DNA of 64,000 nt from Verrucomicrobiia bacterium. Its GTDB lineage: Bacteria > Verrucomicrobiota > Verrucomicrobiia > Limisphaerales > UBA1319. A program made the translations under genes and the position numbers. Below, in pieces: positions 1-64,000 of the stretch. The DNA lies in contig OY760937.1 of assembly GCA_963664225.1 (NCBI GenBank), forward strand, positions 4,352,001 to 4,416,000. Direction: 5' to 3'. The notes under the pieces are model-generated. The model ran no database searches. It was given only the letters and a program-made list of their open reading frames with translations, and was not told the origin of the DNA. Each line of letters begins with the position of its first letter. Positions within the stretch are counted from its first letter, which is position 1.

Positions 1-19
1 CGAAACTATGGTCTGCCCC
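1..19 (+). repeat. Terminal motif of repeat A, + orientation, cut by the window edge
   Basis: CGAAACTATGGTCTGCCCC resembles CGATACTATGGTTTGACCCC (reverse complement of 662-681). Confidence 0.55.
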
Positions 20-28
20 GGTCCTTGT

Positions 29-538
29 TCATGGTTGAATCTTAGCCAATTCAGCATCAGCCCTCCTCTGAATTGCCCCCCCTACAAGCTGAACAAGTTC
101 CAGACACTGGGCACTGTGGAGTGCCATGCCGCACTGCTTCAGTGACGTGAAACATTTTCGGGCTTCAACAATGTCGTTTTTCAAAACCGCATCGCTCCCG
201 GCATGTGCTACTTCCACTGCCAGAAGCTTGAATGCGTCAAGCTGAGACAGCATCTCACCTGATTTCGTCGCACGTTCGCCACGCGATAACGCCTGCCACT
301 GACTTTCGGTGAGGCTCAACGCCGAATCTGGCGTAAACAATGGACGAGCGCTCCAGTCGGCCTCGAGAAAACGGCTGACTGCTGTTGTTTTATCTCCCTG
401 CTGCCAGGCCATCATGGCTGGCTGCGTAATCGGTATAGCTGCTGACGGCGAAGTGGAACTGGGTTGGGCAGCTTTCTTGCCGCATCCAGCGAATAGAAGC
501 AAGGCGCCAAGAGCTGCGCACATTGTCATTGTTTTCAT
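29..538 (-). CDS. Hypothetical lipoprotein (cassette-array gene 1)
   Basis: MKTMTMCAALGALLLFAG-C signal with lipobox; start taken at the Met at 538 rather than 577; no family recognised. Confidence 0.7.
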   Translation of the reverse strand: MKTMTMCAALGALLLFAGCGKKAAQPSSTSPSAAIPITQPAMMAWQQGDKTTAVSRFLEADWSARPLFTPDSALSLTESQWQALSRGERATKSGEMLSQLDAFKLLAVEVAHAGSDAVLKNDIVEARKCFTSLKQCGMALHSAQCLELVQLVGGAIQRRADAELAKIQP

Positions 539-661
539 GGATTTTGTCGCTAATAAGTATATCTGGGCGTTGGCCATCAGCCATTATAATAGTTTGGCAT
601 ATTTAGAACGCACGGGGTCAGACGAACGACGCGGTTGCCGGCATAGGCATAGGCAGACATA

Positions 662-691
662 GGGGTCAAACCATAGTATCGTTCACTTTTG
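662..691 (-). repeat. Terminal motif of repeat A
   Basis: GGGGTCAAACCATAGTATCGTTCACTTTT; same core as at 2824, 4501 and 5466. Confidence 0.85.
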
Positions 692-785
692 TCAGATTTG
701 TGCGTTGATGGTTGAGAGGCCATGGTGCGTAATATGTTATAAAAACGCGTTAACCAATGGTTTGCGATATAACGAGGTAAAACGA

Positions 786-826
786 GCAGGGGCGCGTGCT
801 CTGAGCCCCAGCTCGCGTGCCCCTGC
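786..826. repeat. GC-rich imperfect palindrome (REP-like hairpin)
   Basis: GCAGGGGCGCGTGCT...AGCTCGCGTGCCCCTGC. Confidence 0.6.
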
Positions 827-1130
827 GGTCGAAATCCCTATTCTCATCGGTTCTTCACCCATATACTCTCGTTTGGACCAATGAATTATCCCCCGCTAAT
901 TCCGGAAGACCCCTATTTATAAACAACCTTTATGAGTTTTACAAGGTATTCCGATAATTAGAACGTCAGCTCGGAAAATCGACAGGAAAGAGTGAACAAT
1001 CCAAATGGGTGACCCCTTTTCCCGATCTGATTAAAATCGGTTGCGCCTCAATCCCGCCGCCCGTATCACGTTTAGTCATATTGCACGTCTCCTGGTCTAA
1101 CTTGCTTTAGGTCGCATTCCTCCGTTCGCC

Positions 1131-1232
1131 AACCCCACGCGGCGGCACCTTCTCAATCATCCAATCGCTCCAGAACCGCCCAACACTCCTCCCTCTCCGT
1201 CGCCAGATGGAGAGGGCCGGGGTGAGGCTCTT
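1131..1232 (+). repeat. Repeat B copy 1 (MITE/REP-like)
   Basis: ACCCCACGCGG.GGCACCTT...CTCCGTCGCCAGATGGAGA.GGCCGGG.TGAGGCTCT, shared with 3068-3170 and partly with 2587-2660. Confidence 0.8.
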
Positions 1233-1817
1233 CGCATATTTTGTTCCTCATCAAGTGTCACTTATCCATTCTTCTCTTTTCCCCATCCTGACCATCCTCC
1301 AACCATGTTCCATCACGCCCATTCCCAGCGCCGGAGACGCGGCATGTTTATAGAACGCCGCCTCCCCATCGAATTTCCAAGCTCAAGCGGAGCGACATGC
1401 TAATTGGCTATCCCCTGAGCCTGCTTCAAAACACCGCAAACTAGGTTGATGAGATTGAACATATCTGGACGGAGAGCCCTGACCATTACGACACCGACCA
1501 TTTAGAAAACGCCTGCCAATGACAAAATGGCGCAATCCTTTTTAATCCGTTTTTACAAAAAACTACCGTTTGCCATGCCAAGCCTGAAGGCAGACGAATA
1601 AGTCCAAGTCCACCAACAAAAAATGTCGGTCGGATTATTAAAGAATTCCAGCGAACTGAAAAAAATCCGCCGATTATTTTGAACGAGTCCGACGATCTGC
1701 TGCTGGGGGAACGGAAAATAACCACGCCCCCAATCGACTTTATTGGGCGTTGTTCTCGCCACCTTAGCACAATGAAGCGGCTCTAGCTGCCTCAAGTCCT
1801 ATTAAGACCTATGGAAA

Positions 1818-2303
1818 TTATGTTTTGCGATTACAAAGCAAAAAGTCTTTTCTATATATTCTGGTAACTTGAAATATAATAGATACTGTATTTAGACCGA
1901 TTAGCAATAATAGTGCTTCGTTTATTCTAGTAACAAGAAGTGGTATTTTCAGTGTAACATTATGGAATGAATTTGAATAATACTTACTTGTGTATGGGAA
2001 CAACCAAGTATCTCCATGATATGGAAGGAACCAGAACTCTCTGGTAACCACGCCTAATATTGTATTATTAGAATGAACTATGGCTACTACACCTAATGAA
2101 CGAAGCTCATCAGGAAGCATGATCAAATATTCAGTCCTAGTTACATATATATCATATCCTTCAATATATCGCAAATATATATTACACGTTCTAATCGAAT
2201 CCTTACATATTATGTACGCGATTATGCACGCTAATAACATTTGTATGTTAATGCACACTAAGTGTCGTTTAACAAACCTTCCTAAGGTTAATAGCATTTT
2301 CAT
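1818..2303 (-). CDS. AT-rich hypothetical membrane protein (cassette-array gene 2)
   Basis: Very AT-rich ORF with N- and C-terminal hydrophobic segments; the extension to 2420 runs into repeat A, so the start is placed at MKMLLTLG. Confidence 0.6.
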   Translation of the reverse strand: MKMLLTLGRFVKRHLVCINIQMLLACIIAYIICKDSIRTCNIYLRYIEGYDIYVTRTEYLIMLPDELRSLGVVAIVHSNNTILGVVTREFWFLPYHGDTWLFPYTSKYYSNSFHNVTLKIPLLVTRINEALLLLIGLNTVSIIFQVTRIYRKDFLLCNRKT

Positions 2304-2334
2304 TAATAAGTCATTCAAAATATGCTTCAGTAAA

Positions 2335-2537
2335 GGGAGCAAACCAACCATTGTCTCTTTTTCACGTTCCGACTTATCCGCCATCACGCCTCCAGACCTG
2401 CACCTGCCCGAACCAATCAAGCTCAGCCGATCGAATTTTGCCTATCGCTTGGCCGTTCTCATGGCAATCCCATCGTTGAAAACAATCGCAGCCTGCTCCC
2501 CATCAACCGCCTTGGCAACAGGAACTTTGCCGCCCTC
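2335..2537 (-). repeat. Repeat A copy 1 (~200 bp, degenerate terminus)
   Basis: ...GCCCGAACCAATCAAGCTCAGCCGAT...TTGGCCGTTCTCATGGCAATCCCATCGTTGAAAACAATCGCAGCCTGCTCCCC...GCCTTGGCAACAGGAACTTT aligns with copies 2-4. Confidence 0.85.
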
Positions 2538-2586
2538 TGTTCCCTGATTTGCCTTCCGCGTACTCGCGCCCATTCCTTCGTCCGTC

Positions 2587-2660
2587 AGCCCCTCGCGGTA
2601 CCAGTTTCCAAATCGTCCAATCGTTCAGAAAACGCGAAAAACTCCTCACTCTCCGCTCTG
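2587..2660 (+). repeat. Repeat B partial copy
   Basis: TTCCAAATCGTCCAATCGTTCAGAAAACGCGAAAAACTCCTCACTCTCCG similar to 3087-3136. Confidence 0.65.
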
Positions 2661-2820
2661 GGGACCACGTTGCGCGAAGCGCACGTCCATTTTTGGGTAA
2701 CCAACTCGTGGCGGGCTTGGGAAGCCATAGGGTCGGGGTGAGGTGGATTTTCGGGTCCTTCCACACTAATTCTCCGCGTTCTCCTCGTCTCCGCGTGGTG
2801 CATTTTCCCGCCCATTAGCG

Positions 2821-3000
2821 CCCAAACCATGGTATCGTTCACTTTTCAAATTCTGATTTGTTCAATATCACGCCTTCAGGGCTGTACCCGCCCGAACCGA
2901 TCAAGCTCAGCCGATTGGGCTTATGGCTTGGCCGTTCCCATGGCATCACGTCGTTGACAATAAATGCAGCCTGCTCCCCATAAACCGCCTTGGCAACAGA
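2821..3000 (-). repeat. Repeat A copy 2 (no cargo gene next to it)
   Basis: CCCAAACCATGGTATCGTTCACTTTTCA...CCGCCTTGGCAACAG, highly similar to 5463-5642. Confidence 0.9.
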
Positions 3001-3067
3001 AGATCTCGTCCGGTTAATTATCCATCCTGTCCATCCTGCGCATCCATGTAAAAAACGGCCCCCGTTA

Positions 3068-3170
3068 ACCCCACGCGGAGGCACCTTCCAAATCATCCAA
3101 TTGTCCAGGAACCGCGAAAAAGTCCTCCTTCTCCGTCGCCAGATGGAGAAGGCCGGGATGAGGCTCTCTT
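3068..3170 (+). repeat. Repeat B copy 2
   Basis: Similar to 1131-1232 by direct comparison. Confidence 0.8.
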
Positions 3171-3300
3171 TTTCTTTCATTCACCCGAAGTCGACCGTAA
3201 GAACCCCGCCACCCGCATCACATCCAATGCATTTCGCACATCTCGTGGCCTGCCATGTTTTCGTTCCACTCCTCCCCACACTCAAGTCCCACGCAGTCCT

Positions 3301-3522
3301 CAACCCGGAACGGGTTGCAATCACTCAGCCCCGGGTCGCGAGGCACGAGCAACCCGGGGTTCCCGTCCCCAGAATTCGCCTACGCTGTAGGCGTTGCATC
3401 AAATTCAAACGCTGTCCCCCAATCCCCAGCGCCAACGGCGCGACCCATATCAGCCTCGGCTGGAGCGAGTCCGCGAGCCTAGGTAAATCATCCCCAACAT
3501 CACTAAAAGCCCTGTAGGGGCG
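3301..3522. repeat. Cluster of REP-like palindromes
   Basis: CAACCCGGAACGGGTTG, CCCCGGGTCGC...GCAACCCGGGG, GCGCCAACGGCGC and GCCCTGTAGGGGC hairpins. Confidence 0.6.
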
Positions 3523-3903
3523 TCCCATGCGGTTGCACACTCGTTCCGCAACAAGTTTCCATCCGTATCGCGGACGTCCTCGTCTGTGGGTTATCCGGGC
3601 ATCCTCGGACGGCAATCGGACTCATAATCTCCGTAGCTGAGCAAGTCATCCGCTGTTTCAAGGCGTAGCTCTTTCAAGGGGAATCGAAACCTCGGATGTC
3701 TTGCGCGAGGGGGTTCCGTGCTTGGTGTTATAAGTGCCAAATGCACATTCTGGCACCAGCCACGAAAAAAACTTCAAACTCCTTTTGACACCACGGGAAA
3801 GCGAAAGACGGTCAGGACGGGCGACGGGGTGGTGCCTTCCCGCCATGACGGCACATGGCAGCGCAGGAGGAAAACATTGCGTCACCGCTGATTAGCACAT
3901 TCC

Positions 3904-4410
3904 CTATGGTTTATTTGCCCCTTGGCCATTTGTATTAATGCCTGACGACTCTCCTTTGGCACCAACAAACAGTCCAGCTCTGTCCATCACAGAACTCCAT
4001 GCCGAAATATATTTATCCATGACAGGTGTTATCTTAACAGCTTCGGGTTGGAGGGGCCCGAGGTAGGGCAAAGTCATTTCGGCATCATTTAACTTCTTAA
4101 GTGTGGCATCACGCAAACCGACAGGAAATGGCCCCAACGTTTCCAACTCTTTAGAAATTATTTCAAGGCGGTCTACCAATGGATCCACCTTCGCCAAAAA
4201 GCCGACAGCGTTGGTATTGTTTAACTGAAATACGGCATCTCCAAAATCATGCTCAACGAAAACAATTTCTTTTGCGATTGCTTCTTGTTTCTCGAGCACT
4301 CCATTCTTCCGCGTTCCCGAAAAGTCACCATTTGATAGGCGGGAATTTGTTTGGGATTCGCACGATGTCAAAAACAGCAAGCCAATCAAGGCCAATATCG
4401 AATAATTCAT
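3904..4410 (-). CDS. Hypothetical lipoprotein (cassette-array gene 3)
   Basis: MNYSILALIGLLFLTS-C lipobox; AT-rich; no family recognised. Confidence 0.75.
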   Translation of the reverse strand: MNYSILALIGLLFLTSCESQTNSRLSNGDFSGTRKNGVLEKQEAIAKEIVFVEHDFGDAVFQLNNTNAVGFLAKVDPLVDRLEIISKELETLGPFPVGLRDATLKKLNDAEMTLPYLGPLQPEAVKITPVMDKYISAWSSVMDRAGLFVGAKGESSGINTNGQGANKP

Positions 4411-4498
4411 AACTTGAAATGGCAATTCACCGATAAACTCCTATTTGGGAAGCTATCCTTCCCCATGCTCCTGTCTCATCAAATTGAGTTCCCCCGTT

Positions 4499-4694
4499 CC
4501 AAACCACAGTATCGCTCACTTTTCATATTCTGATTTATTCCCAAACCAGCCTCCAGAGTTTTGCCCGTCCGGAACAATCAAGGCCCCCACTAAGATTTGG
4601 CTTATGGTTTGGCCGTCCTCATGGCAATCACATCGTTGACAACAAATGCAGCCTGCTCCCCAAACGCCGCCTTGGCAACAGGAATTATGCCGCC
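4499..4694 (-). repeat. Repeat A copy 3
   Basis: CCAAACCACAGTATCGCTCACTTTTCATATTCTGATTTATTCCC...GCCTTGGCAACAGGAATT. Confidence 0.9.
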
Positions 4695-4849
4695 TTCCAC
4701 CCTCCGCCCTTATCTGAGTTTGACGGTGTTAATCTGTGGCCAACTGTTTTCCCCTCTTTTCCACGGGCAAGATTGTGGCGCTCCCTTAGCGCCAATGCCA
4801 CGCTGCCCCGTTGGATGAAAGCGACTGCTGCAATGGGCAAAATGATCAG

Positions 4850-4880
4850 GAAAAGTGAACCATACTATGGTTTGATTCCT
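4850..4880 (+). repeat. Terminal motif of repeat A, inverted orientation
   Basis: GAAAAGTGAACCATACTATGGTTTGA is the reverse complement of the repeat A terminus with one mismatch. Confidence 0.85.
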
Positions 4881-5002
4881 TTACAGAAAAAAACCGAAAA
4901 AGAATAATAATCGGTGCAGAAACGTTTTATTCTTTTGATCCCTGCCCTAATGGGTGACCCCTTTAGAATTGGAAGCCTATTTTTCGACCGGCGGGGTGAC
5001 TC

Positions 5003-5443
5003 TTACTTTGATGGCATGGACGCTTGTTTTTTGTAGGGAGCATCAATGCCAGTGCGCCCCCATAGCCAATCATCACCACCGATTTCAATTTTTCCAAATC
5101 TACGCCGCAATCCGATAATTTGCGGTTTTACGTTTTTAAGGTCATCAAAGTTGGTAACCATTTGGCTGAAACCATTAATTACGACCATAAACGCACTGAA
5201 GTGTAGTGCTCCATTTTTCTCATCAAATCGCCACGTTCCATTTACGATGGCTGTTTTATCATTTTCTTTGATTTTAATTGTTTGTGTATATCGGTTGTCT
5301 GGATTAATGATCAACATGTCCGTCGCAAATCCAAAGTCGGCAATATAGGTTCCAGCCAAATCGGATATTTTTATAGACCCTCCACACCCCGACATAAAAC
5401 CCATCAAGATCACAACGAGCCACCATTTTATTCGTGAGTCCAT
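5003..5443 (-). CDS. Hypothetical lipoprotein (cassette-array gene 4)
   Basis: MDSRIKWWLVVILMGFMSG-C lipobox; beta-rich 'DLAGTY...GTWRF' pattern; the extension to 5509 lies inside repeat A. Confidence 0.75.
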   Translation of the reverse strand: MDSRIKWWLVVILMGFMSGCGGSIKISDLAGTYIADFGFATDMLIINPDNRYTQTIKIKENDKTAIVNGTWRFDEKNGALHFSAFMVVINGFSQMVTNFDDLKNVKPQIIGLRRRFGKIEIGGDDWLWGRTGIDAPYKKQASMPSK

Positions 5444-5454
5444 TATAATAGGAA

Positions 5455-5656
5455 AAGGGTCACCCAAACCATAGTATCGTTCACTTTTCATGTTCTGATT
5501 TATTCCCAAGCCAGCCTTCTGAGCTGTGCCCGCCCGAACCGATCAAGCTCAGCCGATTGGGCTTATGGCTTGGCCGTTCTCATGGCAATCCCATCGTTGA
5601 AAACAATCGCAGTCTGCTACCCACAAACCGCCATGGCAACAGGAACTTTACCGCCC
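5455..5656 (-). repeat. Repeat A copy 4
   Basis: AAGGGTCACCCAAACCATAGTATCGTTCACTTTTCATGTTCTGATTT...ATGGCAACAGGAACTTTACCGCCC. Confidence 0.9.
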
Positions 5657-5876
5657 GCGCCCCGCTTTTTTGACCAAGGACCAAGGACTATGGACGTTTT
5701 TTAGACGACTTCCTCAATTATCCTTTGTCCATTAACCCTTCCGCTCTTTTCCCATCCTGTCCATCCTGACTATCCATGTCGATTTCTCTCTGCCCTCTAC
5801 CCGGATCGCTGTTCGCTGTCGGATGTTCGCTTTTCCTCGATTGCCCATTGTCAAATATCCATTGACTTCGCCCCAT

Positions 5877-7577
5877 TTAATTCGCTTGTCGGCTCCTGAA
5901 ATACTGGGATCGCAAATGGCTATCCAGCGTGTTGGTCACCTGCAGCCGGCCCGCCGTCGCTGTGTTCGTCTGGAAGGGCGCCCATTTGGGCGACATCAGG
6001 TTCGTGGTGCTTTCCCACACATAATTGGATCCAGTCTGGCCCCTGAAACAGAACTTCAACTGGTTGGTCGCATAATGGTGGAGGGTCATCTTGTTGAGTT
6101 GCAGCGGCAGAATCACCACATTCGTGGCCACCGCAACCGAGGAAAATCCGTTTTTGTCCGTCACCATCACCGAGAAAATGCGTGTTCCTGCATCCAGATC
6201 CAGTTCGCTCCAACGGTATGGTTGGAAATCGTAGGCCTCGTGGCTGACCCCAAGAATCGTGGAGCCATCAAAAAACGTGACCGACGCGATCTCCGAGTTC
6301 CCCGGTTGCAGATTGGCGACCATCCTTAAATCGGTGCATGCTGCCAGGGTCGTGTTGTTCGTCGGGTAAACCAGCGTGATTCCCGGCCCGTTGTTCACCA
6401 CCGAAATGTGAACCGGAGCCGACGTCGTCGCATTGCCGCCTCCGTCAAAGGCCACAGCCGTGAAAGCATATTGTCCCGCCAACAAGCTGTCCGCCAGAGT
6501 GCTGTACGAGCCTCCCGATACTGAAGCGAGCAATTTGGTGTCCTGATAAATATCGACCCGCGCAATCGATCCCCCGGGCTGCGTCGCCTCCGCATTCACC
6601 GGAAACGTTGCCGGCGCCGTAAAACTCGAGCCTTCTGCCGGAGCGGTGATGTGAACCTGCGTTTGGCTGACCGACAAGTTTCCAATCAGCACAATGTGCG
6701 GACTGTTCCCGTCGGAGGTGGCCGCCAGAAAATCTCCGGTAATGGGGTCCACCGTGATGCCCGTGACCAGATAATAGTCCGTCAGAAAGTCGCGGAGCGT
6801 GCTGGCGACAGGATCGCCATTGGCATCCACTTCATACGCCACAATGCGATCGTTCTGCATGCTCGCAATCAGCACACTGCTCTTCGCAAAAGCCGGTTTT
6901 CCCGCCTGCACATAGGCCAGTCCCTGCCCGTAATTGACGATCTCGATGTAGTTGCCAACAGGAGCAATGTCATAGGTGCCCCCGCCGTCCGCCGTTACCG
7001 TCGTGTCGTACCAGGAAGAAGACGCCGCGCCGGAAAGCTTGAGCCGCCCCGCGCCGGGAAAACCCGCGGGCACAAACAACAATCCACCGCCACCGCCGTC
7101 CATGCCCAGATCGCTCATCAGCACTTGTTTGCCTGGCGCAGTGCTCCCCGGTTTGATCTGGCTGATCCCGCCCTCGTGCGTGGACGTGTAAAACAGGACC
7201 CCATTGGGCGCATAGTCCATTCCACCGTCAATGCCCCATCCCGAATTCACGCCCGTCGCATCCGCAAAAAACGAGGCCGTCGCGGCAAATCCCGTAATAT
7301 GCTTCTGCGCGTCCCGCGTCACCTTCACCTGATAAATCTTGGCCGCCAGATCGCCCATGCTCCCCGCCACCAACAGAGTCTCAGGATCGCCCGCCTTGAA
7401 CACCACGGCCCCATAAGCTGACGGCACATCCCCCGCGGCGCCAACATCTCGGACGCTGTAAATAGACGAAAAGTCCGGCCCCAGTGTTTGAGCAGGGCCG
7501 CTGAACGTGGAGAGACAAACGAGAAATGCAGCCGGTACAGCCGCAAAATGAGGAATTCTGGGATGAAGCATGCGCAT
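5877..7577 (-). CDS. Secreted protein: propeller-like N-domain, two bacterial Ig-like domains, C-terminal beta domain
   Basis: Signal peptide; 'ITAPAEGSSFTAPA...AGQYAFTAVAFD..GNATTSAPV' Ig-like repeats; C-terminus ending QYFR. Confidence 0.8.
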   Translation of the reverse strand: MRMLHPRIPHFAAVPAAFLVCLSTFSGPAQTLGPDFSSIYSVRDVGAAGDVPSAYGAVVFKAGDPETLLVAGSMGDLAAKIYQVKVTRDAQKHITGFAATASFFADATGVNSGWGIDGGMDYAPNGVLFYTSTHEGGISQIKPGSTAPGKQVLMSDLGMDGGGGGLLFVPAGFPGAGRLKLSGAASSSWYDTTVTADGGGTYDIAPVGNYIEIVNYGQGLAYVQAGKPAFAKSSVLIASMQNDRIVAYEVDANGDPVASTLRDFLTDYYLVTGITVDPITGDFLAATSDGNSPHIVLIGNLSVSQTQVHITAPAEGSSFTAPATFPVNAEATQPGGSIARVDIYQDTKLLASVSGGSYSTLADSLLAGQYAFTAVAFDGGGNATTSAPVHISVVNNGPGITLVYPTNNTTLAACTDLRMVANLQPGNSEIASVTFFDGSTILGVSHEAYDFQPYRWSELDLDAGTRIFSVMVTDKNGFSSVAVATNVVILPLQLNKMTLHHYATNQLKFCFRGQTGSNYVWESTTNLMSPKWAPFQTNTATAGRLQVTNTLDSHLRSQYFRSRQAN

Positions 7578-7901
7578 GTTGTATCAGCGCAACCTATTCG
7601 TTGCAAGCTATAAATCGTCAGATGTTTAAAGTCTCGATCGCATGACAAAAATCTTCAGTGCCGGGAGAAAACCCGTAAAATCTGGTGAAAGCAATAAGCA
7701 AACATAACAAACGGCATCAATGAAAATAATATCGTAAAAAAATAACGCCGCACAGTTGACAGGCGAAAGGGATGCGGTATAAATACGACAATATAGATCG
7801 TATATAAGACCGAAACGATCTGAGTGAATTTTGTGGGTATTCGGCCATGCAATGTCGCATGGCCGTTTATTGGCCTTAAATAACGACTTAAATGGTAGTA
7901 T

Positions 7902-8180
7902 ATGTCGCACGCTGAAAAAAACGAACGGACCCAATCGAACCCGGGAATCGAATCCTGGCTCGCCACCGTCCAAAACCGGGTTCACGCCATCCAGTATGGC
8001 GTCGTGCAAATCACCATCCACGAGGGCCGTGTCACCCAGGTCGATGCGACAGAAAAATTGAGGATTCCCTGGGAGGGCGTCCTGTCAGAGAGCCGACCCC
8101 GCACCGGGAGGCCCGATTCAACCAATATCCAACGCCAGCAAACGCCGACCGGACTCCCGGAAGCCAACTGGGGAGAATAA
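7902..8180 (+). CDS. YezD/DUF2292 family small protein
   Basis: 'IQYGVVQITIHEGRVTQVDATEKLR' motif; family typically found at the head of sulfur-uptake operons. Confidence 0.8.
   Translation: MSHAEKNERTQSNPGIESWLATVQNRVHAIQYGVVQITIHEGRVTQVDATEKLRIPWEGVLSESRPRTGRPDSTNIQRQQTPTGLPEANWGE
8092..8165 (+). promoter_or_regulatory. Tandem hairpin motif (stem-GA-CCRG-N4-CYGG-A-stem), pair 1
   Basis: GCCGACCCCGCACCGGGAGGC and GCCGACCGGACTCCCGGAAGC just before the ATG at 8184. Confidence 0.5.
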
Positions 8181-8183
8181 ATC

Positions 8184-9227
8184 ATGAGCAAGCAGCTATC
8201 GAAAAATCGTTCCATCCAACGCCTGATTGGCGCCGGGCTGGCCGCATTGCCGGCCTTCGCCCTGAGCGTCAACGCCGTTGACCAGCAGTCAACCGGCGGT
8301 CAACCGGTTGACTCCACCAGCACAACCGCCACCGCGGAATCCAAAACGGACTCAAAACCCGTTCCAGCAGAGAAACCTGCACCGCTTCCCTTGCATCAAA
8401 TCGAGGGAAACGGCGGCATCTTCTCGACCCTCTCCGCCTACCTCGTCAATCCCCCCCGCAACGGCGAATTAGTCGGCCGCCCCAGCGTGGGCTTTGCCTA
8501 CGTCGATATTGGGCAAGGCCGTAATCTGGAAGCCTTTACAATTACCGAGAGTCCCTGGAAACGACTCGAGTTGGGGTATGGTTGGGACCGTCTGGACCTG
8601 GCGGATCTGCCCCAGGACGTCGAACGCGCCACAGGAATCCGCCTGCGCAACGACGAGGTTGAACTCCATAATTTCAACGCCCGCTTGAATCTTGTGAAGG
8701 AAGGCGACTTCGATCAGAAATGGGTGCCCGCAGTCACCTTCGGCACGCATTTCAAATACAACGACGGAATAAAACAAATTTCCGACGACCTCAAGCCCGC
8801 CCTCGGTCCAGGCGGTTTGCAGGCACAAGGCATCACCGGTGATAGCGGAACGGATTTTACCCTTTACGCCTCCAAAATGCTCACTTTCCTGCCGCGCCCC
8901 GTTTTGCTGAACGTTGGAGGTCGGGCCACTGAAGCCGCCCATATCGGATTGCTCGGTTTTACCAGTGATTACGAGTTCGTGGCCGAGGCGAACGTGGTGG
9001 TATTTGTGACCGATCAACTGGCGCTGGCGGCGGAATATCGCCAGAAGCCAAACAACTATAAACCGATTGGGGACCTCGTGGGCCGCGAGGACGACTGGTG
9101 GACCATCGATGCGGCCTATGTGGTGAACAAGAATCTCACGCTGGCGGCCGGTTACGGTCATTTCGGGCAGGTGCTCAACCACGAGGCCAACGGCGTCTGG
9201 GGCATCACCACGAAGTGGGAGTTTTAA
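8184..9227 (+). CDS. DUF3034-like probable outer-membrane beta-barrel protein
   Basis: Signal peptide, 'HQIEGNGG' motif, 'AEYRQKPN', amphipathic strands, C-terminal WEF. Confidence 0.65.
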   Translation: MSKQLSKNRSIQRLIGAGLAALPAFALSVNAVDQQSTGGQPVDSTSTTATAESKTDSKPVPAEKPAPLPLHQIEGNGGIFSTLSAYLVNPPRNGELVGRPSVGFAYVDIGQGRNLEAFTITESPWKRLELGYGWDRLDLADLPQDVERATGIRLRNDEVELHNFNARLNLVKEGDFDQKWVPAVTFGTHFKYNDGIKQISDDLKPALGPGGLQAQGITGDSGTDFTLYASKMLTFLPRPVLLNVGGRATEAAHIGLLGFTSDYEFVAEANVVVFVTDQLALAAEYRQKPNNYKPIGDLVGREDDWWTIDAAYVVNKNLTLAAGYGHFGQVLNHEANGVWGITTKWEF

Positions 9228-9252
9228 ACAACGATTTGAATTCAACAAATAG

Positions 9253-10569
<1,317 letters not shown>

Positions 10570-10684
10570 GCTGTTCCGCATGACGCATTATTAAGAATTA
10601 AATGGCTCGGATCGGCGGGGGTGCCTCTTTAACCATGGCGCTCGCTCCTCCTGCGAAAGCCTCCGCCGTCCGTGCCATGACCTT

Positions 10685-10752
10685 CCGACCAGTCGACTGG
10701 CGGTTCACACAATAAAACTGAAATGGAAACTGACCGGATCACCGGAAGTTTC
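10685..10752 (+). promoter_or_regulatory. Tandem hairpin motif, pair 2
   Basis: CCGACCAGTCGACTGGCGG and GAAACTGACCGGATCACCGGAAGTTTC just before the ATG at 10770. Confidence 0.55.
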
Positions 10753-10769
10753 ATGCCCGAAATAACTAC

Positions 10770-12179
10770 ATGAAACTTAATCGCATACCATGGGTCACCT
10801 TATTGGCGACCGCGCCGGCTTTGACCTTGAGCGCAGTGGCGCAAAGCTCGCCGGACACAATCGAAGCATTGCAACAACAAATCCAGGAACTTGATCAAAA
10901 AGTGCGGGTGCTGGAGCGAAAACGTGAAATCGATCAGGATACCTCCACGGAAAAGGCGAAAACCACACCCGTGATTTCGGCCGGAGCCAACGGATTCTCA
11001 CTGCGCAGTGCCGACACGAATTTTGTTTTGAAAATTCGCGGATACATCCAGGCCGATGCGCGGTTCTATCCCAATGACAACAGGGGCGGCACCAGCAATG
11101 ACTCCTTCCTGATGCGCCGGGTGCGTCCCATCATCGAGGGCACGGTTTACGACAAGTATGATTATCGGGTGATGATGGATTTTGGAACGGGCATCACAAG
11201 CGCCACCGGCAACAATGGATTTCTTCAGGACGCATACGTGAACGCGCGTTTTCTGCCGGAGTTGCAATTGCAGGTCGGCAAGTTCAAGGAACCGGTCGGT
11301 CTGGAGCGACTCCAGTCCGGTGCCAACCTGCTCTTTGTGGAGCGGGCCTATCCCACTCAATTGGTGCCCAACCGGGATGTTGGTGTGCAATTGCAGGGCG
11401 ATATCTCCGACGGAGTGTTGAACTATGCGGCAGGCGTGTTCAACGGCGTCAACGATGGCGGCAGCGATGACATTGAGACCGCAGACGACGAGAAGGATCT
11501 GGCTGCGCGAATCTTTGTCCATCCATTTAAAACGACTTCCTTTGAGCCACTGCAGAAGCTGGGAATTGGCGTTGCCGGCACCTATGGGAACCAGGAGGGC
11601 GCGCTGCGCACTTTTGTAAGCCCAGGCCAGCAGCGCATCTTCGGTTATCGTTCCGGCGCAGGAACAGCAGCAGCACCCAATGTGGTGGCGGATGGCAACC
11701 ATTGGCGGTTGGTGCCCCAGTTCTATTACTACTGGAAATCGCTGGGAGTCTATGGCGAATACGCCATCAGCGAGCAGAAGCTCAGCCGCAACGCGGGAGG
11801 GGCGCCGGTATTTGGAACCATTAATAATCAAGCCTGGGCCTTATCCGCCTCCTACATCCTGACGGGTGAGGAAAACTCCTTCAAACCGCTCGTGCCAAAA
11901 CATCCATTCAGCATCAACGGTGGAGGGTGGGGCGCATGGGAAGTTGCGGCGCAGATCAGCCAGTTGAAGGTGGATGACGGGGCTTTCCCGTTATTTGCGG
12001 ATCGTTCCACATCAGCCTCGAAGGCCACGTCCTGGGGACTCGGACTGAATTGGTATCTCAACAAAAACGTAAAATTCAATCTGGACTACGAGCAAACCGA
12101 TTTCGAGGACGGGCAGAACACGCCTCTGACGGCGAAAGGGGAGCAAGCCATTCTGGGCCGAGTGCAATTATCGTTCTAA
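10770..12179 (+). CDS. OprO/OprP-family anion-selective porin
   Basis: Signal peptide plus coiled coil, 'RRVRPIIEG', 'GKFKEPVGLERLQS', 'GLNWYLN', terminal Phe. Confidence 0.85.
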   Translation: MKLNRIPWVTLLATAPALTLSAVAQSSPDTIEALQQQIQELDQKVRVLERKREIDQDTSTEKAKTTPVISAGANGFSLRSADTNFVLKIRGYIQADARFYPNDNRGGTSNDSFLMRRVRPIIEGTVYDKYDYRVMMDFGTGITSATGNNGFLQDAYVNARFLPELQLQVGKFKEPVGLERLQSGANLLFVERAYPTQLVPNRDVGVQLQGDISDGVLNYAAGVFNGVNDGGSDDIETADDEKDLAARIFVHPFKTTSFEPLQKLGIGVAGTYGNQEGALRTFVSPGQQRIFGYRSGAGTAAAPNVVADGNHWRLVPQFYYYWKSLGVYGEYAISEQKLSRNAGGAPVFGTINNQAWALSASYILTGEENSFKPLVPKHPFSINGGGWGAWEVAAQISQLKVDDGAFPLFADRSTSASKATSWGLGLNWYLNKNVKFNLDYEQTDFEDGQNTPLTAKGEQAILGRVQLSF

Positions 12180-12206
12180 ACCACAAACATCAAAAAATAT
12201 CTGAAT

Positions 12207-13217
12207 ATGAAATCCTTCAAAATATCCACGTTAATAGCCGTATTCGCGCTTCTTTGGAGTGTCGCGATTCAAACCGTTGCCAAAGACATCGCCCTATTGA
12301 ATGTTTCGTATGATCCCACCCGGGAATTCTATCAGGACTACAACATGGCATTTGCGGCCTACTACAAACAAAAGACCGGTCAGAATGTGGTCATCAGCCA
12401 GTCCCATGGCGGCTCAGGCAAGCAGGCTCGCGCTGTGATTGATGGTCTCGACGCCGATGTGGTCACGCTGGCACTCGCCTATGATGTGGATGCCATTGCG
12501 GAAAAGGCGGGCATTCTTCCCAAGGATTGGCAGAAGCGTCTTCCCAACAACAGCGCGCCGTATACCTCGACCATTGTGTTCCTGGTGCGCAAGGGCAATC
12601 CCAAGGGGATCAAGGATTGGGACGATCTGGCCAAACCCGGTGTGTCGGTCATCACGCCCAATCCAAAAACTTCCGGCGGCGCGCGATGGAATTATCTCGG
12701 GGCATGGGGTTATGCCCTGGGCAAGTATGGCAATGACGAGGCAAAAGCGCGTGACTTTGTGACGCGCGTATTCAAGAACGTGCCGGTTCTCGACTCCGGC
12801 GCGCGAGGATCCACGACCACGTTTACGGAGCGCGGCATAGGCGATGTGCTGGTGAACTGGGAAAACGAAGCGTATCTGGTGACCAAGGCGGAAGGTGGCG
12901 ACAAGTTTGAAATTGTCACCCCTTCCGTCAGTATCCTGGCCGAGCCTTCAGTGAGCGTAGTGGACAAGGTAGCCAAGCGAAAGGGTACGTTCGAAGCCGC
13001 CCAAGCTTACCTGGAATACCTTTATTCACCGGAAGGTCAGGCCATTGCGGTCAAACATTATTATCGGCCGCGCTCCGAAGAAGCCGCGGCAACCGCGCAG
13101 TTTACGCAATTGAAACTCATTACCATCGATGAAGTCTTCGGCGGCTGGCAGAAAGCCCAGAAAACACACTTCAGCGATGGTGGCGTGTTCGATCAGATCT
13201 ATCTGCCCACCAAGTAA
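12207..13217 (+). CDS. sbp: Sulfate ABC transporter substrate-binding protein
   Basis: '[11 protein letters not shown]', '[13 protein letters not shown]', '[13 protein letters not shown]'. Confidence 0.95.
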
Positions 13218-13228
13218 CTTAATTCCTT

Positions 13229-14047
13229 GTGACAACGATATCGCTTACACCCGAAGCCCCGGCTGCTCTCAACAAGCGGTCTGTGGCCGACCTGCTGGCT
13301 CCATTGGACGAAATGGTCCGTCGCACCTCCGTCCAGGTGGACACGAAGACGGGCTTTTTCGAAGACGATGGCCAGACGTGTGTTGTGCCGCGGTATCGTT
13401 TCACGGGTCCCACGGGTGGCCTCGAACATCTGAAGGTTGGCATTTTCGCAGGCATTCACGGTGATGAACCGGAAAGCATTCAGGGCTTGATCCAATTTGC
13501 GCGTCTGCTGGAGCAAAGGCCGGATCTGGCCAAGGGCTATACGTTGTTTCTGTATCCAGTCTGCAATCCCACCGGTTACGAGGATGGCACACGGGAATCG
13601 CGCCGGGGCGTGGATCTCAATCGGGAATTCTGGAAAAACTCATTCGAACCTGAGGTGCAGTTCCTGGAAACGGAACTCCTGTCGAATGGTTTCAATGGGT
13701 TGATTGCCTTGCACGGCGATCGCGATAGCCAGGGCGTTTATGGTTATGCGAGCGGTTCCATATTGAACCAAAACCTGTTGGAACCCGCACTCACTGCCGC
13801 TGAGAAAATCATTCCCCGGGATCTTTCACCCGTGATCGATGGATTTCCCGCGCGCAACGGTATTTTGCGAAAGGGATTTGACGGCATCCTGCGCGCCCCA
13901 AGTCGCCTGCGTCCGCGTCCGTTTGAGATCATCTTCGAGGCGCCTCAAGCCGCGTCGCATTACGCTCAGGTCTCCGTGTTTGCCGTCGCCTTGCGCGCCA
14001 TTCTTGTGGAGTACCAGAAGTTCCTTTCCTACGCGGCGAACATCTAA
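13229..14047 (+). CDS. M14-family Zn metallocarboxypeptidase / desuccinylase-like hydrolase
   Basis: 'GIHGDE', 'PVCNPTG', 'DLNR', 'ALH' motifs; its TAA overlaps the cysT ATG. Confidence 0.8.
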
Positions 14048-14886
14048 TGCGCATACATCGCTTGAAACAAAACAACGTCCTGCCGGGCTTCGGATTGACG
14101 CTGGGTTATACGTTGCTCTATCTCTCGATCATCGTGCTCATCCCATTGTCGGCGGCCTTTCTCAAAACCGCCACGATTGGATGGGCCGAGTTCTGGCACA
14201 CAATCTCCGCACCGCGGGTGGTGGCCTCCTACCGCCTGACATTCACGGTCTCATTTCTGGCCGCGCTGGCGAACATGGGGTTCGGTCTCTTGGTGGCTTG
14301 GGTGCTGGTGCGATACCGGTTTCCCGGGCGCAAACTGTTGGACGCCGTGGTGGATTTGCCTTTTGCGCTCCCTACCGCAGTGGCCGGCATCGCGTTGACG
14401 TCCATCTACGCCAAAGAGGGCCTTGCGGGGCGCTGGCTGGAACCGCTCGGAATCCGGGTGGCGTTCACGCCACTGGGCATCTGGGTGGCGCTGACGTTCA
14501 TAGGACTTCCCTTTGTGGTGCGCACGGTACAGCCGGTCCTCGAGGATTTGGACAAGGAATTGGAGGAAGCCGCCGCAAGTCTGGGAGCCTCGCGTGGTCA
14601 GACCATTCGCCGCGTGATTCTCCCCATGATATGGCCCTCGCTGCTCACGGGCTTTTCGCTCGCCTTTGCCCGTGCGCTCGGCGAATACGGCTCGGTGGTG
14701 TTTATCTCGGGTAACATGCCCATGCGCACGGAAATTACGCCGCTGCTCATCATCACAAAACTCGAGCAATACGATTACACCGGGGCCACGTCCATCGCGG
14801 TGGTCATGCTGGTTGTCTCTTTCGTGTTGCTGCTCTCCATCAATGGCCTGCAGGCGTGGAGCCTGCGCAAACAATCCCTTTCCTGA
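14047..14886 (+). CDS. cysT: Sulfate ABC transporter permease CysT
   Basis: '[12 protein letters not shown]', EAA loop, '[12 protein letters not shown]'. Confidence 0.95.
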
Positions 14887-14897
14887 ACTCTTGTACC

Positions 14898-15785
14898 ATG
14901 TCTGCAATTCAATCCGCCGCCGCACGCGAACAATCCCCGCCGCCCATTCAGGAATCGGGGTGGATGCGTGTGCTTCTAATATTGACCGCAATTTTCGTCA
15001 TGGGCGCATTTTTATTGCTACCGCTCTTCGCCGTTTTCGCGCAGGCGCTGGGTAAGGGATTGAGCGCCTATTTCAAGGCGATTACCGAACCTGCCGCATG
15101 GGCCGCTATCCGGCTTACCTTGATCACCGCGCTCGTTGCCGTGCCCCTCAACACGGTTTTCGGAGTCGCCGCCGCCTGGGCCATCGCCAAGTTTCAATTT
15201 TTCGGACGGAACTTTTTGATCACCCTGATCGATCTGCCCTTTTCCGTTTCGCCGGTGGTCTCGGGATTGATCTACGTGCTGGTCTTTGGACGCCAGGGCT
15301 GGATGGGATCCTGGCTGGATGATCACAACATCAAAATCATTTTCGCGCTGCCGGGCATCGTGCTGGCGACCACCTTTGTCACGTTCCCGTTTGTGGCGCG
15401 CGAATTGATTCCCCTCATGCAGAGCCAGGGGCGGGACGAGGAGGAGGCGGCGCTGGTGCTGGGCGCGGGCGGTTGGAAAACCTTCTGGCGCGTGACACTG
15501 CCCAATATCAAGTGGGGGCTTCTCTATGGAGTCATTTTGTGCAACGCCCGCGCGATGGGCGAATTCGGTGCGGTATCTGTGGTTTCCGGCCATGTGCGCG
15601 GGCTGACCAATACCATGCCGCTGCACATCGAGATTCTTTACAACGAATATCAATTCACCGCAGCCTTTGCGGTGGCGTCGCTGCTGACCCTGTTGGCGCT
15701 GGTGACTCTGGTCTTAAAAACTTTCGTCGAAGCCAAGGCTCGCAGGGAGCATTCCAACACACCAGCGCACGGCGCATCCGTATGA
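14898..15785 (+). CDS. cysW: Sulfate ABC transporter permease CysW
   Basis: '[12 protein letters not shown]', '[15 protein letters not shown]'. Confidence 0.95.
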
Positions 15786-16858
15786 GCATCAAAGTCGAAA
15801 GCATTTCAAAAACATTTGGCGCCTATCAGGCGTTGAACCGGGTGAGCCTGGAGGTCCAGACCGGTGAGTTGGTGGCCTTGCTCGGGCCGTCCGGTTCCGG
15901 CAAGACCACGTTATTGCGCATCATCGCCGGGCTGGAATTCGCGGATCGGGATTCCGGCCATATTGAGATCGAAGGACGCGAGGTGACGGCCTGGCACGCG
16001 CGGGATCGCCAGATCGGCTTTGTCTTTCAACATTACGCGCTGTTCCGTCATCTGACGGTGTTTGAGAATATCGCCTTTGGTTTGCGGGTGCGCCCGCGTG
16101 CGCAGCGGCCCTCCGAGGAGGCGATTCAAAAGAAGGTCGCCGAGTTGCTCAAATTGGTGCAAATCGCGGAATTGGCCCAGCGGTTTCCATCCCAGCTTTC
16201 CGGCGGACAACGTCAGCGTGTGGCTCTGGCGCGATCCCTGGCTGTGGAGCCGCGAGTGCTTTTGCTCGACGAACCCTTTGGCGCATTGGACGCCAAGGTG
16301 CGCAAGGATTTGCGCCGGTGGCTGCGCCGCCTGCATGATGAAATTCATGTCACCAGCCTGTTTGTCACGCATGACCAGGATGAGGCGCTCGAGGTGGCGG
16401 ACCGCGTGGTGGTGATGAACAAGGGACACATCGAGCAAATCGGCACTCCAGCCGAAGTCTATGATCGCCCGGCCAATCCCTTTGTGTATGACTTTCTAGG
16501 CAATGTGAATCTCTTCCGGGGCCGGGTGGAGTCCGGCCGTGTGCATATCGGCCGCGCCGAATACGCCATGCCGGAGCATGAAGCGTCCAAGGACGCACCC
16601 GCCATTGCCTATGTGCGCCCGCACGACATTAAAATCCATCGGCAGATTGCAGGACCGGATTTCATTCCTGCATCAATCAAGTTGATCAATCCAATGGGAT
16701 CCGTCGTGCGCCTTCAACTCGATGCATTGGATGAATCGGGCGCGTTTGAAGTGGAACTGACCCGCGAGGAATGGACGCTCCACAAATACCTGGTGGGCGA
16801 AAACGTCTTCGTGGAATTACGCAATCTTCGTGTCTTTGCGGAGGATTATTCGATTTAG
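15782..16858 (+). CDS. cysA: Sulfate ABC transporter ATP-binding protein CysA
   Basis: Walker [15 protein letters not shown], 'FQHYALFRH', TOBE-like tail; ATGA overlap with cysW. Confidence 0.95.
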
Positions 16859-16947
16859 GCTGGAATCACAACCGTGAATTGTTGAAGGCGGCTCAAGATT
16901 AAATCTTGATTGCGGAGGTCGCACGTCGGTGCATTGGCGAGCTCTGG

Positions 16948-17346
16948 CTACACACGGCGGTTAAGGCTGTAAAATACATAGGGGGCAACGGCTATCCAGA
17001 GCAACAGGACAATCCATATGCGCCCTTTCAGGATATTATAGTTTCCGAGCAATTCAGTCCATGAATGGCCGCCAACATAGTGAAATACCAGGAATTCAAA
17101 AGCCATGGTCAGAGCCATCCAAAACAAGCCAATTGAGATCGCTTCATGGCCTGAGGATGGCGGATATAACCGCACAAATCCCCAGATGACGATACCCAGC
17201 AATAGACTCCCGATGACGGTGGAGAGTTGATGACCTGCAAGTTCACTGATCCGCTTCCCATAGGTGAAATCCCGTAAGGCGCCGTTTGCCACGGCGATTA
17301 CAAGCATCACAAACCACGCTGCCAAATAGCGCCAAATCATATCCAC
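16948..17346 (-). CDS. Small four-helix membrane protein
   Basis: Hydrophobic segments with 'NGALR' and 'FEF...YN...GRIW' pattern. Confidence 0.7.
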   Translation of the reverse strand: MDMIWRYLAAWFVMLVIAVANGALRDFTYGKRISELAGHQLSTVIGSLLLGIVIWGFVRLYPPSSGHEAISIGLFWMALTMAFEFLVFHYVGGHSWTELLGNYNILKGRIWIVLLLWIAVAPYVFYSLNRRV

Positions 17347-17721
17347 TCACCAGAAATTGTTTCGTTTTTTAGTAACGACCCGAACCTCCGATCGTTATAG
17401 GAGAAGAACCATATGTTTTAGAGCGTGATTGGATAATCCGGTCAAGAAGCAAGATGCCATGTTTTGCGTAGCGCTTTTATGCGGTTACTGTAGGACTCCG
17501 CATAATGGGGGGATTCCAGACCCGATTTTTAAACACACCGTTGGATTGATCGACTCGGTTGCGAGGCTCGATTCTTTGCCTTGGTCTTGATCGAGAACTT
17601 TTGGGACTGTTTTTACCTTACATAATTCCACAGGAACGCGTAGGATGGTGACCATGAATGATAATTTAATGGACCGGACGAATGCCGTCGCGCGCCAGGC
17701 CAAGTGGATGGACGGAATTCG

Positions 17722-18867
17722 ATGAATTCGGCGGTTTTTGAACTCGTATCGGGCGTCATTGAGCGGTCCAGCCGGGAGCAACCGTCGGATGCGGTGTTGC
17801 GGGCCAGTTTGCGCGAGGCTCAGGGATTGGAGCCGGAGGATTCCGCGGCGGTGTGCGAAGCGGTGAACGCCTACTTTCGATGGTTCGGTTGGCTGCGGCC
17901 GGAGGACCGGATGCGCCAGAAAATCCAGGAGGCGCTGGATTTGGACCACCGGTTTCATACGAATCGCAATGCATTTACCGATTTGGAATACCGGAAGCGG
18001 TGCGTCCCAGAATGGGTGACGGCAGAGTTGGACGTCACAACGGCTTGGGCGAAGTCCCTCCAGCGTGACACGCGGTTGTGGCTGCGGGCGAAACCGGGCC
18101 GGGCCCCCGTGTTGGCGGAGCTTTTGGGAGATTGCGCGGCCCCGGTATCGGTGTCCCGATTGGATGCTCTGGTGTATCTGGGAATGCGGGATTTATTTCA
18201 AACGTCGGAGTTTCATCGCGGCGAGTTTGAAATTCAGGACTTGAGTTCGCAATGCGTGGGCCTGATTTGCGATCCAACGCCTGGTTCCAAGTGGTGGGAT
18301 GCGTGCGCGGGCGAGGGGGGCAAGACCCTGCATTTGGGTGCGCTCATGCAGAACAAGGGATTGATTGTGGCCAGTGACCGTGCTGCCTGGCGTCTGGAAA
18401 AGCTCAAGCGGCGGACCGCCCGGGCGCAGATGTTCAATTATCGGGCGGCGCAGTGGAACGGCGGCGTGAAGTTGCCGTTCAAAACGCTTTTTGACGGGGT
18501 GCTGGTCGATGCTCCTTGCAGTGGCATCGGCACCTGGCAGCGGAATCCACAGGCCCGCTGGACGACCACCGCGCAGGATGTGGCGGAATTGGCTCAGTGC
18601 CAGTTCGATTTATTGAATCACGCGGCCCACGCGGTGAAACCGGGCGGGAAACTTGTTTATTCGGTTTGCACGCTCACGCGCAAAGAGACGGATATGGTGG
18701 CCGATGCACTGGAAAAAGCACATCCAGAACTTCAGCCTCTGGCTGTGGCTCATCCCTTGAAACCCAAGTCAACAGCAGCCCGGCACTGGTTTTGGCCTGA
18801 GGATCATGGCGCAAATGGCATGTTTGTCGCGGTCTGGAAGCGGGCGGCGGTTGCAGCAGCAACATGA
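17722..18867 (+). CDS. RsmB/NOL1/NOP2-family RNA m5C methyltransferase
   Basis: 'IQDLSSQ', 'DACAGEGGKT', 'DAPCSGIG', 'YSVCT'. Confidence 0.9.
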   Translation: MNSAVFELVSGVIERSSREQPSDAVLRASLREAQGLEPEDSAAVCEAVNAYFRWFGWLRPEDRMRQKIQEALDLDHRFHTNRNAFTDLEYRKRCVPEWVTAELDVTTAWAKSLQRDTRLWLRAKPGRAPVLAELLGDCAAPVSVSRLDALVYLGMRDLFQTSEFHRGEFEIQDLSSQCVGLICDPTPGSKWWDACAGEGGKTLHLGALMQNKGLIVASDRAAWRLEKLKRRTARAQMFNYRAAQWNGGVKLPFKTLFDGVLVDAPCSGIGTWQRNPQARWTTTAQDVAELAQCQFDLLNHAAHAVKPGGKLVYSVCTLTRKETDMVADALEKAHPELQPLAVAHPLKPKSTAARHWFWPEDHGANGMFVAVWKRAAVAAAT

Positions 18868-18965
18868 TTGCAGTGGTGTTGATTTAGCCCTTTCGAGGGC
18901 ATGAAAAAGGGGTCTGTGGCAGACAGTCGTTCGCCACAGATCCCGTTGCATTTCAAAATCCAGCG

Positions 18966-20636
18966 TCAGCTCAGGAAAAAGATGACCAGAAGTTGGGCGC
19001 ACAGAACGCGCAGGAGCATGGTCAACGGATAGACCGTGGCATAGGAGATGGACGGTGCATCCGAGGCGGCGATGGTATTCGCAAAGGCCAGGGCCGGTGG
19101 ATCGGTCATGCTGCCGGCCAGCACGCCGCACAAGCTCATAAAATTGAGCTTATAGAAGGCGCGTGCCACCAGACCGACGATCAGCAGTGGAATGATGGTG
19201 ATCAGGGCCGCGCAACCCATCCAGTAAAAGCCAGGGCCTTGCAGGAGAGTGGCCACGAATTGATCGCCCGCCTTGAGTCCAACACAGGACAGGAACAACA
19301 CGATCCCCATCTCGCGCAGCATGAAATTCGCGCTCAAGGGCATGTAATAAATCAACGGCCCGATACGGCCGATGCGGCTCAGGATGATGGCGATGACCAG
19401 GGGACCACCGGCCAGGCCCAGTTTCACCGGCGCGGGCATCGAGCCCAGGTGAACCGGCCAACTGCCAAAGATCACGCCCAGCGCGATACCCACGAAAATA
19501 GGCAGAATCTGCGGGTGGTTCAATTGTTTGGGCGAGTTGCCCAGTTCCTTGGCTGCACGATCGATATCCTCGGATTCACCCACCAGCAGAAGGGTGTCGG
19601 CAAATTGAAGACGCAGGCTGGGTGTGGGTGTGAATTCGATTTCGGCGCGGCTCACGCGCGTGGCCGTGACCTCGAAACGGCCTTGGAGATCGAGTTCGTC
19701 AAACGAATGGCCGAGAATGTTCTTCTGTGTCACCAGAACACGACGTGTGGTGATATGGCTGGACAGGGATTTAATATCGACCTCCGCCACATGGCCGATG
19801 ATCATCTTGATGGCGTCGATATCGGCTTGGGCGCCGACCACATGCACGATGTCATTGCTGTGCAATATGGTGTCGGGTGAGGCCACATCCACTTGCTTGC
19901 CCTTAAGGACGCGCGAGATTACGACGCCCGATTCATCGATGCCTGGGATTTTTGAGATGGGCAGGCCGTTGAGGTTTTCGTTTGTGACCACCAGATTTGC
20001 AGTGGTGAGTTTGGATGCGGTGGTTTGCATCTGTTTGGCAAACTCGGAGGCTTCAGTGCCGGGCTGGATGCGGAAAAGGAGGCGCACCAAACCCATGGTC
20101 AGGATGATGCCCAGAATGCCAAAAGGATAGGCCACGGCGTAACCCAGACCCGGCATTTTTCCCATTTGCTCAGTGAAGTCGGGCAGGTTCTTTAGCGCCT
20201 GCTGGGCCGCACCCAACGCCGGGGTGTTTGTCGTGGCGCCCGCGAAGAGACCCACCGCCACGCTCATATCGATGTGTCCCAGCAGAACAATGCCTATGGT
20301 AACGGCCACGCCCAGCAGGACAATGGAGGCGGCCATCAGGTTGAGTGGCAACCCCTGCCTTCGCAATGAGGCCACAAATCCCGGACCCACCTGCATGCCG
20401 ATGGTGTAAACGAAAAGAATCAAACCGAATTCCCGGACAAACTCCAGGACGTGCGGATCCATGGTGTAGTGGAAATGTCCGAACAACAGGCCGGAGAACA
20501 GCACACCGGCAATGCCCAGGCTGATTCCATAAATGCGCAGACTGCCAAGGAACACGCCTGCCGCGGCCACCAAGCTTAGAATTAAAAGAGAATGAGCGAC
20601 TGTTTCGCCCTTTAACAGTTCCGTTAACCAATCCAT
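18966..20636 (-). CDS. YidE/YbjL (AspT-family) antiporter with two TrkA-C domains
   Basis: 'GATTNTPALG', 'GSMTDPPALA', duplicated membrane halves. Confidence 0.9.
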   Translation of the reverse strand: MDWLTELLKGETVAHSLLILSLVAAAGVFLGSLRIYGISLGIAGVLFSGLLFGHFHYTMDPHVLEFVREFGLILFVYTIGMQVGPGFVASLRRQGLPLNLMAASIVLLGVAVTIGIVLLGHIDMSVAVGLFAGATTNTPALGAAQQALKNLPDFTEQMGKMPGLGYAVAYPFGILGIILTMGLVRLLFRIQPGTEASEFAKQMQTTASKLTTANLVVTNENLNGLPISKIPGIDESGVVISRVLKGKQVDVASPDTILHSNDIVHVVGAQADIDAIKMIIGHVAEVDIKSLSSHITTRRVLVTQKNILGHSFDELDLQGRFEVTATRVSRAEIEFTPTPSLRLQFADTLLLVGESEDIDRAAKELGNSPKQLNHPQILPIFVGIALGVIFGSWPVHLGSMPAPVKLGLAGGPLVIAIILSRIGRIGPLIYYMPLSANFMLREMGIVLFLSCVGLKAGDQFVATLLQGPGFYWMGCAALITIIPLLIVGLVARAFYKLNFMSLCGVLAGSMTDPPALAFANTIAASDAPSISYATVYPLTMLLRVLCAQLLVIFFLS

Positions 20637-20900
20637 ACCACTCGTCCTTTTCGATTTATTATTATGTCTAATGTTTTATGAATAAAATCTATAAACATTT
20701 AGAACCGCTTATAAATGCGGTCGCAGACTATTAAGGTAAGCTACTGGGATTAGCAATCTTTTTCGATTTTTCGAACGAAAAAAAGTTCTGTTTCCAAGGT
20801 AAAATTAGAAAAACAAGGGGGCGTGTCATTGGCCCCCACTCGTATAAACCACTCGAAGTTTCTTGTGATCAGATTCTTACGTAACACTTATGAAAGCTCA

Positions 20901-23807
20901 TCAGGCTTCGCAGGTGCAGACCGGGTTGCGGTCACCATACACATTATCAATGCGCGCGCAGGCCGGCCAGAATTTGAATTCGCGCGTCCAGGGCGTGGGA
21001 TAAGCCGCTTGAGTGCGGGTGTAGGGACGATCCCAGGTCTCTGCAGCCACCACAGACGCCGGATGGGGGGCGTTCTTAAGCGGATTGTTGTGGCGGTCTA
21101 TTGCACCCGATTCCACAGCCTGGATTTCGGCGTGAATGGCGATCATGGCGTCACAAAAGCGGTCCAATTCGGCCTTGGATTCGCTCTCCGTAGGCTCGAC
21201 CATGACGGTTCCGCCCACTGGCCAGGAAATCGTGGGAGCGTGGAATCCATAGTCCATCAAGCGCTTGGCCACGTCTTCGACCGTCACAGTGTGGAAGTGG
21301 CGCAAATCAAGAATGCACTCATGGGCTACGAGGTTGCGGGTGCCTTTGTACAATGTCGGGAAGAAGGCGTCGACTTTTCGAGCGATGTAATTGGCGTTGA
21401 GGATGGCGGTTTGCGTCGCGCGAACCAGGCCTTCAGCGCCCATCATGCGAATATACATCCAGGAAATGGGCAAAATACCCGCGCTGCCGTAGAGCGCAGC
21501 GGATACGGCGCCCATGGCCCGACCTTCGGTGGGCGTTACCGTGTGTCCCGGCAGGAACGGAAGCAGATGAGGAGCCACGCAGATGGGTCCCACTCCGGGA
21601 CCACCACCGCCGTGGGGAATGCTAAAGGTCTTGTGGAGGTTCAAGTGGCAGACATCGGCCCCAAAATCGCCCGGTCGGCACAAACCAACCTGGGCATTCA
21701 TATTCGCCCCGTCCATATAGAGCTGTCCGCCGTGTTCGTGCACGATCTGGCAGATTTCCCGGATGCCCTCCTCGAATACTCCGTGGGTGGAGGGGTAGGT
21801 GACCATCATGGCGGCGAGCCGGTCGGAGTGGGTTACAGCCTTCGCACGTAGATCAGCCAGGTCGATGTTGCCCTGGGAATCGCAGGCGACGGGAATCACC
21901 TGGAATCCGGCACTGGCGGCGCTGGCGGGATTGGTGCCGTGGGCGGATTGGGGAATGAGGCAGATCTGGCGTTGGTCTTGCCCCCGGTTCTCATGGAAAC
22001 GTCGAATGACGACGAGTCCCGCGTATTCTCCCTGGGATCCGGCGTTAGGCTGGAGGGAAACTCCGGCAAAACCGGTAATTTCGGCCAGCCACTGTTCGAG
22101 TTGCTTGAATAATTCCGCGTAACCACGGGCCTGATCGGTCGGGGCAAAGGGATGCATCCGGGCAAATTCGGGCCAGGTGATGGGAAGCATTTCCGCAGCG
22201 GCGTTGAGCTTCATGGTGCAGGAGCCCAGCGGAATCATCGAAGTGGTGAGGGATAAATCGCGGGATTCGAGACGTTTGATGTAACGGAGCATTTCCGTCT
22301 CCGAATGGTAACGATTAAAAACACTCTGTTTTAGAAAACCACTCGTGCGGGCCAGGGGTGCGGAAAACTCTGGATTGACCTCACTGGCCAGGCTTGCAGC
22401 GTCAAAGCCCGGATTACGGTCTTCGTTGAAAATGCGCCATAATGTCTCCACATCCTCAGGGGTGGTGGTTTCGTCCAAAGCCACACCGACCGCATGAGGC
22501 CCAAGAACGCGCACATTTATATGGTGACGCAGGGCCAGATTGGTCAGCCAGGTGCTGGACCGGCTTCCCAAATCCACACGCTGGGTATCGAAAAATTCCG
22601 TGGGACCCGGGCGATAGCCTATTTTTTCCAGCCCATGGGCCAGGAGCCGGGCCAGACCGTGCACGCGCCGGGCAATGCGTTGCAGACCCTCGGGACCATG
22701 GTAAACGGCATACATCGAGGCCATGATGGCCAGGAGCACCTGCGCGGTGCAGATGTTGCTGGTGGCCTTTTCACGGCGGATATGCTGCTCGCGCGTCTGA
22801 AGCGCCAGCCGGAGGGCAGGGCGGCCTTGGGCATCCTTGGACACGCCGATGATGCGCCCGGGCATCTGGCGCTTGAATTGATCTTTTGTGGCGAAAAAGG
22901 CGGCATGAGGCCCGCCGTAGGCCATGGGAACCCCGAAACGCTGGCTGGAACCAACGACAATATCCGCCCCCCATTCGCCCGGGGGTTTCAATAGAACGAG
23001 ACTCAACAAATCGGCGGCGACAATTAACACGGCGCCTGCGGCATGAACGCGGTCCGCGAATTCCTTTTCGTCCCGCACGGAGCCGTCTGTGGCGGGGTAT
23101 TGGACAAGCGCGCCAAATATATCCGGCGTAACTTCAAAAGTGCCGTGGTCGCCAATAATGATCTTGATGCCGTGGGGTGTGGCGCGCGTGCGAAGGACGT
23201 CGATTGTCTGGGGGTGGCAGGTGTTCGAAACGAAAAATGAGGTACGGCCCGTGGATTTTTGGATGGCATGGGCCATCGTCATGGCTTCAGCCGCGGCGGT
23301 GGCCTCGTCCAGAAGCGAGGCGTTGGCCACATCCATGGCGGTCAAATCGCAAATCATGGTCTGAAAATTCAACAGGGCTTCAAGGCGGCCCTGGGCGATT
23401 TCGGCCTGGTAAGGGGTGTATTGGGTGTACCAGCCGGGATTTTCGAGTATGTTGCGCAGGATGACCGGCGGCGTGATGCAGTCCGAATACCCCATGCCGA
23501 TGCAGGAACGGTAAACCTGGTTCTTGGAGGCCATTGCCTTCAGCTCAGCCAGTGCCTCGGCTTCTTCCGCAGCGGCAGGCAGTTTTAAAGGGGCGCGGAG
23601 ATGGATGGCGGCGGGCACGGCGGCGTCCGCCAGGGCATCGAGGGATTCGACGCCACAAACCTCGAGCATTTGGCGCAAATCATCCCCCTGCGGTCCATTG
23701 TGCCGCTGGGCAAAGGCAAAAGCCGGTTTCATCCAATCAGGCAGGATCTTTTGAGCTGCCGGGGATGAGTTTTTGGGAATCGTCACCACATTTTTGGGTT
23801 CCAACAT
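20901..23807 (-). CDS. gcvP: Glycine dehydrogenase (glycine cleavage P protein)
   Basis: '[14 protein letters not shown]', '[12 protein letters not shown]', 'HLNLHKTF', '[12 protein letters not shown]'. Confidence 0.97.
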
Positions 23808-24039
23808 GCCAGCACGTTAAAAAGGAATGCCGCCTTTGCAAGAGAGAAAATTTTGATTGAGCGGTGTTTGGGGTTGACCTGCCCGGGATGAGGAATGTGG
23901 CTGTGGTGTTCCGGGTTGGCAATCCTGCATTTTATAACCACCGTCGCACCATAAGGTTAACGTCATACCTGCTTGCGTTCAACGGGCTGCACGCGGGTTG
24001 ACCATTGAACGAGCTGCGCATTCGCTGGTCGAATCCAGA

Positions 24040-24753
24040 ATGAAGGCAATATTTCGTTCCCGCGCCCTCCAATGCTGGCAACAGGAGATTCGTCCTCTCC
24101 TTATTCTGGCGCTCGTTCTTTTTACGATCCGGTCCTCGTTCGCGGATTGGAATGACGTGCCGACAGGCTCCATGAAACCGACGATCCTTGAGGGGGATCG
24201 CATTTTCGTCAACAAACTGGCCTATGACCTGAAGGTCCCGTTCACCACCTGGCATTTGGCGGAGTGGTCGAATCCACAACGCGGGGACATCGTCGTATTC
24301 TTTTCACCCAAGGATAATACGCGCCTGGTCAAGCGTGTGATCGGCTTGCCGGGGGATGTGGTCGAGTTGCAGAACGAACAGCTCGTCCTCAATGGGAAGC
24401 TCGTTGATTACGCGCCCCTGAGCACTCAAATATCGGGTCAGTTGCCCGAATCGGAAAGCCGGCACAGCATCTTTGCCACCGAGAAACTATCCACACATCC
24501 GCATGCCGTAATGTCGATGCCAAATGTTTCAGCCAAACGAACCTTCGGGCCTGTAACGGTGCCAGAGGACCAGTATTTTATGATGGGGGATAATCGTGAC
24601 AACAGTTTCGACTCTCGTTATTTCGGAACGGTTGAGCGGAAACGCATCGTGGGCAAGGCATCCAATATTGTAATATCGCTCAACAGGAAAAATTACTGGC
24701 TCCCTCGTACACAGCGGTTCTTCCAGCCGCTTGACACCCGGGACGTCCAATAG
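24040..24753 (+). CDS. lepB: Signal peptidase I
   Basis: 'PTGSMKPT', 'LVKRVIGLPGD', 'MGDNRDNSFDSR'. Confidence 0.92.
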   Translation: MKAIFRSRALQCWQQEIRPLLILALVLFTIRSSFADWNDVPTGSMKPTILEGDRIFVNKLAYDLKVPFTTWHLAEWSNPQRGDIVVFFSPKDNTRLVKRVIGLPGDVVELQNEQLVLNGKLVDYAPLSTQISGQLPESESRHSIFATEKLSTHPHAVMSMPNVSAKRTFGPVTVPEDQYFMMGDNRDNSFDSRYFGTVERKRIVGKASNIVISLNRKNYWLPRTQRFFQPLDTRDVQ

Positions 24754-24857
24754 ATTCACAGTTCATCACTCCCTGCCGCCGACAGAATAGTGTGGTAAAA
24801 TTCAAATCCCGAGATCGGCCTTTGCGTGCAGTTCGAACACAATCGCCAATGACAGGG

Positions 24858-25778
24858 TTATCTCCAAGTCAGCGCAAGGCGCTGGCCATCCAGGGCCTTG
24901 TTGCCATCGATGGCGTGCAGGATCAGGTCGGCTCCCTTGGCGGTGAAGCGGCCTTCCATCCAGCCAATCGGTTGCTCTGCGGCAAAGCTGTAACCAGTGG
25001 CAGGCAGGTTCACCACGTCCAAATCTTCTATTTTCGTGTGGCTGTAACAATGGGAATGGCCATAGAAAACCGCTTTGACCTGGCGTTTTGGTAACATGAT
25101 TTTCAGAAGACGATCCGTGTCCAGAAGGTCCGTATCCTCGTCGCTTAGGGCGTGATGAAGAAACACGAATACCGGACGTGAATCCTCACCGTCCAAATAG
25201 TGCGCCAGCCATTGGCGTTGGACTTTACCCAGCAGTCCGAGGCTATTGTTGGACTCCACATGCGTATCCAGCACCACGAAACGCAGACCGGCTTTTTCAA
25301 TGACGAGCACGTGCTTGCCTTTGACCGCCTCAACTTTGTCCTTCGGTTCGCCAAAGACCTGGTAATAGTTCTTGAGCAGATCGTGATTCCCCATCGCCAC
25401 ATGCACAGGCATTTTTGCGAAGATGGGCGACATCAACATCTGCCAGTTTTTGTAATCACCCGGATCGCCATTCAACCGGGCCAGATCGCCCGTGACAATG
25501 CATTCCTCGCAGCCGGACTCAGTCACCTGGCGAACCACTTCCTTGAGATGCTCCACCGGGGATTGTTGGTTTTGGGCCTGCCGCCAATCCATATCCGTCG
25601 GGACATGAGTATCGGACATCAGGGCCACTTTAAGGGATGGCACATCCGAGGACGCGGCTGCATCACTCGCAGCCGCAGCATTCAGCGCGCCGGCAAGTCC
25701 CGCCACTGCCAAAATCCGGGCAGATAGATCTAGGAATCGCCGACGATCCATCAAACCGCTTCTTTCTGAGGTCGTCAT
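24858..25778 (-). CDS. Tat-exported calcineurin-like metallophosphoesterase
   Basis: DRRRFL Tat motif; SDTH, TGD, GNHD, GHSH motifs. Confidence 0.88.
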   Translation of the reverse strand: MTTSERSGLMDRRRFLDLSARILAVAGLAGALNAAAASDAAASSDVPSLKVALMSDTHVPTDMDWRQAQNQQSPVEHLKEVVRQVTESGCEECIVTGDLARLNGDPGDYKNWQMLMSPIFAKMPVHVAMGNHDLLKNYYQVFGEPKDKVEAVKGKHVLVIEKAGLRFVVLDTHVESNNSLGLLGKVQRQWLAHYLDGEDSRPVFVFLHHALSDEDTDLLDTDRLLKIMLPKRQVKAVFYGHSHCYSHTKIEDLDVVNLPATGYSFAAEQPIGWMEGRFTAKGADLILHAIDGNKALDGQRLALTWR

Positions 25779-25849
25779 AGTATTTGGTATCGGTTACAAA
25801 CCAACTGGATCGACCATTGTGCAGGAATCTGCGTTGATCGGATATCGAT

Positions 25850-27004
25850 CTATGGCCCGATCAATTCGATGAAATTGCCATCCGGATCCTGAAACGCGAT
25901 CAGCCGGTTCGCCCCCATGGAAAGCGGGGTTTCACCGATGGTCTTAACGCCGTATTTGGCCAGTCTCTCGAGCGCCTTGTCCGCGCTGCTTACGTAAAGC
26001 GTCAGGTAACGAAATCCAAGGGTCGAGTGAATGAAGCTTTGGTTTGGCACTTTGCCGCCAGCCGTCGGAAAGGACATCATCTTGATCCGTGTCGAGGCAT
26101 CGCCATCGGCGGCAACAAACATGCGGACAGTGGCTGGCATATTGTCGATTAGGCCGATCTTTTTGGCCACATCCGCGGTGACCGAGAATCCCTGAACCTC
26201 AGTCATGCCCAGCGCCTCAGTGTAGAACCTGGCTGATTTCTCGAGATCCGAAACTACAATGCCGATGTCGATCGTTCCCTTTGAAAAAGCAGGCGCCGGC
26301 AGGGGCTTGATCTTCAAATTGCGAAATTCGATCCGGTAGCCCTCACCTTCCAACCCGACATGGCCACTCGGCACACCACAAGCCTCATACTTCGCGGTCA
26401 CCGCGCCGTTGACCCACAGCGACAGCGTGCGTCCGCGCGCCGTGACCTCCATCGTGTTCCATTCGCCCGCCGGTTTGACCCGGTTTTCCTTCACATCCTT
26501 CTGGGTGTTAAAGAACTTTTTGGAGCCATCCACCATGGTCTCGCCAAATAGAAAACCATCCTTCGCATCCCCGAACTGGGCCTGATGCCAGAGCGCCCCA
26601 TCCTTTGAATTGCGAACATACGCCCCGCTATTATAACCGGTCTTGCCCTCGATTTTCGTATAGCAGAACTCGAAATGGAAAATCGCGTCGTCATATTCCG
26701 CGGAGGTCAACAGCATGTCGTGGCCGCCATCGCCGTCGCAAACCAGGACATTGCGAGCCGCATCCACATGCCATTGCTCGCGACCCAGCGTGCCGTTGGG
26801 CGGAACCGTTACGCGATACCAGCATTTAAGCGCATCGCCGGGCAGGATATCCTGCCAGCCTTGCGGATCGGCTTCGAGAGCACTTTTTGTTTCTGCTCCG
26901 GTGCTGACGCTTGCGGTGCCGGCCAGCAACAGGGCAAACATGCAGGAGGAGAGAATCGTCGCGAAAGTTCGCGGCGTTGAACTGATGCCATGGTTTTGTT
27001 TCAT
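25850..27004 (-). CDS. Secreted DUF1080 (3-keto-disaccharide hydrolase-like) domain fused to a VOC/glyoxalase domain
   Basis: 'NSG..VR', 'GEWNTMEV', 'FRNLKIK', then 'IGIVVSDLEKSARFY...DPDGNFIEL'. Confidence 0.8.
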   Translation of the reverse strand: MKQNHGISSTPRTFATILSSCMFALLLAGTASVSTGAETKSALEADPQGWQDILPGDALKCWYRVTVPPNGTLGREQWHVDAARNVLVCDGDGGHDMLLTSAEYDDAIFHFEFCYTKIEGKTGYNSGAYVRNSKDGALWHQAQFGDAKDGFLFGETMVDGSKKFFNTQKDVKENRVKPAGEWNTMEVTARGRTLSLWVNGAVTAKYEACGVPSGHVGLEGEGYRIEFRNLKIKPLPAPAFSKGTIDIGIVVSDLEKSARFYTEALGMTEVQGFSVTADVAKKIGLIDNMPATVRMFVAADGDASTRIKMMSFPTAGGKVPNQSFIHSTLGFRYLTLYVSSADKALERLAKYGVKTIGETPLSMGANRLIAFQDPDGNFIELIGP

Positions 27005-27154
27005 GCCCGTATTTTGAACATGCCTTGCGGGAATGCAATCTGGATTCCGCAACCGTGCGCAGATTTCCGGCATATCCGCGATTTCCTCGAAACCATTGAC
27101 CTGTTTCTTAATCTCCATACCATGGCGCTGTATTTCAATGACCCAATCATGCTT

Positions 27155-28117
27155 ATGAATAAAGCATTCCAATTTACGTTCGCCTTCCTGTCGATGGCTC
27201 TCCTCGTCGCAACGACATCGGCCGCAGCGGCGGCGCATGTTCCCGCGAATTGTTATCTCTTTTCCTATTTCCTCGGCAACGGCGAGGATGGGCTTCATCT
27301 GGCGTGGAGTGCCGATGGCCTGAAATGGGAAGCGCTCAAGGATGGCAAATCTTTCCTCACACCCATGGTCGGAAAATCGAAACTGATGCGCGATCCCTGC
27401 ATCACCAGCGGACCAGATGGCACCTTTCACATGGTTTGGACCGATAGTTGGGACAGCACCACCATCGGCTACGCATCCTCCAGGGATCTCATCACATGGT
27501 CCGAGCAACAGTCCATTCCCGTGATGAAGGACGAGCCCACGACGAGAAACTGCTGGGCGCCCGAAATCATTTACGACGCGCCCATGAAACGCTTCATGAT
27601 CTTCTGGGCCTCCACAATTCCCGGCAGATTCCCGGCAACCGAGTTGGAGGGTAAAAACGACAATAACCATCGCATCTACGCGATGACCACGGAGGATTTC
27701 GTCAAGTTCACTCCGACAAAGCTCTTTTTCGATCCCGGATTCAACTGCATCGATTCGACGATCCTGCCTTTTAACGGCAAGGCGGTCATGTTCTTCAAGG
27801 ACGAAACCAAGTATCCAACCGCGATGAAAAACCTGCGGATCGCCACGGCACCTACGATCGCTGGCCCCTACGAGGTGGAAAAAACTCCGATCACCCCTCC
27901 GGGAAGCTGGGCGGAAGGTCCCAGCGCCCTAAAGGTCGGCAACGAAGTGATTCTCTATTACGATGCCTACACGCAGCATCACTATGCGGCGTTATCTTCC
28001 CGCGATTTGCATGAATGGAAGGACGTCACCAGGGAACTATCCATGCCCAAGGGCATCCGACACGGCACCGCCTTTGAGGTTCCGGGCCCAATAGTCAAAG
28101 AGCTTCTGAAAAAATGA
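27155..28117 (+). CDS. Secreted GH43-like five-bladed propeller glycoside hydrolase
   Basis: 'YLFSYF..NGEDGLHLA', 'MRDP', 'WAPE', 'CID', 'EGP', 'RHGT'. Confidence 0.85.
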   Translation: MNKAFQFTFAFLSMALLVATTSAAAAAHVPANCYLFSYFLGNGEDGLHLAWSADGLKWEALKDGKSFLTPMVGKSKLMRDPCITSGPDGTFHMVWTDSWDSTTIGYASSRDLITWSEQQSIPVMKDEPTTRNCWAPEIIYDAPMKRFMIFWASTIPGRFPATELEGKNDNNHRIYAMTTEDFVKFTPTKLFFDPGFNCIDSTILPFNGKAVMFFKDETKYPTAMKNLRIATAPTIAGPYEVEKTPITPPGSWAEGPSALKVGNEVILYYDAYTQHHYAALSSRDLHEWKDVTRELSMPKGIRHGTAFEVPGPIVKELLKK

Positions 28118-28512
28118 TCCGATACCGGCGATTGGGAGTTTCTTGAATGCCGCGTCTGCACCATTGCTGCCACAGGACTCCGGAAGCGTTCTTTGGCTGG
28201 CACAGACTTGTGGAATTTGATCCATTTGGTAGTTTTGACACTTGTATCACAAGAGATCCTGCCTTAATTTTTTCGGCACAGCAGACACGGGATCGAATAT
28301 GAGTTGAACCTCATCCAAGTGCCCCTGTGAATGGAACTCGAACGATACCATTTCAGGAGGGTGGGGGTGGGCGCCATCAGTCGGGCCAGAATATTGATGA
28401 GGCGCAGTGAAGGTGTTTTCCGATCCGTTGCCTATTCTCACGACGGGTAGGGGATTAGCGGCTCTCACTCTTCGAGTTGGCATGTCGGGGAATACGGCTA
28501 TTTATATGAAAT

Positions 28513-31500
28513 ATGGCTAAACTCGAGACTGCGACGATGCCGGTCACCGGCATGTCCTGCGCCAATTGCGCGGGGAATATCGAGCGCAAGGTGCGCCAGT
28601 TGCCCGGCGTTGGCGAAGCTCGTGTGGATCTTGCCGGCGAAAAGCTTTCAATAACCTTTGACCCGGAACAGACGGATGTTCTGCGTGTCATCACCTGCGT
28701 TCGCGAACTGGGCTTCGGCGTTGCCACGGGCAGGACGGAACTGTTGATCGCTGGACTGCAGGGACGCGCCGATGCCGCGAACCTTTCAAAGCTGCTGGCC
28801 GAACAGCATGGGGTCGTAACCGCCAGCGTGAGCGGCGAAACCGGACGGGCCGCGCTGGAATTCATCCCCGGCATGACCGGCGTCGCCGAAATGGCGGGGG
28901 TGGTGCGTCAGGCGGGATTCGAACTTGTCCAAGACGGCAAGGCTGAAGATTTCGAAGACGTTGAGGCCAGGGCGCGCGCCGCCGAAATCATCCAGCAAAA
29001 GCGCCTGCTTCTCCTGGGCCTGATCTTAACGGTACCTCTGATCGCCTTCAGTATGGCGCGCGATTTTCGCCTGGTGGGATTTCCCCACGATCAATTCGCC
29101 ATGCTGATTCCGGCCACTCTGGTGCAGTTTGTCGTTGGATGGCAGTTCTACGTTGGCGCTTATCGCAGTCTGCGAGGGGGTGCGGCAAACATGGACGTTC
29201 TGATCGTGCTGGGATCCTCGGTCGCCTATTTTTCCAGTCTGGCCGTCACGGTCGGTCTGATCGCCAGCCCCAATGTCTATTTCGAGACCGGCGCGGCCAT
29301 CATCACGCTCATCCGGCTTGGAAAATTTCTGGAAACCCGCGCCAGAGGCAAAACCTCCGAAGCCCTGAAAGCCTTGATGGGTTTGCGGGCCAAAACCGCG
29401 CGGGTGGTTCGGAACGGTGCCGAAGTGGAGATCGGCATCGATGCCGTCTCGGTCGGCGATACCGTTGTTGTGCGCCCCGGTGAAAAAGTTCCTGTGGATG
29501 GCATCATTAGCGACGGTCGCTCGGCATTCGATGAGTCCATGATCACTGGGGAATCAATGCCCGTCAGTAAAGGTCCGGGCGATGAGGTGATTGGCGCGAC
29601 GCTCAACAGGGAAGGCATGATCCAGTTCGAGGCGACGAAGGTCGGGAGGAACACCGCGCTAGCCCGGATCGTGCAACTCGTGCAGGAGGCGCAGGCCGGC
29701 AAAGCGCCGATTCAAAAACTGACGGACGAGATTGGACGGTATTTCGTGCCCATCGTCATCGGCCTGGCGTTATTCACGTTCGTCGGCTGGGTCTGGGTCG
29801 CCCACATTGATTGGATGGGGGCCATGCTGAACGCGGTGGCGGTGGTCGTCATCGCCTGCCCCTGCGCGATCGGCCTGGCAACGCCGACCGCGATCCTGGT
29901 GGGCACGACCAAGGGCGCCGGGCACGGCATCCTCTTCAAAAACAGCGAGGCCTTGGAGCGCGCCGGGCGCGTGAGTGTCGTTTTGCTGGACAAAACCGGA
30001 ACGATTACAAGGGGCGAACCAGAAATGACCGATCTGGTCGCCGCGCCGCACCAGACCATGGACGAAGTTCTGCGCCTGGCCGCCAGTGCCGAACGGGGTT
30101 CCGAACATCCCCTGGGCCGCGTGATCGTGAAGGCTGGACAAGACAAAGGACTGCGCCTCATTGAGCCGAGGAATTTCCAGGCCCTCAGTGGTCTTGGCAT
30201 TCGCGCCACCGTGGGAGATTGCGAGGTCATCATTGGCAATCCACGTTTGATGCGCAACGAAGGCATTGGTCTTGAGGCGCTGGACGAAGATGTCACGCGG
30301 CTCCAAGCCGAAGGTAAGACTGCGATGATCGTGGCGGTGGCCACGACGGGGCGCACGGAGGCCGCGAGGGCGATCGGGGTGGTGGCGGTGGCCGACACGG
30401 TCAAGCCGGGTTCGAAGGAGGCCATTGAGGAGTTGCGCCGGTTGGGCCTCGATGTGGTGATGATCACGGGCGACAACCAGCGCACTGCCGAAGCGATTGC
30501 CAGAGAGGTCGGCATCAAGCGGGTGCTGGCGGAAGTACTGCCCGGAGACAAGGCCGCCGAGGTCAGGAAACTACAATCCGCCGACTCGACGGCCGGCCTG
30601 TCCCGCCCCCTTGTAGCCATGGTGGGCGACGGCATCAACGACGCCCCGGCGCTGGCGCAGGCTGATGTCGGCATTGCCATCGGCACCGGGACGGATGTGG
30701 CCATCGCCGCTGCGGGCATCACGCTGATGAGCGGGGACCTGCGCGGGGTGGGGCGCGCCATTTCGTTGTCGCGCGGCACTCTGGAAACGATCGTGCAGAA
30801 CCTGATCTGGGCTTTCTGTTACAATGTCGCCTTGATTCCCATTGCCGGCTACGGGTTGCTCAGCCCGATGATTGCCGCGGGCGCCATGGCGTTCAGCTCC
30901 ATTTTCGTCGTCACCAACAGCCTGCGTCTGCGCGGCTACAAGGTTCAAACCTTCGCCGCGCCCAAGCCGCTATGGCGGCAGGGCGTTGAGTTGATTCCCC
31001 GCATCCTGGCCCCGGCAGGCGCGCTGGCCATCCTGATCGTCCTGCCCATGGTGACCATGGCGGAAGGGGTGGAAATCCGGGGAGCGATTCCCGGGACCAT
31101 GACTCCACTATTGATGATGACGATGGCGCTTGCGAACGGCGTGATCTCGATCTCCTATTCCTCCATTCCGGTTTTCCTGATCATTTTCATCAGAAAGCGG
31201 AAGGACATCCCGTTTTCGTGGATTTTGGTCATGTTCGGGGCTTTTATTCTGGCCTGTGGCACCACCCATGTCGTTCATATCGTTGGTCTCTGGTGGCCGG
31301 TGGATTGGTGGCAGGCTGCAGTCGATGCCTTTTGTGCCATCATTTCCGTTACGACCGCGATCCTGGTCTGGCCATTATTGCCAAAATTGCTGGCGATTCC
31401 CAGCCCCGCCCAACTGCGTGCGGTCAACCTCGAACTGCAAAACGAGAAAGCGGTCTTGGAGCGCACGCAGAGCGAGTTGCGCAAGGCCTACGCCGAGGTG

Positions 31501-33129
31501 GAGCAGCGCGTGACGGAACGTACCGCAGACCTGGCGCGCGCCAACGCGTCCCTGCAGGCGGAAATCAAGGAGCGCCACCAGGTGGAGGAGAAACTCCGTC
31601 AGGGGAATGCCCAACTCGCCACCGCCGAGGTCGTGGCCCGGATGGGGAGTTGGCAATTGGACCTGGCGTCCGGAAGGGCCAGTTGGTCGGACAACATGTT
31701 CGCGATTTTCGATGTTGACCCGGCGCATTCCGAAGTCACCCAACTAAACTCCTTTCTCGAAACTCTCGTTCATCCCGACGACCGCGAGCGTATGTTGCGG
31801 TCCCTGGAAACGGCGCTGGCTGGCGGCCCGGCTTACGATCTGGAATTTCGCACGCGGCTGCACACGGGGGTGGAACGGATCATTCACGCCCGCGCGGAAA
31901 TCGAACGGGACCCGGCGGGCCGACCGCAGCGGTTGATCGGCATTGTGCAGGACATCACCGAGAGCAAGCAGATCGAGGCGGCCCTGCGTGCGAGCGAGGA
32001 ACGCTTTCGCCGGGCGGTTGTGGACTCGCCGTTCCCCATTTTGTTGCATGCCGAGGACGGCGCGATCATTCAAGCCAGCCAGTCCTGGTATGAGATTACC
32101 GGTTACACACGCGAGGAATTGACCACTATCGACGATTGGATGCGATGTGCTTACGGTGAACGGCGTCATCATATCAAAGCTTATATTGACCGGCTCTACG
32201 CGCTGGATCGCAAAGTGTCCGATGGAGACTACGCGATTCGCGTCAAGGATGGCTCGACGCGTATCTGGGACTTCAGTTCCGCGCCGCTGGGCAGTCTGCC
32301 GGATGGACGCCGGCTGGTCATCAGCATGGCCATGGACGTGACAGAGCGGCGCAAAGCCGAGTCGGATATTCGCAAACTGAATTCAGAACTGGAGCAGCGC
32401 GTTCGCGAGCGAACCAACCAGCTCGAGGGGGCCAACAAGGAACTCGAAGCCTTCAGCTACTCGGTGTCCCACGACTTGCGCGCTCCTCTGCGCCACATCA
32501 GCGGTTTCATGGATCTTCTGGAAAGGCATATGGGCCCGCAACTCGATGACCAGGGTCGCCAGTATATCCAGCATGTTTCAGGAGCCGCCAGGGACATGAC
32601 GCGGCTGATCGAAAGCCTGCTCAACTTTTCACGCATGGGACGGGCGCATATTCAATGGACTGACGTGAATATGGACGCGCTGGTGCAAGCCGCAATCATC
32701 ACACTTGGCCCTGCAATGGAGGGGCGAAAGATCGAATGGGAAATCAGCCCGCTTGCCCATGTGACGGGCGATCACGATTTGTTGCAGTTGGTTTGGGCTA
32801 ATTTAATTGGCAATGCCATCAAGTACACACGAGGGCGGGACCCAGCCCAAATTGCCATCACCTGCAATGTTCGGGAGGCGGCCGATTCCTCCGGCGGAAC
32901 CGGTGAGTGGATATTTTCGGTGCGCGACAATGGCGCTGGGTTTGACATGGCCTATGCGGACAAATTGTTTGGGGTTTTTCAGCGGTTGCATCGCCAGGAC
33001 GAGTTCGAGGGCATCGGCATCGGCCTTGCGAACGTCCTGCGCATCATCACGCGTCATGGCGGACGCGTATGGGCGGAGGCCAAAGTCAATGAGGGGGCCA
33101 CCTTCCATTTTAGTTTGCCGAAAAGATGA
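28513..33129 (+). CDS. Fusion protein: Cu(I)-type P1B ATPase + ETR1-like ethylene-receptor membrane domain + 2 PAS + histidine kinase
   Basis: One 1538-aa ORF: GMSCANC (28549-28569), TGES, CPC (29857-29865), DKTGT (29989-30003), [23 protein letters not shown]; then SYSSIP...[12 protein letters not shown] (31120-31410); PAS x2; SHDLRAPL (His at 32470); N/G1/F/G2 boxes. Confidence 0.9.
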
Positions 33130-33142
33130 GACTGAGTTTTAA

Positions 33143-33589
33143 ATGACAGAACCAATGAAGCCCATGAAGCGCATCCTGCTTGCGGAAGACAGTCCCCGTG
33201 ATGTGGAACTCACCTTGAGCGCTCTGAACGAGCATCACCTCGCCAACCAGGTGGTGGTGGTGCGGGATGGCGTGGAAACCATGCAGTATTTGCGCCGCCA
33301 GGACGCGTTTGCGAATCGGCCTGAAGGCAATCCGGTAGTGATCCTACTGGATATCAAAATGCCGCGTTGGAACGGCCTGGATGTCCTGCGCGAGATTCGC
33401 TCCGATCCACAGCTCAAATTGATTCCCGTCGTGGTGCTCACCTCCTCGCGCGAAGAGCCGGATTTGGTCGAATGCTATCGCCTGGGGGTCAATGCCTACG
33501 TGGTCAAACCGGTCACGTTTACTGAGTTTGTTGACGCGGTGAAGGAATTGGGGCTTTTTTGGGCCGTCATTAACGAACCGCCGCCCTGA
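33143..33589 (+). CDS. Single-domain response regulator (Rcp1-like)
   Basis: 'LLAEDS', 'LLDIKMP', 'VLTSS', 'YVVKPV'; 13 bp after the kinase stop. Confidence 0.92.
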   Translation: MTEPMKPMKRILLAEDSPRDVELTLSALNEHHLANQVVVVRDGVETMQYLRRQDAFANRPEGNPVVILLDIKMPRWNGLDVLREIRSDPQLKLIPVVVLTSSREEPDLVECYRLGVNAYVVKPVTFTEFVDAVKELGLFWAVINEPPP

Positions 33590-33660
33590 TCAGGGTGTTT
33601 GGTTTTGTGTTTTTGACAGACGTGTGTGACACGGCCAGGCCAGCCGCCCAAAATGATCAC

Positions 33661-34875
33661 ATGAAAACGGACATCCAAATCTCCAGGCCGATTGCGCTGC
33701 CGGGCATGAGTCGCAGGCGATTTCTTCGTGGTGTCGGTTTGGCCTCCGCAGCCGCGGTATTGGGCGGTCTGCCCAAGGCCATGGCGGAGCCGAATCCCGA
33801 AATTCTCGATACCCGCATCATAAGCCATCAACCGCAATATTACCATGGCTGGCCCACAGTGGCGCGACGGCGCAATGGTCAGTTGATGGTCGCGTATTCC
33901 GGCGGACGCGAAAGCCATGTCTGCCCTTTTGGCCGGGTGGAGCTGATGGTTTCGTCCGACAATGGCCAGACTTGGGGCTGGCCGCAGGTGCTGCTGGACA
34001 GCGCCATTGACGATCGGGATGCTGGTGTGATGGAAACCGCGCGTGGAACCATTCTGGTCACCACCTTTACTTCGCTGGCTTACGAGGCGCGTTTGAAAGA
34101 GGCGTTAAAGAAAAAACCAGGCGATCCCGGCGCCTGGCCGGCGGAGCAACTTAACGCGTGGCAGTCGGCTCATCAGCGGTTGACCGCAGAACAGCGACAG
34201 GCCGAATTGGGCCAGTGGATGATTCGTTCCACAGACGGCGGCGTGACCTGGTCCGCGCGTTATCCCACCATCATCAACAGCCCGCACGGACCAATTCAAT
34301 TGGCCGATGGACGATTGCTGTATGCGGGCAAGGAGCTTTGGACCAGGGCAGAGCGCGTCGGCGTGTGCGAATCCCTTGATGATGGTCAGACCTGGCGCTG
34401 GTTGGCGCCGATTCCCGCCCGGCCTGGGGACGACGTCAAAAATTATCACGAACTGCACGCCGTGGAGACTGGCGACGCGCGCATCCTGGTTCAAATTCGC
34501 AATCACAATACGGCCAATAATGACGAAACGCTCCAGACCGAATCCGCCGATGGAGGCAGGAACTGGTCGGTGCCGCACCCGGTGGGCGTCTGGGGCTTGC
34601 CATCCTTTCTGAACCGTCTGCGTAGTGGCCGGTTGCTCATGACGTATGGGCACCGCCGCCCGCCCTTCGGCAATCAGGCCCGGTTCAGCGACGATCACGG
34701 GCGGACTTGGTCGAAGCCGTTGATCATTTCAGGCGACGGCGCAGGCGGTGACTTGGGTTATCCCAGCACCGTCGAACTGGAGGATGGCTCGCTGCTCACG
34801 ATCTGGTATGAGTCGGTTAAAGGTTTGCCGCACGCGGTATTGCGCCAGGCATACTGGCGGTTGACAGCCGGTTGA
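33661..34875 (+). CDS. Tat-exported sialidase/BNR-repeat protein
   Basis: SRRRFL Tat motif; several S-x-D-x-G-x-T-W Asp boxes; 'DLGYPS'. Confidence 0.85.
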   Translation: MKTDIQISRPIALPGMSRRRFLRGVGLASAAAVLGGLPKAMAEPNPEILDTRIISHQPQYYHGWPTVARRRNGQLMVAYSGGRESHVCPFGRVELMVSSDNGQTWGWPQVLLDSAIDDRDAGVMETARGTILVTTFTSLAYEARLKEALKKKPGDPGAWPAEQLNAWQSAHQRLTAEQRQAELGQWMIRSTDGGVTWSARYPTIINSPHGPIQLADGRLLYAGKELWTRAERVGVCESLDDGQTWRWLAPIPARPGDDVKNYHELHAVETGDARILVQIRNHNTANNDETLQTESADGGRNWSVPHPVGVWGLPSFLNRLRSGRLLMTYGHRRPPFGNQARFSDDHGRTWSKPLIISGDGAGGDLGYPSTVELEDGSLLTIWYESVKGLPHAVLRQAYWRLTAG

Positions 34876-35281
34876 AGGAATCCATTTTTTCAACCATAAA
34901 CCACCGCTCATTCCTGGCTGATAAACCACCGGATTGCTTGGAATTGAACCTGGTTCCATGAAGAAAACCCATTTCGGCGGAGTTACAGGGTCGGCTTCAA
35001 GACGCTCATAGGGCTTTTTACGATATCGTAAAAGCGATCCATTTAATTTCTAAAGCACTGTGGTTCTTGTAATTAAAAGCGATCCACACGCATTTTTGTC
35101 TTGCATATCCTTAAAATATCTGGACGTCGGGTTTTGTTCCTGTAGCGTGGTGCGTTTGTGCCTCCGACGGGGAGGCTTGTTGCAACAGAAGCCCGGGCCT
35201 GAATGGCTGCAGGGCCGCTTGGTGCGCCTGAAAAGGGATACGAGGGTAGGCGCCCTGGCAAAATATTGAGAATCAAGAATC

Positions 35282-35491
35282 GTGAGAAAATTAGAGTTAA
35301 GAAATCGCATTTTGACCGAGTATCCACACGTCAAAGCCCGTTTGAAACGGGTGACGGAAGCCCCGGGCGCCTCCATGGCGCGCTGGCGCATCCGGATTGA
35401 TGGGGCCGCGAATGCCCAGGAGATCCAGAAAATCAATGGGTGGGCGCATGCGGCGAATATTCTGCCGCACACCGAGTCCCACGCTGAATAG
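35282..35491 (+). CDS. Small hypothetical protein
   Basis: 69-aa ORF (GTG start) followed by a hairpin and U-tract; no family recognised. Confidence 0.35.
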   Translation: MRKLELRNRILTEYPHVKARLKRVTEAPGASMARWRIRIDGAANAQEIQKINGWAHAANILPHTESHAE

Positions 35492-35548
35492 CAGGAGCGA
35501 TTCCGGGAGCCTGCGTGTTTTTAACAGGCTCCGGACGTTCGAAATTAT

Positions 35549-35585
35549 GGGGGCGGGTGTAAAACCGGCCCTTTTTTTGTTTTTG
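35549..35585 (+). terminator. Probable intrinsic terminator
   Basis: GGGCGGGT-GTAA-AACCGGCCC imperfect stem followed by a long T run. Confidence 0.5.
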
Positions 35586-35655
35586 TAAAAGGTTGAATTG
35601 ACGCAGGCCCACTCTATATTGGTGGGTCTTGGCAGGTCAGGTGCCTTTGCCGGAT

Positions 35656-36018
35656 ATGCAGATTCATTTACTGAAGTCAAAGATACATCGTGCCCGCGTG
35701 ACGGGTGGCAATTTGGATTACGAAGGTAGTCTGACCATCGCTGCGGATTTGATGGAGAAAGCCGGGTTTCAAGCCTACGAGCGGATCCTGTGCAGCAACA
35801 TGGCCAATGGCGAGCGGTTTGAGACGTATGCCATTCCCGGACCTAAAGGCTCTGGAGCAATTGTGCTCAACGGAGCGGCGGCGCATTTGGGCAAGACCGG
35901 GGATCGGTTGACCATCATGAGTTTCGCAGAAGTGGATGCCGCGCAGGCGGGTGGATGGCAGCCACGCGTCATTGTTCTTGGAGAGAACAATGCGGTCATC
36001 AACGAGCGGGGCATATAG
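35656..36018 (+). CDS. panD: Aspartate 1-decarboxylase
   Basis: 'KSKIHRA', self-cleavage site 'YEG-SLTI', 'NGERFETY', 'NGAAAH'. Confidence 0.96.
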
Positions 36019-36067
36019 TCGGCAGCGGTGGCCGGTAAGATTTTAACTTTTAAAAACCAAAACCTTC

Positions 36068-37135
36068 ATGGCATTTACGGCGGGTGAAATTGCGGAGAAA
36101 TTGCAGGGCCAGGTCATCGGAGATGCCTCGGTCGTCCTGACCGGCTTTGCGCCTGCGAGCACGGCCAAGGCGGGCGATTTGACGTTCGCTGAGAATCCCA
36201 CCTATCTGGCGCGTGCGGAACAGACGCCGGCGGCGGCCATTCTGGTGGATGGTGAATATGTGTCCGATAAGAAGGTGATTGTGCGTGTGGCCAACGCCCG
36301 CATTGCTTTTGCAAGGGCGCTGGAACTATTTTTTCCCGAGCCGCCATGCAAACCGGGGATTCATCCCACAGCGGTTGTGGATGCAACGGCGGAGGTGGAT
36401 CCCAGCGCGCAAATTGGACCGCACTGCGTGATCGGCAGCCAGGTTCGCATTGGGCCGCAGGTGGTTTTGCAGGGTGGAAACCATGTGGGGGAGCAATGCC
36501 AGGTGGGCGAGGGGACGCATTTGTTTCCCAATGTCATCCTGTATGCGCGCACACAAATCGGGCGGAAGGTGCGGATACATGCCGGCACGGTGATTGGATC
36601 AGACGGCTTCGGTTACGTTTTTGACCAGGGCGCGCACCGGAAGGTGCCGCAGGCGGGCAATGTCATCATTCAGGATGATGTGGAGATTGGGGCCAATGTG
36701 ACGATTGACCGGGGTACGTTGGGGCCCACAGTGATCGGCAAGGGAACTAAGATCGACAACCTGGTAATGATCGGTCATAATGTGATTTTGGGTGAGAATT
36801 GTCTGCTGATCGCCCAGGTGGGCGTGGCGGGAAGCACCAAGCTGGGGAATTTTGTTATTTTGGCGGGCCAGGTGGGATTGGCGGGTCACCTCAAGATTGG
36901 TGATCGTGTAACCGTGGCGGCCCAATCGGGCGTGATGAACGATATCGGCGAAGGGGAGAAATGGATGGGATCGCCGGCCCGGCCTGATCGCCAGATGAAG
37001 CGCCAGTTGGTGGCCAGCCATCAGTTGCCTGAATTTATTCGACGGGTCCAGGAATTGGAACGCCGGGTGGCGGAGTTGAGTGGTGAGAGTGGAACGTTGG
37101 TGAAAAACATAGTTGAAACACAAAAACAGGATTGA
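36068..37135 (+). CDS. lpxD: UDP-3-O-acylglucosamine N-acyltransferase
   Basis: Hexapeptide repeats, 'IGSDGFGY', 'IDRG', '[11 protein letters not shown]'. Confidence 0.95.
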
Positions 37136-37159
37136 CGGGGAGCACCTATCTGATAGGTT
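37132..37159 (+). promoter_or_regulatory. Possible sigma70 promoter of rplM-rpsI
   Basis: TTGACG, 16-bp spacer, extended -10 TGn-TAGGTT. Confidence 0.4.
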
Positions 37160-37183
37160 TTCGCCTCTTTATTTGAGATTTAG

Positions 37184-37618
37184 ATGAAAACGTATTTGCC
37201 GAAAGTGAATTTGGAGCAGCGCAAATGGCATTTGATTGATGCCAACGGCGCGGTATTGGGCCGTTTGGCCGTGCAAGCTGCGAATATGCTGCGTGGTCGC
37301 AACACTCCCGCATACACCCCTTTTTGGGACACGGGCGGTTTTGTGGTGGTGATCAACGCTGAAAAAGTGATTGTCACGGGCAAGAAAGAGACCGATAAGG
37401 TTTACATGACCTACTCGGGATGGAAAGGCGGAGAGCATTTTTCGACTGTCGAGAAATTGCGCGAGACCAATCCCCGGCGCTTGATCATGCACGCGGTCGC
37501 GGGCATGATCCCAAAGAATCGCCTCGGCCGTCAGATGATGACCAAGCTCAAAGTCTATAAAGGCAGTGTGCATCCGCACAGCGCCCAATGCCCGGTTCCG
37601 ATGAGTGTTAACCAATAG
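37184..37618 (+). CDS. rplM: 50S ribosomal protein L13
   Basis: 'WHLIDA...LGRLA', 'YTP..DTG.FVVVINA', 'GMIPKN.LGR'. Confidence 0.97.
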   Translation: MKTYLPKVNLEQRKWHLIDANGAVLGRLAVQAANMLRGRNTPAYTPFWDTGGFVVVINAEKVIVTGKKETDKVYMTYSGWKGGEHFSTVEKLRETNPRRLIMHAVAGMIPKNRLGRQMMTKLKVYKGSVHPHSAQCPVPMSVNQ

Positions 37619-37627
37619 TTTTTCATT

Positions 37628-38029
37628 ATGTCAGAAGCAATCGCACAGGAATTTCTCGGCACGGGTCGTCGCAAAACCTCGGTCGCTCGTGTTCGCCTGG
37701 CCCCGGGAACGGGCAAGGTCACGATCAACGGCCGGACATTGGAGACTTATTTTGGTCTTGAGCAGCTTCGCTGGCAAGTGATTCAGCCGCTCCAGACCAT
37801 TGACATGCTCACCAAGTATGACGTGAAGGTAAACGTCAAGGGTGGTGGTCCCAGCGGTCAGGCTGGCGCCATTCGTCACGGAGTCGCCCGCGCTCTTCTG
37901 CGTCTCGATGTGAATTTCAGGCCGGCCCTCAAGGCTGAAGGCTACCTCACACGCGATCCGCGCATGAAGGAACGCAAGAAGTACGGCCAACCCGGCGCGC
38001 GCCGTCGCTTCCAGTTCAGCAAGCGTTAA
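37628..38029 (+). CDS. rpsI: 30S ribosomal protein S9
   Basis: '[12 protein letters not shown]', '[13 protein letters not shown]', 'QFSKR'. Confidence 0.98.
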
Positions 38030-38048
38030 AATATTTTTCGGAACGTTT

Positions 38049-38080
38049 ACCCCGCCGGCCAATGTCCGGCGGGGTTTTTT
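38049..38080 (+). terminator. Intrinsic terminator
   Basis: ACCCCGCCGG/CCGGCGGGGT stem followed by a T run. Confidence 0.85.
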
Positions 38081-38098
38081 GTTATACAGAAGGAATTT

Positions 38099-39169
38099 AT
38101 GAAAACGGCTCAGAAAGTCACAGTGGCCATTGTGGGTGCCTCGGGTTATTCGGGCGAGGAATTGGTGCGCCTGCTCCTGTCGCATCCCCTGGTGGAATTG
38201 ACCGCGATCACATCCCGCCAGTATGCGGGGCAGACGCTGGCCCAGGTGTTTCCCAAATTTGCCCACCACACGCAGGCGCGGGCGCTACGGTTTTGCGAGC
38301 CGGACGCCGCTGTGGTGGCCCGGTTGGCCAAGTATGTGTTTCTCGCCTTGCCGCATGGTGTGGCGGCGGAGATCGCCGTGCCTTTGCTCCAGGCGGGTTG
38401 CCGGGTGATCGACCTGAGCGCGGATTTCCGGTTGCGCAGCGCCACGATCTATCACGAATACTACGGGAAGGAACATTCCGCCCCCGCGCTGCTGGCCAAG
38501 GCCGTCTATGGTCTGCCGGAGCTTTATCGCGAGCGGATCAAAAAGGCGGAGCTGATTGCATCGGCGGGGTGTTATCCCACGAGCATTCTGGTGCCGCTGA
38601 TTCCTTTGTTGCGGGCCCGTTTGATTTCGCCTGTGGGGATCATTGCCGATTCGTTGAGCGGTGTCAGCGGCGCTGGACGCAAGGCGGAGCTGGACTATTT
38701 GTTTTGCGAATGCAACGAGAGCGTTCGCCCATACGGCCTGCCCAAACACCGGCATTTGTCCGAGATTGAACAGGAATTGAGCCTTTCGGCGGGCCAGGCG
38801 GTGGTGATGCAGTTCACGCCGCATTTGATTCCCGTCAACAAAGGCATTCTGTCCACCCTCTATGTGAATCCTGTATTCAAAGTGATGAATGCGGCCACGG
38901 CGCAGGAATTTAACGACAAGGTTGCGGCGTGTTATCGCGAGGCTTACAACGAGGAACCGTTTGTGCGCGTTCTGGAAGGCAAGGCCCTGCCCGATACGAA
39001 GAATGTGGTCGGCACGAACGTCGTGGAGTTCGCCTGGCGGGTGGATTCGCGCACGGGTCGGCTCATCGTGATGAGCGCCGAGGATAATCTGGTCAAGGGC
39101 GCCAGCGGCCAGGCAGTGCAGAATCTCAATTTAATGGCCGGTTTCCCGGAGATCACCGGGCTGCTCTGA
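38099..39169 (+). CDS. argC: N-acetyl-gamma-glutamyl-phosphate reductase
   Basis: 'GASGYSG', 'DLSADFR', 'GCYPT', 'SGVSGAG', 'DNLVKGASGQA'. Confidence 0.96.
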   Translation: MKTAQKVTVAIVGASGYSGEELVRLLLSHPLVELTAITSRQYAGQTLAQVFPKFAHHTQARALRFCEPDAAVVARLAKYVFLALPHGVAAEIAVPLLQAGCRVIDLSADFRLRSATIYHEYYGKEHSAPALLAKAVYGLPELYRERIKKAELIASAGCYPTSILVPLIPLLRARLISPVGIIADSLSGVSGAGRKAELDYLFCECNESVRPYGLPKHRHLSEIEQELSLSAGQAVVMQFTPHLIPVNKGILSTLYVNPVFKVMNAATAQEFNDKVAACYREAYNEEPFVRVLEGKALPDTKNVVGTNVVEFAWRVDSRTGRLIVMSAEDNLVKGASGQAVQNLNLMAGFPEITGLL

Positions 39170-39253
39170 GATTTCTTAAGTGAAGTGGGTTTGATAAACG
39201 AAGCCGACCAGTTTGCCAAAACTGGCCGGCCACTTCGAAACAATTTCGAAAGC

Positions 39254-39841
39254 TTACGCCCTTGCGGCGGCGACTCCGGCGTCAAACGCCTTGATATTCA
39301 GGGCGACGAATTTTTCCTTCACGCACTCCCGGATGGCCTGGTACCACGCTTCGGTGGGCAATTGAATGCCCGTGGACAACGCACCAACGATGACCGTGTT
39401 GGAGGCGCGAATATTGCCGGCGTCGATGGCGATTTGGACGGCATCCAGAAATAACAGACGCCGGAATGTTTTCTTGAGGCGTACTTCCGCATCCTCAGGA
39501 TATTTGGCGCTGCCGCTGGAGACGGAGACGGGAATCACCTCCTGTTTTGAAACCACAGCGAGGCCGTCTGGAGCGAGGTATTCGGCAAGCCGCAAGGCTT
39601 CGATGCACTCCAGCGAGGCAAGCACCTGGGCGGTTCCGGCCTCGATGAGCGGACCGTGAACTTCCGGACCGAAGCGGATTTGGGCAATGACCGATCCGCC
39701 GCGCTGGGCCATTCCGTGGACTTCGTTGGTTTTAACTTCGTATCCCGCGGCCATGGCGGCGCGCGCGACAATTTCGCTGGCGAGCAGAATGCCCTGGCCG
39801 CCGACACCGGCCAGAACCACGTTTGTGATGTTGTTGTTCAT
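39254..39841 (-). CDS. iorB: Indolepyruvate:ferredoxin oxidoreductase beta subunit
   Basis: 'GVGGQG', 'EVHGMAQRGGSV'. Confidence 0.92.
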   Translation of the reverse strand: MNNNITNVVLAGVGGQGILLASEIVARAAMAAGYEVKTNEVHGMAQRGGSVIAQIRFGPEVHGPLIEAGTAQVLASLECIEALRLAEYLAPDGLAVVSKQEVIPVSVSSGSAKYPEDAEVRLKKTFRRLLFLDAVQIAIDAGNIRASNTVIVGALSTGIQLPTEAWYQAIRECVKEKFVALNIKAFDAGVAAARA

Positions 39842-39867
39842 GGAGAAATTCATTTGGCCGCGCGCGT

Positions 39868-41631
39868 TCAGGCGAGTGCTTTGGTGCTGATGGCGGTGAA
39901 AGGGCAGATTTGCTCGCACAGGCCGCAGCCACCGCAAAGCTGTTCATTGATGTTCAAGCCGTGACCCTCGGATTTTTCGACTGCCGGGCATCCAAGGTCC
40001 AGACACTGACCGCATTGCTGGCAAACCTCCGCATCCATGACCTTGGGTGGACCCACGGGCTTGCCTTCGTGCAGCGGACATGGAGCGCGGGAGACAATGA
40101 CGGAGGTTTCGTTCGATTCGAGGGCGTGTTCAATGACCCGCGTGGTGGTTTCCACCTCGTATGGATTGACGGTGACGACGTTCTTGACGCCGCAGGCCCT
40201 GGCGATGGCCTCAATGGAAACCGAAGGCACGGCCTGGCCCATGAGGTTGAGTTCGGTGCCAGGGTTGTCTTGATGGCCGGTCATGGCCGTGGTGCGGTTA
40301 TCCACGACAATGATCGTGGCCGCACCGCGATTATGGACCAAATCCAATATTCCTGTGATGCCGCTATGAAAAAATGTGGAATCGCCGACCATGCCGACGA
40401 CTTTTTTCTTTTCTCCCGCCTTGATGAGTCCCTGCGTCATGGAAATACCAGCGCCCATGCACAGAATGGTGTCCATGCGGTTCAGAGGCGGAAATACTCC
40501 CAAGCTGTAGCAGCCGATATCGCCGGTAACGACAATGTCGAATTTCGTCAGTGCGAAAAAGACGCCGCGATGTGGGCATCCGGCGCAAAGCACAGGCGGG
40601 CGTGACGGAAGGTCCTTGGTTTCGGGCAGGGGCGTGGAGGCAGGCACGGGCTTGCCTTCCATGAGCGCGCGGGCGGCGCGGAGGCGGCCGGGGCTCAGTT
40701 CGCCAACGCCGGGAACAAATGCGCGGCCTTCGCACGCGATGCCCAGCGCCTTGATGTGTTCCTCCAGAAAATCATCGAGTTCCTCCACCACTAGCACGCG
40801 CTCCACCTGGCTGGCGAATTGCCGGATCAGCGTGTCGGGGAAAGGATAGGACCAGCCGAGTTTCAAGACCGAGGCTTCAGGAAAGATGTCCCGGACGTAT
40901 TGATAGGCGATGCTGGAGGTCACGATGCCGAGCTTGGGCGAACGCATTTCGATGCGGTTGGCCGGACTTCTGGCAGCCGCTTCGCGCAGGCGCGGGAGGC
41001 GATCCTCGACGTTGCGGCGCATGACCCGGCCCCAGACGGGAATCGGAACGAATCGGGGCGGGTCCTTGACGAAGCCGATGGGCTTGGTCGAGGGACTGCG
41101 TTTCCCCAAAGCGACCAGGCTGCGCGAATGGCTGACCCGCGTGGTGGAGCGCAGGATCACCGGGGTCTTGAATTCCTCCGAAATGTCCAAAGCGATGCGA
41201 ATGAAATCCCGGGCTTCGGCGGAGTCGGACGGCTCGAAAATGGGGATTTTGGCGAACCGGGCATAATGGCGGGTGTCCTGCTCGTTCTGCGAGGAGTGCA
41301 TGCCCGGATCGTCCGCCACGCAGAGGACGAGGCCGCCGACCGCGCCGATGTAGGCAAACGTCATGAGCGGGTCCGCTGCCACGTTCAGGCCCACGTGCTT
41401 CATGGTCACGATGGAGCGCGCCCCGGCCAGCGATGCGCCCACGGCGACTTCGAGCGCCACCTTTTCATTCGGCGCCCATTCACAGAAGATGTCCGGCTTG
41501 TAGGTGGCTACAGCTTCCAGGATTTCGGTGGAGGGGGTGCCGGGATAGCCGGTGGCAACCGTCACACCCGCTTCGTAGGCACCCCGCGCAATGGCTTCAT
41601 TGCCGGTCATCAATTCTCGCATAGCATTCAT
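39868..41631 (-). CDS. iorA: Indolepyruvate:ferredoxin oxidoreductase alpha subunit
   Basis: 'GNEAIARGA', 'YPGTPSTE', 'MKHVGLNVAAD', 'CAGCPH', 'GDIGCY', C-terminal ferredoxin motifs. Confidence 0.94.
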   Translation of the reverse strand: MNAMRELMTGNEAIARGAYEAGVTVATGYPGTPSTEILEAVATYKPDIFCEWAPNEKVALEVAVGASLAGARSIVTMKHVGLNVAADPLMTFAYIGAVGGLVLCVADDPGMHSSQNEQDTRHYARFAKIPIFEPSDSAEARDFIRIALDISEEFKTPVILRSTTRVSHSRSLVALGKRSPSTKPIGFVKDPPRFVPIPVWGRVMRRNVEDRLPRLREAAARSPANRIEMRSPKLGIVTSSIAYQYVRDIFPEASVLKLGWSYPFPDTLIRQFASQVERVLVVEELDDFLEEHIKALGIACEGRAFVPGVGELSPGRLRAARALMEGKPVPASTPLPETKDLPSRPPVLCAGCPHRGVFFALTKFDIVVTGDIGCYSLGVFPPLNRMDTILCMGAGISMTQGLIKAGEKKKVVGMVGDSTFFHSGITGILDLVHNRGAATIIVVDNRTTAMTGHQDNPGTELNLMGQAVPSVSIEAIARACGVKNVVTVNPYEVETTTRVIEHALESNETSVIVSRAPCPLHEGKPVGPPKVMDAEVCQQCGQCLDLGCPAVEKSEGHGLNINEQLCGGCGLCEQICPFTAISTKALA

Positions 41632-41860
41632 TTTGGCGACAGAGGGCAATTATGGACAGAGTCCGTGCTCAGGGCAAGCTTCAGAGAGGTTGAGGCTCCG
41701 TTCCCGAGTGCCACTGCAACTAAGGGAAGGCGTTCTGATGAGTGGTCGGAAATGCGCAATCGTCCATAATCCGAGAAACGCATTAACAACAAATTCCCCT
41801 TCAATGGCAAAGTTTAGCCCTATCGCGACTTGTCAGGAGCATGGATGTGGCGTAAGTGCC

Positions 41861-43294
41861 ATGGGTATGAACACGCGCATCATGAATCGGCCCTCCCGGC
41901 GCCAGTGGCGGGTCGCCGCAGGTCTGCTTTTCATTGCAGTAATCTTTATGGCACTCAACGGCGTGCGCGGGTTTGCGGATGGTGCTGATAATTCAATATC
42001 ACGGCTGGCCATAAGCGCGATGGCAGGTGAGAAACTGCAGCTCGCCTGGCCGGTATCCGCGGCCGCGTCTGATCTCGAGACAACCACGCAGCTCAAACCC
42101 TCCGGCGAGTGGGAACGTGTGGCCCAACTCCCCGCCCTGACCAATGAGGCTCTTTCGCTGGCCGTCACGAACGCAGCGACCAATGCATTCTACCGGTTGC
42201 AGGGCGGCAAGGCAGCGACGGTGAACATCTTGAAAACTCCAAAGGACAGTCTCGTTCCCGATGCGGTGGTGGATGCCAAAGGCGTTTTGCACCTGGTCTA
42301 TGGGCTGAACCACAACGCCTATTACATTCGATCCACAAACAACGGCGGCACCTTCACACCGCCGGTGAAAGTAAATTCCGCTGGCACGGTGGAGACGGAG
42401 ATGGGCGAGCGCGGCCCCAAATTGGCGGTGGGCGGCGATGGTGTCATTCATGTGGTCTGGGCGGACGATTGGGCCCCGGGAGTGAAAACATTCGTGCGCT
42501 ACTCACGCAGCCTGGACGGAGGGAAGACCTTTGAACCGCTTCAAACAGTGTCCTCCATGTCCGGGATCGATGGAGTGACGGTGACTGCCGACTGCAATGG
42601 CAACGTCATTGCGTTCTGGCATGTCATGGTTGATCCTGCGCCGCCGGTTCCACAGGCCACCTGGTTGTTTATGGCGCGTTCCACAAACAATTGGGCGGGC
42701 TTTGGACCCAGCGCGAAGGTCAACATCTCCAACCACGAAGGAATTGCCTGTTCCATGTGCATGATGCGCGCCCGTGCGGAAACCAATGGCACCGTGTATC
42801 TGGCCTTTCGAAGCGCGGTGCAGAACATTCGGGATTTTTTCGTGCTCAAAGGATCGGCGGACGGAAGCGCATTCACGGCGCTCCGTGTGAATCAGGATAA
42901 TTGGAATATCAATTACTGCCCCATGGCCGGGCCCGAACTTAGTTTTGATCCCTACGGTCGCGCGCTCTGCGCGTTCATGACCTCGAACAAGGTTTACTGG
43001 GCGGTCAGCGATTATCCCATCACTGGCTTTCGCCTGCATGTGGCCACGCCCGCCCATGAAGCCAATGAGATCTATCCCACGGTGACCGCCAACCGACGGG
43101 GCGAAGTGTTGTTTCTGTGGCAGATTGGCCCCATGTCCACGAGTGGCACGGCTACCGTGAAATGGGCGCGATACAACATCGATGGCACCTACATTGACCA
43201 GCAGGGCACCATTGGTACCTCGTTTTCGGGCACCAAGGCGACGGCGGTTGTTGGCAGCGACGACAACTTCTACATCATCACCACCGCACAATGA
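41861..43294 (+). CDS. Secreted BNR/sialidase-fold protein with an N-terminal beta domain
   Basis: Hydrophobic signal, Asp boxes 'RSTNNGGTF' and 'RSLDGGKTF', 'ACSMC' and 'CPMAGP' motifs. Confidence 0.75.
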   Translation: MGMNTRIMNRPSRRQWRVAAGLLFIAVIFMALNGVRGFADGADNSISRLAISAMAGEKLQLAWPVSAAASDLETTTQLKPSGEWERVAQLPALTNEALSLAVTNAATNAFYRLQGGKAATVNILKTPKDSLVPDAVVDAKGVLHLVYGLNHNAYYIRSTNNGGTFTPPVKVNSAGTVETEMGERGPKLAVGGDGVIHVVWADDWAPGVKTFVRYSRSLDGGKTFEPLQTVSSMSGIDGVTVTADCNGNVIAFWHVMVDPAPPVPQATWLFMARSTNNWAGFGPSAKVNISNHEGIACSMCMMRARAETNGTVYLAFRSAVQNIRDFFVLKGSADGSAFTALRVNQDNWNINYCPMAGPELSFDPYGRALCAFMTSNKVYWAVSDYPITGFRLHVATPAHEANEIYPTVTANRRGEVLFLWQIGPMSTSGTATVKWARYNIDGTYIDQQGTIGTSFSGTKATAVVGSDDNFYIITTAQ

Positions 43295-43313
43295 AAATGG
43301 TGTAGGGTAGGGG

Positions 43314-43583
43314 ATGTGGAGTCATTACCGAAAATGGAAATCAAGCGTTGGCCTTTTGCTCTGTGGCATCGCTCTCGCACTGATGCGCGGCGAACCTGAT
43401 GCCTCCCTGCGCTGGATCATCGGCATTGGAATTTGTGGAATTGTTATTCTGGCGTATGTGGCCGAGGAGGTCGTCTGGATTGCGCGGAATCAAGGACGGC
43501 CTTGTTCCAAATGCGGTTGCGCCATTCGTATGAAGCCATTCCGCATTCAACAGTGCTGCCCGAACTGTGGTGAAATGCAGTAA
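43314..43583 (+). CDS. Small two-helix membrane protein with a C-terminal Zn ribbon
   Basis: Two hydrophobic segments, CSKC...CPNC. Confidence 0.6.
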   Translation: MWSHYRKWKSSVGLLLCGIALALMRGEPDASLRWIIGIGICGIVILAYVAEEVVWIARNQGRPCSKCGCAIRMKPFRIQQCCPNCGEMQ

Positions 43584-43688
43584 GAATGTCTGGGCTTGAA
43601 TTTCTCGAAGCTGGGAAAGAGGTTTCACCCTGTATTTCTCCTTGCCATTGCCTGCTCCTATTCATATCTGTTTTTGGCAGGATCCAAA

Positions 43689-45791
43689 ATGAACAACCAA
43701 TCTCAAATTCACACTTCGACAGTGCCGGGCAACGTGGACCCTTTGGCACACACGACCCCCACTCCCGCGAACCGCAAGCTGATCGCGCTTTGCCTTGCCT
43801 TGTTACTCAGCATTGGCGCGGGGCTTCTGGTGGGTTGCGCCTGCTGTAAATCCGGCGCTTCCGCAGGTGCGCAAAGCGACGCTACCGCTGGCTCGTACTC
43901 CCTCAAATCACCCGATGGCGCCATCGCGATGACTGTTCAAAGCAGTGGTAATGTGACCTATTCCGTCAGCGTGGATGGCCAGGTGATCGTCAATCCGTCA
44001 AAGCTCGGGCTGCAATTTCGCGATGGGATGAACCTTGGGCAGGATGTCGTTGTGGTCAAAGCCGAAACCCGCAGCGCCGATTCCACCTGGGAGAATCCAT
44101 TGGGCAAGCGTCGAACGGTCCGCGACCATTACAATCAACTCCGACTCGTATTAAGCGAGAAATCGAGTGCATCCAGGACCTTCGAGATCCTCTTCCGGGC
44201 TTACAACGATGGCGTTGGTTTCCGTTATGTTCTGCCCACGCAGAACGGTCCGGAATCCTTCATCCTGGAGCGCGAGCAAACCGAGTTCGCCTTTGCTTCG
44301 AACGCGACTTGCTTTGCCGGTCAACAGGAGAAGGGATTTGCAGGATCGCAGGAATGGGAGTTCAAGCGTGGACACCTGGCCGATATTAAACCGCAGTCTG
44401 TGGTGGGACTGCCGCTGCTGGTTCAAACTCCCGCCGCCTGGGTGGCGGTGGCCGAGGCCGACTTGCGAGACTGGTCGGGGATGTGGCTCGGCGGTGCGAC
44501 TAATTCAAATAATGCCAAGGCGTCAGAAGGCGTCACACTGACCGCCAAACTCGCCCCGCGCCGCGACGGTCAGGGCCTGGTCAAGGCGGGCTCGGCGCAA
44601 CATTCCCCCTGGCGCGTGTTGATGATTGGACGCCAACCGGGCCGGTTGGTTGAGAGCGATTTGATCAGCAACCTCAGCGCCCCCAGCCAGCTTAAAGATA
44701 CCGCGTGGATTCGTCCCGGGATGATGGCCTGGGATCATTGGTGGTCCGGCGATGTCCAGATGGACACGGCCACGATGAAGGAATACATCCAACTGGCCGC
44801 CGACATGGGCTGGCCTTACCAACTCGTCGATTGGCAATGGTACGGGCCATTTAACACGCCCGGCTCTGACATTACAAAGGTCAATCCCGCGCTCGACATG
44901 GACGAACTCCGTCGCTTTGCCAAGGAAAAGGGTGTCCGGCTCTGGGTGTGGCTTTATTGGACCGATGCGGATCGCAATGACGCCTACAAAAAGGCCTTTG
45001 CACTCTACGAGAAATGGGGAATTGCGGGTGTCAAAATCGATTTCATGGATAGTGACCATCAGGAAATGGTGAATTGGTATGAGAAACTGACTCGCGCTGC
45101 CGCGGAGCATCATCTGATGATCAATTTCCACGGGGCGTTCAAGACCTCCGGCTTTAACCGGACCTTCCCGAACCAGATCACCCGTGAAGGCATTATGGGG
45201 AACGAATACAATCGCTGGAGCAACCGAGTGACACCGGAGCATAAGCTCACATTACCGTTTACGCGGTTTCTCGCCGGTCCGGCGGACTTCACCCCGGGCG
45301 GTTTCCTCAATCGCCAGCCCGGCCAGTTCAAGCCCGACGACAAGGCCGCGCAGGTCCAGGGCACCCGCAGTGCCGAACTCGCGCTGTTCGTCCTCTATGA
45401 CAGCCCCATTTGCTGCGTCTGCGATCATCCGAGCCATTACCGCAATCAGCCCGGGGCGGATTTCCTGAAGATCGTGCCCACCGTCTGGGACGACACCCGC
45501 GTTCTGGACGCCGCCGTCGGCGAACACATGGTCACCGTCCGCCGCAGCGGCAACCGCTGGTTCCTCGGCGCGCTCACAGATCAGACCTCGCGCGACATTC
45601 CTGTGAAACTGGATTTCCTCGGACGCGGCTCATGGACACTCAAGCTTTGGAAAGACGCCCCCGACAGCGATGCAAATGCCGAACATCTGGCCACTGAGCA
45701 GCGAATCGTGACCTCGGCGGACGTTCTAAACTTGCACCTGGCCAAATCAGGCGGCGCAGTCGCCAGTTTCGAACCGGCTCCGCGCCGATAA
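43689..45791 (+). CDS. GH97 glycoside hydrolase (alpha-glucosidase/galactosidase), probable lipoprotein
   Basis: 'FRAYNDGVGFRY', 'SPWRV', 'GVKIDF', 'TREGIMGNE', 'PFTRFLAGPADFTPG', 'PTVWDDT'. Confidence 0.92.
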   Translation: MNNQSQIHTSTVPGNVDPLAHTTPTPANRKLIALCLALLLSIGAGLLVGCACCKSGASAGAQSDATAGSYSLKSPDGAIAMTVQSSGNVTYSVSVDGQVIVNPSKLGLQFRDGMNLGQDVVVVKAETRSADSTWENPLGKRRTVRDHYNQLRLVLSEKSSASRTFEILFRAYNDGVGFRYVLPTQNGPESFILEREQTEFAFASNATCFAGQQEKGFAGSQEWEFKRGHLADIKPQSVVGLPLLVQTPAAWVAVAEADLRDWSGMWLGGATNSNNAKASEGVTLTAKLAPRRDGQGLVKAGSAQHSPWRVLMIGRQPGRLVESDLISNLSAPSQLKDTAWIRPGMMAWDHWWSGDVQMDTATMKEYIQLAADMGWPYQLVDWQWYGPFNTPGSDITKVNPALDMDELRRFAKEKGVRLWVWLYWTDADRNDAYKKAFALYEKWGIAGVKIDFMDSDHQEMVNWYEKLTRAAAEHHLMINFHGAFKTSGFNRTFPNQITREGIMGNEYNRWSNRVTPEHKLTLPFTRFLAGPADFTPGGFLNRQPGQFKPDDKAAQVQGTRSAELALFVLYDSPICCVCDHPSHYRNQPGADFLKIVPTVWDDTRVLDAAVGEHMVTVRRSGNRWFLGALTDQTSRDIPVKLDFLGRGSWTLKLWKDAPDSDANAEHLATEQRIVTSADVLNLHLAKSGGAVASFEPAPRR

Positions 45792-45865
45792 TAAGGACTT
45801 TCTGCCCGATCGCCGGGCCAACCCATGTGTAGGTCTTCCGCCATGGGTGCCCGTTTTGACATTGA

Positions 45866-46876
45866 TCAGCGTTTGATTGGGGTCGTCAAACGATTGACCA
45901 GAAAATCATGGTAGCCGGGCAGGTCCTTCCAGGCGGTGGCGGTTTCGATGCGTTTGGCTTTACCGTCGATCACCGTGAAGCCGTCATCCGTGACCCGCAG
46001 GCCGAGAGATTCCATGGTGCAAAGATCATGGCGAATGGCGAGATAAACGGCCACCGCGTCAAATAGAACGCTGGAGTGGTTTAGCGAGGCTTGATCGAAT
46101 TTGCTCCAGATGCGGTAGTTCTCCATGATGGCTGCGGCGATGGGATCCCTGGAATCGCGCACCTTGGCGAAGCGGTCTCCGTCCAGCACCACCAGCCCGC
46201 AGGTGTCGAGCGGGGTAATGGTCATTTCCCAGGGCGCGGTAAATACGCGCTGGCAGGCCTTCGGATCCGCTTTCACATTCCACTCGGCGGCTGGAGTTTT
46301 ATCGCCACTGTAGCCAAGACGGACGCTGCCGAACATGCCGTATAAATGCGCGCGCTGGGCGATGCGGGGTTCGCGTTGCAGTGCGGCGGCGACGTTAGGT
46401 GCCGGCCCAATGGCAATCAAGGCCACCGGTTCGGGCGAGCTCATGATGGTGTCCACAATGGCTTGGACACCGTCCTGGTAAACCTTCCCGGGATAGGACT
46501 TGAGGTCGTATTTTTCCACCCACGCGGCCTGTCCTCCATCTCCCTTGGGTTCAATATCCATTCCGATTCCGACCGCGACATCCGGACGTCCGGCGACCTG
46601 GAGAAACTTGGCCATAAGCTTGGCGCGATACTGGGCCTTGCCGTAATCGCCGACGACCAGTTTCAAATCCAGCTCAGGGCTTTTCAGGAGGAAGCCGAGA
46701 GCCCAGGTGTCATCGATGTCATCGCCGATGTCGCTCACCAGAATGGCCGGCACGGGTTTGGCCATCGGCGCGGTGTTTTGCGAAAAGCCGGTTTGCAGGG
46801 ACGAAAACAGAACAGTGGCGAAGGCCAGGCAAAGTGTCCTCACGCCGAACAGGGTCGCGGATGTTGGTAATTTCAT
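45866..46876 (-). CDS. Nucleoside hydrolase (IU-NH fold) with a signal peptide
   Basis: 'SDIGDDIDD', 'IGPAPN', 'AEWNV..DP', 'LFDAVA'. Confidence 0.85.
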   Translation of the reverse strand: MKLPTSATLFGVRTLCLAFATVLFSSLQTGFSQNTAPMAKPVPAILVSDIGDDIDDTWALGFLLKSPELDLKLVVGDYGKAQYRAKLMAKFLQVAGRPDVAVGIGMDIEPKGDGGQAAWVEKYDLKSYPGKVYQDGVQAIVDTIMSSPEPVALIAIGPAPNVAAALQREPRIAQRAHLYGMFGSVRLGYSGDKTPAAEWNVKADPKACQRVFTAPWEMTITPLDTCGLVVLDGDRFAKVRDSRDPIAAAIMENYRIWSKFDQASLNHSSVLFDAVAVYLAIRHDLCTMESLGLRVTDDGFTVIDGKAKRIETATAWKDLPGYHDFLVNRLTTPIKR

Positions 46877-46935
46877 GGAATGTATTGTTGCAAAATCAAA
46901 AGCAGATTCGAGCTAAAAATAACCGGAATGGATCT

Positions 46936-48351
46936 TCATTTTTCACCAGACACGCCTTGTGGATTGTAGAATCGGACGAACTGAATTTGCTCCGCCAGTT
47001 TCGTTCCTTTCAACTCCAGCACATGACGGCCTGCTGGGAGTCCTTCCGCAACGGTGACACAGGCTTCCGTTCCCAGTGAGGCGGCGGGGGATACGGCCGT
47101 ATCGGCGCCCCGGAGAATGGCCCGCCATGCGGCGGTATGGTTTTCGGGCAGGGCGCGTTTAAAGACGGCGACGCTGTAGGCGATGTTCCAGTCTTCCGGC
47201 TCAATGACCACGCGCCCTGATTTGGAAACGAAGCGGTTTGTGCTGCTGCCCTCACCATCCTCGCCGGCGACACTGCCCCTGAGAGTAAAATGGCAGACTT
47301 TGCCGTCCTGTGAGGCACGGTCAATCTTGAGCGACCATTCTTCCGCGACCAGTGGGGTCTTTGAACTGACTCTTAATAACAGCGGCCAGTCACTCGCGGG
47401 AAAGGCCGAAACGCGCGTAAAGGTGTAAAGCTCCGGGATCGTCGATGGAGATTTGCCATCGACTTGCACGGCAATGCCGCCCTTGGCAGCAGGCTTGAAA
47501 ATCAAATCCGCCCGTGTGCCGGTGAACTCAACGCGCAAGGTATTCGGATCGTTGGAGAGCGAGACGGGAACTGTGCGCACACGCGATTCGTTCATGGGAT
47601 CGTAACCGTCTTTGGGCGGCAACGGAGCCAGATAGGTTTTGAGCAATTCGGCCATGAGCCATTCGCCTTGCGCGTTGAGATGAACGCCGTCCTTCAGCAA
47701 ATCGGCCGCTTTCAAATGTTGATCCTTGAGGTAGGTCTTCCACAGTTCGTGGATATCGGCGCGGCAGGCACCGTATTTGGCGGCAGTTGTCGGCAGAAAC
47801 ACATGGTTCATCCAGGGATCCCACTTTGTCGGGGTCAGCTTTGCGGGATCGGTTTCTTCAGTCAGGCTGGCGTCGGTGGTGATGTGATCGGTTTGGAGCA
47901 GGATATCCGCGCAGGTGCGCTCGCGGACCCGGCGGATGATGTTTTCATATTCGATGTGGGAACCATAGACATGAAAGATCAGCAAATCGGGTTGGAACGG
48001 GTAAAGGTCGGCCTCGGCGGTTTTAACCAGGAGTTGCGAGGCATGTCCACCGATGGCCCGGTTTTCGATGATCAGATTGGCGTTGGTATAAGTGGTCCGC
48101 AGGTAACGCTCCACTTCCTTCCACCAGGATTGCTGGGTGATCGATTGCCCGTAGAACAGGACCCGCACGGTCTTACGATCTGTCGGCGTGCTCGAGTTGA
48201 GCAGCGTCAGTGACCGGCGCAGATGTTCGCGTTGCCCGGGATTGGGCTGCCATGGTGCGGGGGCAGGATAAGAATCGGCCGCGCGCAGTGGGCCATTACA
48301 TAGTAGCCCGGCGCAGATCAGACCGAGGGCAATGGTGGTGTTGAGTTTCAT
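46936..48351 (-). CDS. Secreted SGNH/GDSL-family hydrolase
   Basis: 'FYGQSIT', 'NRAIGG', 'DGVHLN'. Confidence 0.8.
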   Translation of the reverse strand: MKLNTTIALGLICAGLLCNGPLRAADSYPAPAPWQPNPGQREHLRRSLTLLNSSTPTDRKTVRVLFYGQSITQQSWWKEVERYLRTTYTNANLIIENRAIGGHASQLLVKTAEADLYPFQPDLLIFHVYGSHIEYENIIRRVRERTCADILLQTDHITTDASLTEETDPAKLTPTKWDPWMNHVFLPTTAAKYGACRADIHELWKTYLKDQHLKAADLLKDGVHLNAQGEWLMAELLKTYLAPLPPKDGYDPMNESRVRTVPVSLSNDPNTLRVEFTGTRADLIFKPAAKGGIAVQVDGKSPSTIPELYTFTRVSAFPASDWPLLLRVSSKTPLVAEEWSLKIDRASQDGKVCHFTLRGSVAGEDGEGSSTNRFVSKSGRVVIEPEDWNIAYSVAVFKRALPENHTAAWRAILRGADTAVSPAASLGTEACVTVAEGLPAGRHVLELKGTKLAEQIQFVRFYNPQGVSGEK

Positions 48352-48548
48352 TCCGCTGAGTTTGAATGCGGAAAAGTTTGGCTGGCAAGTGCCATTGTGA
48401 AAACATCCGTGTGTTTGCATTGATAATCGGGATCTTGCCAGAATGAAATTAACTCGGGGGCAAATGTTCATCAAATGGGGGAGGCAGAACAATGCGCGAG
48501 CCAGAATAAGCTGGACCGGAATCAGCGCTGGTACAACAATCCGAACAA

Positions 48549-49529
48549 ATGAATATAACCACTAATAATCAACTCTTCGGCAGGTCAGGCCGCAACGAGG
48601 CCAATTCGCCTTGTGAAAAGGTCCTGAATGAAAAACCCTGTTTCCTTGCGGCTTTTGGACGCCGCTGGATGGGGATCGCGGCGTTGAGCCTGCTGTTTGC
48701 TGGCTCCCTTTCCGCAGCGACCATCAAGACTCTGATCGTCGATGGACAAACCAATCCCTCGCACGACCTCAAGACCGTGACTGCGGAAATGAAAACGATT
48801 CTGGAGAGTTCCGGACTCTTCACGGTCGATGTGGCCACTTCCCCGGCCAAGGGTCAGGACATGAGCCAGTTCAAACCCAACTTTTCCGACTACGCTCTGG
48901 TTGTCGTAAATTATGATGGGGATTCCTGGGCGCCGGATACTCAGGCGGCGTTCGTGAAATACATGCGGAACGGTGGTGGATTATTGGTAATGCATTCCGC
49001 TGACAACGCTTTCGGTAATTGGAATGAATTCAATGAAATGATCGGCGTGGGCGGATGGGGCGGTCGTAATGAAAAATCAGGCCCCTACCTCCGCTTCCGC
49101 GAAGGAAAATGGGTGCCTCTCCAGATGCCGGGACCGGGCGGCAGCCATGGCGCTCCACGGCCTTATGTGGTGACAACGCGCGAGCCAGCGCATCCGATCA
49201 TGCAGGGATTGCCTGCGGGATGGCTGCACGTATCCGATGAGCTTTATGATCGTCTGCGCGGTCCGGCAAAGAACGTAACCGTGCTGGCGTCGTCCATGAC
49301 CGATGCCACCAAGGGCGGTTCCGGCGAAGAGGAACCTGTGCTGATGGCGCTGACCTACGGCAAGGGCCGCGTGTTTCATACCACCATGGGACACAGCGCC
49401 AAAGAGATGAAATGCATCGGTTTCTCCGTGACTCTCCAGCGTGGCGCTGAATGGGCCGCCACCGGCAAGGTGACCCAGAAGGTTCCCGCCGTTTTCCCGA
49501 CTGCGACAGAAACGAAGACCCGTCCGTGA
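48549..49529 (+). CDS. ThuA-like (trehalose utilisation / GATase-fold) secreted protein
   Basis: 'GGGLLVMH', 'HPIMQGLP', 'DELY', 'YGKGRVFHTTMGH'; true start may be further downstream. Confidence 0.85.
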   Translation: MNITTNNQLFGRSGRNEANSPCEKVLNEKPCFLAAFGRRWMGIAALSLLFAGSLSAATIKTLIVDGQTNPSHDLKTVTAEMKTILESSGLFTVDVATSPAKGQDMSQFKPNFSDYALVVVNYDGDSWAPDTQAAFVKYMRNGGGLLVMHSADNAFGNWNEFNEMIGVGGWGGRNEKSGPYLRFREGKWVPLQMPGPGGSHGAPRPYVVTTREPAHPIMQGLPAGWLHVSDELYDRLRGPAKNVTVLASSMTDATKGGSGEEEPVLMALTYGKGRVFHTTMGHSAKEMKCIGFSVTLQRGAEWAATGKVTQKVPAVFPTATETKTRP

Positions 49530-49843
49530 TCTCCGTTTTAGTGGGCGCATTCCAATGGGCTCAAGAAAGTCGGCCTGCGGGTTTTTACCAAACTTGCAGG
49601 CCGAAGCAACAAGCGGAGGTATCGTTCAGGGATCGGCAGAATGGTTCTGACTTCGGCGCGCGGCAGCAAAGCGAGGACTTTGCAGGCGGTGTCATGCCGG
49701 GGCTCTCTGATTAGCCGCTTGGAAAATGTCGTTTCTTGAAAAAGGGCTTATCTGGAGTATTCTGGACTTGCACCATTCTAAGGGAAATAGCGCTCTTGGA
49801 CAGGCGCGAAAATGAAATAACTAGTTGGAATCACAGGAACCTC

Positions 49844-50296
49844 ATGAAAAAATCGTTCAAATATCTTATCTTTGCATCGATAATGGCTGTTTCTCTCGTG
49901 ATGGGGCAGCCGATCTACGCTGCCGACTCGAAGTCGAAAGCCGCGGATAAGGCAGTGGGCGAGGCCAAAGACTCCACCGAAAAGACCAAGGCAAAACGCG
50001 ACTGGTATCCCTTTGGCGGGATCGTGGCTGCGGTGGACGTCCAGGCAAAGACCATCTCCCTGAAGAAGAAAGAGGGTGCGCGCGTGCTCAAGCTCGATGC
50101 CAAATCCACGCTCGAGATCAACGGCAAACCAACCATGTTGGGCAGTGTGAAAGTCGGCGATTACGCCCATGGCAAACTCCACAAGGACAGCGCCGGTAAC
50201 GAAGTGATCACGGCGGCGAAATTCGACAAGGAAGCGCCGAATAAGGACAAACCGGCAGTCAGTAAGCAGCCTTTAGCAACCCCTGCTTCGCGTTAG
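49844..50296 (+). CDS. Lysine-rich secreted protein with an OB-fold-like core
   Basis: Signal peptide AxAA; 'G.VAAVD...KTI...VKVGD' pattern. Confidence 0.7.
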   Translation: MKKSFKYLIFASIMAVSLVMGQPIYAADSKSKAADKAVGEAKDSTEKTKAKRDWYPFGGIVAAVDVQAKTISLKKKEGARVLKLDAKSTLEINGKPTMLGSVKVGDYAHGKLHKDSAGNEVITAAKFDKEAPNKDKPAVSKQPLATPASR

Positions 50297-50316
50297 ACCA
50301 TCCCCACTTCATAAGC

Positions 50317-50356
50317 GCGGGGTATTAACCGGCCAAAGAATTTTAATATACCCCGC
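50317..50356. terminator. Inverted repeat, possible terminator
   Basis: GCGGGGTATTAA...TTAAT(A)TACCCCGC. Confidence 0.45.
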
Positions 50357-50449
50357 AATGGCTCGTGGTGGCGATGCACGAAGTGTCACGGACAGCATTG
50401 CCAATGCGATTGCCATCAAGTATGTCGTGCGCTACGGTTGCCACAACGA

Positions 50450-50980
50450 ATGAAAATCCAAAACCTGACCATCGGCCAACGCATAAGGCATCCGAAATAC
50501 GGGGTTGGCACCGTTAAGAGTCTTAATGAGTCGTCCGCGGAGATTCGCTTCGACGATGAAACGAGAACGATGGACCCGGTACTCAGCGAACTCTCCCCCG
50601 CGGAGGCAACTGCTGCGGTTAGCGGTTTGGACATTCCGCTAAAACAGTTCGTTGAAACCGCAATTGAAACGGTTCTGACCCGTCTCGGATACGAGAACCC
50701 CAATGCGGTTGTCGGTGGTCTTGGTGTGCGCTGGCACAAAGGAAAAATGGTCCTCCATCCGTCGGACCCAACGCTGCAGACCAAGGAGGTGCCGCTTGAA
50801 GTGTTCTTTCATAAACTCGTCGGCGTCAGAAATCAGTTGCGGGTTTTGGAACAGAAGATAAATGCCCACCCAAATCTGACGGATGGCGAGAAGGTGGAGA
50901 TGCAGGAATACATCACTCGTTCCTATGGTTCACTGACCACGTTTAACATCCTGTTTAAGGAAAAAGGGGACCAGTTTTAG
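50450..50980 (+). CDS. Conserved hypothetical protein with an N-terminal Tudor/KOW-like motif
   Basis: 'GQRIRHPKYGVGTV'; C-terminal 'FFHK...R..LRVLEQKIN...YITR.YGSLTTFN.LF'. Confidence 0.75.
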   Translation: MKIQNLTIGQRIRHPKYGVGTVKSLNESSAEIRFDDETRTMDPVLSELSPAEATAAVSGLDIPLKQFVETAIETVLTRLGYENPNAVVGGLGVRWHKGKMVLHPSDPTLQTKEVPLEVFFHKLVGVRNQLRVLEQKINAHPNLTDGEKVEMQEYITRSYGSLTTFNILFKEKGDQF

Positions 50981-51056
50981 CGTTTTCTCAGGGAAAAACG
51001 GTGCCGTGACGAGGGAGAACGAGCAGGCATTTAACGGCCAAGGCCACCGTATCGGG

Positions 51057-52022
51057 TCATGCCTGGGCGACGGTTATTGTGCTGTTTAAGCGGCGGATGG
51101 CGAAAACAAGCAAAGCCAAAATAATGCCGTCAACGAGGAGTGTTGCCAGTCCCAGACCGGGATTCTTCATGACCAGGCTTATAAGTAGCACCGCTTGAAT
51201 GACATTGTGCAGATACCAGCCAATGCCAAAATACAGGAATCCCGGCGGGGCCAGCATGTGGTAACGACGAAGTAACCATGCATACAGGCAGATGACGCCC
51301 GCCCAAATTGGGATGAAAGCCACCACTGGCGCCTTGGATGCCGCAACGAATGCGAGTCCCCAGAATGGCATCAGCACGCTAATTCCAAGAAGTATCGGTT
51401 TGAGTGCGGAAGCCGATGGCAGACTTTGAGGTTTCTCTTTGGAGAATGCGCCCAATGTGAATAACAGGAGCATCAGCGACAATAAGACCGCCAATTCCAA
51501 TTTCGTTCCCGTAACCCCTTTCTCAGAGGTTCCAAGGAAGGCAGCGCAGGCCAGCAACATCAGAAGGATCCCAAGACAAAGAGCGAATTTGCCATTCAGC
51601 CATGGCTCACTTTTTATCTTTGGAAAGAAATACTGGGTCAACTGGATTGGAACAAGGACTGAGGCGATCGCGTGCCAGGCGCTGATACCTGCGGCCCATG
51701 GAAAGCTGATGCCAATCCAGTAACCATAGTCGTTGTATTGAGACACGGGCAGGCCAGTTTGGAGGATCATTGTTTTGGCTAGTAAACCCTCGTTGAATAT
51801 GGCGTACCCCATTCCCATGAAGAACAATCCCAGAATGCCACTGTGAAAACGAACCGCCAATTCCCGCACCAGAAGAATGGCCACGCCGTATCCAAAGAAA
51901 AGAAAAACCACCATTCCTGGATTGAGGAATCCAGACAGAGGCGTGCTACCTGTAAATAATTCAGGCAGCACGGTACAAAGGATCAGAAGAGTAATGGCTG
52001 CCAGGGCTTTCACGGCTGCCAT
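51057..52022 (-). CDS. Multi-pass membrane protein
   Basis: About 9-10 hydrophobic segments; 'PELFTGST', 'EGL'. Confidence 0.75.
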   Translation of the reverse strand: MAAVKALAAITLLILCTVLPELFTGSTPLSGFLNPGMVVFLFFGYGVAILLVRELAVRFHSGILGLFFMGMGYAIFNEGLLAKTMILQTGLPVSQYNDYGYWIGISFPWAAGISAWHAIASVLVPIQLTQYFFPKIKSEPWLNGKFALCLGILLMLLACAAFLGTSEKGVTGTKLELAVLLSLMLLLFTLGAFSKEKPQSLPSASALKPILLGISVLMPFWGLAFVAASKAPVVAFIPIWAGVICLYAWLLRRYHMLAPPGFLYFGIGWYLHNVIQAVLLISLVMKNPGLGLATLLVDGIILALLVFAIRRLNSTITVAQA

Positions 52023-52104
52023 CGTCGAGTTATTTGACTCTCGCCGCAATTGAATAATATGGCATGTATCCGATTTTCAAAAGAAGCGTGATCGAATCGC
52101 CCTA

Positions 52105-53250
52105 TTACAATAACGGCAGTGTTACCGTAAACCGTGTTCCGTCATGAACAGTCGAAATGAAACTGACATGGCCTTTGAGATATTTCTCTGTCAGCAGTTT
52201 AACGCTATAGGTGCCCAACCCACGGCCTTCTCCCTTGGTGCTGTAAGACCGCTCGAAGATCTGAAGTTGCACCTCGCGAGGCATGACACCCGTGTTTGCC
52301 ACCCAAAAATGAATCTCCTGGCCGTCAATATCGCAACCGGCTGTGATTGCGCTGCCCATTGGGGTGGCTTCCAGGGCGTTCTTAATGAGATTCTCAAGGA
52401 TACGTTTGAGCAGGGTGCCATCCGTGACGAAGGAGACAGAAGCGGAGCGCGGGTGGAGAATGAGATTTCGACCTTCAGCCACTGGATGATACTGCAAAGT
52501 CGCCAGCGAGCGTTCCACTAATTGTCGGCTACTGCAGGGCTGTAAGTGAACCTCCAGCTCGCTATTTTCGGCGGCAGCAAGGTCCTTTTGAGTCAGAATT
52601 TCCTCCATCATCGAGTGCAGGCCCGCTTTGAGCAAACTGAGATCTCCCCGCAATTCGTGAGGAGCGCTTTCCTCAAGCACTTCCGCCAAGCCCTCCAGTC
52701 CTCCAGCGGAATTGATGATGTCATGGAAGAATATGCGCTCCAAGGCTCTGCGCCTCTTTTGATGGCTGATATCCGTGGCGGAGAAAATCGAGTAAACCTC
52801 GTTGTTGTGCATGAACGGAGCGGCATACACCAACAGGTCGAGGGATTCCGAGTTACAGTGAATCAACCGTGTCAGGCGACACTCTTCAAAGGTGGCTGTC
52901 CCGGATAAACTCTTGAGAATGGCACGAATGGCTCCACATTCACGGCAGTGCTCGGCGGTGCCGCAGCCCGCCTCCTTTTCATGCGCATGAATACATTGCA
53001 ACGCTTCGCCTGGACGTTGTCCCAACAGGCAATTGCAATCCTTTACTCCAGTCAATTTTTCCCAATTCTGGCTGGCAAAAACAATCTGCCGCTGCTCGTT
53101 TAAAATGAAAACCAACTGCATTGTGGAATTGGCTGCCGCCGGTCGCAGGGGCGAATCCATGACCGCCGCTGCCTGCCGTTGGATGACTTCAATGGAAACT
53201 CGCTCCGCCGGAGCGAATTCCGTAATTGGAATTTGGATGCTCATACCCAT
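52105..53250 (-). CDS. Soluble sensor histidine kinase with a Cys-rich PAS-like domain
   Basis: 'FFHDIIN', 'NLIKNALEA', 'STKGEGRGLG'; sensor motif C-x-H...GCG..xC-x2-C. Confidence 0.88.
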   Translation of the reverse strand: MGMSIQIPITEFAPAERVSIEVIQRQAAAVMDSPLRPAAANSTMQLVFILNEQRQIVFASQNWEKLTGVKDCNCLLGQRPGEALQCIHAHEKEAGCGTAEHCRECGAIRAILKSLSGTATFEECRLTRLIHCNSESLDLLVYAAPFMHNNEVYSIFSATDISHQKRRRALERIFFHDIINSAGGLEGLAEVLEESAPHELRGDLSLLKAGLHSMMEEILTQKDLAAAENSELEVHLQPCSSRQLVERSLATLQYHPVAEGRNLILHPRSASVSFVTDGTLLKRILENLIKNALEATPMGSAITAGCDIDGQEIHFWVANTGVMPREVQLQIFERSYSTKGEGRGLGTYSVKLLTEKYLKGHVSFISTVHDGTRFTVTLPLL

Positions 53251-53636
53251 GCGATCGCACTTCTTTACCGAGGCAGCGCCTGCCAGAACCCCACATTGAA
53301 CATGGGATTCAACAATGGAAAGTAAAAAACCCGCCACGCCGCCCGCCACACCAATAAATCAGTCATTCAATCATTGGACAGCGATGGATTAACTATTATT
53401 CAAATATAAAACAAGTAAATCTTATGAAAGCTCTCGTCATTGCATCGTTCCAAGTCATTAAAAATCCCTTGTTGTGCCCATTTTACCACGGACGTTCCTC
53501 ATCAATCTAGAGTGACAAGGAAGCCATTCTGGCGGTTGGACTTTTGTCTGACGACTCGGTGAATTGATCACGACATGATGCGAAGGCTGCCGAGATTGTG
53601 CCGGGGTATGTGGACCGTATCGGGGAATGAATCTCC

Positions 53637-54710
53637 ATGCTTGTCTCGGGCACGACTCCTGCTTATTATAACGATGTGAGTCATGATCTTCATGAGGAAC
53701 GAAAATCCTTAAGGATGGTTCCATGCGGCGGCTGTGGCGCCAATAATTTCGTCGCCGCAGATATACCCCCATTGTCCGCTGTTCCCTGTACGCGTTGTGG
53801 CGCGGCAATCATGATGCCGATGCGATTGCGCCAGTTTGAGTTGCGTGGCATTATAGGTGAGGGCGGCATGGGCACGGTTTATCGTTCCTGGGATACGACT
53901 CTGGATCGGGAAGTCGCTGTCAAATTGATGAAAAAGGAGCTTGTAGGGGATGTGCAAGCCATTGCGAACTTTTCGCGCGAGGCCCGTGCTTGCGCGGCGC
54001 TCAATCATACGAACATCATTCACATCTACACCTTCGACGAGCACGACGGCCAGTGGTTCATCGTCATGGAAATTGCCGACCGCGGCAGTCTGGACAGCCG
54101 GATCGAAAACGATAAAGTCGTGCCGGAACTATTGGTGTTGGATGTCGGCATCAAAGTGGCTTCGGCTTTGGCCTCCGCCCTCAAGCACAACCTACTGCAT
54201 CGTGATATCAAACCCGGGAATATTCTCTTTAACTCCGAAGGGGAACCCAAATTGGTCGATTTTGGCCTCGCGCGCAATACCGAGGCCAATGCAGAGGACG
54301 ATGGTGTGGTGTGGGGCACGCCTTATTATATTGCTCCCGAAAAGATTCGCCGCGAGCGCGAGGATTTTTTGTCCGACATGTACAGCCTGGCGGGCACCCT
54401 CTATCATGCGTTGACTGGCCACGTGCCTTTCGAAGCGCCAACAGTGGACGAAGTGGTTGCGGCTCAAGTGCATACGCCTTTGACACCTCCCAACCTTGTG
54501 GTTCCCGAGATCACTCAGGCGACCAGCGATGCCTTGGTATGCGCCATGGCGAAGCGGCCCGAAGATCGCTATCAGAGTTACGATGAATTCATCATGGCGT
54601 TAACCGCGTCGCGCAGCCAACTTCTGGTCAACCATTACCGTAATCAGGAACGTTCCACCACTGCCAGCGCCGACACTACTCCCAGCGGCAAAAGCTGGTG
54701 GCGTCTTTAG
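53637..54710 (+). CDS. Hanks-type Ser/Thr protein kinase with an N-terminal Zn ribbon
   Basis: GEGGMG, VAVK, HRDIKPGN, DFG, GTPYYIAPE; CGGC...CTRC; start uncertain. Confidence 0.92.
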   Translation: MLVSGTTPAYYNDVSHDLHEERKSLRMVPCGGCGANNFVAADIPPLSAVPCTRCGAAIMMPMRLRQFELRGIIGEGGMGTVYRSWDTTLDREVAVKLMKKELVGDVQAIANFSREARACAALNHTNIIHIYTFDEHDGQWFIVMEIADRGSLDSRIENDKVVPELLVLDVGIKVASALASALKHNLLHRDIKPGNILFNSEGEPKLVDFGLARNTEANAEDDGVVWGTPYYIAPEKIRREREDFLSDMYSLAGTLYHALTGHVPFEAPTVDEVVAAQVHTPLTPPNLVVPEITQATSDALVCAMAKRPEDRYQSYDEFIMALTASRSQLLVNHYRNQERSTTASADTTPSGKSWWRL

Positions 54711-54711
54711 T

Positions 54712-55638
54712 TCAGGGTTTGCTGCTTTTCTCGATTCTGGTTTTGAGCGCGTCGATGCGCTCCTGAACGGCATCTGGTGAAGCAGAGACGGATTTCCAGA
54801 CATTCATATATTCAAGGGCCCTCTGAAGATTTCCCGCAGTCTCTTCGAGCAATGCCAGTCTGGAGACGATTCTATCCAATGAAAACCGGTCTGGTTCCGC
54901 TTTCCCTGTTTCAATCGATCGCCACTTGCGCAAGGCGGCTTCGTAGAAATTCCGGGCCCGGTCGGGTTCCTTATGGTATTCCTCCTCAATCGTTCCGAGT
55001 TCGAAAAGGATTTCGTAACTGTCTGGATTGGCTTTCCACCCTTCCCGTAGAAACTGTTCGGCCTCGGTGTCTTTACCCATGTTTCGTCTGAGCCAAAAAG
55101 CTGTCGTGATATAGAGTTGGACCCTGTGTGGATCCAGTTCTGCGGCAATGCGCAGCCAGGGGAGAATTTCACGGGCTTCGCCGACTTTTTCCAGATGCAC
55201 ATGGCTTGAGGGATGAAAATAACGATCCATTCGATCGATCCAATTGGCGGGCGCTTTCATGAAGTCCGGCAAGTCGTCGTGGTCGTGTTCTTTATGGGAC
55301 GTCTGGCCCTCCCCAGGGCCTGTGGAAGGCTCCTTTTGTGATTCGGTCATCTCGGATTTGCCGTTTTTTTCAGTCCGGTCAAAGATGCTGGGATAAAATC
55401 CCGAGTGAAAATAGACGTCGGCGCGTTCGAAGAAATAGCCTGCAAACATTTCGCGACTGTCTCCGACAAGCACGTTCAACACGCTCGCCGAGTCGGCGCG
55501 TCCGCCAGCCCATTGTTGGAACCACACTTGCAGGCAGGTGGCGAGGGTGAAGCAAAGACTCAGCAGCAGCGCGATGAACCAGCCGATGGAAATCGGGACC
55601 GCGCTCCGAGTTGAGGATGTCCTGAATGTTGCAGCCAT
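54712..55638 (-). CDS. Membrane-anchored TPR protein
   Basis: N-terminal hydrophobic helix, 'ADVYFHSG', TPR-like helices; co-oriented with the ABC genes. Confidence 0.75.
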   Translation of the reverse strand: MAATFRTSSTRSAVPISIGWFIALLLSLCFTLATCLQVWFQQWAGGRADSASVLNVLVGDSREMFAGYFFERADVYFHSGFYPSIFDRTEKNGKSEMTESQKEPSTGPGEGQTSHKEHDHDDLPDFMKAPANWIDRMDRYFHPSSHVHLEKVGEAREILPWLRIAAELDPHRVQLYITTAFWLRRNMGKDTEAEQFLREGWKANPDSYEILFELGTIEEEYHKEPDRARNFYEAALRKWRSIETGKAEPDRFSLDRIVSRLALLEETAGNLQRALEYMNVWKSVSASPDAVQERIDALKTRIEKSSKP

Positions 55639-55640
55639 GG

Positions 55641-56417
55641 TCAATTCAATGCCTGCCGACGAAATATCAGCCAAGTGAGCATGAGAAACAACGCGGAATA
55701 AACTGCGGCATAAAGAGTTGCAACGCCACATGCCCACCACGGAATGAGTCCCCAATTATGGATGATCAGGTCGCGCACGTCGAAAAACTCAAGATGAGGA
55801 ATCGCAAAATATAGGACGGCGAGGATGGTTTGGGAGGGTTCGGCCATGCGCATGGCTACTTTATGCAAATGCCTTCCCAACAACAGTATGCCTGTTACAA
55901 TGATAAAGGTGATGGTGATGTTGGCCGAGACGGCGGAGTAGGTCACCGAACCCAGGAGAGTGAGGGCGATCACCACGGCAAGCATCCACCAATGCATCCA
56001 CAGGGCTTGAAAATAATTGACCAGGGGCCAATTGTGCTCGCGCGCGCCGCTCAGTATTGCAAAAAAGACGTAGAAAACGAGAAGCGCCAATCCACACGCG
56101 ATCCAGCATCCAAGGAATTTACCCACAATGACTTGCGCACGGCTAACAGGCTTGGCCAGAAGCGGAAAAATGGTTCGGTTTTCCTTTTCCGTTGGAAGTT
56201 GACGGGCGGCGGTGGCCATGGCGATGACCAGTGCGGATATCCAGATTAACAGGAGGCAGATCTCTTTGAGATAGCGTACGATACGATCGTCATTGAAGAA
56301 GTTGATCGATCCCATTCCCAGAGTCATCAAAGCGGTCAGGACGAACAGGACATAAAAATCTTTTCTCCTGTACAGTTCCTTGATGACGACCATTGAAATT
56401 GCCAGAACCGTATTCAT
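55641..56417 (-). CDS. ABC-2 type transporter permease
   Basis: 'E.ENRTIFPLLAKPVSR...GKFLG', six hydrophobic segments. Confidence 0.88.
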   Translation of the reverse strand: MNTVLAISMVVIKELYRRKDFYVLFVLTALMTLGMGSINFFNDDRIVRYLKEICLLLIWISALVIAMATAARQLPTEKENRTIFPLLAKPVSRAQVIVGKFLGCWIACGLALLVFYVFFAILSGAREHNWPLVNYFQALWMHWWMLAVVIALTLLGSVTYSAVSANITITFIIVTGILLLGRHLHKVAMRMAEPSQTILAVLYFAIPHLEFFDVRDLIIHNWGLIPWWACGVATLYAAVYSALFLMLTWLIFRRQALN

Positions 56418-56423
56418 TGATGA

Positions 56424-57170
56424 TTAAGCCTTTACGTAACCGATTATTTTTAGGAAGGCCTGTTCCAGGTTGGTCTGGTATTGGGCCATCAACTCATCCA
56501 CCCGACCCGCAACCTTGAGTTGGCCATTGTGGAGAATGGCCACGCGGTCGCAGACGGTTTCCACTTCGCCAAGTTCGTGCGATGAGAAAAAGACGGTTTT
56601 GCCCTCGTCCTTCAATCGTTGGATAATTTCACGTACTTTCATGCGTCCCAAAGGATCGAGGCCGCTGGTGGGTTCATCCAGTATCAGCAGGTCGGGTTGG
56701 TTGATGAGGGCCTGGGCCAGGCCGACGCGTTGCTGCATGCCTTTGGAATAGGTCTTGATGGGGCGTTTTCGGGCGTGATCCAGTTCGACCAGTTTGAGGA
56801 CCTGCTCGATGCGGTTTTCAGCGTCCGAAGGGGGAATTTTAAAGATGCGCGCGTAAAATCGGAGCAGTTCCTCGGCTGTGAGGAATTTGTAGTAATAGGT
56901 CAATTCGGGCAGATAACCAATACGTTGGCGCGCAATGGGATCCCGGACGTTGACTCCAAAAAGATAGGCATTTCCACCAGAAGGATTTACAAATCCAAGA
57001 AGGACATTCATGGTGGTGGTTTTCCCGGCGCCATTCGGACCCAAAAAGCCGAAGACTTCCCCTTGGTTGACGGATAGGGAAAGGCCCGCCAGCGCTATTT
57101 TGTCGCCGCCGGCGCCATTGCGGGTTTTAAAAACCACGCGCAACTGATCCAGTTGAATTACTTCGTTCAT
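56424..57170 (-). CDS. ABC transporter ATP-binding protein
   Basis: GPNGAGKTT, YSKGM, LDEPTSGLDP, SSH. Confidence 0.93.
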   Translation of the reverse strand: MNEVIQLDQLRVVFKTRNGAGGDKIALAGLSLSVNQGEVFGFLGPNGAGKTTTMNVLLGFVNPSGGNAYLFGVNVRDPIARQRIGYLPELTYYYKFLTAEELLRFYARIFKIPPSDAENRIEQVLKLVELDHARKRPIKTYSKGMQQRVGLAQALINQPDLLILDEPTSGLDPLGRMKVREIIQRLKDEGKTVFFSSHELGEVETVCDRVAILHNGQLKVAGRVDELMAQYQTNLEQAFLKIIGYVKA

Positions 57171-57483
57171 TTGTTCAAACCATGTTCAGTTGAGGCCTTC
57201 TTATAAGCAAACTACGGATTTAGGCAATCGAAAGAAGCGATTTCGGATGCAGTTTGCGAATAAACATACGGTGACCGGATTTGAAGGGAGGAGTAAAAGA
57301 GTCAATGCGTCGCTCATTGGATGAAATAGCCAGCAAAATGTTTATTTTTGGGGCTGGCCTAAAAATGTACACTGCAGGCTTGCATTTATTTTTAAAAACG
57401 CTAAATTTTGAGCTAACCTGTTCCTTCAATGTAGTTAAACAACCGATAAAAAGCTGACCTAATCCGAGACTAAGGAGAAATAT

Positions 57484-60400
57484 ATGATGAAAAAATGGAG
57501 TTATCGCGCAATGGTGCGAACGACTCTGAAAACATTGGGTGTTGCCATGCTGATGCCTGCCGCCGCTCTTCAAGCGCAGGTCTATCCGCTAGACTACGGG
57601 CAAACCGTCAATGGTTATCAGGAGCAGTTCGATGGTACCACGCTTAGCAGCGCCTGGCAGGTGGTGAATTCGGGCAATACTGCCAATGTCTATACCTTGA
57701 ATGGCAAGGGCGTGCTTCATGTCGGCACAGTGGCTGGGGATCCCAACCATCTTTTGCTTACGGGGCCAACATATGACCACAACAACCAGGAAGTGCTCGC
57801 GCGCTTTCGTGTGACCAATTTCGGCACTGGGGATGGTCCTCGTGGCGGTATTGGTGTGGCGGTTACGGCCGCCGCCGGCGGTGATTTCAGCCGCGGCATC
57901 GATTATCACTTCCGTGATTTCAATGAAAACGGTCTGACAGGAAAACACCTTCGATTCCTGGACGATTTGCGCTCCTGGGGTAATAATGGCGATTTCAAAT
58001 GGGAACAGGGCGCCTGGTACTGGATGCGCGTGGCGCACACCAACACCAGTGGCAGCACTGGCACCCCCACGGCTTATGGTAAAATCTGGGCTGCGGACGG
58101 TTTGACACCGGAACCCGCAGACTGGATGACGGTTTGGGCTTACACCTCGACTCCTCCGCGCACCGGTTTTGCCGGCCTTACGGCGGGCAGCGCCAGCGGG
58201 CAGGCGGAGTTCGAATGCGATTATTTCCTCTTGAAGTCCGCTGGTCTTCCTTCCCTTACAGTGGCTCCGACCGCCGCTCCGCCGGAAATCTCGGGAATGG
58301 TTCCTGACAACCGGGTTTCCTATGTGGCGACCAATGCGACGGTCACTTTCAATGCGAAGTCCACCGTGGGCATCGGCACTACAGGGATCAGCCTGACCGT
58401 CAACGGCGTCAGTCAGACGGCTGGTTTGGTGATTGGCGGTTCCGCCAGCCTGCGCACGGTTTCTGTGCCGCTTTCCCTCGAGTACAACAAGGTTTATACA
58501 ATCGTGGCGAGGGTGTTCAGCGTGGATGGCCAGGATTCAAGCCTTTCATGGTCCTTTGACACCATGAAACAGGACAACTTCAGCATCGAAGCCGAAGATT
58601 TCAATTATGAATCCGGAAAGTATGCTGATAATCCGCCCATTGGCACTTTGTCACCTTATATTAACAAGGTAGGCACACGCGGGATCGACGAGAACGATCC
58701 CACCGAAGGCGGTGCAAACCATGATTACCGCGCATACGACACCGCCACGCAAACAGGTGAAATCGTTGGAACAAAAACAATGGTATCTGAGATCGTTCGC
58801 CAGGTTTATGTGGATGCTCAAACCGCAGGCGATGCATTGGCCATTGATTACGCGGTGGGCTGGATTGACGACCAGGAATGGCTCAACTACACCCGCACGT
58901 TCCCCGCTGGAACATTCCAACCCTACGCCCGCATTTCCTCCAGCGCCGACAGTGTGACGCGCCTGGATTGGGTGACCAGCAGCGCCACCGCTGCCAACCA
59001 GACCACCTCTCCGGCGGGTCTCGTTTTAGTGCCCAATGTGGGTTCCAACGAGATCTTTGCCTTCAGGCCTCTTACGGATGCCTTTGGTAACATGATCATT
59101 CAGCGCCTTACCGCTGGTGTGAAAACGCTCCGTTTTACGAAACTCTCTGGTTCCGTTGACGTGAACTTCTTCTCGTTAGTGCCTGTCGCGGACCCCGGCA
59201 CATTGACTCCGTTTGTATCGCAAGTTTACCCGGCGCCGAACGCAACGGGTATCACGCCTATTGCGGATGTCGTTGCCACGATCACGGATCGTGACACCAA
59301 GGTCAACGCTTCCACGGTGCAGATGACATTCGACACCAACGATGTGACGTCCTTGTTGCAGAAGGCCACCGTCTCCGGCGCCCTGCAGGTCACCTATACA
59401 TCGACGAACATCTTTCCTGCGAGCAGCGTGCATACCGTGACGCTGATCTATGCGGATAACGCGGCCACGCCGAACAAGTTCACCAACACCTGGCAATTCA
59501 CGGTCACAGGGACCTACTCAATTCTCCCCGTTGCGGACGCCAAGGCGGTGGGAACCGGCCTGACCCCTGGATTCACGACCCGTCTGGTCCAGACCAGCAA
59601 CGGCAGCGCGAATACGACCCAATGGACAGAAGACACCCTGGCGGGTGTGTATCCGATCATCTACAGTTCTGCGGATTTCTCATCCCAGGTGATCAATTAT
59701 AACGGCAATGGCAGCTCGGGCAACTTCGGGAGCGATACGCTCTTCTCGACGGCGTTTGGCGCGGGCATTGTGGACGCGAGTGCGGCCAACCTGGCAACGG
59801 AAACCGTGACTTATCTCGCCCTCAAACGCGGGTTCTACCGCATGGGTGTGAACAGCGATGACGGCTTCCGGGTGACCGAAGGCTCACTGCCCGGGAATTC
59901 CGGTGAGAAGATCGGCACGGTTCTCGGAGAATTCAGCGGCGGTCGTGGTGCTACTGACACGACCTTCGACTTCGTGGCTCCGGTGGATGGTGTCTATCCG
60001 TTCCGTCTGACGTATGAACAGGGCGGTGGCGGTTTCGGCTTCGAGTGGTTCTCGGTGGATCCCGTGACCGGCGTTCGCACGCTGATCAACGATCCGGCCA
60101 ATGCGAACTCGATCAAGGCCTATCGCTTCAACTCCACCTTGACGGCTCCGGATTATGTGGTGAGTATTAGTGCGAATCTTCCTCCCACACTGACGGTGGT
60201 CGAAAATACCAAGCTTTCGCTTTCCGCGTCAGCCACGGCGACCATTTTAGGCAATGTCATCACGAACAACGTGTTGTTCGTCTATCACTGGACCAAGGAC
60301 GGCGCCGAGATCACGGGTGATACCGCCATCAAGGGAGTAACCGGCCCAGTCTTGAGCATCGACCTGGCTCAACTGTACCAGGGTGGCCTCTATCAGTGCG

Positions 60401-62703
60401 AAGTTTCGCTCCCTGGTTTCCCGTCCATCAAGAGCACGGCCTGCCAGGTGACCGTTGCGCCTGATAATGTGGTTCCTACTGTGACTTCAATCCACGGAAG
60501 TGCCACGTTGAATACCATCACGATCAACTTCTCGGAGCCTCTCAATGCCGCCACACTGGTGGCGTCGTCCTTCTCGGTCGATGGCGGGCTTACGATTACA
60601 GCGGTGACGCCGACTGTGGATCCCAACTTTGGCACCACAACGCAGGTGGTTCTGACCACCGTTCCCCAGACCGAAGGCAAGCTCTACACCGTGAACATCA
60701 ACAACGTGACCGACGCTGTTGGCAACCCGATGGTTAATGTGAAGGCCTCCTTCAACGCTTATGTGACGGATTCTGCGGTCAAGCTCGTCATTGAGTTCTA
60801 TGACAGCATTGGCAGTCTTAGTGCGTTGACGAATAGCGTCAAGTACCAGGCCAGCACACCGGACCGGGTAATCGCCGCTCCCGACTTCCAGACTCCGGGC
60901 TGGGAATTTGGTGACAACTACGGCGCGCGTCTCGCCAGTGTGGTGACCGCTCCCGTCTCCGGAAATTACCGGTTCTACATCGCTTCCGATGACAGCAGCC
61001 AGCTCTATGTGAGCTCGGACGATACTATCGGCAACTGGATTCCAAACGCCACGACAGGTGACGCGTTCGTTGCCTATGTGAATGGCGCGACAGGCCAACG
61101 CGAATGGGGTAATGCAGCTGCTCATCCTTCGGACTTGATTCCGCTGGTTGCGGGTCAGAAATATTACATCATGGCGATCTATCAAGAGGGCGGTGGTGGC
61201 GATGGTTGCGCCGTGGGTTGGGTTCTTCCAGGTGCAAACACGAACATCGTGGTCATTCCTGGCAGCGCCATGGGTTCACAACGGGTCGATCCCGGCTTGG
61301 CCAGCATCAAGATCGGTCAGCAGCCTGTGGCTGTGACGGTGACAGAAAACCGCCCGGCGAGTTTCTCGCTGACGGTGACGAACGCCACATCGCAGTTCAG
61401 TCAGACCGAGACGGTGACCTATCAATGGCAGCGTAATGGTGTGAATGTGGCCAGCAATGGCAACAGCGCCACCTACACGATTCCATTGGCTCAAATCGCC
61501 GACAGCGGCACCTTCCAAGCTGTGGTGCATGTTCCTGGTCTGAGCGTGACAAGCGCCCCGGCCGTTTTGACGGTGACTGCAGATTCAGCCGCCCCGGTGG
61601 TTGTTTCGGCGGGAACATTGACAAGCGCACCCACAACTGTCGGTGTGTTGTTTGACGAGTTGGTGGATCCTGCAAGCGCAGCGGTCGCCGCAAACTACAC
61701 GGTGTCGGGAGCGACTGTTACCAGTGCAACACTGCTGCCCAACCTCAAATCAGTGGCCCTGGCTTTGAACGCGGCTGTCGTGAGCGGCGCCACGGTTAAA
61801 GTGGATGGCGTGAAGGATCTTGTGGCCAATACGGCAGCGAATACCACAGGGACCATCATATTCAATGATCTCACGTCCAAGGATGTGGGCACAGTCAATC
61901 CGACCAACAGCGCGCTCTTCAGCGATCCCATATATGTGGGTTCGACGGTCGCGCTCGGTCAGGGCGTGTTCACGGTCAAAGCCGGCGGTTCCGACATTTG
62001 GGAAACGCATGATGGCTTCCACTTCACCTATAAAGAAGTGACTGGCGACTTCGAAGCGAAGGTTCGCGTTGAAAGCCTGCTGTTCACCTCCACATGGTCG
62101 AAGGCTGGCTTGATGATTCGCGAGTCCCTGGATATGGGTTCACGTAACTACAACACCGTGGTCGATCCGACCGCAGGTGCCAATGTCTGGGAGCCGAACT
62201 ACCGTGCCGAGACAAACGGTGCCAGCGCAAATGCCCCGGGTGAAATCGCCCGTGTCACTCCTGTGAGCTATCCCAACGCGTGGATCAAGCTGACCCGCGT
62301 CGGACAGGTGGTTACGTCCTTCAAGAGCACCAACGGTGTGGATTGGGTACAGTTGGCTTCTGTCACGATCAGCACAAACAACCCATATCCGGCGAAGATG
62401 CTGGTGGGTCTGTGCGCCACGGCTCATGACAATGGCGGCACGAACACGGTGGCTGAGTTCCGCGACTACTCGCTGACGACGGGCGGAACGGTGGAAACAC
62501 CGACGATGACGGCCAAACGGTCCACGACCAACCTGGTCATTACCTGGGATGCCACGCAGGGTGCTGGCTTCCAGCTCTACAGCTCAGCCACGATCCTTGG
62601 AACGTGGGCTGTTGAAGCAACCGCTCCTGTGACCGCCAACGGGGTGGTTACGGTGACATTACCGGCTACGAGCGGTAATAAGTACTTCCAACTGAGGAAG
62701 TAA
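57484..62703 (+). CDS. Large secreted modular protein (lectin-like, CBM-like, two PA14, Ig-like domains, C-terminal beta domain)
   Basis: Signal peptide; 'IEAEDFN...EWLNYT'; PA14 motifs 'NSDDG...EQGGG' and 'ASDD...QEGGGGD'; 'YQWQRNG...DSGTF' Ig; 'KAGLMIRES' lectin-like domain. Confidence 0.85.
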   Translation: MMKKWSYRAMVRTTLKTLGVAMLMPAAALQAQVYPLDYGQTVNGYQEQFDGTTLSSAWQVVNSGNTANVYTLNGKGVLHVGTVAGDPNHLLLTGPTYDHNNQEVLARFRVTNFGTGDGPRGGIGVAVTAAAGGDFSRGIDYHFRDFNENGLTGKHLRFLDDLRSWGNNGDFKWEQGAWYWMRVAHTNTSGSTGTPTAYGKIWAADGLTPEPADWMTVWAYTSTPPRTGFAGLTAGSASGQAEFECDYFLLKSAGLPSLTVAPTAAPPEISGMVPDNRVSYVATNATVTFNAKSTVGIGTTGISLTVNGVSQTAGLVIGGSASLRTVSVPLSLEYNKVYTIVARVFSVDGQDSSLSWSFDTMKQDNFSIEAEDFNYESGKYADNPPIGTLSPYINKVGTRGIDENDPTEGGANHDYRAYDTATQTGEIVGTKTMVSEIVRQVYVDAQTAGDALAIDYAVGWIDDQEWLNYTRTFPAGTFQPYARISSSADSVTRLDWVTSSATAANQTTSPAGLVLVPNVGSNEIFAFRPLTDAFGNMIIQRLTAGVKTLRFTKLSGSVDVNFFSLVPVADPGTLTPFVSQVYPAPNATGITPIADVVATITDRDTKVNASTVQMTFDTNDVTSLLQKATVSGALQVTYTSTNIFPASSVHTVTLIYADNAATPNKFTNTWQFTVTGTYSILPVADAKAVGTGLTPGFTTRLVQTSNGSANTTQWTEDTLAGVYPIIYSSADFSSQVINYNGNGSSGNFGSDTLFSTAFGAGIVDASAANLATETVTYLALKRGFYRMGVNSDDGFRVTEGSLPGNSGEKIGTVLGEFSGGRGATDTTFDFVAPVDGVYPFRLTYEQGGGGFGFEWFSVDPVTGVRTLINDPANANSIKAYRFNSTLTAPDYVVSISANLPPTLTVVENTKLSLSASATATILGNVITNNVLFVYHWTKDGAEITGDTAIKGVTGPVLSIDLAQLYQGGLYQCEVSLPGFPSIKSTACQVTVAPDNVVPTVTSIHGSATLNTITINFSEPLNAATLVASSFSVDGGLTITAVTPTVDPNFGTTTQVVLTTVPQTEGKLYTVNINNVTDAVGNPMVNVKASFNAYVTDSAVKLVIEFYDSIGSLSALTNSVKYQASTPDRVIAAPDFQTPGWEFGDNYGARLASVVTAPVSGNYRFYIASDDSSQLYVSSDDTIGNWIPNATTGDAFVAYVNGATGQREWGNAAAHPSDLIPLVAGQKYYIMAIYQEGGGGDGCAVGWVLPGANTNIVVIPGSAMGSQRVDPGLASIKIGQQPVAVTVTENRPASFSLTVTNATSQFSQTETVTYQWQRNGVNVASNGNSATYTIPLAQIADSGTFQAVVHVPGLSVTSAPAVLTVTADSAAPVVVSAGTLTSAPTTVGVLFDELVDPASAAVAANYTVSGATVTSATLLPNLKSVALALNAAVVSGATVKVDGVKDLVANTAANTTGTIIFNDLTSKDVGTVNPTNSALFSDPIYVGSTVALGQGVFTVKAGGSDIWETHDGFHFTYKEVTGDFEAKVRVESLLFTSTWSKAGLMIRESLDMGSRNYNTVVDPTAGANVWEPNYRAETNGASANAPGEIARVTPVSYPNAWIKLTRVGQVVTSFKSTNGVDWVQLASVTISTNNPYPAKMLVGLCATAHDNGGTNTVAEFRDYSLTTGGTVETPTMTAKRSTTNLVITWDATQGAGFQLYSSATILGTWAVEATAPVTANGVVTVTLPATSGNKYFQLRK

Positions 62704-62734
62704 ACCCGGGATAACCGGATTAACTTAAATCACG

Positions 62735-62767
62735 AGAGGCCGGACTTTCAAAAGTCCGGCCTCTTTT
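62735..62767 (+). terminator. Intrinsic terminator
   Basis: AGAGGCCGGACTTT-CA-AAAGTCCGGCCTCT followed by Ts. Confidence 0.85.
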
Positions 62768-62880
62768 ATGTACGCGTGAATGTGCGGACATTTTAGTCGA
62801 AATCCATCTGGACGTTGTTGGTGAGTTGGATTAAACCAATGCTCACAACCATGGCGGGCCCATTGGAATTGCAGCTCTAT

Positions 62881-63663
62881 ATGAAAACCAAACTTCAGCA
62901 TCGCAGTGGAAGAATCATGAGCCTGTTCGGATTTTTCCTGTCAATATCGCTCATGGCCACGGGATTAACGCAGGCCGGGGATTTGACGAATAACCACGCG
63001 CGGGTTCTTTTGGTAACCGGCCAGGATTATCCAGGTCATCCCTGGAGGCTTACTGCGCCCGCGCTGGCGTCGGGGTTGAGGCAGGACGCGCGTCTTGAAG
63101 TCGTTTCCGTGGAGGACCCTCGCTTTTTGGATTCCGAGGCCCTGGCGCAATACGATGTTGTCGTATTGCATTTTATGAACTGGGAACAGGCGTCTCCGGG
63201 CGCAAAGGCGCGCGAGAATTTGCGCCGTTTTGTGGAGGGCGGCAAGGGGTTGGTGCTGGTTCATTTTGCATGCGGCGCCTGGCAGGACTGGCCGGGATTT
63301 GCGGATCTGGCTGGTCGGGCGTGGGACCCGAAGATGCGTCCGCACGATCCGCGCGGCATTTTCCAGGTCAAGATCACCGATGGCGATCATCCGATTACTC
63401 GCGGTATGGAGGTGTTTGACACGGATGACGAGCTCTACACCTGTCTGGCGGGATCGCGCGCAATCCATGTTCTGGCCAGCGCCCGCTCGAGCGTGGACGG
63501 CAAGGATTATCCGATGGCGTTTGTTTTGAATTATGGCAAAGGCCGGGTGTTCCACTCGGTGCTGGGCCATGATTTGAAGGCGATCACGGTGCCAGGGGTA
63601 GCGGCATTGTATAGGCGCGGGACCGCCTGGGCAGCAGGTTTGGAACCTATCCCCGGCCGATAA
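62881..63663 (+). CDS. ThuA-like secreted protein
   Basis: 'GGKGLVLVH', 'HPITRG', 'DELY', 'YGKGRVFHSVLGH'. Confidence 0.85.
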   Translation: MKTKLQHRSGRIMSLFGFFLSISLMATGLTQAGDLTNNHARVLLVTGQDYPGHPWRLTAPALASGLRQDARLEVVSVEDPRFLDSEALAQYDVVVLHFMNWEQASPGAKARENLRRFVEGGKGLVLVHFACGAWQDWPGFADLAGRAWDPKMRPHDPRGIFQVKITDGDHPITRGMEVFDTDDELYTCLAGSRAIHVLASARSSVDGKDYPMAFVLNYGKGRVFHSVLGHDLKAITVPGVAALYRRGTAWAAGLEPIPGR

Positions 63664-64000
63664 AAAGCGGCATGAGGCGGAGCTGTCAATCCGGCAACAA
63701 GAATGGGTCCAATAGGAAATCAAATTGACAGAAGGACATAAATCTATTACGCTTGGTAAGCGTTCAAGACGGGCAGGATAGCAACCAAAGCAAAAAGGAT
63801 ACAATTTTATGGCTCAGACTAATGGCGTTTCGAGTAATCATATCTGGCGCTTCTTTTCAGCGGGGGGGACCGATCAGGTCCGGCTCGATAATGCCGGGGA
63901 CATCCTTTCCCTCGATGCTTTGGATAAAAAACTGTGGGTGGCTCTGAGCTGTCCGGTCAAGGGCTTGGAGCTGGATACAAAGACACTGGCGCTGATCGAC

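Follow-up and report, generated by a model that had tools for sequence, protein, structure and literature searches.

A bacterial gene that joins a predicted Cu(I) P1B-ATPase and an ethylene-receptor-type sensor kinase in one chain

Background

In Arabidopsis, the P1B Cu(I)-ATPase RAN1/HMA7 works with the ethylene receptor ETR1, a three-helix, Cu(I)-dependent Cys/His sensor. PMC6586836 and PMC12586476 describe that ETR1 needs Cu(I) at C65/H69 and that RAN1 binds the ETR1 membrane domain, and a 2026 review (PMC13012798) refers to the transfer of Cu(I) from RAN1 to ETR1 as not resolved. Binding of ethylene has been reported for AzoEtr1, a bacterial ETR1-type kinase of Azospirillum brasilense Sp7 (PMC11819568). 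ETR1 and RAN1 are two separate proteins, whereas the protein described here is one chain joined via a ninth membrane helix.

SynEtr1 of Synechocystis is an ethylene-binding bacterial receptor. Some specialised Cu(I) pumps that occur beside efflux pumps (CcoI/FixI/CopA2 and the cyanobacterial CtaA/PacS) are thought to load specific cuproproteins. Periplasmic copper is sensed by the histidine kinases CusS and CopS, which have a periplasmic sensor domain, OmpR-type DNA-binding partners and linkage to efflux genes.

The gene studied in this work lies in a window of 64,000 nucleotides of a Verrucomicrobiia bacterium (contig OY760937.1, positions 4,352,001 to 4,416,000). The original prediction, derived from the sequence without database searches, had read it as a RAN1-type copper pump fused to an ETR1-like histidine kinase.

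Results

Gene structure and domain organization

The uninterrupted 1538-aa frame of the original prediction was found as described, and every motif string quoted from it is present in the translation (Table 1). The database copy P0002 (1530 aa; 100% identical over the region searched) begins 8 codons later, at 28537. The proposed succession of HMA, E1-E2 ATPase, ethylene-binding, PAS and HisKA domains was matched by Pfam in all its parts; within the ATPase core the E1-E2_ATPase domain covers residues 291-470 (E 5.6e-57) and the Hydrolase domain residues 488-718. A promoter and terminator scan of 28050-28600 gave 0 sites, and an obvious operator was not found when the 400 bases upstream of the gene were read.

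Table 1. Features of the fused gene and its downstream neighbour (nucleotide positions in the window)
Feature	Position	Strand	Length or evidence
Fused gene, complete, single open frame	28513..33129	+	1538 aa
N-terminal HMA metal-binding domain with CxxC, residues 9-68	28537..28716	+	Pfam PF00403, E 2.3e-14
Possible second HMA-like domain, degenerate, without CxxC, residues 75-140	28735..28932	+	weak
Cu(I) P1B-ATPase core, residues 160-806	28990..30930	+	profiles, motifs, closest solved chain
Extra ninth membrane helix, residues 820-849	30970..31059	+	hydropathy, invariant columns, model helix
Methionine cluster, periplasmic face: M846, M849, M863, M868, M869, M871	31048..31128	+	
ETR1_N ethylene-binding-type domain, three helices, residues 867-962	31111..31398	+	Pfam PF25487 (E 5e-30, profile 2-97 of 97), hydropathy, model
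Conserved coiled-coil signalling helix between the third sensor helix and the first PAS domain, residues 963-1040	31399..31632	+	
Two PAS domains, residues 1057-1145 and 1163-1278	31681..32346	+	Pfam PAS_3 (first), PAS/PAS_9 (second)
Histidine-kinase transmitter, HisKA 1312-1376 and HATPase_c 1419-1537	32446..33123	+	Pfam PF00512, PF02518
Receiver-only response regulator, 14 bases downstream of the fused gene	33143..33589	+	148 aa; Pfam Response_reg, E 3.8e-19

The pump half

The pump half scored 568.3 bits with the NCBIfam model TIGR01511 (copper-translocating P-type ATPase, cut-off 397) and 614.9 bits with TIGR01525 (cut-off 346). With NF007952, the equivalog model for E. coli CopA, the score of 545 is below the cut-off of 1316, so the pump half does not count as an E. 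coli CopA orthologue. Its closest solved chain in sequence is 3j09_A, 'copper-exporting P-type ATPase A' (585 bits). In P1B-1 pumps, the membrane Cu(I) signature consists of CPC in helix 4, YN in helix 5 and MxxSS in helix 6. The fused protein has CPC at 449-451 (C449, C451), YN at 770-771 (Y770-N771) and MAFSS at 792-796 (M792, S795-S796), together with TGES (345-348), DKTGT (493-497) and GDGINDAP (705-712).

CPC, DKTGT, YN and MxxSS are invariant in 114/114 full-length fused homologues (see below). In TGES the G and E are found in all 114, T in 107 and S in 109, and all positions of GDGINDAP are kept in every homologue except Ile (107/114). Both HMA cysteines (C16, C19) are kept in 109 of the 114. 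The second HMA-like domain, with a Pfam HMA match below the cut-off (E 0.11, 13 bits), was retained as 'possible'; the alignment to the NCBIfam CopA model begins at residue 75. The motifs and the TIGR01511 match bear out the earlier claim of a complete P1B ATPase with its catalytic and Cu(I) signatures, and the pump half has every appearance of a complete, working P1B-1 Cu(I)-ATPase of the CopA type. Apart from this gene, the host genome has at least six P1B-ATPase loci that pass the TIGR01511 cut-off. Their identity to the fused pump does not exceed 44%, against 62-84% for the fused homologues from other phyla.

Reality and distribution of the fusion

A search recovered 114 full-length fused homologues, which refutes the suggestion that the architecture could be unique. 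Public protein collections contain it many times, annotated as 'heavy metal translocating P-type ATPase'. In-frame stops occur now and then in relatives, and many hosts of the fused gene bear names of anaerobic groups.

Were the fusion an artefact or dead, misassembly or read-through would have linked a copA gene with the kinase gene beside it, to no functional effect; the only hint in this direction is the occasional stops just mentioned. Against it, contigs of the sequencing runs X1 (1839 bases) and X2 (6266 bases) span the junction and show 0 differences and no indel over 30625-31900. The frame is continuous, with the same junction, in all 16 evaluable species genomes, which represent at least five phyla (Acidobacteriota, Desulfobacterota-type, Bacteroidota, Verrucomicrobiota-type and Myxococcota-type MAGs) and in 18 metagenome loci (12 full and 6 contig-cut), and the linker and helix 9 are conserved. 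An artefact is hardly conceivable on these data and, as far as sequence can tell, is refuted by the contigs, genomes and metagenome loci. The fusion is genuine and not limited to one genome, and the conservation supports purifying selection on both halves and maintenance of the fusion across phyla.

The sensor domain compared with ETR1

The original prediction had assigned 31120-31410 to the ethylene-receptor membrane domains. The ETR1_N profile matched across the whole domain (104 bits, cut-off 27); in a search of the host genome it scored 111 bits and was the sole ETR1_N domain. Comparison of the sensor domain with PDB sequences gave 0 matches at E up to 10. The gapless alignment with ETR1 given in the original prediction was checked via AzoEtr1 (taken from NZ_CP012915.1, with numbering that agrees with published AzoEtr1) and held over helices 1-2. 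Y882, I885, P886, I912, C915 and H919 correspond to ETR1 Y32, I35, P36, I62, C65 and H69, and the copper ligands C915/H919 align with AzoEtr1 C75/H79. In the 132 fused sequences these residues are present 132, 131, 131, 132, 131 and 132 times, respectively. Two differences had been overlooked: the position of Asp25 is occupied by Asn (N875) and that of Lys91 by Asp (D938), in 132/132 fused sequences.

Among the seven residues essential for ethylene binding in ETR1, which we take to include Y32, six are kept (Cys/His and four of the other five), and the Asp25 position differs. D25, I35, P36, I62, C65 and H69 are named as ethylene-binding residues in papers on ETR1. According to PMC10266040, the D25N exchange in ETR1 lowers copper binding in vitro and makes ethylene binding undetectable in the assay while the receptor still signals, loss of the basic residue at Lys91 reduces ethylene binding to 1-6%, and coupling between Asp25 and Lys91 is predicted from coevolution. 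In our sequences the two positions change together: 132 Asn with 132 Asp in the fused proteins, and 87 Asp with 86 Lys and 19 Asn with 19 Asp in stand-alone ones. A contact between Asn875 and Asp938 may be kept with other chemistry. Because Asp25 is replaced by Asn and the basic residue at Lys91 is lost, ethylene binding by the fused proteins is uncertain.

AzoEtr1 is 46.9% identical to the fused sensor over the domain and has the same Cys/His pair and, the Asp25 position apart, the same essential residues. Like the fused protein, AzoEtr1 and SynEtr1 combine ETR1_N with a histidine kinase and have a response regulator adjacent; unlike it, they are stand-alone, begin with the sensor domain, carry the Asp/Lys pair and lack a pump in the chain. 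In a tree the fused sensor domains form one clade (support 0.78), which shares an N/D clade (support 0.87) with stand-alone four-helix ETR1_N kinases of the N/D type (P0139-P0151). The latter (51-58% identity), which databases list without a name, resemble the fused protein in the Asn/Asp pair, one extra helix before the domain and the same coiled coil after it, but their gene is without a pump and their Met cluster is partial (median 2 Met). A split ancestor, with copA beside an N/D-type kinase gene, was not found in six stand-alone N/D loci; a P1B-ATPase is absent from the 2.3-5 kb upstream in L029, L030, L047, L048, L064 and L078. Ordinary D/K-type stand-alone receptors have a P1B-ATPase in the locus in 0/55 metagenome loci, so they do without a pump fused to them or encoded nearby.

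Helix 9, topology and the methionine cluster

The extra hydrophobic helix of the original prediction was recovered as a hydropathy peak at residues 833-847, between pump and sensor, and as a helix at residues 820-847 of an AlphaFold model. It has one invariant face in the fused homologues (P834-L838-L841-P845-M849), and conservation extends to the linker that connects it with pump helix 6. Hydropathy and charge distribution give 8+1+3 membrane segments with the basic loops cytoplasmic, an arrangement in which helix 9 is predicted to carry the chain from the cytoplasm to the periplasm. As helix 9 reaches the periplasm, the sensor domain can take its normal N-out/C-in orientation; hydropathy, charge and the model helices (865-895, 903-925 and 932-951) agree on three sensor membrane helices with the N-terminus outside and the C-terminus inside. 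This topology supports a sensor whose N-terminal face lies on the copper-export side of the pump, as PMC12586476 describes for ETR1/RAN1 at the plant ER. The fused protein has no equivalent of the N-terminal Cys pair that forms a disulfide in ETR1 (PMC6586836), its sensor domain being internal.

The AlphaFold2 model spans residues 150-1010; the pump is confident, the sensor part is placed with low confidence (pLDDT about 47-67 over model residues 640-820, pTM 0.60), and of the model the helix boundaries alone were used. A complex prediction of the pump core (150-815) with helix 9 plus sensor (816-975), based on a 113-row alignment, gave a score of 0.00, which weighs neither way.

Four Met of the cluster were counted and are present in 129-132 of the 132 fused sequences; across the same 14 residues the median for ordinary D/K-type domains (n=87) is 0 Met. 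M849, M868 and M869 are invariant columns in A1, and M868 and M871 share one face of their helix with N875 and Y882. Downstream of the sensor, the coiled coil has near-invariant columns at 964-1021 and a model helix at 965-1009.

Kinase output and gene neighbourhood

The transmitter is that of a class I histidine kinase, with a His box in HisKA, HATPase_c and a partner receiver gene. A homologue of this regulator (43-63% identity) lies downstream on the same strand in 14/28 related loci; the regulator itself lacks a DNA-binding domain. Copper chaperones and other copper genes are not conserved neighbours, a cupredoxin-domain gene being present in only 1/18 genome loci. As in ETR1, a histidine-kinase-type transmitter follows the sensor, with PAS domains where ETR1 has GAF.

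The kinase might be a secondary output, with the sensor gating the ATPase so that, for instance, copper export is regulated by a membrane-soluble ligand. The conserved linker between pump helix 6 and helix 9 would suit such a design, and so would the kinase-less pump plus sensor proteins P0005 (996 aa), P0052 (1030 aa) and P0073 (1077 aa). However, 96/114 full-length members match the query kinase and at least 3 more carry a kinase by Pfam. Moreover, in L013 and L042 the PAS or PAS-kinase part continues in the same frame behind a TAG codon (in L042 in decayed form), and these two look like truncations. As an independent design they were rejected for these two cases, which were seen as DNA; P0052, P0073 and P0014 were left out of this judgement. 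Taken together, we regard a ligand-regulated pump as quite improbable.

The main rival is a sensor of copper flux or periplasmic copper: the Cys/His site would bind Cu(I) reversibly, either on its way out of the pump or from the periplasm, and its occupancy, not ethylene, would set the kinase, the transporter reporting its own substrate as co-sensing transporters do. Met clusters serve transient Cu(I) binding in CusF, CusB and Ctr1. A cluster of this kind, the strictly conserved pump half and the Asn found at the Asp25 position of every fused sequence speak for such a sensor, the more so as weakened copper binding of ETR1 D25N (reported in PMC10266040) would suit a reversible site. On the other hand, the residues that serve ethylene rather than copper in ETR1 (Y32, I35, P36 and I62) are invariant or nearly so, and homeostasis can be left to other copper pumps of the host. 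CusS and CopS, like the sensor envisaged here, are histidine kinases responding to periplasmic copper, but the fused protein lacks their periplasmic sensor domain, and its partner without a DNA-binding domain and the lack of linked copper-resistance or efflux genes are unlike the CusRS/CopRS type with its OmpR-type regulators. On balance we consider the copper-flux sensor unlikely.

Discussion

In the reading that we prefer, which seems to us quite possible if somewhat short of probable, a dedicated pump supplies Cu(I) in cis to the sensor of the same chain, and the sensor signals the presence of ethylene, or of a similar small ligand, via the conserved receiver-only regulator. The protein would be a 12-helix membrane protein, most likely dimeric via the kinase. 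Cu(I) would be taken from the cytoplasm via the HMA domain and the CPC site and released at the periplasmic face, where the clade-specific Met cluster (end of helix 9, start of sensor helix 1) would pass it to Cys915/His919. The metallated domain would then bind ethylene or a similar small unsaturated ligand and switch the kinase, with Asn875/Asp938, in place of Asp25/Lys91, tuning affinity and release rates. Since the host has at least six other P1B loci for ordinary metal export, the fused pump would be a private copper supplier, in the role that RAN1 has for ETR1. Points against this reading are the Asn at the Asp25 position, the lack of conserved copper genes nearby, the low confidence with which the sensor is placed in the model, with no docking geometry in favour of a hand-off, and the ordinary receptors that do without a pump. 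CcoI/FixI/CopA2 and CtaA/PacS are comparable as second Cu(I) pumps, each thought to serve one particular cuproprotein of the membrane or periplasm, but there pump and client are separate proteins. In sequence the fused pump is closest to 3j09_A.

It is also conceivable, although rather unlikely, that the protein is a self-loading metalloreceptor with direct Cu(I) hand-off at the outer face of the membrane along a methionine ladder (M846/M849, then M863/M868/M869/M871, then N875, then C915/H919), the Asn/Asp swap making a fast-exchanging site. Such a site could let soil and sediment bacteria track changes in ethylene, or in another gas that binds copper, as they occur. If this were true, by Rosetta-stone logic the same lumenal-face route by direct pump-receptor contact would apply to RAN1/ETR1. 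Self-metallation and flux signalling cannot be separated from sequence alone.

Of the original RAN1-ETR1 reading, the part that stands is a pump and an ETR1-type domain in one conserved chain with matching topology; beside the membrane, RAN1 likewise carries a metal-binding domain that lacks CxxC (PMC12586476), with a weak counterpart in the fused protein. The fused protein differs from ETR1 in having Asn/Asp at the Asp25/Lys91 pair and a Met cluster at the entrance. Because the fused clade is divergent and carries this replacement, the analogy is a lead rather than a proof. The original prediction knew of no described protein with this architecture, and we likewise found no description of a pump-ETR1_N kinase in the literature searched, surveys of non-plant receptors, which may mention it, being outside its scope.

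The fused gene is a natural model for receptor copper supply: a pump and receptor in a single chain would provide an evolutionary argument for direct contact between the two on the export side, and the protein would offer a stable construct for cryo-EM and copper hand-off biochemistry. The fused clade would also supply natural covarying replacements of Asp25/Lys91. For soil and sediment bacteria the protein is a candidate ethylene or copper sensor, and bacterial signalling would gain a new type of transporter-kinase fusion.

Domain architecture and membrane topology of the fused protein

Translation of the fused gene (window positions 28513..33129, plus strand) gave one open frame of 1538 codons, uninterrupted as originally predicted, in which all protein motifs quoted in the original prediction were found. 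The domains detected by Pfam followed the predicted order of HMA, ATPase, ethylene-receptor membrane domain, two PAS domains and HisKA-HATPase, and the segment proposed to resemble ethylene receptors was recognized by the corresponding profile (see the table). The pump half scored 568 bits against the NCBIfam copper-translocating P-type ATPase model (cut-off 397). The nearest solved chain was 3j09_A (585 bits), deposited as copper-exporting P-type ATPase A, followed by 7r0g_A, 7xuk_A (human ATP7B), 7si3_A and 3rfu_A.

Features of the fused protein and its gene, and contigs covering the junction
Feature	Position	Source or remark
HMA	residues 9-68	Pfam
E1-E2_ATPase	residues 291-470	Pfam
HAD-type hydrolase domain	residues 488-718	Pfam
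ETR1_N, "ethylene receptor 1-like N-terminal domain"	residues 867-962	Pfam, E 5e-30, 104 bits (cut-off 27), whole profile covered
Two PAS domains	residues 1057-1145, 1163-1278	Pfam
HisKA	residues 1312-1376	Pfam
HATPase_c	residues 1419-1537	Pfam
Receiver-only response regulator	window 33143..33589	next gene downstream of the fused gene
Junction-covering contigs	X1 record 8, 1839 bases; X2 record 16, 6266 bases	runs with different organism labels and studies

In the hydropathy profile the pump segments (some of the eight expected helices stayed below the threshold) were followed by a strong extra segment centred on residues 833-847 and by three segments at the ETR1_N domain. The AlphaFold model has a helix at 820-847, and the extra hydrophobic helix that had been predicted between pump and sensor (helix 9) is thus borne out by both analyses. 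The next helices of the model span residues 865-895, 903-925, 932-951 and 965-1009; because confidence in the sensor part was low (pLDDT about 47-67; overall 72, pTM 0.60), only the helix limits were used. The loop behind pump helix 6 is basic (R805, R807, K810, K818, R822), the one linking helix 9 to sensor helix 1 is neutral to acidic, and sensor helices 1 and 2 are joined by RKRKD, charges that fit a cytoplasm/periplasm/cytoplasm order of the loops. The extra helix therefore orients the sensor domain in the usual way: its N-terminal face points outward, and its C-terminus lies inside and leads toward the coiled coil and the kinase.

In 114 full-length fused proteins the CPC, DKTGT, YN, helix-6 M..SS and G-D-G-x-N-D-A-P motifs and the E of TGES were invariant, and the CxxC of the HMA domain was retained in 109. 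By these signatures the Cu(I) pump of the fused protein is complete and conserved. Behind pump helix 6, S803-L804-R805 was also invariant in the fused proteins, and one face of helix 9 carries an invariant stripe (P834, L838, L841, P845, M849) that looks like a specific helix-packing surface. As judged from the alignments, the pump and the sensor halves are both under selection.

Integrity of the junction and spread of the fusion

The genome containing the fused gene was assembled as a single 5.78 Mb contig. The junction, singled out in the original prediction as a place to be checked, was spanned over 30625-31900 (pump end, helix 9 and sensor domain) without a difference or an indel by contigs from two sequencing runs, X1 and X2, one of which may be the source of the assembly. 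Much stronger independent support for the junction comes from homologues. A search with residues 760-1000 retrieved 633 proteins of 845-2692 aa, and a separate search of shorter proteins gave 316 matches. Classification with phmmer covered 240 proteins among the matches listed from both searches: 114 had the full pump and the sensor domain, 18 were cut at the N-terminus yet started inside the pump, and 108 had the sensor domain only. A scan of one genome per species yielded 18 loci, titled as MAGs of Bryobacteraceae, Acidobacteriota, Holophagales, Syntrophobacter, Geobacter, Desulfuromonadales, Anaeromyxobacteraceae, Bacteroidales, Rikenellaceae and Opitutales. Relatives always carrying two separate genes would have argued against the fusion; instead, pump and sensor were in one unbroken frame at all 16 loci with enough upstream DNA, the other two ending at a contig edge. 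Metagenomes contributed a further 18 fused loci, 12 of them full and 6 cut by a contig end. That the fusion is an artefact is considered extremely improbable, far less probable than the two functional readings discussed below, copper loading in cis and copper sensing.

At window positions 30616-30657 the assemblies of all four runs used break, and short contigs of very high depth accumulate there. The cause is k-mer repetition at GDGINDAP, a motif common to many P-type ATPases, and not a feature of the gene.

Among 401 genomes sampled from the same phylum, the fused form occurred only in the window's own genome; in 18 others the sensor domains reached no more than 47% identity, and the match did not include the helix-9 part. 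The own genome encodes only one ETR1_N domain, and six other P1B loci above the TIGR01511 cut-off plus one below it. These loci are 32-44% identical to the fused pump, compared with 62-84% (residues 150-1010) for fused homologues from other phyla. The gene thus represents a lineage of its own that is patchily distributed over phyla, a pattern suggestive of horizontal transfer. When 1.84 billion cluster representatives were searched with a 161-residue query comprising junction and domain, 6,847 matched at E up to 0.001 and 36 at E up to 1e-30, and about two dozen of the best 150 covered the helix-9 part; within this large family, the fused clade thus makes up only a small branch.

Two of the other copper-type P1B-ATPase genes of the genome adjoin each other on the minus strand (G000:C1:2841026-2845406; 603 and 621 bits to TIGR01511) and a third lies at 1341569-1343380; not counting the fused gene, the genome has at least seven P1B loci.

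Gene neighbourhood and kinase-less variants

A homologue of the downstream receiver gene (43-63% identity) followed on the same strand at 14 of 28 fused loci; behind it hybrid kinases were often found, and once a receiver-GGDEF-EAL protein. No copper-gene neighbour was conserved among the fused loci, one of which had a DsbD_2-cupredoxin gene upstream. Elsewhere in the window, a 606-aa ORF on the minus strand (25850-27670) carries a 3-keto-disaccharide hydrolase domain at residues 271-455 and, toward the C-terminus, a glyoxalase/dioxygenase domain at 469-603; its true start is probably further in, since the first ~230 residues are without a match and overlap other ORFs.

The kinase of the query was matched by phmmer in 96 of the 114 full-length members, and at least three of the remainder also have a kinase (P0065 and P0071 in the precomputed Pfam list, P0067 with HisKA_2). 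A transmitter and a conserved receiver partner are present by homology. Some database proteins (P0005, P0052 and P0073) end shortly behind the sensor domain. In the two kinase-less cases inspected as DNA, L013 (7547-7549, an Opitutales MAG) and L042 (3702-3704, a metagenome contig), a TAG interrupts the frame within the coiled coil or immediately ahead of the first PAS domain, behind which the PAS part resumes in the same frame. In L013 the TAG replaces a Glu codon of the query's coiled coil and is followed by a PAS-kinase part giving a single unbroken 402-residue alignment to the query; that of L042 is decayed by further stops and frame breaks. Both are read as truncations of the full design, and the TAG could be a recent nonsense mutation, a sequencing error or a split into a pump-sensor and a soluble kinase. 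The 659-aa homologue P0132, on a 3.06-Mb contig, has a HisKA_2 kinase and aligns over its first ~166 residues with the final pump helices and helix 9, the rest of the pump being absent. It may have lost the pump secondarily, or the gene may have been called from behind a break.

Comparison of the sensor domain with ethylene receptors

ETR1 positions were assigned through AzoEtr1, the ethylene-binding receptor of Azospirillum brasilense (PMC11819568), taken from the Sp7 record NZ_CP012915.1. D35, C75, H79 and K98 of AzoEtr1 are reported to correspond to D25, C65, H69 and K91 of ETR1 (PMC11819568), and the recovered ORF has these residues at exactly those numbers. In the alignment Y882, I885, P886, I912, C915 and H919 of the fused protein occupied ETR1 positions 32, 35, 36, 62, 65 and 69, in accordance with the match to Y32, I35, P36, I62, C65 and H69 proposed originally; positions 25 and 91 were occupied by N875 and D938, respectively. 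Among 132 fused sequences, N25, Y32, I62, H69 and D91 were found in all, and I35, P36 and C65 in 131 each. On this alignment and the charge pattern, the ETR1-type domain is correctly oriented and has the copper ligands and most of the ligand pocket.

Positions 25 and 91 vary together: in contrast to the Asn/Asp of the fused proteins, the 108 sensor-only proteins had mostly Asp at position 25 (87; Asn in 19) and Lys at position 91 (86; Asp in 19). This joint change is consistent with the coupling of Asp25 and Lys91 inferred by Azhar et al. from coevolution (PMC10266040). Of the 1,221 sequences in that study, 3.67% are reported to have Asn at position 25, "most commonly in cyanobacteria", and its main text does not contain the word ATPase. 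The residue after the Asn (N875-G876, window 31135-31140) is Gly in 76 and Ala in 56 of the 132 fused sequences; Asn-Gly is described as a deamidation-prone motif that is absent in ETR1 D25N (PMC10266040).

In the main alternative to copper loading in cis, the Cys/His site would be a reversible Cu(I) sensor reporting the output of the pump. The Asn at position 25 speaks for this reading, as the D25N change is reported to weaken copper binding in ETR1 (PMC10266040). However, residues whose role in ETR1 is in ethylene and not copper binding are strictly conserved and copper-regulon features are absent, and we consider this reading rather unlikely.

The fused clade and its methionine cluster

A maximum likelihood tree was built from 234 distinct sensor domains. 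It placed every one of the 136 fused-type domains in a single clade with only two others (support 0.78), nested in the clade of all Asn/Asp-type domains (support 0.87). Stand-alone Asn/Asp-type kinases (P0139-P0151) are 51-58% identical; their domain is preceded by one leader helix and followed by the coiled coil known from the fused clade. They form an unnamed histidine-kinase family (loci L029, L030, L047, L048, L078), and no other stand-alone group in the domain tree is more closely related to the fusion. No P1B-ATPase was found in the 2.3-5 kb upstream of six stand-alone Asn/Asp-type loci, nor in any of 55 loci of the ordinary Asp/Lys type.

What sets the fused clade apart is, besides the pump, a methionine cluster. 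M863, M868, M869 and M871 were present in 129-132 of 132 fused sequences, whereas the median Met count over the corresponding 14 residues was 0 in 87 ordinary domains, two of the positions being taken by His and Trp. M849, which ends helix 9, is invariant, and M846 is common. Being spaced 3, 4 and 7 residues on one helix, as judged from the sequence and the helix limits of the model, M868, M871, N875 and Y882 are predicted to share a face, which includes the equivalents of Asp25 and Tyr32.

We tentatively propose, as the most likely reading but at somewhat less than an even chance, that the pump is a private supplier that would load the sensor with Cu(I) in cis on the periplasmic side, the methionine cluster serving as the route, and that the Cu(I)-loaded sensor would bind ethylene or a related small ligand and thereby switch the kinase. 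Regulation of the pump by the ligand seems very unlikely, less likely than either loading in cis or copper sensing. By analogy, the plant literature supports the general pump-to-receptor logic: ETR1 requires Cu(I) at C65/H69, bound with femtomolar affinity (PMC6586836), and its membrane domain is bound by RAN1, the plant Cu(I) P1B-ATPase (PMC12586476; PMC6656775), in a hand-off whose mechanism is termed unresolved in PMC13012798.

Within the full texts accessible to the search, no description of a P-type ATPase fused to an ethylene-binding domain was found. The original remark that no described protein of this architecture was known therefore holds for the literature searched, but sequence databases contain many members, whose names refer only to copper or heavy-metal ATPases. 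Taken from its sequences, the architecture is real, conserved and apparently undescribed, joining two known kinds of protein and having a sensor subtype of its own.
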